Of a stretch of 31,830 nucleotides of DNA, positions 1 to 31,830 are shown piece by piece (position 1 is the first letter of the stretch; every line of letters starts with the position of its first letter). Source of the DNA: Rhodoferax sp. (lineage in GTDB: Bacteria; Pseudomonadota; Gammaproteobacteria; Burkholderiales; Burkholderiaceae_C). The stretch is taken from NCBI GenBank assembly GCA_031380235.1, contig JANNFW010000526.1, positions 1 through 31,830 on the forward strand. Reading direction: 5' to 3'. Under the pieces are notes generated by a model. That model worked only from the letters and a program-made list of their open reading frames with translations. It ran no database searches and was not told the DNA's origin. Made by a program: the position numbers and the translations under genes.

Positions 1-855
1 ACTTGCCAGCGCGGTGCGAACCAAAGGCACCACCCTGGCCGTGACGTCAGCGCTTGCGACACCCGCGATGTAGACGCCAAACCAGTCGCGCATCTCCAGC
101 CCCGTCACGTTTTGTTCGGAAAACGTCGGTATGTCGGGTGCGAACCTTGAACGCGCAGGGCCCGTTGAGGCCAACAAGCGCAATTTGCCGGCTTTGGCGG
201 GCTGAATCAGGTCACCCAAAGTCAGCACGAGGGCGCTGATCTGCCCGCCGATCAAGTCAGTGATGGCGGGTGCGCCGCCTCGGTAGGGCACGTGCGTCAT
301 GTTCAGCCCGAGCTTTCGACTCAAATAGTCGCCCACAAAATGGGGTGGTGTGCCCGCCGATGGCGACCCATATGTCACCCGGCCGTCATTCGCTTTGGCC
401 CACCTGGCAAAGTCCGCCACGGTTTTGACTTCTGCCGGAACGCCAGCACCCACCGCAAAGCCAAAGTCAATCAAGGCTGCCATGCTCAGCGCTGTAAAGT
501 CTTTGAACGGGTCGTAGTTGGACTTCTTGAAGGTGTGCGGGTTGATGGTCAGCACACCCGCTGGATTCATCAACAAGGTCAAGCCGTCTGGGGGGCTTTG
601 ACGGGCGATGTCCACGGCAATGCGACCCGCGGCGCCGGGCCGGTTGTCAACGATCACGGCTTTGGCCAGTTTGCCTGTGAGTTGTTCGGCCAAGCGGCGC
701 GAGATCAGGTCAATCGCGCCACCCGGTGGAAAGCCCACCAAAATTCGGGCGGTTTCTGGCAGGCTTTGCCCCCGCGCGGCGATGGGGTAAAGCGCACCGA
801 TAGTCGATGCGACAAGGCCAAATTGAAGTACTGTGCGGCGGCTGATGGGGCTCAT
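1..855 (-). CDS. Bug/TctC-family tripartite tricarboxylate transporter substrate-binding protein (3' end runs off the left edge)
   Basis: Not in the ORF track; translated by hand from the ATG at 855: MSPISRRTVLQFG...RILVGFPPGGAIDLISRRLAEQL...VIVDNRPGAAGRIAV...PPDGLTLL...HVPYRGGAPAITDLIGGQI. GFPPGG, DNRPGA and HVPYRGGAP are typical Bug motifs. Confidence 0.93.
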   Translation of the reverse strand, partial: MSPISRRTVLQFGLVASTIGALYPIAARGQSLPETARILVGFPPGGAIDLISRRLAEQLTGKLAKAVIVDNRPGAAGRIAVDIARQSPPDGLTLLMNPAGVLTINPHTFKKSNYDPFKDFTALSMAALIDFGFAVGAGVPAEVKTVADFARWAKANDGRVTYGSPSAGTPPHFVGDYLSRKLGLNMTHVPYRGGAPAITDLIGGQISALVLTLGDLIQPAKAGKLRLLASTGPARSRFAPDIPTFSEQNVTGLEMRDWFGVYIAGVASADVTARVVPLVRTALAS

Positions 856-1094
856 GGTGTTGTCCTGCGAGGAGTTGTTTTCAAAGTCTCGGCAGAATAC
901 GCAGGCAAGCCCGGATTGAGAAACAGTTTGTGCGGATGAATTGCATCGAAGCAACCAATACCAAGGGTTTGTAATAAGGGGTTTACCCCCAGCCGTGGCG
1001 GCCCGTTGCGCCTACTGAGACCTGCAAAACTCGCTGTCGTCAGCAGGTTTTGACGAATGCGGCAATCACAACAGTGCCGGGGCGAAAATATCAA

Positions 1095-1120
1095 AAAAAT
1101 TAACTCGGAGGTTAATTTTT
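1095..1120. promoter_or_regulatory. Perfect AT-rich inverted repeat AAAAATTAAC-N6-GTTAATTTTT, candidate operator
   Basis: The 10-bp arms at 1095-1104 and 1111-1120 are exact reverse complements; it lies in the spacer upstream of the bug gene. Confidence 0.45.
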
Positions 1121-1167
1121 AGCAAAAAATCACCTGAAAAACCTAAATTTGCAAACAAATACGACTA

Positions 1168-1210
1168 TAGCTCTCGCTTTTAGTGCGTAAACAGCTATAT
1201 AAAGCATAGC
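1168..1210. repeat. Short interspersed repeat, intergenic copy (same family as the copy inside clpV)
   Basis: TAGCTCTC...GTGCGTAA..AGCTA-N9-TAGC aligns without gaps to 26633-26675 and ends in a GCTA-N9-TAGC hairpin. Confidence 0.6.
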
Positions 1211-1235
1211 AAATCAACAGCAGTAACGTCCGGTT

Positions 1236-2345
1236 TTATCGGCCAGACCGCCTTAAATACCGCTTTCGCCAGAATACGGAGATCAGCGTGATCGCAACAA
1301 TTGCCATCAAGGCTATCGCCCACCACACACCGGTTGACCGGTGAATCAGGGGAAGGCCATCAAAGTTCATCCCGAAAAACCCGGTGATCAGGTTCAGCGG
1401 TAAAAAGATGGCAGTCAGCACCGTGAGCGTGCGCATGATGTCGTTGGTGCGGCTGCCTTGCACACTGAAGTGGATTTGCACGGCTGTCTCGGCACTTTGC
1501 TCCAGCCGACGCACGTGGTGCACCACCCGTTCAATGTGCTCCAGGACGTCGCGGCTGCGCACCTGCAGCAAGTCACGCTCGCGCGATTCTGCGGGCGTTT
1601 GCGCCTCTGGCCAGGTTTTCAGTGCCTCAATCCAGTCTTGCAGCGCCGCACGCTGGTCTTCGCAGATTTCGTCCAGGTGGTGCAAGGAGAGCCGCGTATC
1701 CAGGAGTGAGTTCCAGTTGTTGAAGCGCGAGCGCGGGTTGATCAGCTCGTTCTGCCAATGATCCAGCTGGTGCGTGAGTTCCCTGCGCAGCTCTAAAAAG
1801 CTATCGACCATCTGGTTGATGATGCGCAGCATCAAGTCGGCCGGACTGGTGGGCAGGCGAGCGCCCGCGACGCGGGTGTCGATTGGCACGGCGTTGAGCA
1901 GCTTGCTGGCATAGGCGTCACGCACGACACAGTCGGTCGGGTGCACGGTGAGCAAGATGCGGTCCAGGACGGCAAATCCGACGGGGCTGGTGTCGATACG
2001 CTTGAGCACCGGCGGGCCGCCGCGAGTCGAGGCCTGCACCACGGGTTGACCGGGCTGCGCCATATCAGTTTCGCTTTTGCCCGACGCGAGCCGCCGGAAC
2101 ACAAGTAGATCGTATTGCGAGGTGTAATCGTAGTGCGAGGGCAACTGGTTGTTGATCAGGTCAGACATGTGAAGATCGACCAACTGCACGCCGCTGAGTG
2201 CTTGCAACGCACCTTGGATTTGCACCTGCATCACCTCAAACTCGCGCCGCGCGCAGGCAATCCACAAGAAGCCGTTGGCGGGCAACTGGGTGGGCAGCTC
2301 CGCGCTTTCTGAAACCGCGCTGCCTTGGATCGTGATGATACGCAT
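1236..2345 (-). CDS. corA: CorA-family Mg2+/Co2+ transporter
   Basis: 369 aa; large soluble N-terminal region, then two C-terminal TM helices with the signature MRTLTVLTAIFLPLNLITGFFGMNF (GMN motif). Confidence 0.93.
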   Translation of the reverse strand: MRIITIQGSAVSESAELPTQLPANGFLWIACARREFEVMQVQIQGALQALSGVQLVDLHMSDLINNQLPSHYDYTSQYDLLVFRRLASGKSETDMAQPGQPVVQASTRGGPPVLKRIDTSPVGFAVLDRILLTVHPTDCVVRDAYASKLLNAVPIDTRVAGARLPTSPADLMLRIINQMVDSFLELRRELTHQLDHWQNELINPRSRFNNWNSLLDTRLSLHHLDEICEDQRAALQDWIEALKTWPEAQTPAESRERDLLQVRSRDVLEHIERVVHHVRRLEQSAETAVQIHFSVQGSRTNDIMRTLTVLTAIFLPLNLITGFFGMNFDGLPLIHRSTGVWWAIALMAIVAITLISVFWRKRYLRRSGR

Positions 2346-2369
2346 GGGCTTGAGAACGTTGCTTGGGCG

Positions 2370-3486
<1,117 letters not shown>

Positions 3487-3490
3487 AGAA

Positions 3491-3589
3491 GCGGGTGGCT
3501 TGCCACCTCCCGCTTTTCCTCCCTGAGCGGGGCCTTGATGTGTGACAGCAAATAGGCTTATCCCCCAGCCCAGTGCTGGGGTTTTTTTT
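3491..3589 (+). ncRNA. Candidate ~100-nt small RNA or leader/attenuator RNA
   Basis: Begins just after the promoter with a 5' hairpin (GCGGG.TGGC-TT-GCCA.CCCGC), has a single-stranded TTCCTCCC anti-Shine-Dalgarno-like tract, and ends in an intrinsic terminator; no credible ORF. Confidence 0.55.
3563..3589 (+). terminator. Rho-independent terminator
   Basis: CCCCAGC-CCAGT-GCTGGGG perfect 7-bp stem followed by T8. Confidence 0.85.
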
Positions 3590-3591
3590 GC

Positions 3592-3732
3592 GGCTTCGTC
3601 AGCAGAGCGCATTCTCGGGCGAATTGCTGCGTTGCGCGGTGCTCGCAATCCTCACGTACAGAAGTACGCTCCGGTTGCTGCGCTCCGGGCGCCTTGCACT
3701 TCATCCCGATAATGCACTCTGCTGACGAAGCC
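3592..3732. mobile_element. 141-bp MITE-like non-autonomous element
   Basis: 28-bp terminal inverted repeats, 26/28 identical (GGCTTCGTCAGCAGAGcGCATTcTCGGG at 3592-3619; reverse complement at 3705-3732); central hairpin CGTAC-AGAA-GTACG; no transposase; no target-site duplication seen. Confidence 0.7.
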
Positions 3733-3777
3733 TCCGTTAGCCCTGAGACGCGACGCTGTTGTTCGAGACAAATATTT

Positions 3778-4206
3778 ATGCTCTGGATCAAATCCCTCCA
3801 CATCATCTTCGTTGTCAGCTGGTTTGCGGGGCTGTTTTATATGCCGCGCATTTTTGTGAATCTGGCGCAGGTGCCCGCCGATTCAACCGCCGAGCGGGAT
3901 CGATTGCTGTTGATGGCATCAAAGCTTTATCGGTTCATGGGGCCACTGGCGCTTTTGGCGTTGATCTTTGGCGTGTGGCTGTGGCTGGGCTACGGCATTG
4001 GGCGCGGGCCGGGCAATGGGTGGCTGCACGCCAAGCTGTTTGTGGTGTTTTTGATCATCGGCTACCACGGGGCGTGCGGCAGCTTGCTTAAAAAATTCCA
4101 GTCTGGTAAAAATGTGCGCGGCCATGTTTGGTACCGCTGGTTCAATGAAGTGCCCGTGCTCATGCTGGCTTGTGCGGTGATTCTGGTTGTCGTAAAACCT
4201 TTTTAA
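3778..4206 (+). CDS. hemJ: HemJ-type protoporphyrinogen IX oxidase (CopD/UPF0093 family membrane protein)
   Basis: 142 aa from the ATG at 3778: MLWIKSLHIIFVVSWFAGLFYMPRIFV...WLHAKL...RWFNEVP...LVVVKPF, matching HemJ hallmarks; neighbours hemB. The track start at 3694 lies inside the MITE. Confidence 0.85.
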   Translation: MLWIKSLHIIFVVSWFAGLFYMPRIFVNLAQVPADSTAERDRLLLMASKLYRFMGPLALLALIFGVWLWLGYGIGRGPGNGWLHAKLFVVFLIIGYHGACGSLLKKFQSGKNVRGHVWYRWFNEVPVLMLACAVILVVVKPF

Positions 4207-5309
4207 TGCATAAAACCTCAGCGTGGCCGCTGTCCCTGACTTATGCGGGCTTGATTGTTTACGCCAGCCTGTACCCGTTCGCCGAATGGCGCGCCCAAGG
4301 CATTTTTCCTTTCAGTTATTTGTGGCAGCCGTGGCCGCAGTACTGGACCGGGTTTGATGTAGGCATCAATATCGCCGGGTATGTGCCATTTGGCTTTTTC
4401 GTGGCACTGGCAGCGTTACGTACGGGTCGCGCCACCCATGCGGTTTTGCTGGCGACGCTGATCGCCGGGCTGATGGCGCTGTTGATGGAAACAGTTCAAG
4501 GGTTTTTGATATCTCGGGTGCCCTCCAATGTAGATTTAGCGCTCAACCTGTTCGGCGGCTGGCTGGGTGCGGTGGCCGCAACGATGCTGGAGAAGGCTGG
4601 CGCGCTGGATCGATGGAGCCGCATTCGCAACCGTTGGTTTGTGAATGATGCGCGCGGGGGCCTGGTCTTGCTCGCACTGTGGCCAATTGCATTGCTTTTC
4701 CCTTCGTCCGTGCCATTGGGTTTGGGGCAAGTATTCGAGCGCCTGGAAGAGACGCTGGCCGAGCGGCTTGCCGACACGCCGTTTCTGGAGTGGCTGCCTG
4801 TGCGCGCGGTGGAGCTGCAACCGATGACGCCCAGCGCCGAGATGGTGTGCGTGCTGCTGGGCGCCCTGATACCCTGCCTGGTCGGGTTTTGCGTGATTCG
4901 CGGTGGGCTACGCCGTGGCCTGTTTGTGCTGGGTGCAATGGCCTGCGCCGTGGGTGTGACGGCACTTTCTGCGGCTTTGAGTTTTGGGCCGTTTCATGCA
5001 TGGGCCTGGTTTGGCCTGCCCGCCCGAATAGGCCTGGCGCTGGCGTTTGTTGTGGCCTGCGCACTGCTGCTGGTGCGCAGGCGATTTAGCGCAGCGCTGG
5101 CTATCCTTTGCCTAGGTGTGTACCTGAGCATCATCAACCAAGCTTCCAATGGACCGTATTACGAGCAGACCCTGCACGCTTGGGAGCAGGGACGATTCAT
5201 CCGCTTCAATGGCGTGGCGCAGTGGTTGGCGTGGCTTTGGCCGTATGCAACACTGATTTACGTCTTGATCTTGATCGCAAGGCCCGAAACCCGTCAATCT
5301 GAAAACTAA
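4206..5309 (+). CDS. VanZ-like polytopic membrane protein
   Basis: Start overlaps the hemJ stop (TAATG); LIVYASLYPF, NIAGYVPFGF and ETVQGFLISRVPSNVDLALN are VanZ-like motifs; many hydrophobic segments. Confidence 0.8.
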   Translation: MHKTSAWPLSLTYAGLIVYASLYPFAEWRAQGIFPFSYLWQPWPQYWTGFDVGINIAGYVPFGFFVALAALRTGRATHAVLLATLIAGLMALLMETVQGFLISRVPSNVDLALNLFGGWLGAVAATMLEKAGALDRWSRIRNRWFVNDARGGLVLLALWPIALLFPSSVPLGLGQVFERLEETLAERLADTPFLEWLPVRAVELQPMTPSAEMVCVLLGALIPCLVGFCVIRGGLRRGLFVLGAMACAVGVTALSAALSFGPFHAWAWFGLPARIGLALAFVVACALLLVRRRFSAALAILCLGVYLSIINQASNGPYYEQTLHAWEQGRFIRFNGVAQWLAWLWPYATLIYVLILIARPETRQSEN

Positions 5310-5318
5310 AATGGTGCA

Positions 5319-5711
5319 ATGAATCAAGTTTTGAAAAATCCCGATAAAAGTCCCGACGCCACAGCGCCAGCTTTGATCAAATCCTATTACGAGCGGCACA
5401 TCTTCTTTTGTCTCAACGAGCGAAAAAACGGTGAAGACTGCTGCGCGCAGCATGAAGCGCAAGCCGGTTTTGACCGTTGCAAGGCGCAAGTCAAGGCCGC
5501 CGGGCTGGCGGGTGTGGGCAAAGTACGCGTCAACAAAGCCGGGTGTCTCGATCGCTGCGCCGGTGGCCCGGTCGCAGTGGTGTACCCCGAGAACGTCTGG
5601 TACACATATGTCGATGCACACGACATTGACGAAATTGTGGACTCGCACTTGACCAAGGGCGAGGTCGTCGAGCGCTTGCGCATGTCGGCCTCTGTGGGGC
5701 GCTGGCCATGA
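5319..5711 (+). CDS. Thioredoxin-fold [2Fe-2S] ferredoxin
   Basis: HIFFCLNER...DCCAQH...RVNKAGCLDRCAGGPVAVVYPENVWY; cysteine spacing of the Aquifex-type ferredoxin family. Confidence 0.92.
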   Translation: MNQVLKNPDKSPDATAPALIKSYYERHIFFCLNERKNGEDCCAQHEAQAGFDRCKAQVKAAGLAGVGKVRVNKAGCLDRCAGGPVAVVYPENVWYTYVDAHDIDEIVDSHLTKGEVVERLRMSASVGRWP

Positions 5712-6937
5712 AGGCGTTACTCATTGCCTTGCTGGCAACTCTTTCACTCACCGCAGTCGCACAGGCTCCGCAAGCCCCCGAAATCGCCGCCAGGTCGTAT
5801 CTGCTGCTGGATGTCACATCCAACCAGATGCTGGCCGAGAAAGACATCGACTCACCCATTGAGCAAGCCTCACTCACCAAGCTGATGACGGCTTACCTGG
5901 TGTTTGACGCTTTGCGCAGCAAAAAGATTGACTTGAAGCAAACTTTGCCCGTGAGCGCGCGCGCCTGGAAGATGCCGGGTTCGCGCATGTTCATCGACCC
6001 GAAAATGCAAGTGCCGGTGGAAGACCTCATCAAGGGCATGATTGTTCAATCGGGCAACGATGCCACCATGGCCCTGGCCGAAGGCGTAGGCGGTACGGCA
6101 GAGCGCTTTGTGCAACTGATGAACGAGCAGGCCAAGACGCTGGGGATGAAGGGCACCAGTTACAAGAACCCGGAGGGGCTGACTGAGGCGGGCCACCTCA
6201 CCACGGCACGGGATTTAAGCATTCTGGCGACGCGGCTGATGCGCGATTTCCCAGAGTTCATCCACTTCTACGCCATCAAGAAGTACCACTACGCGGGCAC
6301 TCCCGCCACCAACGACACCAACCGCAACTTGCTGCTGTTTCGCGACCCGACGGTGGACGGCCTGAAGACGGGTCACACCGATGCGGCGGGCTACTGCCTG
6401 ATTGCCACCGCCAAGCGTGAATTCGCCAGCTTGGGGGCTGTTGCGTCCGCAGCGGCGGCAAGCGCCCCAACAGCGGGCGCCAGCGCGCCTGTCCTCATCA
6501 CCAGCCCGACGAGCACGGGCAGCCGCCGCCTGCTATCGGTCGTGCTGGGTGCCGCCAGCGAAAACGCCCGCGCCAATGAGTCGCAAAAGCTTTTGAACTG
6601 GGGCTATACCGCGTTTGAAGCTGTCAAGCTGTTTGATGCCAACCAGCCCGTCTCAACCCCAGCGGTCTGGAAAGGCAAGGACGCGACCATCAAGCTGGGG
6701 CGCAGTCAAGCCATCATCATCACAGTGCCTGCGGGAAGCGCATCTAAGATTAAAACTCAAGTTGTCAGGCCCGACCCCCTGGTCGCGCCGTTTGCCAAAA
6801 GCCAGCCGCTCGGTAGCCTGAAAGTCATGGTTGGCGAACAGACTGTGGCCGACATCCCGCTGATTGCGCTGGAAGGCGTAGAGCAGGCGGGATTGCTTGG
6901 GCGCGCTTGGGATTCGATTCGGCTGTGGATTAAATAG
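5708..6937 (+). CDS. dacC: D-alanyl-D-alanine carboxypeptidase (peptidase S11, PBP5/6-like)
   Basis: Signal peptide; SxxK (ASLTKLM), SxN (SGNDA) and KTG (LKTGHT) motifs; PBP5-like C-terminal domain; ATGA overlap with the ferredoxin gene. Confidence 0.92.
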   Translation: MKALLIALLATLSLTAVAQAPQAPEIAARSYLLLDVTSNQMLAEKDIDSPIEQASLTKLMTAYLVFDALRSKKIDLKQTLPVSARAWKMPGSRMFIDPKMQVPVEDLIKGMIVQSGNDATMALAEGVGGTAERFVQLMNEQAKTLGMKGTSYKNPEGLTEAGHLTTARDLSILATRLMRDFPEFIHFYAIKKYHYAGTPATNDTNRNLLLFRDPTVDGLKTGHTDAAGYCLIATAKREFASLGAVASAAAASAPTAGASAPVLITSPTSTGSRRLLSVVLGAASENARANESQKLLNWGYTAFEAVKLFDANQPVSTPAVWKGKDATIKLGRSQAIIITVPAGSASKIKTQVVRPDPLVAPFAKSQPLGSLKVMVGEQTVADIPLIALEGVEQAGLLGRAWDSIRLWIK

Positions 6938-7124
6938 TCATCGCCGCGAAGACACTCAAAACCAAAACCGCGTAAGGTTGGCTGCCAGCGCTGCATCAGA
7001 CACAGTTTCCCTGTCCCGAACGGGCACTTGCCCACTTGAAATTCCGCGCCAGCCATTCGTTTTGCTGATTAAACCCCAAGACAAAATAGTCCAGAGGTCT
7101 ACTTAAAGAGGCTAAAGACGCGTC

Positions 7125-8159
7125 ATGCTTAGTACCGAATCCATCGAAACCTTATTGAGCCCGATCAGTGAGGCGCTGCCCAGTGGCGATGATCTTGAGT
7201 ACGATGCCGCGTTTACTGCGCTGGAGGCTGAAGCGCAGCCTAAGGCCGAGCAGCAGTTTGGCGACACGCTCATCCCCGCAGTCGAACCTGAATGGCGCGC
7301 CTTGACGGGTCGCGCCACCGACTTGTTGAAACGCTCCAAAGATGTGCGGCTTGGCGTTCTCGCACTTCGCGCTGCCACCCGCACGCAAGGTCTTGAAGGG
7401 TTTTCGTTGGGGCTCACGTTGCTGGTGGGGTTGGTCGACCGGTTTTGGGACACGCTGCACCCTCAGCTGGATGCGGAAGACGATAACGACCCGACCATGC
7501 GAATGAATGCGTTGGCACCCCTGTCCGATTCCGGCATGGTGCTGCGCGACCTGTACGATTGCGTGCTAGGCACCTCCCGCGCGGTCGGCGCCATTCGGGT
7601 ACGCGACGTTGCCATAGCCCACAACAAGCTCACAGCATCGGGCAAAGACCCCGCTTACTCCCTGCCCCAAGTGACAGACGCCCTGCTGGACATCTACACT
7701 GCGACCCCGAATGTGTTTGACCTTGCCATTGGCGCGGCGGCGCTGGCACAACAGCTCGAAGCACTCATCGAGGCCAAGACCGGCAGAGGTGACCAGATCG
7801 ACCTCAAACCGCTGCGCGCCCTCACCCATTTGTTGCGCACTGTCTGCCAGGCCACTGTCACCGCTGCGAACCCGCAAGCGGCGCAAGCCGCCGAAGCAGA
7901 GGCTGACGGCAACCCTGCCCCCGGCGCTGCGCGTGCGGCGGGCGGCCCGATGCGTGGAGAGATCAGCACCCGCCAGGATGCGTTGCAAATGCTCGACAAG
8001 GTGATTGCCTTTCTGGAAAAAACGGAGCCGGGCAATCCAGCACCCATGTTGATCAAGCGCGCCAAACGCTTGGTAGGCGTGAGCTTTATCGATATCATGA
8101 ACGATCTTGCCCCCGACGCGATCAACAGTATTCAAAACATCACTGGCAAACCAGTCTAG
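7125..8159 (+). CDS. tssA: T6SS TssA (ImpA N-terminal domain, short type)
   Basis: LLSPIS...SGDDLEYD...F..LE, LLKRSKDVRL and WDTLHPQLD (ImpA_N); C-terminal ISTRQDALQML...EPGNPAPMLIKRAKRL; precedes tssB. Confidence 0.93.
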   Translation: MLSTESIETLLSPISEALPSGDDLEYDAAFTALEAEAQPKAEQQFGDTLIPAVEPEWRALTGRATDLLKRSKDVRLGVLALRAATRTQGLEGFSLGLTLLVGLVDRFWDTLHPQLDAEDDNDPTMRMNALAPLSDSGMVLRDLYDCVLGTSRAVGAIRVRDVAIAHNKLTASGKDPAYSLPQVTDALLDIYTATPNVFDLAIGAAALAQQLEALIEAKTGRGDQIDLKPLRALTHLLRTVCQATVTAANPQAAQAAEAEADGNPAPGAARAAGGPMRGEISTRQDALQMLDKVIAFLEKTEPGNPAPMLIKRAKRLVGVSFIDIMNDLAPDAINSIQNITGKPV

Positions 8160-8233
8160 TCCCGCACCCTGAACCAAGTTTATTCAAACCTGCACTATCC
8201 GCATCATTTCGTCAACCAACCAAGGAAGTCACC

Positions 8234-8749
8234 ATGGCCGCCAGCAGTCAAAAGTTCGTCGCCCGCAACCGGGCGCCCCGCGTTCAAATTGAATACGACG
8301 TCGAGCTCTACGGGGCGCAGAAGAAGGTGCAGTTGCCGTTCATCATGGGCGTGCTGGCCGACCTGTCTGGCAAGCCTGCAGACCCCCTGGCCCCGGTGGC
8401 TGACCGCAAGTTTCTGGAAATCGACACGGACAATTTCGACTCCCGCATGAAGGCCATGAAGCCCCGCGCAGCCTTCTCAGTGCCCAACGCACTGACAGGC
8501 GAGGGCGACATGAAGGTCGACATCAGTTTTGACAGCATGGACGACTTCTCGCCGGCCAACGTGGCCCGCAAGGTGGATTCACTCAAAAAACTCCTTGAAG
8601 CCCGCACGCAGCTGTCGAACCTGGTGACCTACATGGACGGCAAGACTGGCGCCGAGGATCTGCTTGCCAAAGTGATGGAAGACCCGGCACTGCTGCAAAC
8701 CCTCGCCAGCAGTAAAAAAGCAGAAGATGCCACGCCTCCTGCCGCCTGA
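8234..8749 (+). CDS. tssB: T6SS contractile sheath small subunit TssB (VipA)
   Basis: SSQKFVARNRAPRVQIEYDVE...LPFIMGVLADLSG...MDDFSPANVA. Confidence 0.97.
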   Translation: MAASSQKFVARNRAPRVQIEYDVELYGAQKKVQLPFIMGVLADLSGKPADPLAPVADRKFLEIDTDNFDSRMKAMKPRAAFSVPNALTGEGDMKVDISFDSMDDFSPANVARKVDSLKKLLEARTQLSNLVTYMDGKTGAEDLLAKVMEDPALLQTLASSKKAEDATPPAA

Positions 8750-8808
8750 GCTCCACCCATCTGAACTGTTCCAATCCGTATTGAACCCTAAAAAAGAGGA
8801 CTATCACC

Positions 8809-10305
8809 ATGGCTGAAAAACTGGCCCAAGACACCGCACTACCCGGCGTTACCTTTGAAGGCGGAGACTTTGCATCGCTGCTGCAAAAAGAATTTAAACC
8901 CAGCAGCAACGAGGCGAAAAGTGCCGTCGAAGCGGCTGTGCAAACCCTGGCACAGCAGGCGCTGGGCCAAACCCAGTTGATTGGCAAAGACGTCACCAAA
9001 TCTATCAACGCCATGATTGCGGCAATTGATGAAAAGCTGAGCGCCCAACTCAACCTGATATTGCACAACCCGGATTTTCAAAAGCTTGAAGGTGCCTGGC
9101 GCGGCCTGCACTACATGGTGAACAATACTGAGTCGGATGAGCACCTGAAAATCCGCGTGATGAACATCTCCAAGCTGGATCTGGGCAAGACGCTCAAGCG
9201 ATTCAAGGGCGCTGCCTGGGACCAAAGCCCACTGTTCAAGAAAGTGTACGAAGAGGAGTATGGTCAATTTGGCGGCGAACCCTTTGGCGCCATCGTCGGC
9301 GACTACCATTTTGACCAAAGCCCGCCTGATATCGAGCTGTTGGGCGAGATGGCCAAAATTGCGGCCTCCGCGCATGCGCCTTTCATCACCGGGGCGGGTC
9401 CATCCCTCATGCAGATGGAGTCTTGGCAAGAATTGGCCAATCCGCGCGATTTGACCAAAATCTTCTCTACGCCCGAGTACGCTGGCTGGCGCAGCCTGCG
9501 TGAGTCGGATGACTCCAAATACCTGGGCATGTGCATGCCGCGCTTTTTGGCTCGCACGCCCTACGGTGCTAAGACCAACCCGGTGGAAGAATTTGATTTT
9601 GAAGAAGACACGGCCGGGGCCGACCATAGCAAGTACGCTTGGGCCAACGCAGCCTACGCCATGGCCACCAACATCAACCGTTCATACAAGCAGTACGGCT
9701 GGGGCTCACGCATTCGCGGCATTGAATCTGGCGGTGCCGTGGAAAACCTGCCGCTGCACACCTTCCCAACAGACGACGGTGGCGTAGATCAAAAGTGCCC
9801 CACTGAGATCGCCATCAGCGACCGGCGCGAAGCTGAATTGTCCAAGGCCGGGTTGTTGTCGCTCATCCACCGCAAAAACTCTGACTTTGCCGCCTTCATC
9901 GGTTCGCAGTCGTTGAACAAACCCACAGAGTACGACGACCCTGATGCGACCGCCAATGCCAACTTGGCCGCGCGCCTGCCTTACTTGTTTGCCTGCAACC
10001 GTTTTGCGCACTACCTCAAGTGCATCGTGCGCGACAAAATCGGCAGCTTCAAAGAGAAAGACGAAATGCAGCGCTGGCTGAACAAGTGGATCATGAACTA
10101 CGTGGATGGCGACCCGGTCAACTCGTCAGAAGACACCAAGGCCAGGCGTCCGCTTGCAGCCGCTGAAGTGGTGGTGGAAGAGATTGAGGGCAACCCCGGC
10201 TACTACAGCAGCAAGTTCTTTTTGCGCCCGCATTACCAGCTTGAAGGCCTCACGGTGTCGTTGCGCCTGGTCTCCAAATTGCCATCGGCCAAGGGGGGCA
10301 AATAA
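8809..10305 (+). CDS. tssC: T6SS contractile sheath large subunit TssC (VipB)
   Basis: ILHNPDFQKLEGAWRGL, EEEYGQFGGEP, RGIESGGAVENLP, KCPTEIAISDRRE and FFLRPHYQLEGL motifs. Confidence 0.98.
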   Translation: MAEKLAQDTALPGVTFEGGDFASLLQKEFKPSSNEAKSAVEAAVQTLAQQALGQTQLIGKDVTKSINAMIAAIDEKLSAQLNLILHNPDFQKLEGAWRGLHYMVNNTESDEHLKIRVMNISKLDLGKTLKRFKGAAWDQSPLFKKVYEEEYGQFGGEPFGAIVGDYHFDQSPPDIELLGEMAKIAASAHAPFITGAGPSLMQMESWQELANPRDLTKIFSTPEYAGWRSLRESDDSKYLGMCMPRFLARTPYGAKTNPVEEFDFEEDTAGADHSKYAWANAAYAMATNINRSYKQYGWGSRIRGIESGGAVENLPLHTFPTDDGGVDQKCPTEIAISDRREAELSKAGLLSLIHRKNSDFAAFIGSQSLNKPTEYDDPDATANANLAARLPYLFACNRFAHYLKCIVRDKIGSFKEKDEMQRWLNKWIMNYVDGDPVNSSEDTKARRPLAAAEVVVEEIEGNPGYYSSKFFLRPHYQLEGLTVSLRLVSKLPSAKGGK

Positions 10306-10429
10306 ATATTTGCTAGTCTTTTAATCCGCAACTGCATACTCGTTATCTACTTAGCTGCTTGGTTTCCTGCCTTGGGCACCTGACTCGGCGGTCGTATTTT
10401 TAACCCTCTTTTTTTTAAAGGTGAACATC

Positions 10430-10918
10430 ATGGCAATTGACATGTTTTTGGAGGTAGAAGGCATTCCAGGTGAATCGATCGATAGCGTACACAAAGGTCA
10501 TATCAGCTTGTTGGCCTGGAGTTGGGGCGCTTCCCAGAGCGGGAGCACGCATCTTGGCCCTGGCGGCGGCTCTGGCAAAGTGAACGTGCAGGACTTGTCG
10601 TTCACAAAGTATGTGGACGAGGCGTCACACCTACTTTTGTTGAATTGTTGCAATGGCACCCATATTCCCAAAGCCGTCCTGACCATCCGAAAGGCGGGAG
10701 GTACCGCGCCGCTGGATTACGTGGTGTTGACTTTGAACGATATTATTGTGAGCAGCGTCAGCACCGGCGGAAGCGGCGGTGAAGATCGTTTAACCGAAAA
10801 CGTCTCGCTGAACTTCGCCAAGTTTAAGTTTGAATACACGAAGCAGAAAGCCGACGGAAGCGCCGATGGCGGCCCTAAGCCCGCTGGCTGGAATATTCCA
10901 AAGAACGAGAAAGTCTGA
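10430..10918 (+). CDS. hcp: T6SS tube protein Hcp (TssD)
   Basis: MAIDMFLEVEGIPGES...SWSWG-like LAWSWG...QDLSFTKYVDEAS...TENVSLNFAKFKFEY; start placed at the ATG at 10430 after an AAAGG RBS. Confidence 0.97.
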   Translation: MAIDMFLEVEGIPGESIDSVHKGHISLLAWSWGASQSGSTHLGPGGGSGKVNVQDLSFTKYVDEASHLLLLNCCNGTHIPKAVLTIRKAGGTAPLDYVVLTLNDIIVSSVSTGGSGGEDRLTENVSLNFAKFKFEYTKQKADGSADGGPKPAGWNIPKNEKV

Positions 10919-11293
10919 GTTTGACAAAAGGAAGGTGTGCGGCATCACAGCATGCCTCACTCGATCCTCGGTTGTTTTTTCGATAGAGATTCGATATGAC
11001 AATATCTACGCACCGCTTCAACACTGCCCGTCTTCTTTTGATCGCCGCAGGAAGCGCCACCGCCAGCGCCTGCCATCCCAAACATGGGGGTGATGCATGG
11101 CCCGATGCACATGGCATCAGTTTGCTGCGTGAAGCTAGGGACGAGTTCAACAAGTTGACTGAGCCGCTGCGGACGCAAAAGAGAAACGTTGTCATCAATG
11201 CAGCAGCTGGAATGGGCATCGCAGCCTGGTAGTTCGCTACGTGCTGCTACCGCCAAATTCAGTTGCGATCGCGGTGGCGAGGGACTCAAGCCT

Positions 11294-13624
11294 TCACTGC
11301 CCCGTCCCACTGTCCAGAAACGCTGCCCAAAAATACGGATGCGGCTTTTTGCGCATCAATTGCTCCTGCGCCTCTGCCAGCGCCCTAGCCACCGGCGTTC
11401 CTCTTTTCAAACTGGCATACATCAGCCTTGACAATTCGGCCGTAGCGTCGTCGTCTACCTCCCACAGCGAGCCGACCACGTTTTGCGCGCCGGCGTATAA
11501 AAATCCCCGTGTGAGCCCCACCACATCGTCACCGCTGCTGATGCTACCTAGCCCGGTCTCGCACGCGGACAGCATCACCAGATTGGCACTCAGGCGCAGG
11601 CCGTAGATTTCGCTCACGCTGAGCATGCCGTCGTTCCTGTCGTCAGTTGCCAGCTTCAGCCTTGACTCTAATGGCGCATCGGCTGAAAACTCGCCATGCG
11701 ATGCCACGTGAATGTGCGAAAAATCATAGGCCCGTTCTTTTAGCAGTGTTTCAGTCGCGGCGCGGCGCACGAAGAGTTCACTGGTTTTGGCAAACATGGC
11801 TTGCAAATCCTGCGCTTCTATCTGCGCGGAAGGCAAGTCCAGAGCCGCCTGGCCCAAGTCGGGGTTGCCCAAAATGAGGAGCCGGTTGACCGGGTCTTTG
11901 GTAGAGGCAGAAAAGGCACGCGCCTCGGGCATCAGGCCCAACAGCATGGCCGAAGGCAAGTAGCGCAGCGACCGCCCTTGCACTAAAAATTTCTCGCCAT
12001 CGTGCAGCGCTGCAAAGGGCACATAGTGCAGGCTGCCATGCGGCACGATCAACAGGTCGCGGCCCGCAATGCTGCTTTGCATGGGGCGAAGCAAGCGCTT
12101 GTACAGCAGCTCACCGAGTTCCCGGGTTTGGCGACGGCGCTTCTTAATGGACTGCACAAACTCGCTGACATCGTCTGTCAGCCCATTGCCGTCCAACTGA
12201 AAAATACGGATCTCTGCACCTGCCAGGGTGTAGCCATACAGGGTACTGCCAGACGAAAAGAAGCCTACCAGGGTTTCCTGGGGCCCCAGCCCCGCAGCCA
12301 TCCGCTGCACGCTGACGCTGCCTGAGGTGATGAGTGATGCCAACTGGGGTGCGAGGGTTTGCAGACGGATGGCGGCCTGGTTCATCAGGCCGCTCAACTC
12401 TGCGCGGCGCGCCACATTGGTGTCGGGCACTTGGATCGACAGCTCTGCGTCAATGCGCTGAAACTCCGCAAACGCCGTAGCAATTTCAGGTGCTCGCTGG
12501 CCGTAAATGCCGAAGTCAGACTTGGTGGCCAGCATGTCCACCAGCGCGCGTGACTTGGCCTGCTCGGCCACCTCCAACACTTGGGCCTTGTTGCCCAGTC
12601 TCAACGCGGTTCGCACTATGCCGTGGTACACCGCCTGTTTGTCGCTGGCAAACCCGATCTTGCTGGTTTCGGTGCGGATGGAGCGGCGCTGCCCCTCCAC
12701 CAAGTCACGTGCTTTGCGAAAGTATTCCAGGGCCTTTTCGGTTTGCCCATCGCGCTCGGCGATGCGACCGCGCTCATACAGCACCTGCCAGTAAATCTCA
12801 GCATTCACGGTCAATTCTGGTGTGGCCAGCAGCTTGTCAAAGCCCGCCCGTGCCGGGTCTAGCCGACCCACCTCGAGCTGGGCCTTGTGCATCATGAAAG
12901 CGCGCGGCAGTTCGGTCCATACCCAATTGTTGCGTCCGGTAAAAGCCGCGCCAGACAGCAGGTTGTCGAGCATCATGTCAAAGCGAAACGATGCATCGCT
13001 GGATTCCAGCGTCACAATTACATCGGCCCAGGCCCCAATGGCCATTTGGGCGCGGGCCAGTGCCATTGCTTTGGCACGCTTGTAGTCGCTGCGAACGTTA
13101 TAGCCTTTCAGCAACTCGACGGTTTGGCGTGCTGCGGTGGGATCGCCCTGCAATGCCACCGCTACGGCCACCGCTGCGTAGGCACCGACCACCATGTCTT
13201 CGTCGCTGCTGTTTTCTTTGCGCAGCCACACCAGCGCATCATTGGCTTGCTTGCGGGCTTCTGCGTACTGTCCCAGGTCGGTCAAGGCTTCTGCCCGCAT
13301 CAGGTGGATGGCGGGCGTGGCATCATCCAGGCCAAAAATCCGCGTGCGCCGGTCGCCTTTGGCCACCAGCGTCTGCAACTGGTTCAGGCAGGGCAGCAGG
13401 CGCTCGTAGCGTTTGAGCTTGGAATAGGCAAAACACAAGGCATGCTGGTCGCGCGTGCGAAGCGGCCCCTGCTTGGCCAACGCCTCCACCTGCTTCTCTA
13501 TCAGATCGTAGCGGCCAGAGCCCGCATACCCGGTTTGATCGGTGCCATAGTCAGCCTGGGCAACCATGGCCGCCGCAGCCAGCAGCGTGGCGGCAAACCA
13601 TCTAAGCGACGGGTGCTGCTGCAT
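11294..13624 (-). CDS. Exported TPR + CHAT-domain (caspase-like, clan CD) cysteine protease
   Basis: Sec-type signal peptide (RWFAATLLAAAAMVAQA); several TPR-like helical repeats; AEQAKSRALVDML linker; CHAT motifs LLIVPHGSLHYVPFAAL, HIHVASHG (His codon 11696-11698), VMLSACETG (Cys codon 11561-11563), SLWEVDD and HPYFWAAF. Confidence 0.92.
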   Translation of the reverse strand: MQQHPSLRWFAATLLAAAAMVAQADYGTDQTGYAGSGRYDLIEKQVEALAKQGPLRTRDQHALCFAYSKLKRYERLLPCLNQLQTLVAKGDRRTRIFGLDDATPAIHLMRAEALTDLGQYAEARKQANDALVWLRKENSSDEDMVVGAYAAVAVAVALQGDPTAARQTVELLKGYNVRSDYKRAKAMALARAQMAIGAWADVIVTLESSDASFRFDMMLDNLLSGAAFTGRNNWVWTELPRAFMMHKAQLEVGRLDPARAGFDKLLATPELTVNAEIYWQVLYERGRIAERDGQTEKALEYFRKARDLVEGQRRSIRTETSKIGFASDKQAVYHGIVRTALRLGNKAQVLEVAEQAKSRALVDMLATKSDFGIYGQRAPEIATAFAEFQRIDAELSIQVPDTNVARRAELSGLMNQAAIRLQTLAPQLASLITSGSVSVQRMAAGLGPQETLVGFFSSGSTLYGYTLAGAEIRIFQLDGNGLTDDVSEFVQSIKKRRRQTRELGELLYKRLLRPMQSSIAGRDLLIVPHGSLHYVPFAALHDGEKFLVQGRSLRYLPSAMLLGLMPEARAFSASTKDPVNRLLILGNPDLGQAALDLPSAQIEAQDLQAMFAKTSELFVRRAATETLLKERAYDFSHIHVASHGEFSADAPLESRLKLATDDRNDGMLSVSEIYGLRLSANLVMLSACETGLGSISSGDDVVGLTRGFLYAGAQNVVGSLWEVDDDATAELSRLMYASLKRGTPVARALAEAQEQLMRKKPHPYFWAAFLDSGTGQ

Positions 13625-13649
13625 GGCATCCCCTTCAACTGGCGGTGAG

Positions 13650-14906
13650 TCAGAACCAGTAGTTCACGTTGAGCGAAACACCCCTGCTGTCCTTGGCTTG
13701 CTGCAATGCCAGCGTAGCACGCAGAAAGCTGCGCGCTGACAAGGCATTTTTATTAGTGCCAAGCGAAATGGTGATCTCCTGGGAATTATTTTGGTACAGG
13801 GTTGTACCTGACAGCCGTGTGTCAGACACACCGTACTCGATCGACATTTTGCTGCCGCCAAAACTGACAGGCTGGCTCACAAACAGGCCGTTCACAAGTG
13901 CTGTGGTACGAATGTTGGGGTCAAGGGAATCCTTCAAACCGGGTGGGTTGAAGGTTTGGTAGTAGCCCAGCATGTTGCCCATTGTCAAATCGAAACTGTC
14001 AAACTCCCACGTATAGGTACTTGCAAGCGAGCCGTGAACCACGCCCACAAAAAAAGCAGCGTCTGCTGAGGCCGCCAGGCTCACGCCCAGCATGGGTGTC
14101 AGCACCCAGGCATCGGACATCGGGAAGCGGTAACCAGCAGCCAGGCGCGCCTGGTAAGACTTGCTGCCTGCTGAATCCAGCGCACCGAACGATGCGCGCA
14201 GCAGCGCCTGCCGGCGGGGGTCGATGTCATTGCGTACCGTGTAGGACAGAGGGACAGAAATGCTTTGCACTGTGGCATCACCCACCGAATGGCTGCTCAG
14301 CAACACAGCCGCGCCTATGACGCTTTGCGATCCTTGCGACGCATTGCCTTGCGACGTTGCAATGCGCGTGGCGCTCTCAGTAAAGCTGCTCGAAAAGTCA
14401 CCCATGATGGCCTGGCCCATGACTCCACCTGTCCCCGCAATGGGGCTCAGCGGCGAAACTGCGGCCTGGCGCCGTTGCAAGTCGCCATAAAGCTGGGGGT
14501 TATCACGGAAATAGTCTCGCAACAATATTGCGCTTTCTGTCCGGTTGATTCCCGTGAACGACTGGTTCACCCCGATGTCTGGTATCTGCAACGTCAACGT
14601 TGTGCTGCCACTGGCATAACCGACCAGGGTAGTGACACCCAACAGGCGTAAATTGCTCGACACCGCTGAGTTCTCTGTATAACCGGGGAACTGAACGCCG
14701 ACATCACGAATTGCAGCCTCGTAAAATTTTTCCAAGCTGTCACGGCATACCTCCTGTGTGGAGCCGTCTGAGGTGATCGTCGCCCCAAACAGAGTGTTGC
14801 AGGCCGCTTGAGCGAGCGTGGGTACCGCACACGCGAGTGCGCTTGCAACGCAAAACGCTGCTTTTGCGCGTGACGCGCGAGGGTGACGGCCGATTTTGCT
14901 TTTCAT
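13650..14906 (-). CDS. Hypothetical outer-membrane beta-barrel protein (autotransporter-barrel-like)
   Basis: AAGGAG RBS; signal peptide ending AQA; C-terminal ~230 aa of alternating amphipathic strands (YQARLAAGYRF, LTMGNMLGYY, MSIEYGV) ending in VSLNVNYWF, the aromatic-X-Phe OMP C-terminal signature. Exact family not recognised. Confidence 0.65.
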   Translation of the reverse strand: MKSKIGRHPRASRAKAAFCVASALACAVPTLAQAACNTLFGATITSDGSTQEVCRDSLEKFYEAAIRDVGVQFPGYTENSAVSSNLRLLGVTTLVGYASGSTTLTLQIPDIGVNQSFTGINRTESAILLRDYFRDNPQLYGDLQRRQAAVSPLSPIAGTGGVMGQAIMGDFSSSFTESATRIATSQGNASQGSQSVIGAAVLLSSHSVGDATVQSISVPLSYTVRNDIDPRRQALLRASFGALDSAGSKSYQARLAAGYRFPMSDAWVLTPMLGVSLAASADAAFFVGVVHGSLASTYTWEFDSFDLTMGNMLGYYQTFNPPGLKDSLDPNIRTTALVNGLFVSQPVSFGGSKMSIEYGVSDTRLSGTTLYQNNSQEITISLGTNKNALSARSFLRATLALQQAKDSRGVSLNVNYWF

Positions 14907-14962
14907 CTGTGTTCTCCTTAAACAATGGCCCCGGAACTTGAAATGGCTGTCTGCAGTGGAAA

Positions 14963-15733
14963 CTATTTGCTACCCATCATTTGCGTGACTTCGTCTTCAG
15001 CGTGAGCCCAAAGCGTGAGCGCTGTGTAGTTGTCATGGTCTGGCTTTGCGTTGGCGCGAACGCTCTCGTCCAACTGCTTGACCCAAATGCTTGGGCTGGC
15101 CGCCGCTTTCAACAGGCTTTCAAGCGACGCATCGCCCACCGGCTCCCACACGCCATCACTGCACAGCAGCAGCACATCGCCCGGCAGCAGCTTCATGGGC
15201 TCTGAGACAGTCAAGTCGAGGTCTGCTTCGGAACTCCCGAGTGCGGACAGCAACAGATTGCGCTGCGGATGCAGGCGTGCGCCTTCGTCGTCAATCATGC
15301 CACTGGCCACCATCTGCTGCACCAGGCTGTGATCTGTGGTGCGGGCAAATGCCTTGCCGTCCCTGAACAGATAAGCCCGGCTGTCGCCGCAGTGCGCCCA
15401 CATCAGTGCGTCACTGTGCAGGTCGATCACTGCCAGCACCACCGTGGTTCGCATGCCTGCCAGATTGCCCCCCTCGCTTTGGCGAGCCACTACCGCTGCA
15501 TTGGCGCGCAGCAACAGGGCACGCAAGCCGCCAATGCTGATCTCCGGCTGAACCGAAAAACCCTCCAGGATGGTGGTGCGTGCAATGTGAGCAGCGACAT
15601 CTCCACCGCCGTGTCCCCCCGCACCATCGGCCACTAGACAGGCAACATACTGCCCGTCGTTCCACTGCCCATGCACATCTTCGTTGTAGTTGCGCCCGCC
15701 TTGCTGGGAGAGAGTAACGATTTCGACTTCCAC
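14963..15733 (-). CDS. pppA: PP2C-family Ser/Thr phosphatase (T6SS PppA/TagG-like)
   Basis: GRNYNED, VADGAGGHGGGDVA, AHCGDSRAY, RTTDHS, LLCSDG and DNYT motifs; immediately downstream of fha. Confidence 0.9.
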   Translation of the reverse strand: MEVEIVTLSQQGGRNYNEDVHGQWNDGQYVACLVADGAGGHGGGDVAAHIARTTILEGFSVQPEISIGGLRALLLRANAAVVARQSEGGNLAGMRTTVVLAVIDLHSDALMWAHCGDSRAYLFRDGKAFARTTDHSLVQQMVASGMIDDEGARLHPQRNLLLSALGSSEADLDLTVSEPMKLLPGDVLLLCSDGVWEPVGDASLESLLKAAASPSIWVKQLDESVRANAKPDHDNYTALTLWAHAEDEVTQMMGSK

Positions 15734-15747
15734 GTGGTTCTTCCAAG

Positions 15748-17310
15748 CTATTTTTCAGACTGAAAACGCGCCATCTGTTCGTCATAAGCGGCGGCAAACG
15801 CCTTGCCAAACAGCGTATGAAAATCGTCCTCAGCCTCCGTGGCAATGCCCGCATACAGTTTGCAAAACTGGTCCCACAGTTTTGCTTTTCTGCTGGCGCT
15901 GAAAATCTCGTCAAACCTGGACTTTTCTGTCAGCCGCTTTTCAAGCTTTTCAGGGGTAAAAAGCCCCAGTACGTGCGAAAGCGCCGCGCGCATGCCCACC
16001 ATCACGCCAAACTGGTGGGCTCGAAGGTCGGCATAGGCGTTGTTCATGGCATCTTCGGCCTCCATAAACCCCCTCACCCGGGGTCCCAGCATGTGCGCCA
16101 GCGCCACCTCGGCGTTGGGAGAAAACTTCAATGGGTTATTGGCCTCAGCAGAGATCATCGTGACTTCGGAATGCACGGTCCGCTTGAACTCTTGGCGTGA
16201 CAACAGAAGCTGCAAAGTACCATGGGTGGCTGTGTGCAACATGGCACCCACGCGCTCCATCAGCTCCGGGGTCAGCTTAGCCGGCATTTGATGGGTGCTT
16301 TTGACCCCCCGTAAAAAAGCCGCCAACAATTCAGTGTCGGTTGCAGTACCGGTTTGCGCAGCTACGGCAGTCACAGCAGCCGGTATCGGAGCAGCTTTCG
16401 CTACCGGTGGAGTCGGCGCATCGGCAGATCGCGTGGCCAATGCGGGCGCTGGCGCAGGACTGGGCTTTGCGCTGACGGCTGCTGGCAAAGCAAATGCCTG
16501 CTGCAGCATGGGCACATGGTCGCTGCGGCTGGCCGCTGTAGCTTTGGGCCCATGGCCCAGCAAGGCATCCAGAGGGTCGGCAGACGATGCCGTGTTAGGT
16601 TGAAACAAAGGGCTGGCCAGAGGCGACTGCGCCAGCGGATCACCCCCACCCGTTGCTGGTCCCAAGCCAAACAGATCGTCAATGCTGGATGAGCCGGCGT
16701 TGGGCAGCCCCTCAAAGGCGTTACTGCCAACAGAAGGCGGCCTTGCCCCTCCACCACCTTCGAAGCCCATCAAGTCGCCAAATGGGTCTGCCTCGCCTGG
16801 TTTTGAAGGTGGCGTATCCAGCCCCATCGGATCCGGGAAAAATTCTGGCTTGGCAGGTGTGGCGGCAGGGCGGGCGACTGGCGCAGGTGCCAAGCCCACC
16901 ATCAAATCAGCAAATGGATCATCAGCATTACTAGGCTTGGCCGACGTCAGCCTTGCTGCGCCTGTCGGCAAATCGTCCAGCAGGGAACCGTTGCCTGTGC
17001 TGTCGGCGTGGCTCACCGTCAATTCAAAGCTGCCAATTTGCAAGCGGTCACCGTTTGCCAGTGGTGCCTCATTGCCCAACCCCAAAGAGAGCCCGTTATG
17101 GGACAACGGGTTGCTGCCCCGGTCAATGATGAAAAAAGCCCCATTGCGGCAGAGCACTTGTGCATGCACTCGAGACACCGTGCGGTCCGGGTCGTCCAGC
17201 ACCAGCAGGTTAGTGTTCGAGCGACCAATGCTGCCACCGCTGTCGTCAAACTCAGCAGCGAGTCCACCCCCAACAACCTCTCCGCGCATGCTGACGACCG
17301 CAATTTTCAT
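15748..17310 (-). CDS. tagH: T6SS-associated FHA-domain protein TagH/Fha
   Basis: N-terminal FHA (SIGRS...VSRVHA...IIDRGSN), Pro/Ala-rich linker, C-terminal NNPLKFS...DLRAHQFG...FGKAFAAAYDEQ typical of T6SS Fha. Confidence 0.93.
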   Translation of the reverse strand: MKIAVVSMRGEVVGGGLAAEFDDSGGSIGRSNTNLLVLDDPDRTVSRVHAQVLCRNGAFFIIDRGSNPLSHNGLSLGLGNEAPLANGDRLQIGSFELTVSHADSTGNGSLLDDLPTGAARLTSAKPSNADDPFADLMVGLAPAPVARPAATPAKPEFFPDPMGLDTPPSKPGEADPFGDLMGFEGGGGARPPSVGSNAFEGLPNAGSSSIDDLFGLGPATGGGDPLAQSPLASPLFQPNTASSADPLDALLGHGPKATAASRSDHVPMLQQAFALPAAVSAKPSPAPAPALATRSADAPTPPVAKAAPIPAAVTAVAAQTGTATDTELLAAFLRGVKSTHQMPAKLTPELMERVGAMLHTATHGTLQLLLSRQEFKRTVHSEVTMISAEANNPLKFSPNAEVALAHMLGPRVRGFMEAEDAMNNAYADLRAHQFGVMVGMRAALSHVLGLFTPEKLEKRLTEKSRFDEIFSASRKAKLWDQFCKLYAGIATEAEDDFHTLFGKAFAAAYDEQMARFQSEK

Positions 17311-17338
17311 TACTCAATCACTTCAAAAAGGCGATATC

Positions 17339-17389
17339 AAAAAAAACGGCTTCGACAACCTACCCTGCATAGGACGATTGGGGAATCCG
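17339..17389 (-). terminator. Imperfect hairpin followed by U8, just upstream of fha
   Basis: On the minus strand CGGATTC...CCT-ATGC-AGG...GAAGCCG is followed by T8 (A8 at 17339-17346 on plus); the stem is imperfect. Confidence 0.3.
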
Positions 17390-17626
17390 ACATTCAAACC
17401 GCGAGCAGCGCCCTCGACACCCGCCAGCAGTGAAGCAAAGCATGCGCTTGACCCGCACGCCAATATAATCTATGCCTTGCCTCCATGTTGTGTCTTAGGC
17501 CGAAAAAATCGTTGCCATTCCGTTCCTCTCAGCACTGCTTAACGCCTCCACCTACGGCCCGGTTGAAGTGCCTGGCAATTTGCCGAATCGGAAGCTCGCC
17601 GAAATGATCAACGAGTAGATCGGTGG

Positions 17627-18028
17627 TTATGGTGCCAGCAACAGTACTAAAGCTTGACTCGGCACAATGCGCACTCCTGGGCAATTTGTGCTGTTTTGAA
17701 GCGCAACACTGGTCATGCGTGTCGCTGGCATTCCTTGAAACAACACTGTAAAAGCGCCGGTCAGATGGCGGCTTGGCCCCATCACCGTGCCAGACGCAAC
17801 ACCTGTTGCCAACCCCGCATTGTCGCCATTGGTCATGGGAATACTCGTGCCCAAATTGTGCGCGGGCATGCCCATGATCAGGATCGTTGGGCAATTGGGT
17901 ATTGCCATAGGTCCCATCGCAATGTTTGGGTACGGAATCGGTATGGGCGCGGGAGCCGGTGGGGCTGGGGTTAAACAGACATCGGGGAAGCCCATGTCGG
18001 TTCCCATCATTTGACAATTGGCGAACAT
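17627..18028 (-). CDS. Stand-alone PAAR-like DUF4150 spike-tip protein (TagD-like)
   Basis: 133 aa; FPDVCLTP...PIPYPN...GDNAG...GVASGT...VLFQGMPATR...N are DUF4150 hallmarks; no C-terminal toxin extension. Confidence 0.92.
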   Translation of the reverse strand: MFANCQMMGTDMGFPDVCLTPAPPAPAPIPIPYPNIAMGPMAIPNCPTILIMGMPAHNLGTSIPMTNGDNAGLATGVASGTVMGPSRHLTGAFTVLFQGMPATRMTSVALQNSTNCPGVRIVPSQALVLLLAP

Positions 18029-18058
18029 TGAGCTCTCCGGTACTGGTTTGACTGGGAT

Positions 18059-18754
18059 TCATCCAAAATGGATTTGTGCACCCCGGGCCTTGATGAGGTT
18101 TTGCCCATTGAGCAGCAAGTGCTCGCCCGAGATACGGGCCAACTGCTGTGCCTCGCATTCCAGGTGTGTGGCCTGCACCCGGTCGATACCTTCGGTGGTG
18201 CGCAAATGGCTTCGACTGAAATGGCTGACGCGGTCGAAGACCGTCGATAGCATCGACCCTACGGCTTTAACAGCGGTACCGATCAGATGCAAGTCTTTGC
18301 CAATAAACTGCGCTTCGCCAGCGGTCACCGTCGCCTTGTCGGCGCGCAACAAAAAATCAGTGGTTTGAAGCGCCAGAGCAGGCGCCGCCAGCGTTAGCGC
18401 GCCCGCTTCAACCTCGATGCGTGTTGGCCCTGGGCAGCGCAGCACATAGACGGTTTCGCTACCCATTTCCGCCGTAGCTTCTTCGCGCTGGAGCACTGCA
18501 AGCACCCAAGCCTCATCGGGTGCCACGAGCAAGCAAGCCACCGTGTCACCGACCCTGGGCACCAGTAGACAACTGGCTGCTCGGCGCACGCGCGCTTGCA
18601 GCGTGCCACTGCTCAGAGTGAAGTCATCGCCATCGCACGCAGAGATCAGGCCGACGCAATGGCGCGCCGGGGTTGGCTGGGCGGCTCCCGCTTGGCTGCG
18701 TGGGTTGGTTTTAGGGCGCTGGCGTGGGCTCTTAACGGTAGTGGGGGCGGTCAT
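18059..18754 (-). CDS. DUF3540-family protein (TagC-like)
   Basis: VRRAASCLLVPRVGDTV...AWVLAVL and C-terminal ..GEHLLLNGQNLIKARGAQIHFG; position between pentapeptide and DUF4150 genes. Start moved to the ATG at 18754 because the track start overlaps the upstream gene. Confidence 0.85.
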   Translation of the reverse strand: MTAPTTVKSPRQRPKTNPRSQAGAAQPTPARHCVGLISACDGDDFTLSSGTLQARVRRAASCLLVPRVGDTVACLLVAPDEAWVLAVLQREEATAEMGSETVYVLRCPGPTRIEVEAGALTLAAPALALQTTDFLLRADKATVTAGEAQFIGKDLHLIGTAVKAVGSMLSTVFDRVSHFSRSHLRTTEGIDRVQATHLECEAQQLARISGEHLLLNGQNLIKARGAQIHFG

Positions 18755-18786
18755 GATAGGCTCCAAAAATAGCGTGAGTAAACTAC

Positions 18787-19836
18787 TTAGGCCATGGCGG
18801 TCCAGCGCTCGGCCTGATCCAGTGCGGGGTCGGTCTCTGACGCGCGGGCGCGGTCGCTCCATTGCGCATCTTGGGTAATTGCGCCGTGTAACACGGTGCG
18901 AAACATGGTGGCTTGGCGGGCATCGACTCGGCCCAGGTCGGCATGCTTAAAGTCGGCATAGGTCAGGTCGGCACCTACAAAAAGAGCGCCCGGCAACTTG
19001 GCGCCGGCAAAGTGGGTTTGATAGAGGTCGCAACCGCTGAAGTTGGCGTCGGCCAGGTTGGCCCCGGTGAACAGCGCCTGGCGCAGCTTGGCCTCGGAAA
19101 AATCAACCTCTTTGCCGCTGACCGCGCAGAAAATAGTCCCTGGCCCCACCGCCTTGACAAAGCGCGCCCCGTCGAGCTTGGCACCCTGGAAATTGCATTG
19201 CTTGAGCGCGATGCCGCTGAAATCGCAACCGCTTAAATCCGCTGCGGAAAACTGGCAGCCTTCGAGTTCCAGGCCCGCAAACGACATGCCTTGGAGCGAT
19301 GTTTTAAAGAACACATTGCGCAGCATGCGCGCGCCGCTCCACGTGAGGTGCGAAAGATCGCATTCGTTGACAGTGGTGTACTGCCAGCTGGTGTCGTCGG
19401 CACACACGTCAAGCAGCACCGACTGGCTGAACATGGCTCCATCCAATTGCGCACCGCGCAGCGTGGCATGGTCGAGCTTGCACTTGGACACCACAGCCAT
19501 CGTCAAGGCGGTTTGCGCCAGTTGTGCGTGGGCCAGGTCGCATTCGGTAAACACCGCCCCGTGCAGGTTGGCCTGGCGCAGGTCGGCATGGTCAAGCGTG
19601 CAGCGGTTAAATACCGCTTTGCGAAGGTTGGCCCCGCTGGCAATGACGGCACGCAGGTCGCACTGGTCAAACACCGTCTCGCGCATATCTGAGGCACGAA
19701 AGTCGGCTTCGGTGAAGTTGATTTTGCTGAACACGCCGCCGCCCAGCGGCAGTTGGGCATACGCGCCTTTGCGAAGGTCGAGGTTTTCGAGCGTCTCTCC
19801 GACGCTTACGGCAATACTCAATAGTTCGGGACTCAT
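18787..19836 (-). CDS. Pentapeptide-repeat protein (TagB-like)
   Basis: Nearly the whole 349 aa is A(D/N)LxX-type repeats (ADFRA, ANLRK, ADLRQ, ANLHG, ADLSG, ANLAD, ADLTY). Confidence 0.92.
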   Translation of the reverse strand: MSPELLSIAVSVGETLENLDLRKGAYAQLPLGGGVFSKINFTEADFRASDMRETVFDQCDLRAVIASGANLRKAVFNRCTLDHADLRQANLHGAVFTECDLAHAQLAQTALTMAVVSKCKLDHATLRGAQLDGAMFSQSVLLDVCADDTSWQYTTVNECDLSHLTWSGARMLRNVFFKTSLQGMSFAGLELEGCQFSAADLSGCDFSGIALKQCNFQGAKLDGARFVKAVGPGTIFCAVSGKEVDFSEAKLRQALFTGANLADANFSGCDLYQTHFAGAKLPGALFVGADLTYADFKHADLGRVDARQATMFRTVLHGAITQDAQWSDRARASETDPALDQAERWTAMA

Positions 19837-22439
19837 GGCACAGCCTGTTGTTCAGGGGTTAGGCGCGGCCAAGTGCGGGCGCGCGTGAGTAATGCGCCTT
19901 CCAACTGGGTGGAGCCGTCGAGCCGCACACGGCTGAGGTCGGCAGCAAAGAGATTGCTACGCCGCAGGTCAGTACCGCGCAGGTCGGCACCTTGCAATAC
20001 GGCGTCACTGAGGTTCACACCTGAAAGCAGGGCGTTGGCGCAGGCAGCCTTGCGCAACAGGGCACCTTTGGCGCTGGCCAGCCGCACATCGGCGCCGGCC
20101 AGTTGCACACCACTGAGGTTGGCGCTATCCAACACCGCACGCACCAATTTGGAACCGCGCAAATCGCTGCCACCAAAGTTAAAGCCGCTCAGGTTGGCTT
20201 GGCTCAAATCAGCATCCGCCATACTGCTGTTTTGCACCGCGACGGCGCCTGCGCATTGCGCCGCCATCAGTTTGGCACCGTCGAGCTTGCAGGTCACAAA
20301 GTTTGCGTTGCCAAGCTTGGCGGCGCGCATGTCTACCCCTGATAAATTCGACTCGATGAAATTGCAGGCATCAAGATTTGCTTCGATCCAGCAAATGCCT
20401 TGCAGGTTGAGCTTGTAAAAAGTCTGGCCAGCCAAACTGGCACCCGACCAATCCGCAGGACCCCAGGTAGTTTCTAGTAAATTGGCCCGCGTGAACGTAG
20501 CACGCCGCATTTGCGTATTGGCAAAGGCGCAGTGCATCAGGGTGGCCGCAGTAAAGTCCGCGTCGTCGAACACGCCCCGTGTCAGCAGGGCCTTGCCGAG
20601 GTTGGCCTGGTTGAACTTGGTGCCAATGGCTACCACGCCTTCGAGCTTGGCATGGGCCAGCACCGTGCCTGTGAAGTTGGCGCCAGACAGGTTAGTGTTG
20701 GAAAAATCGGCGCTCTCCAACCAAGCGCCTGCAAAGTTCACACCGCGCAGATCAAGCCCTGAAAAGTTCGCACCAGTGAAATCGATGCCAGCGAACATCT
20801 TGATGCCTGCGGCCACTGCACGCGCCATTTCATCGCGCAGGGGCACGGCCTCTTCGGGGGCCATGGCAAATGCAGGGGGCTGCATGTGCGCCGACTGCAG
20901 ATAGCCAGCGCGGTGGGCATCTTCGATTTGGCACAGCTTAGGGTACAAGGGCGCCAAATCTAGCGGCTTGGTGCCCATCGCAACCTGGGCTCGCATTTGG
21001 GCCAGATTCTGATCGGGGTTGTAGTTGGGCGGACCACGGTGCTGCACCTTGGCCAGGTCGATTTTGTTGGCATCGGCAAAGGCAATGGCCCGCTCCAGCG
21101 CCGTCACTGCATCTTCCACGGCGGCCCACTGCGCCGCTTCAGCTTCTTTGAATTTTTTTTCGAGGTAGGGTGGCAGGGCATCACCCGTGGGCACCTTGTC
21201 GCGCCGCGGCATTTTGATGCCCAGCGCATCGGGGTCTTGCCCCTGCGCGGTCGCCTTGTCGCGCGCCAACTCCACATCGATCTGTGCGCGGCGGTATTGC
21301 GCTTCGCCTTGAAGGCCTTCCATGGCGAAGGGCTCTTTAGCAGCCTCTACATCGGGGTCGGCGGTGCTGGCGCCTTCAGGCAATAAATCGTTGTCGATGA
21401 TGGCGTAGATGGCACCCATCTTGGGGTCGGCGCGTTTGGCGGCGGCGTCCAAGTAATGCGCATCCGGCTTTTTGTCCCCGTTGCGCTCAACAGCGCCCAT
21501 CAGGCTCACGATGTCGGAGCCGTCGTCAGTGTCGGTTTCGGCCAACCCTTGAAAAATAGCGATGCAGCGCAGCGCATGCGGAAAGAACCACACCGTGGTC
21601 AAACGCAACGGCACTTCGCGAAGTTTGGGTTCGCCCTGCGGCATCTGGTAACCTGCAAACACGCGGGCTGCAAAGCCCGGCAAACGCCCTTCAACCAGGG
21701 CTTGGCTGGGGTGCATGTTTTCAAATGCAAACGATTCGGTGCCGCTCAGCGCACCGCCCATCCACTGGTCGGGCGGCGCCAGGTTGAAGTAGCGCCAGTC
21801 GGTGTCGGGCGCAAAACCGGGGGAGTGTTGCTTGAGGTAATCGGCGTCATAGGTACCCCGGTACTGAGCCCGATGCGGGTGCACCGCATCGAACGCTCCA
21901 AAGCCGGCCGGGGCAACAGCTTGGTCAGGCCGCAGCAGGCGGTCATGCGGCAACTCGGTGTTGGGCAGCCAGGTAATGCCTTCCTTGGTTTGCCGACCAC
22001 GGCCCAGACTGTTGGGTTCAAAATCTGAGCCGCCGTAGGCTGCCGACCAATCGAGTGGCATCGACTCAAAGGGCCTGGGTGAGCTGGCCTTTTTGCCGTC
22101 CCAGTAGCGATCACCAAATACCAGCAGGGTTTTTTCTACAGCGCCAAAGCGGGCGCGCACAGCGCAGGCATTGGGAACGGCATGGGTTCGGTCTTTGGGT
22201 AAAAAAGCTTGGCCGTGCACCAAAAATTCGGGCGTGAGCTTGGCCACACCTTCGTCAATCAGCGGCTGCACCATTTCTTTGGCAAGGAAGGCCCACATTG
22301 ACTGTTCGGCCCACAAGGCACCGCGCTCACCCTGCTCAAACGGCAGGTGCAGGTAGGCGCTGATGGATAGGCCAAAGCGCTTGCGAAACTCAATGGGCCG
22401 GGTGGACAGGCCTAGCGCTTGTGGTTTAACAACTTGCAT
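19833..22439 (-). CDS. DUF2169 adaptor fused to C-terminal pentapeptide repeats (TagAB-like)
   Basis: N-terminal DUF2169 motifs (KTLLVFGDRYW, PLDWSAAYGG, PAGFG, RAQYRGTYD..YL, YFNLAPPDQW, LEGRLPG-like VEGRLPG); about 300 C-terminal residues of pentapeptide repeats; directly downstream of vgrG. Confidence 0.92.
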   Translation of the reverse strand: MQVVKPQALGLSTRPIEFRKRFGLSISAYLHLPFEQGERGALWAEQSMWAFLAKEMVQPLIDEGVAKLTPEFLVHGQAFLPKDRTHAVPNACAVRARFGAVEKTLLVFGDRYWDGKKASSPRPFESMPLDWSAAYGGSDFEPNSLGRGRQTKEGITWLPNTELPHDRLLRPDQAVAPAGFGAFDAVHPHRAQYRGTYDADYLKQHSPGFAPDTDWRYFNLAPPDQWMGGALSGTESFAFENMHPSQALVEGRLPGFAARVFAGYQMPQGEPKLREVPLRLTTVWFFPHALRCIAIFQGLAETDTDDGSDIVSLMGAVERNGDKKPDAHYLDAAAKRADPKMGAIYAIIDNDLLPEGASTADPDVEAAKEPFAMEGLQGEAQYRRAQIDVELARDKATAQGQDPDALGIKMPRRDKVPTGDALPPYLEKKFKEAEAAQWAAVEDAVTALERAIAFADANKIDLAKVQHRGPPNYNPDQNLAQMRAQVAMGTKPLDLAPLYPKLCQIEDAHRAGYLQSAHMQPPAFAMAPEEAVPLRDEMARAVAAGIKMFAGIDFTGANFSGLDLRGVNFAGAWLESADFSNTNLSGANFTGTVLAHAKLEGVVAIGTKFNQANLGKALLTRGVFDDADFTAATLMHCAFANTQMRRATFTRANLLETTWGPADWSGASLAGQTFYKLNLQGICWIEANLDACNFIESNLSGVDMRAAKLGNANFVTCKLDGAKLMAAQCAGAVAVQNSSMADADLSQANLSGFNFGGSDLRGSKLVRAVLDSANLSGVQLAGADVRLASAKGALLRKAACANALLSGVNLSDAVLQGADLRGTDLRRSNLFAADLSRVRLDGSTQLEGALLTRARTWPRLTPEQQAVP

Positions 22440-22454
22440 GGCTGCTTGAAACCA

Positions 22455-25316
22455 TCAAGAACCACTACCTGTGGGTGGGCGGAACGGTTGGGACGGCTCC
22501 ACCTGCCCATCGGCGGGTGCTGGAGCGGCCGCAGTGCCATCGGCATTGGGCGCAGTTCCATCCCCAAGTTTCTCTCCACCTGTCTTCAGGCCCTTTACCG
22601 CTACGATCCCCTCGCCCAAAGCAATGGCTGCCGTGCCCAGCACCGGGATCGCTCCAATGATGCCCTCGATACGGCGATTGCGCGTGACCCTTGCGAGCGA
22701 CGACAACCGGCCCGCAAGCCCCGGCAACCCAGCCTGCTCGGCTTCCTTGGCTGCGGTGTCGAGCGCAGTGGCTGCGTCGGCATATTGTTGCAATGTTGCC
22801 CTTACGCCAGCCGCTGCGCTGGCACCCCCTGCAACGGCGCTCAGAAACCCGGCCACGGCAGCACCGCCCGCGCCACCCGCGCCCGCACCCGGCGTAAACG
22901 TATGCAGCGCTGCCTGCTTCACTTCCATCGGAAAGGCCTGAATTTCAGGCGCAGCACCCAAAGAGAGTTTGACCCCCAGCGCGGTCTCAATCGCAACACC
23001 AACGAAATTGGACATGGATAGCGCCAACGCATTGTCGATGCTCATGCCTATGAAGGTGGAGCTCGTCATGCCCAGGTTGGCTTCGCTGTTGTTGCCGATG
23101 TAGCCACTGGTGTTGGGGCCAAGCACCGTGGTGTTGGAACCAATGGACGTGTTGTCGATGCTGCCCACCGCCATCAGCTCGATGCCGGTGTTGCTCATCA
23201 ACTTAATTTTATTGGCCATCAGGTGCAGCGGGCCAGTGGGCACCGTGATGTATTTGGAGCTGGCACCGGTGACCATCCAATCGATATGGCCCGCCTCAAA
23301 ACTCATGGAGGCAGCTTTGTAGCTGAGCTTGCCGCTGACGGTGACGGTTTGATTGCCGATGACGCTGCGGGTCTCACCAGCCTTGGAAACATCAGATCGG
23401 GCGCCGACGACGGTCGTAGTTTGCGTGCCGGAGACGGTTAGGGCATCGTTGGCATCCATAAAGCTGTCGCGATTGCCCACGACCTGGTTGTTTTGCTTGC
23501 CTTTGACGGTATTTTTTTGGTCCACGACCACCATATTGGTGTCGTTGCGCGTTACCGTGCTTTTGCGGTCGCGGTCTACATGGTTGGTTTGGTCGCGTTT
23601 GACTGTGGTCGACTGGTCGCGGTCTACGGAGGTCGATTGGTCGTTTTCGACCGACGTACTCATGTCTTTCTCAGCATGGATATTGATGTTCTCTGCCCCC
23701 TTCTTGTCCTCAAACATGATTTCGTTGTAATTGGCAGGCGTGCCACCGGGCGTTGATCGCGTCTTGAAGCCGCTTTGGGTCCCGGAGGCCTTGTAGGGAA
23801 TCGGTTGTTCGTTGTTGTACAGGCGCCCGGTGATGACGGGCCGATCCGGGTCGCCGTTCAAGAAATCAACAATCACCTCCTGACCGATACGCGGCGTGAA
23901 ATAACCACCCCAGCCTTTGCCGGCCCACGGCTGCGACACCCGCACCCAGGCAGTAGATTTGTCATCATTGGTGCCATAGCGGTCCCAGTGAAACTGCACC
24001 TTGACGCGGCCGAACTCATCCACGTCAATCTCTTTGCCGGCAGCACCCACCACGATGGCTGACTGCGGACCAGGCATGACAACGCCGGGGGTGAGCCGGG
24101 CAGGCCGGTATGGTTGCTTTGACGGGATGACGGTTAGCAAAAACGAGCTGGTGCCACGCACGCCTGTACGCAGGCTCGGGGTGGTTTCTACGATGTGTTC
24201 AATCGTGTCGAGCGTTTGCACGTTGATGGCATCGTCATTCAGCGCCTCGTGCAGCACTTTCATGATGGACACGCTGCTTACGGTGGAATTGACGCCTTCA
24301 TAACCCGGATGACTCATGACAAACGTGCAGCCCGCAATTAGGTAGTCGCCATCGCAGATTCCGTCCGGGTCCCCTTCAAAGGTGAAGGTACTGCCCACCG
24401 CGACGTCGGGCCAGCCGGTGACCGCCCAGTGGCGCTGCCGGCGCGCCGCCAACTCGTCACCCCGGATTTTGGCGCTGACCTCGGCGTCTTCGCTGTTGAA
24501 GTAGCCCGCTGGAGACTCAAACATTTCAAAATCGGCCAGGTCGTGCTCTTCGGCCGCGTTGATCGTGGCACCGATTTTTTTGCGGATGGTTTTAAAGTTG
24601 CTGTCGGAACCCGCATGATGGCCCGTGTCCAGCCGGTCAGCACTGACCCAGCGCACAATCTCGTTGAAACGGCCATTACCCAATCCGTCACGGGTGTGGC
24701 GCAAAGTGCCCTGTGCGGGCAACTCTGCATGCGCGATGTCGCTGCTGTCAGACAGGTACATAGTGCCGGGTTTGTCGTGCCCGTCAAACCAGTAGTAAAC
24801 GCCTTCTTCTTCCAGTAAATGGGACAAAAACTGGTAGTCGCTCTCAGCGTGCTGCACGCAGTACCGACGTGGGTTGTGCTTGCCCGTCACATTGTCAACA
24901 TTGGTTTTTTTGAACCGCTTGATGGGGCTGTCTTCAAACACCGCATCAGCAACTTCCAGAACGGTTTTTTCCTGGTAGATGCGTGCATTGGTGCGGCGCG
25001 TCAGCAGCCAAAACCAGGAACGCAAGCTGATGTGGTATTGAAAATACCGGCTTCCCACGGGGCCCCCGCGCACAATGCGCACGGCATGGCCCTGAAAATG
25101 CCGCTCATGGCTTTCATCCTGGGCGTCCATGAAATAGGCACCCACGTTAAAGGCCTTGCCTAGGATATCTTTGGGATCGATCTGGCGATCCCTTGAGAGC
25201 ACGGTCAGTTCGTAGAAGGACGGTCGCGACAGCCCCTCGTGGCCGACGATGCTCCAAAACATGAGTTCACCGTTAACTGGCGAGTCGCTTTTGATGTCGA
25301 AGGCATGATCGGGCAT
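22455..25316 (-). CDS. vgrG: VgrG spike protein with C-terminal extension (953 aa)
   Basis: EGLSRPSFY.L.V, YCVQHAESDYQFLSHLLEEEG.YYWF, PGPQSAIVVG, DEFGRVKVQFHWDR, WVRVSQPWAGKGWG, PRIGQEVIVDFLNGDPDRP, NEIMFEDKKGAE.I.IHAEKDM, 8-residue gp5-like repeats, then an extra Gly/Ala-rich hydrophobic tail. Confidence 0.97.
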   Translation of the reverse strand: MPDHAFDIKSDSPVNGELMFWSIVGHEGLSRPSFYELTVLSRDRQIDPKDILGKAFNVGAYFMDAQDESHERHFQGHAVRIVRGGPVGSRYFQYHISLRSWFWLLTRRTNARIYQEKTVLEVADAVFEDSPIKRFKKTNVDNVTGKHNPRRYCVQHAESDYQFLSHLLEEEGVYYWFDGHDKPGTMYLSDSSDIAHAELPAQGTLRHTRDGLGNGRFNEIVRWVSADRLDTGHHAGSDSNFKTIRKKIGATINAAEEHDLADFEMFESPAGYFNSEDAEVSAKIRGDELAARRQRHWAVTGWPDVAVGSTFTFEGDPDGICDGDYLIAGCTFVMSHPGYEGVNSTVSSVSIMKVLHEALNDDAINVQTLDTIEHIVETTPSLRTGVRGTSSFLLTVIPSKQPYRPARLTPGVVMPGPQSAIVVGAAGKEIDVDEFGRVKVQFHWDRYGTNDDKSTAWVRVSQPWAGKGWGGYFTPRIGQEVIVDFLNGDPDRPVITGRLYNNEQPIPYKASGTQSGFKTRSTPGGTPANYNEIMFEDKKGAENINIHAEKDMSTSVENDQSTSVDRDQSTTVKRDQTNHVDRDRKSTVTRNDTNMVVVDQKNTVKGKQNNQVVGNRDSFMDANDALTVSGTQTTTVVGARSDVSKAGETRSVIGNQTVTVSGKLSYKAASMSFEAGHIDWMVTGASSKYITVPTGPLHLMANKIKLMSNTGIELMAVGSIDNTSIGSNTTVLGPNTSGYIGNNSEANLGMTSSTFIGMSIDNALALSMSNFVGVAIETALGVKLSLGAAPEIQAFPMEVKQAALHTFTPGAGAGGAGGAAVAGFLSAVAGGASAAAGVRATLQQYADAATALDTAAKEAEQAGLPGLAGRLSSLARVTRNRRIEGIIGAIPVLGTAAIALGEGIVAVKGLKTGGEKLGDGTAPNADGTAAAPAPADGQVEPSQPFRPPTGSGS

Positions 25317-25445
25317 GGAGTGTCTCGCACAAAGTGTCTCGTTTACCTACTGGTTTGAAGACAAATAGGCATCAAAAGGTCGGAACCATCGTCGACTGGG
25401 GCGTGGACCAAGCGATTTTCGGTGCACCGCGACATGCTCGAAGAA

Positions 25446-28238
25446 TCAGTCAAACGCATAAGTAAAGTCGCTGTCCTTCACGTCCAGTGCGACACGCTTG
25501 ATTTCACCCCCAGCGGCGAGTCTTTGCAGGTACTCGACAGAGATGGTGGGCAACACAGTGTTGGTCAGGATGGAATCGATGACGCGGCCACCGGCCTCGG
25601 GGTCCTGGCAGCGTGAGACGACCAGACTGACTACGCCATCAGTAAACTCGAAGGGCACGCCATGGTTGGCTTCGACACGTTTTTTGATGCGCCCTAGCTG
25701 GAGGCGCACGATCTTGCCCATCATCTCGGGTGACAGAGGGTAGTAAGGGATGGATACGATGCGACCCAGCAGCGCGGGGGGAAAGACCTTCATCAGCGGG
25801 GCTTTGAGGGCCTCGGCCAGGCTGTGCGGGTCGGGCAACAGCTCGTGGTCGCGGCACATGCTCATCACCAGCTCGCTGCCCGCGTTGGTGGTGAGCAGGA
25901 TGATGGTGTTTTTAAAGTCGATCATGCGGCCTTCGCCGTCTTCCATCCAGCCTTTGTCAAACACCTGGAAAAAGATTTCATGCACGTCGGGGTGGGCTTT
26001 TTCCACCTCGTCCAGCAGCACCACGCTGTAGGGGCGGCGGCGCACGGCTTCCGTCAAAATACCGCCTTCGCCATAGCCCACGTAGCCGGGCGGCGCGCCC
26101 TTGAGGGTGGAGACGGTGTGTGCCTCCTGAAACTCACTCATGTTGATGGTGATGATGTTTTGCTCGCCACCGTACAGCGCCTCGGCAAGTGCAAGCGCGG
26201 TCTCGGTTTTGCCGACGCCAGAAGTGCCGCACAGCATGAACACGCCAATGGGTTTTTGCGGGTTGTCCAGCCGGGCGCGGGATGTCTGGATGCGGCGCGC
26301 AATCATCTCCAGGCCGTGCTTTTGGCCGATGACCCGTTTGTTCAGCGTGTCGGCCAATTCCAGCACTGCCTGCACTTCGTTTTTGACCATGCGGCCCACC
26401 GGAATGCCAGTCCAGTCTGCCACCACCGAGGCTACGGCCTGCGCATCGACCGAGGCCAGGATAAGCGGTGACTCGCCTTGCAGCGTGGCTATTTTGTTTT
26501 GTAGCGCGTGCAGCTCAGTGAGCAGAGCCGCGCGCTGGGCAGCATCGGCATCGGTGGCCGCGATAGCGTCATTCGCACCACCAGAGCCCTCCGCAGCGCT
26601 CGCAAGACCTGTTGGAGCATCATTTGCGCCTCTAGCTCTCACATCTTGCGCATAAGTAGCTACTCTATTTGTAGCATCCACAGGTTGACTGCCTTTTCGC
26701 AACTGGGCGCGAATTTCCAGCAACCGGTCAACCATGACCTTTTCTTCTTGCCACCGGGCGTTGAGTTTGACGAGTTCATCGTTGGCGCTGGCCAGCAGCG
26801 TCTTCACGGCAGTGGCGCGTTTGGTCACGTCAATGCCAATGGACTCTTCGCGGCCAATAATCTCGTTCTCCGTGGTGAGCGCCTCAATGCGGCGCTGGCA
26901 GTCTTCCACTTCTGGCGGGGTTGCATGTTGCGACACGGCGACGCGGGCGCAAGCGGTGTCCAGCAGGCTGACTGCTTTGTCGGGCAACTGGCGGGCGGGG
27001 ATGTACCGATGCGACAGCTTGACGGCGGCCTCAATCGCTTCGTCCAGCAACTGCACACGATGGTGTTTTTCAAGCACACTGGCCACGCCGCGCAACATGA
27101 GGATGGCCTTGGTCTCATCGGGCTCAGGTATCTGCACCACCTGAAAGCGGCGGGTGAGGGCGGGGTCTTTTTCGATGTATTTTTTGTACTCGGCCCAGGT
27201 GGTGGCGCCGATGGTGCGCAAGTTGCCGCGTGCCAGGGCGGGCTTGAGCAGGTTGGCGGCATCGCCCGTGCCGGCTGCGCCGCCTGCCCCCACCAGCGTA
27301 TGAATTTCGTCGATGAACAAAATGATGGGTGTGGGCGAGCTTTGCACCTCGTCAATCACCTGGCGCAGGCGCTGCTCAAACTCGCCCTTCATGCTGGCCC
27401 CGGCTTGCAGCAGGCCAATGTCCAGCGTGAGCAGCTTGACGTCTTTGAGCTGCGGGGGCACGTCGCCCCTAGCCAAGCGCTGGGCAAAGCCTTCGACCAC
27501 CGCTGTTTTGCCCACACCGGCTTCGCCTGTGAGCAGAGGATTATTCTGGCGTCGACGCATCAATATATCCACAATCTGGCGGATTTCTTCATCGCGCCCG
27601 GTGATCGGGTCCATCTCGCCTTTTTTGGCTTTTTCGGTCAGGTCTACCGCAAACTTTTTAAGTGCATCGCCTTTGCCCATGGCAGCCGGGGCCATGGCGC
27701 CGCTGTCTTCGCCAGGGGTGCCGCTGCCCATGCCCGTGCCGTCTTGGGCGCGCATTTGCGCTTCGGGGGACGAGTCGCATATCTTGGCAAAATTCTCAGC
27801 CAAGTCTTCGGGCTTGATGCGTTCAAATTGTTTGGACATACCCAGCAGCGGGCTGCGCAGGCTCTGCGTTTTAAGCATACCCAATATGAGATAGCCGGTG
27901 CGCACCTGGGCTTCCCCAAACTGTAGCGTGGCGTAAGTCCACGCGCGTTCAATTGCGTTTTCTATATGTGGAGAAAAATCGCTAATAGCGGTCGCACCTC
28001 TTGGCAAGCGGTCCAGCGCCGTGGTCATATCTTTGGCCAGTATCGAAGCGTCAAGGCCGTAGTGCTGGATGATCTTGTGCAGGTCGGAGTCTGGTGTTTG
28101 CAGCAGCTGGGCAAACCAGTGTTCCAGCTCCACATACGGATTGCCTCGCATTTTGCAAAAAATGGTCGCACCTTCAATGGCTTTGTAGCCCAAAGCGTTG
28201 AGTTTGCCAAACAGTGCCGTGCGGCTGATTTCGCTCAT
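25446..28238 (-). CDS. clpV: T6SS AAA+ ATPase ClpV (TssH)
   Basis: Two Walker A motifs ([16 protein letters not shown]), Walker B motifs ([15 protein letters not shown]) and a ClpV-type N-terminus ([14 protein letters not shown]); start at the ATG at 28238 after a GGAGA RBS. Confidence 0.97.
26633..26675. repeat. Short interspersed repeat inserted in frame within clpV
   Basis: Gap-free alignment to 1168-1210; locally AT-rich with three AGA Arg codons; encodes [15 protein letters not shown]. Confidence 0.6.
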
Positions 28239-28289
28239 GTGGTCTCCAAGTATCAATGAACAAGACGAACACTCTGCTGTAACTTTGAA

Positions 28290-31830: not shown

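Follow-up and report, generated by a model that had tools for sequence, protein, structure and literature searches.

A putative outer-membrane beta-barrel protein and a Sec-exported, caspase-like TPR-CHAT protease, encoded side by side behind fha and pppA in a T6SS of Rhodoferax sp., are supported as a conserved envelope-located unit with intact catalytic residues. This unit is best explained as autonomous and horizontally mobile, occurring in many beta- and some gammaproteobacteria. The reading favoured here, at somewhat below even odds (about 0.45), is that a periplasmic protease docked at the outer membrane acts as input to receptors whose sensor domain is DUF4384 or CHASE2, represented in this organism by the PpkA/PppA/Fha switch.

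Gene layout

The surroundings of the pair in the window (the whole stretch of 31,830 nucleotides that was analysed) form a complete T6SS, and the window edge joins a further contig of the same genome (C611) with the order tagJ–hcp2–x–x–mltA–STK–tagF–tssM–tssL–tssK, the STK product having a TM segment and DUF4384. Coordinates re-derived for fha, pppA and the genes for the 418-aa and 776-aa proteins agree with a preliminary description in which the four were co-directional with gaps of 14, 56 and 25 nt; all four lie in tandem on the minus strand (Table 1). The same description saw no evident terminator between them, and terminator-like matches in the region indeed do not exceed shuffled expectation, with none inside the three gaps. 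Shine-Dalgarno motifs lie upstream of the start codons of both the barrel and the CHAT gene, and co-transcription of fha–pppA–barrel–CHAT appears probable from this layout; the sequencing runs containing the sequence are all DNA metagenomes of sediment or freshwater, with zero RNA runs. Across the whole T6SS-embedded clade, hcp is the constant right-hand neighbour of the four-gene block. A 78-codon open reading frame on the plus strand (10996–11232), between hcp and the CHAT gene, was seen only in the nearest relative.

Table 1. Features of the barrel–CHAT locus, with positions in the window
Feature	Position	Strand	Remarks
hcp	10421–10918	plus	convergent with CHAT gene
TPR-CHAT protease gene, 776 aa, Sec-exported	11294–13624	minus	signal peptide, TPR/helical region, CHAT
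CHAT domain, residues 502–773	11306–12121	minus	PF12770
Catalytic dyad codons	11561–11698	minus	His643 (ASHG) 11696–11698; Cys688 (SACETG) 11561–11563
CHAT protein signal peptide	13553–13624	minus	ends in AQA at residue 24
Outer-membrane barrel gene, 418 aa	13650–14906	minus	signal peptide, N-domain, helical linker, barrel
12-stranded autotransporter-type barrel	13653–14321	minus	C-terminus NYWF
Near-invariant motif PLSYTVRNDIDPRRQ	14208–14252	minus	end of strand 2, first periplasmic turn, start of strand 3
Barrel protein helical linker	14322–14456	minus
Barrel protein N-domain	14457–14804	minus	~115 aa, alpha/beta
Barrel protein signal peptide, residues 1–34	14805–14906	minus	ends in AQA
pppA	14963–15733	minus	PP2C Ser/Thr phosphatase (Pfam/NCBIfam), 56 nt upstream of barrel gene
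fha/tagH	15748–17310	minus	T6SS-type FHA protein, FHA + T6SS_FHA_C domains (Pfam/NCBIfam; TIGR03354, 260 bits)
Last 27 codons of tagJ/impE	31748–31828	minus	window edge; joins contig C611, same genome

The barrel protein and the protease

The 418-aa protein, initially described as a putative beta-barrel, is modelled by AlphaFold2 (pLDDT 84, pTM 0.79) with 12 strands over residues 196–417 and helices before them, those at residues 162–183 preceding strand 1; the best Foldseek matches of the barrel, the autotransporter beta domains of EstA, BrkA, EspP and NalP (E 1e-8 to 1e-9), further substantiate that assignment. At the level of sequence profiles the autotransporter beta-domain family PF03797 gives a weak 23.7 bits, below its cut-off of 26, and TIGR01414 gives 18 bits, just above its cut-off of 16, while a search of solved structures by sequence with a profile of the barrel family found none. 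The N-domain, modelled alone at pLDDT 76, had no fold match in the PDB (best E 0.3) and only uncharacterised proteins as matches in AlphaFold DB, and a search of the ESM Atlas returned nothing. In an alignment of 30 barrel homologues extending down to 34% identity, the PLSYTVRNDIDPRRQ columns P219 to Q233 are invariant, as is Asp170-Phe171 in the linker. With strand limits taken from the AlphaFold2 model, PLSYTVRNDIDPRRQ spans the first periplasmic turn, where it could serve a partner in the periplasm as a site of docking or recognition.

The 776-aa protein matches PF12770 CHAT with E 2.6e-68 and TPR_2 above its cut-off, and has both the His-Cys dyad and the N-terminal TPR of a clan CD protease of the CHAT (PF12770) type. 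The dyad had been noted as intact; its codons were confirmed in the DNA, and His643 and Cys688 are invariant in an alignment of 23 CHAT homologues that reaches down to 29% identity. Sec-type signal peptides ending in AQA, also reported earlier for both proteins, end at residue 34 in the barrel protein and 24 in the CHAT protein, and a signal-like N-terminal segment is present in nearly all of the 30 aligned barrel homologues and nearly all aligned CHAT homologues. In the CHAT protein the cleavable signal peptide is directly followed by a conserved mature N-terminus. An invariant Cys pair in CHAT (C64/C79) and a near-invariant C36 in the barrel protein, both from the alignments, fit an oxidising compartment, and the protease probably resides in the periplasm. 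The barrel protein was also considered as a lipoprotein, but this was discarded because its post-signal Cys is variably spaced and has no lipobox.

Conservation and spread of the pair

In a neighbourhood survey of 66 barrel loci, all from other genomes, a CHAT gene adjoins the barrel gene on the same strand in 46. The pair occurs in Comamonadaceae, Rhodocyclaceae, Oxalobacteraceae and Sulfuricellaceae and at one Chromatiaceae locus (26% barrel identity); within the bacterial family of the window, the barrel is present in only 5 of 400 sampled genomes. Barrel homologues at a greater distance (<32% identity), from Chromatium, Thalassolituus, Oligoflexia and Haemophilus, are for the most part without a conserved partner and for that reason say little on function. 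No T6SS gene lies within 10 kb of 30 of the 46 pairs, and most pairs stand in unrelated housekeeping contexts. In Giesbergeria sinuosa, which carries the pair, no TssC (sheath) gene, no other T6SS gene and no DUF4384 gene was found, so neither the T6SS nor DUF4384 is an obligatory partner. Because so many pairs lie outside T6SS loci and some carriers have no sheath gene, the pair is regarded as an autonomous two-gene module.

A homologous Variovorax T6SS of the same type and with the same kinase also does without the pair, having 1.3 kb at that position. The preliminary view of a module serving the T6SS is not supported in the form first given, in view of the 30 pairs elsewhere, the hosts without TssC and this Variovorax system. 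Its other premise, an envelope-located module not recognised from characterised systems, has held: the pair is conserved and no description of a barrel–CHAT pairing was found in the literature searched. PADLOC returned matches to generic CHAT, kinase and caspase domains only, and the pair is therefore no catalogued defence system.

Linkage to fha–pppA and to DUF4384

Where the pair is embedded in a T6SS, its position is stable. A total of 14 loci retain the fha–pppA–barrel–CHAT block with its adjoining hcp, including some whose flanking T6SS genes vary, and CHAT is more conserved within this clade than Fha, PppA or the barrel, with identities of 84–96% within Polaromonas and the closest Rhodoferax and about 72% to more distant Rhodoferax loci. 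A second link, found in Rhodocyclaceae, has a different arrangement, ppkA–Tll0287/HAMP–OmpA–pppA–fha divergent from barrel–CHAT, and the pair concerned groups apart from the first in the CHAT tree, in a clade of its own; a single origin of the linkage is rejected by an AU test (p 0.0012). Judged from these sequence comparisons, there have been two independent recruitments of the pair beside fha–pppA, one in the Rhodoferax/Polaromonas T6SS clade that includes the window and one in the Rhodocyclaceae.

The PpkA of the window's T6SS, encoded on the adjoining contig, has the architecture kinase–TM–DUF4384, DUF4384 being its periplasmic domain. DUF4384 proteins, comprising Ser/Thr kinases and caspases (caspase C14–DUF4384), are the most specific recurrent neighbours of the pair. 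A DUF4384 gene lies at most 10 kb from it at L025, L041, L048, L053–55, L056, L089 and probably L049, in six separate lineages, the lineage counts for neighbours having been made after the data were seen. Only one or two DUF4384 genes occur per genome, and in each of four T6SS-clade genomes of fair completeness that were searched for them (G052, G235, G357 and G092) the only one, or one of two, sits in the pair's T6SS cluster, 21–24 kb upstream; the DUF4384 gene of the cluster is the PpkA kinase in G092, where examined, and in the window's own genome. CHASE2-adenylate/guanylate cyclases are found near the pair in nine loci; signalling genes being common, only the rare families (DUF4384 and T6SS-type Fha) carry statistical weight. 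DUF4384 may be a target of the CHAT protease. A complex prediction for mature CHAT (residues 25–776) with the periplasmic region of PpkA (436–646), run without controls, scored 0.00 and speaks neither for nor against binding.

Relation to known systems

In the P. aeruginosa H1-T6SS, TagQRST is the envelope module that signals to the PpkA/PppA/Fha1 switch. The likeness lies in outer-membrane and periplasmic accessory proteins encoded beside fha, pppA and ppkA and proposed to inform a transmembrane Ser/Thr kinase of a cue from the envelope. The pair differs in having a 12-stranded barrel in place of a lipoprotein, a TPR-CHAT protease, no ABC transporter and a DUF4384 kinase ectodomain, and in that the barrel–CHAT unit is also found without any T6SS. 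Neither the two proteins nor the window as a whole showed a homologue of the TagQ lipoprotein, of TagR or of the TagS/TagT ABC transporter; any resemblance of the pair to TagQRST would be one of function, without homology.

Two TPR-CHAT proteins offer parallels to the protease. Myxococcus xanthus DdvA is a periplasmic TPR-CHAT protein acting in signalling (PMC11506125), and shares with the window protein the His-Cys dyad and, if the present reading is right, the periplasmic location and a place in signal transduction, although DdvA is membrane-anchored and has a cytoplasmic zinc-binding anti-sigma domain, whereas the window protein has a cleavable signal peptide, a barrel partner and neither a TM nor an anti-sigma part; no sequence match between the two was found at E 0.01. 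The nearest solved relative by sequence is Csx29, the TPR-CHAT protein of the type III-E craspase, over the CHAT domain (E ~1e-8), with the Csx29 NCBIfam model NF041237 scoring 63 bits on the CHAT protein, far below its cut-off of 300. Csx29 is cytoplasmic and RNA-guided and has no export signal, and no CRISPR genes were found in the window. One group of Csx30, the Csx29 substrate, bears a C-terminal DUF4384 domain (bioRxiv 10.1101/2022.08.17.504292), which parallels the CHAT–DUF4384 neighbourhood of the pair.

The barrel protein resembles type Va autotransporters (EstA, NalP, BrkA, EspP) in its Sec signal, its C-terminal 12-stranded barrel behind helices and its C-terminal aromatic residue, but its passenger of only ~115 aa has an unrecognised fold that is neither a beta-helix nor an enzyme, PF03797 stays below threshold, and the gene has a protease gene as its neighbour. 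As regards two-partner (Vb) systems, there is no POTRA/Omp85 match, and the barrel has 12 strands against the 16 of Omp85.

Proposed role and alternatives

In the favoured reading the barrel protein would be a mini-autotransporter and its CHAT partner a soluble, Sec-exported caspase-like protease, the two being presumably in contact, with the invariant periplasmic turn of the barrel holding or gating the enzyme on the periplasmic side of the outer membrane. The unit tends to sit beside transmembrane signalling proteins with extracytoplasmic sensors (DUF4384 kinases and caspases, CHASE2 cyclases) and, in the Rhodoferax/Polaromonas lineage, was inserted behind the fha–pppA of a T6SS with a DUF4384-bearing PpkA. 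An envelope cue might then free or activate the protease, which would bind or clip the periplasmic DUF4384 of PpkA, altering Fha phosphorylation and through it T6SS assembly; in other carriers its target would be a receptor bearing CHASE2 or DUF4384. That the pair affects the T6SS at all is suggested by gene context. The earlier idea of a sensor acting on the PpkA/PppA/Fha switch is indirectly favoured by the two recruitments, the DUF4384 neighbours and the DUF4384 of PpkA itself. A bolder extension makes DUF4384 a general recognition or substrate domain of clan CD (CHAT, caspase) proteases and barrel–CHAT a proteolytic sensor of outer-membrane damage, which would bind or cut the periplasmic DUF4384 of PpkA and so turn the T6SS on. 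In that case a bacterial response to contact or danger would begin with a caspase-like step, in mechanistic parallel to the cutting of DUF4384-bearing Csx30 by Csx29; this extension is held to be unlikely.

The housekeeping contexts of most pairs, the carriers without a T6SS and the Variovorax system with only 1.3 kb at the corresponding site would also suit a passenger without a T6SS role, inserted at the permissive end of an operon and doing a self-contained envelope job, such as outer-membrane quality control or processing of the barrel's own N-domain or linker by CHAT. Caspase-like proteases often cut the product of a neighbouring gene, and the invariant Asp170-Phe171 of the linker and the invariant Asp and Arg of the periplasmic turn are possible cleavage sites. 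Such a passenger accounts poorly for two independent recruitments in differing arrangements, for a block stable across the T6SS clade while adjoining genes vary, and for a T6SS kinase bearing the rare domain that recurs beside the pair; it is considered rather unlikely. The H1-T6SS switch of P. aeruginosa responds to envelope insult, and the function could be set in defence, a reading that overlaps the favoured one: the surface-exposed N-domain of the barrel would sense, and the periplasmic TPR-CHAT fire on, attack by phage or other danger, triggering a kinase, cyclase, caspase–DUF4384 or T6SS counter-attack. The patchy, HGT-like distribution, the caspase C14–DUF4384 neighbours and the periplasmic TPR-CHAT of a phage-defence regulator, DdvA, for which such sensing has been proposed (PMC11506125), point in this direction, but the neighbourhoods are not defence islands and the PADLOC matches are generic, leaving this role improbable.

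Least probable is the type V-like route put forward in the preliminary description, in which the barrel would carry the CHAT protease over the outer membrane to act outside the cell alongside the T6SS, and for which no support was found. The strict adjacency of the two genes would suit it, as would the presence among the Foldseek matches of FapF, a 12-stranded barrel of similar fold that exports a separate substrate. The barrel, however, comes with an N-terminal domain and linker helices of its own in the manner of classical autotransporters, whose cargo is their own passenger alone; Pfam/NCBIfam detected neither POTRA nor TPS domains, a folded TPR-CHAT protein of 750 aa is an improbable substrate for such a pore, and the strongest conservation of the barrel falls on a periplasmic turn.

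Implications

To our knowledge, the coupling of T6SS firing to envelope events is understood only for the TagQRST–PpkA pathway of P. aeruginosa, and DUF4384, a widespread domain that occurs joined to kinases, caspases and certain Csx30 proteins, is uncharacterised. Should the favoured reading prove true, the T6SS switch would have a novel kind of input, proteolysis, in which an outer-membrane barrel and a caspase-like enzyme of the periplasm work upon the ectodomain of a kinase, and DUF4384 would gain its first function. Were the connection to the T6SS fortuitous, the pair would still represent an undescribed conserved envelope module, by which many proteobacteria of freshwater and soil are predicted to have a caspase relative of active appearance in their periplasm.

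Gene order and encoded proteins

The window, an entire contig (C94), derives from a metagenome-assembled genome (MAG; 81% complete) whose closest relatives are MAGs of Rhodoferax and Polaromonas, and its minus-strand genes form a string converging on hcp (table). The preliminary description's short intergenic gaps are borne out (fha–pppA, 14 nt; pppA–418-aa gene, 56 nt; 418-aa–776-aa gene, 25 nt), as is its statement that no terminator is evident between these genes, with zero terminator-like sites in the three gaps; across the region the count of such sites equals shuffled expectation. Given the short, terminator-free gaps and the Shine-Dalgarno motifs preceding both the 418-aa and 776-aa genes, co-transcription of this pair with fha–pppA is plausible. 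Among the sequencing runs found to contain this sequence, none is RNA. The Tox-PAAR-like gene is the true gene between DUF3540 and fha; an overlapping 209-aa ORF has no family match and is probably spurious. A 78-codon ORF between hcp and the end of the 776-aa gene has a lipoprotein-like N-terminus, with conservation limited to the nearest relative (L010, 88%).

The T6SS extends onto contig C611 of the same assembly, which shares tagJ with the end of the window and carries next an Hcp-like gene, two uncharacterised genes, an MltA-like lytic transglycosylase, PpkA (kinase-TM-DUF4384), tagF, tssM, an OmpA-domain tssL and tssK. With these genes the cluster is complete and its threonine-phosphorylation set is full. 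This repeats the order found in a Polaromonas genome (...tssM-tagF-STK(DUF4384)-mltA-x-x-hcp2-tagJ-tssE...), where the cluster's PpkA is likewise a kinase-TM-DUF4384 protein. A second DUF4384 gene in the window's own genome, next to a Fic-family gene, is truncated where contig C48 ends, and a second CHAT-domain gene lies on contig C183.

Locations of features in the window and in compared loci
Feature	Location	Strand	Remark
tssA, tssB, tssC, hcp	7125-10918	+	
tssE, tssF, tssG, clpV, vgrG, DUF2169-pentapeptide, pentapeptide, DUF3540, Tox-PAAR-like, fha/tagH, pppA, 418-aa, 776-aa		-	single long string
78-codon ORF	10996-11232	+	
209-aa ORF	17529-18158		
Tox-PAAR-like, 133 aa	17627-18028	-	PF13665, E 1.8e-40
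tagJ joint to contig C611 (L096)	31748-31828		window end
Protein of about 240-290 aa	L042 16797-17669; L043 12052-12777; L050; L047; L058; L070		no Pfam match
653-aa Peptidase_C14 caspase	L097 15737-17698		Variovorax paradoxus
Barrel locus with tssE-tssF-tssG-clpV	L024 7875-11194; L030		Hydrogenophaga / Burkholderiaceae MAGs
Single DUF4384 gene	G403 C1:994808-999645		Massilia sp. Leaf139

In the 776-aa protein the signal peptide leads into a conserved mature N-terminus, followed by a TPR/helical region and then a CHAT domain (E 2.6e-68). The Sec-type signal peptide previously described, ending in AQA, was recovered (residue 24), and the catalytic His and Cys are intact, as reported; they correspond to His643 and Cys688 and are invariant in 23 homologues with identity down to 29%; Cys64 and Cys79 are likewise invariant, and would fit a disulfide in an exported protein. 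Among proteins of solved structure, those closest in sequence are Csx29 craspase proteases, with similarity confined to the CHAT domain.

The 418-aa protein opens with a signal peptide (1-34), which is followed by an alpha/beta N-domain (about 35-150), by helices (162-183) and finally by twelve strands (196-417); its last residues are NYWF. A confident structural model agrees with the proposed beta-barrel (pLDDT 84, pTM 0.79, twelve strands), the best structural matches being autotransporter beta domains (EstA, BrkA, EspP, Hbp, NalP); the N-domain, modelled alone, had zero matches among solved structures and only uncharacterised matches in AlphaFold DB. The most conserved stretch of the barrel family, PLSYTVRNDIDPRRQ (residues 219-233), would span the first periplasmic turn, judged by strand parity with the barrel C-terminus taken as periplasmic. 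Invariant periplasmic turns are unusual among outer-membrane proteins, which suggests that the barrel has a periplasmic partner.

Distribution of the pair

A pattern scan in which every prokaryotic species was represented by one genome yielded 66 barrel loci; each was searched with the window's proteins, and all ORFs were clustered. In 46 of the 66 a CHAT gene directly neighbours the barrel gene in the same orientation, one case being a locus in Chromatiaceae with 26% barrel identity. The order fha-pppA-barrel-CHAT|hcp is confined to 14 loci, all Rhodoferax, Polaromonas or Comamonadaceae; in the CHAT tree, the T6SS-embedded loci with full-length CHAT genes (13 rows, window included) form a single clade with full support and a long stem. 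The idea of a T6SS-specific module did not survive the neighbourhood survey, where T6SS genes were undetectable within 10 kb of 30 of the 46 pairs. Giesbergeria, Propionivibrio and Azonexus carry the pair among housekeeping genes, and TssC was not found in their searched genomes; the barrel is present in only 5 of 400 sampled genomes of the window's family; and the homologous T6SS of Variovorax paradoxus runs from fha-pppA through about 1.3 kb to hcp, without the pair. The pair is therefore an autonomous cassette of patchy distribution, inserted into this T6SS lineage.

The same Variovorax T6SS encodes a Peptidase_C14 caspase between mltA and tagJ; the window's cluster lacks this gene and contains the CHAT pair, and one clan CD protease may have been swapped for another. 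In two MAG loci (L024, L030) a barrel gene ends tssE-tssF-tssG-clpV, following a 684-aa SdrD_B-like protein; at L024 a convergent gap gene comes after the barrel, leaving it without a CHAT partner.

Genomic links to fha-pppA and to DUF4384

Two Rhodocyclaceae MAGs have the pair divergent from an operon ppkA-Tll0287/HAMP-OmpA-pppA-fha; the Fha is of T6SS type, and T6SS structural genes are absent from the vicinity. Their CHAT proteins fall in a clade other than the T6SS clade, and forced grouping of the two was rejected (AU p 0.0012, for a group named after the tree was seen); the link of the pair to fha-pppA arose twice. In Polaromonas bin75, urease genes replace tssBC, yet fha-pppA-barrel-CHAT|hcp is kept, and the block is thus fixed while its surroundings change.

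Outside T6SS loci, a kinase-TM-DUF4384 protein directly follows the pair (L089), as does a homologue of this kinase on a contig ending before the DUF4384 part (L049); within 10 kb of the pair lie a further kinase-TM-DUF4384 protein (L041), caspase C14-DUF4384 proteins (L025, L053-55) and other DUF4384 proteins (L048, L056). Genomes encode few DUF4384 proteins (one or two each), and several of these carriers have no copy other than the one beside the pair. Within the T6SS clade, three Rhodoferax genomes have their sole DUF4384 gene 21-23 kb upstream of the barrel, in the same orientation. Such proximity recurs in six separate lineages outside T6SS loci and again in the T6SS clade, far more often than a chance of about 0.5-1% per genome would predict, on a rough post-hoc estimate rather than a corrected test. 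CHASE2 adenylate/guanylate cyclases occur near the pair in 9 loci, a weaker signal because genomes carry 3-6 of them; OmpA-like proteins recur in 8 loci. In six loci the CHASE2 cyclase near the pair is accompanied by a protein of about 240-290 aa. In Massilia sp. Leaf139 the DUF4384 gene lies about 4 kb from tssC, so DUF4384 kinases in T6SS clusters reach Oxalobacteraceae; the barrel-CHAT pair is on another contig.

Interpretation and proposed mechanism

Since the fha-pppA link arose twice, the block stays fixed and DUF4384 recurs beside the pair, a T6SS link is the best reading for this lineage. An envelope function unrelated to T6SS, for example processing of the barrel protein by the protease, is a possible but less favoured account, a defence-type danger sensor is improbable, and use of the barrel to carry the protease out of the cell is the least likely of these, as both the autotransporter-like architecture and the predicted location of the conserved motif on the periplasmic side count against it.

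M. xanthus DdvA is a precedent for signalling by a periplasmic TPR-CHAT protein (PMC11506125). The TPR-CHAT protease Csx29 cuts Csx30, and in one group of Csx30 proteins the C-terminal domain is DUF4384 (bioRxiv 10.1101/2022.08.17.504292). Put together with genomic context, on which functional claims for the pair draw throughout, these precedents lead to a mechanism of which we infer every step beyond the export and joint encoding of both proteins: the barrel would dock or gate the protease at the outer membrane; once activated, the protease would bind or cut DUF4384 (or CHASE2) ectodomains. The searched literature contained no description of an exported CHAT protein paired with an autotransporter-type barrel, nor of CHAT or caspase input to PpkA. 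The parts are of known kinds; their pairing and wiring appear new.

In P. aeruginosa, TagQRST provides envelope input to the PpkA/PppA/Fha switch of the H1-T6SS. In the present lineage the target would be PpkA, tuning Fha phosphorylation, and the pair would take the role of TagQRST without homology to it. Since a genome search of pair-bearing Giesbergeria found neither T6SS nor DUF4384, the core activity of the pair must be self-contained, with its output partners optional.

Follow-up and report, generated by a model that had tools for sequence, protein, structure and literature searches.

A conserved C-terminal tail, predicted to form a helical hairpin, on the VgrG spike of a Class III Tvp module in Rhodoferax sp.

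The vgrG gene and its Class III Tvp module

The window, the whole 31,830-nucleotide stretch of Rhodoferax sp. DNA that was analysed, carries the T6SS core genes tssA, tssB, tssC, hcp, fha, clpV, tssG, tssF and tssE. It also encodes a VgrG/TssI spike protein of 953 aa by ORF translation (P0001; vgrG/tssI, 22455..25316, minus strand), with the gp27-like hub, OB-fold and gp5-like beta-prism in the expected order. Pfam assigns Phage_GPD to residues 26-334 (8e-63), Phage_base_V to residues 431-500 (1.5e-16) and Gp5_trimer_C to residues 515-627 (1e-31), and finds no match beyond residue 627. The NCBIfam model TIGR03361 matches at 1e-136, both it and TIGR01646 exceed their cut-offs, and PDB entries for VgrG1 match P0001 at 1e-100. 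One VgrG was counted in the genome, which is 81% complete and in 818 contigs. Four Variovorax loci possess a second VgrG, tail-less, approximately 5 kb downstream.

In P0001, residues 628-809 (22890..23435, minus strand) constitute an extended beta-prism region for which there is no Pfam model. This region is found in 64 relatives and ends with hydrophobic strands (Kyte-Doolittle peak at 767-781) and a conserved L-x-x-F-x-P-G motif; similar hydrophobic strands close other Class III VgrGs. The prism region aligns with a tail-less relative of 787 aa, P0064, up to residue 793. Prism-like sequence runs to approximately residue 809, and the AF2 model of the monomer has pLDDT values below 50 from residue 700 onwards.

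A Class III "Tvp" module, all of it on the minus strand, begins with vgrG. The start of tvpAB/tagAB (19833..22439) lies 15 nt past the vgrG stop, and its product of 868 aa combines DUF2169 (Pfam, 1.6e-61) with pentapeptide repeats (5e-44). It is followed by tvpB/tagB (18787..19836), encoding a pentapeptide-repeat protein of 349 aa (5e-52), and by tvpC/tagC (18059..18862), encoding a DUF3540 protein (6.8e-35, residues 73-267) whose translation probably begins 3' of the first ATG. The last gene (17627..18028) encodes a PAAR-like tip protein of 133 aa (DUF4150 / Tox-PAAR-like, 'PIPY'; PF13665, 1.8e-40) that contains an I-P-I-P-Y-P-N motif and is 83-90% identical across eight related loci. An ORF of 209 aa at 17529-18158 was discarded as a wrong-frame artefact. 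The order vgrG-tvpAB-tvpB-tvpC-PAAR is found in the window and in 8/8 further tail-bearing loci, with a gap between vgrG and tvpAB of at most 43 nt. The parallel drawn in the original prediction, that vgrG precedes DUF2169-pentapeptide, pentapeptide, DUF3540 and PAAR-like genes as VgrG5 does, is correct (PMC13373197).

None of these nine loci has an immunity-like gene after vgrG. In particular, no Vai1 (DUF3192) gene lies directly 3' of vgrG, where tvpAB occupies the place. A search of the 81%-complete genome for DUF3192 gave no match, but its controls were equally silent. Beside the module, neither the window nor the Variovorax locus L001 has a member of an adaptor family (DUF4123, DUF1795) or an obvious effector gene. 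A conserved TPR-CHAT protein and a beta-barrel-like protein are encoded several genes away from the module.

Layout, predicted fold and conservation of the tail

Approximately 145 residues of P0001 lie beyond the end of beta-prism homology, and the alignments indicate that they are a conserved addition to the spike. The C-terminal extension past the beta-repeats that had been noticed in this one sequence is shared, being present in 59/60 aligned relatives, whose overall identity is 41-97%. The tail begins with a hydrophobic segment rich in Gly/Ala/Ser (69%), residues 810-837 (22806..22889, minus strand); the original prediction had placed it at ~22800-22890. Residues 810-820 are almost purely Gly/Ala and may be a flexible linker only, and residues 821-837 are the hydrophobic part. 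Helix A (residues 838-861; 22734..22805, minus strand) is modelled by AF2 and bears a conserved T-L-K/Q-Q-Y-x-D-A motif. A turn (residues 862-865, L-P-G-L) and the polar part of helix B (residues 866-886) follow at 22659..22733 (minus strand), also from AF2. A second hydrophobic segment, residues 887-908 (22593..22658, minus strand), prolongs helix B in the model; it is real, and lies slightly off the ~22600-22670 first proposed. The protein ends with a low-complexity, Pro/Ala/Gly/Asp-rich stretch, residues 909-953 (22458..22592, minus strand), which the alignments delimit and which agrees with the Pro/Ala/Asp-rich end described earlier. In this stretch the motifs N-A-D-G-T and E-P-S/T-Q-x-F/W are loosely kept, and the tails of relatives have poly-Pro or poly-Gly/Ser runs of variable length in its place.

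When hydrophobic windows are defined by a Kyte-Doolittle score above 1.2 over 19 residues, P0001 has them only at centres 767-781, 819-833 (maximum 1.60, segment 1) and 891-901 (maximum 1.88, segment 2). All fall within the last ~190 residues, and no earlier window passes 1.2. A position-independent estimate of insertion energy over 19 residues gave sums that are positive in segment 1 and segment 2 alike (+1.8 to +8 kcal/mol, +3.7 and +4.4 included), and the two segments are therefore probably not classical transmembrane helices. The stretch between them had been described as amphipathic and helical. It is helical in both AF2 models, and the Eisenberg moment of helix A (0.40) is that of a moderately amphipathic helix, but helix B (0.14) is not amphipathic.

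A continuation of the beta-helix had been named in advance as the outcome contrary to the original prediction. The tail is instead predicted by AF2 to be a helical hairpin, confidently so in the tail-only model alone. That model gives an antiparallel hairpin with helices at tail residues 60-89 and 93-136; mean pLDDT by block is 67 (tail 61-70), 89 (71-80) and 96 (81-90), and lies at 88-96 across tail residues 71-110. The full-length model places the same helices at residues 827-861, 865-888 and 894-907 with low confidence, pLDDT being below 50 at residues 700-848, 859-867 and 880-953. Segment 1 has pLDDT values below 50 in the tail-only and full-length models alike.

The Foldseek search proposed for the tail returned 0 matches at E<=0.001, and what it did retrieve was limited to generic helical hairpins. 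In a wide VIA-align search the best Z was 9.6, compared with a value of ~13 below which helical folds may share arrangement only. The matches from VIA and Foldseek were all tied and included ferritin-like proteins, ESCRT-III/PspA/Vipp1, designed bundles, colicin Ia and gp41; a fold assignment from these generic hairpins was dropped. The best PDB sequence-profile match, a crAss-like phage cargo protein (E=0.002), reflects an Ala-rich stretch and was set aside as too weak. The best score in the ESM Atlas, 0.82, is in the chance range, and the tail has no match in Pfam (E<=10) or NCBIfam (E<=1).

The layout of the tail is kept in 59 of the 60 relatives, so the tail is beyond chance, and this layout persists down to 32-41% tail identity. 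All 59 tails share the same residue at six positions (G830, Q844, Y845, A848, R870 and L871), and all 60 sequences have G810. R881 is kept in 51/59, and G894 in 53 of the 57 residues at its column. Segment 1 is hydrophobic in 17/17 tails and segment 2 in 16/17, being absent in P0026; the sequence of segment 2 is variable among relatives. In a diverged subfamily of tails (e.g. P0050) the second segment is long and rich in Gly.

An exhaustive phmmer search of 1.84 billion proteins found only 14 cluster representatives that match the tail, and the named matches are without exception Variovorax-like Comamonadaceae. The tail profile found 0/7 VgrG-bearing Class III loci of other families in the order versus 4/4 Variovorax loci. 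P0064, at 787 aa, ends where the tail of P0001 starts. In the literature searched there is no description of this VgrG tail.

Possible roles of the tail

Composition and analogy suggest that the tail may be membrane-active, whether fusogenic, pore-forming or translocating. P0001 could, as the tentatively preferred reading, be a specialised ('evolved') VgrG with tails at its tip that would enter the membrane of the target. The original prediction of an evolved VgrG with a membrane hairpin is upheld as far as the conserved, predicted helical hairpin goes; the estimated insertion energies argue against classical transmembrane segments. In the mechanism proposed, a long spike of Class III type would carry a module of ~100 residues on each of its three chains, beside the PAAR-like tip. 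The module would be an antiparallel helical hairpin with a polar turn end and, at its open end, the hydrophobic stretches ~821-837 and 887-908 side by side. In the producing cell the TvpAB/TvpB/PAAR accessory complex would shield these stretches. Firing would drive the tip into the target membrane, where the three tails would partition into the bilayer as two-helix membrane hairpins or interfacial wedges, and the membrane would be perturbed or depolarised. The lack of an immunity gene would be unusual were the tail an antibacterial membrane toxin. With no immunity-like gene behind vgrG, a sibling bacterium would be the less likely target; a eukaryotic grazer or a fungus might conceivably be hit instead.

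It is less probable that the tail is a docking or assembly element, in which the hairpin and its hydrophobic flanks bind the accessory complex (at the pentapeptide repeats of TvpAB and TvpB), the PAAR-like tip or the cavity of the baseplate and stabilise or time spike assembly, with no effect on targets. No genes other than tvpAB, tvpB, tvpC and the PAAR-like gene accompany the tail in every locus (9/9), the residues Q844, Y845, R870 and R881 are polar or aromatic, as a protein-protein interface would have, and the missing immunity gene fits this role also. Tvp complexes have been proposed to stabilise the VgrG tip and to fill the baseplate cavity (PMC13373197). However, Class III VgrGs of other families (779-874 aa) have no such tail although their accessory genes are of the same kind, and P0064 lacks it as well, so the tail is not needed for Tvp-type assembly generally. 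Two conserved hydrophobic stretches and a variable Pro-rich end also exceed what a docking helix needs.

Recruitment of cargo, with the helical tail binding an effector or adaptor from another gene, as the C-terminal extensions of other VgrGs bind DUF4123 adaptors or Tle1, is doubtful. Some C-terminal extensions of VgrGs are known to be non-toxic and to recruit effectors (PMC13373197), and a conserved helical hairpin could be such a handle, but the window and L001 have no DUF4123, DUF1795 or obvious effector gene next to the module, and the TPR-CHAT and beta-barrel-like genes lie several genes off. A non-functional low-complexity appendage, or a flexible spacer that tolerates Gly/Ala/Pro-rich sequence, would accommodate the composition of segment 1, the final ~45 residues that are free to vary in length and composition and the low pLDDT outside the hairpin, but is very improbable given the confident hairpin prediction, the layout retained in remote tails and the six invariant positions beyond the prism, which point to a functional fold and not to a spacer.

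The entry of tip-borne tails into target membranes would bear on two puzzles of the T6SS that share this gene arrangement: how VgrG5 of Burkholderia fuses host membranes, and how VgrG1 of Serratia, in which no toxin domain can be recognised, depolarises its rivals. On a spike of this kind, and in non-pathogenic soil and rhizosphere bacteria, the tail forms a module that is compact, conserved and clearly bounded. If membrane-active, it would offer a safe, tractable system for studying how Tvp proteins shield a spike-borne hydrophobic element and how that element is delivered to a membrane. If it is a docking element only, it shows how the accessory complexes of Class III grip the spike.

Comparison with known systems

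Class I viral fusion proteins form a trimer of hairpins. Like these proteins, P0001 belongs to a trimeric spike and has a hydrophobic Gly/Ala-rich stretch, a helix, a turn, a helix and a hydrophobic stretch in succession; in a hairpin, both hydrophobic stretches would meet at the same end. It is conceivable, if improbable, that bacteria have in this tail an analogue of the class I fusion/insertion module: on a mechanically fired spike, three hairpins would zip together after firing and produce a six-segment membrane lesion or pull two bilayers together. If this were true, a harmless soil bacterium would provide a model with a structural logic for both the VgrG5 fusion and the VgrG1 depolarisation problems. 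The fold searches gave no homology of the tail to class I fusion proteins, HIV gp41 ranking 47 among tied hairpins (VIA Z 8.4).

According to the available portions of the reports, Agrobacterium Tde1 and Staphylococcus EsxX (glycine-zipper) resemble the tail in having hydrophobic stretches rich in small residues (PMC10240207, PMC12744356), but share no sequence homology with it. Segment 1 contains 13 overlapping small-xxx-small-xxx-small patterns, which is near-trivial at its Gly/Ala/Ser content, and segment 2 contains 0.

The prePAAR effectors have transmembrane domains that are shielded by chaperones, as stated in the part of the source at hand (PMC7773334). Like these effectors with their Eag (DUF1795) chaperones, P0001 has hydrophobic segments at the spike tip, for which shielding before firing is proposed here. 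The prePAAR segments are N-terminal to PAAR and are followed by a toxin domain, whereas those of P0001 are on VgrG, with no toxin domain and with accessories of Tvp type.

A close parallel in gene content is VgrG1 of Serratia marcescens Db10, which has the same five-gene set of VgrG, TvpAB, TvpB, TvpC and a DUF4150 Paar and a long prism with a hydrophobic end (Monlezun, Earl and Coulthurst 2026, PMC13373197). Serratia VgrG1, a Class III Tvp protein, has been linked to inner-membrane depolarisation, and its last 26 residues are hydrophobic (PMC13373197). Membrane-directed activity is suspected to lie within that VgrG itself, and extending it to P0001 is a reading by analogy. The isolated C-terminal region of Serratia VgrG1 had no specific toxicity, which counts against the membrane reading (PMC13373197). 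The 786 aa of Serratia VgrG1 were modelled as prism right up to the C-terminus, whereas P0001 has ~145 residues more that are predicted to form a hairpin. In Serratia the immunity gene vai1 (DUF3192) directly follows vgrG1, unlike in the Rhodoferax locus, where tvpAB begins within 15 nt.

VgrG5 of Burkholderia thailandensis/pseudomallei has the same downstream gene organisation as Serratia VgrG1 (PMC13373197). None of the 14 phmmer matches of the tail is VgrG5-sized (~1,000 aa, non-Comamonadaceae), and the library may lack VgrG5. A primer-based match for B. thailandensis vgrG5 (10.1101/2022.02.24.481536) was a response-regulator gene in an unrelated MAG and was rejected as chance; a second vgrG5 primer had 8 matches, none named Burkholderia, and a 'Burkholderiaceae bacterium' contig among these results held no VgrG. 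The accessible parts of the literature describe the C-terminal domain of VgrG5, taken as aa 718-1012 (10.1101/2022.02.24.481536), as having a predicted transmembrane segment and being needed for cell fusion (10.1101/2023.02.09.527577), and as lacking a known fold or function (10.1101/2023.02.09.527577; PMC13577199). Like P0001, VgrG5 (T6SS-5) is a specialised VgrG, of ~1,000 aa in the text available, and tagAB, tagB, tagC and PAAR-like genes come after vgrG in both (PMC13373197). The VgrG5 domain is described, in the same available text, as confined to the pseudomallei group, whereas the tail of P0001 is confined to Variovorax-like Comamonadaceae.

The type VI secretion cluster and its VgrG

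The window is an entire 31.8-kb contig from a source genome of 818 contigs (~81% complete) and harbors a type VI secretion (T6SS) cluster. Gene calls and domain matches place tssA, tssB, tssC and hcp on the plus strand. The minus strand carries tssE, tssF, tssG, clpV, vgrG, a DUF2169+pentapeptide gene (tvpAB), a pentapeptide gene (tvpB), a DUF3540 gene (tvpC), fha, and genes for a PP2C phosphatase, a beta-barrel-like protein and a TPR-CHAT protein. The spike protein VgrG, encoded at 22455-25316 (minus), is 953 residues long, and a PAAR-like protein of 133 aa (DUF4150/'PIPY'; PF13665, 1.8e-40) is encoded at 17627-18028 (minus). The longest open reading frame after tvpC (209 aa, 17529-18158, minus) is by its translation a wrong-frame artefact; the real gene, in another frame, is that of the PAAR-like protein. 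After fha and the PP2C phosphatase gene, the cluster ends with the TPR-CHAT (caspase-like) protein (11294-13624, minus) and an adjoining 418-aa protein (13650-14906, minus) with a weak autotransporter beta-domain match. A genome from a different genus (L065, 14491-18103) has this pair behind the module as well, in unchanged order.

The window shares the order vgrG, tvpAB, tvpB, tvpC, PAAR-like gene with 8 of 8 further loci whose VgrG bears the C-terminal tail (residues ~810-953). The window protein is thus, on gene content, a VgrG associated with the Class III Tvp system, as defined by Monlezun, Earl and Coulthurst (PMC13373197). The best-conserved member of the module is the PAAR-like protein, with 83-90% identity versus 36-77% for the Tvp proteins (8 loci). 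In Variovorax, a second, tail-less VgrG of 792-809 aa lies directly behind the Class III module (L001, 14509-18475; L002, L003 and L006, about 14.2-17 kb). In L001, genes for DUF6484 and DUF2169 proteins come after it, giving a tandem Class II Tvp module. The window has fha at this position, and only one VgrG was detected in its ~81%-complete genome.

Extent, conservation and predicted structure of the tail

The three canonical VgrG domains all lie within the first 627 residues, and Pfam gave no domain beyond residue 627. Hydrophobic windows above 1.2 (Kyte-Doolittle, 19 residues) are confined to centres 767-781, 819-833 and 891-901. The two hydrophobic segments of the original prediction are thus confirmed and have no counterpart elsewhere in the protein, with coordinates (22806-22889 and 22593-22658) close to those first proposed. 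The stretch between them was modelled as helical in two AlphaFold2 runs, and the Pro/Ala/Asp-rich end is likewise present.

Residues 628-809 look like further gp5-like beta-prism. This region retrieved 64 relatives. It can be aligned through residue 793 with the relative P0064 (787 aa), which ends 25 residues later, right behind a Pro-Gly that a Gly/Ala run follows. P0064, from a 6.5-kb metagenome contig, has the whole prism in common and either lacks the tail naturally or comes from a truncated gene. Class III VgrGs from other families of the order (779-874 aa, plus one weakly VgrG-like open reading frame of 954 aa) have hydrophobic, strand-like C-terminal ends, and none of those fetched matched the tail profile, whereas all four Variovorax loci did. 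Since these VgrGs end likewise without a tail match, the peak at 767-781 belongs to a prism tip common to the class. The tail proper begins at about residue 810, and it is an add-on dispensable for typical Class III spikes. One Class III-linked VgrG of another family (L039, 6021-8645, genome G400; 874 aa) has an Asn/Val/Lys-rich, heptad-like C-terminal stretch resembling a coiled coil, an extension of a different kind on the same spike type.

The tail is clearly under constraint. Among 60 relatives with 41-97% overall identity, 59 of which have the tail, G810 is invariant in all 60, and G830, Q844, Y845, A848, R870 and L871 are invariant in every tail; L852 (57 of 59), T841 (52) and R881 (51) are nearly so. 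Columns 810-834 are almost all small or hydrophobic. Down to 32% identity, segment 1 (810-837) is hydrophobic in 17 of 17 tails and segment 2 (887-908) in 16, the latter variable in sequence and with a long Gly-rich run in one subfamily. The final ~45 residues vary freely. Three Variovorax strains (L001, 9001-9723; L002, 9001-9852; L003, 9001-9780) have almost identical tails that differ mainly in poly-proline run length, in VgrGs of 1011, 1054 and 1030 aa; poly-Gly/Ser ends replace the poly-proline in other relatives. A diverged Variovorax subfamily (P0047-P0063, e.g. P0058; profile E-values 1e-10 to 1e-17) retains the hairpin motif; its first segment is longer, and in P0050 the second is Gly-rich and very long.

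AlphaFold2 run on the tail alone (17-row alignment, mean pLDDT only 58.8) predicted a locally confident helical hairpin with helices at tail positions 60-89 and 93-136 (residues 832-861 and 865-908) and pLDDT block means of 88-96 over positions 71-110. The full-length monomer model has the same helices (827-861, 865-888, 894-907) at pLDDT below about 55. The tail is thus predicted to be helical rather than prism. If the hairpin is right, the hydrophobic stretches would be neighbours at the open end, with charged residues clustered toward the turn.

Distribution

The tail matched nothing in Pfam (E<=10) or NCBIfam (E<=1), and phmmer found it in 14 proteins, several of them fragments, among 1.84 billion cluster representatives. 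The tail profile matched 74 of 78 collected proteins; the four without a match are P0064, a wrong-frame open reading frame, a truncated entry of 760 aa and a protein of low complexity. Named carriers are Variovorax species, Xenophilus aerolatus and unclassified Burkholderiaceae MAGs. With a search model that includes part of the prism, 14 of 401 genomes evenly sampled from the window's own family matched, ten strongly (E<1e-30) and across five genera; two further species from the genus of the window, also in this sample, did not. In P0011 (944 aa, metagenome), the tail (residues ~60-223) continues in frame into a DUF2169 protein; a genuine fusion, a frameshift or faulty gene calling could each account for this.

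Possible roles and related systems

The only strongly hydrophobic non-prism stretches of the VgrG sit in the tail, immediately next to the tip. Most of the evidence is tentatively explained by a specialised VgrG whose tails would be shielded by the Tvp/PAAR complex before firing and would enter the target membrane afterwards. Both segments score as marginal, not classical, membrane helices, and segment 1 may in part be no more than a linker. The vgrG-tvpAB gap is at most 43 nt in the window and the eight loci, leaving no room for an immunity gene; this would argue either against bacterial targets or against any toxicity. The main rival, somewhat less likely, makes the hairpin a site where the accessory proteins or PAAR dock; the invariant hairpin residues, polar or aromatic, fit such an interface. 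In the boldest reading, which draws on the order of the tail's elements and is improbable, the tails would form a trimer of hairpins for insertion or fusion, by analogy with the class I fusion proteins of viruses.

No description of the tail was found in the literature searched, and we class the window protein as a specialised VgrG with a previously undescribed C-terminal module. Burkholderia VgrG5 shares the gene organisation and has an extra characterised C-terminal domain (PMC13373197). This domain contains a predicted transmembrane segment, and removal of the domain is reported to abolish fusion and virulence (10.1101/2023.02.09.527577); according to a 2026 review, it still has no known function (PMC13577199). 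In Serratia VgrG1 (786 aa), the modelled prism reaches the C-terminus and the last 26 residues are hydrophobic; the protein is linked to inner-membrane depolarisation, an activity countered by Vai1, encoded directly downstream (PMC13373197). The window vgrG has no such adjacent immunity gene. In functional terms, VgrG5 and Serratia VgrG1 come closest to the window protein.
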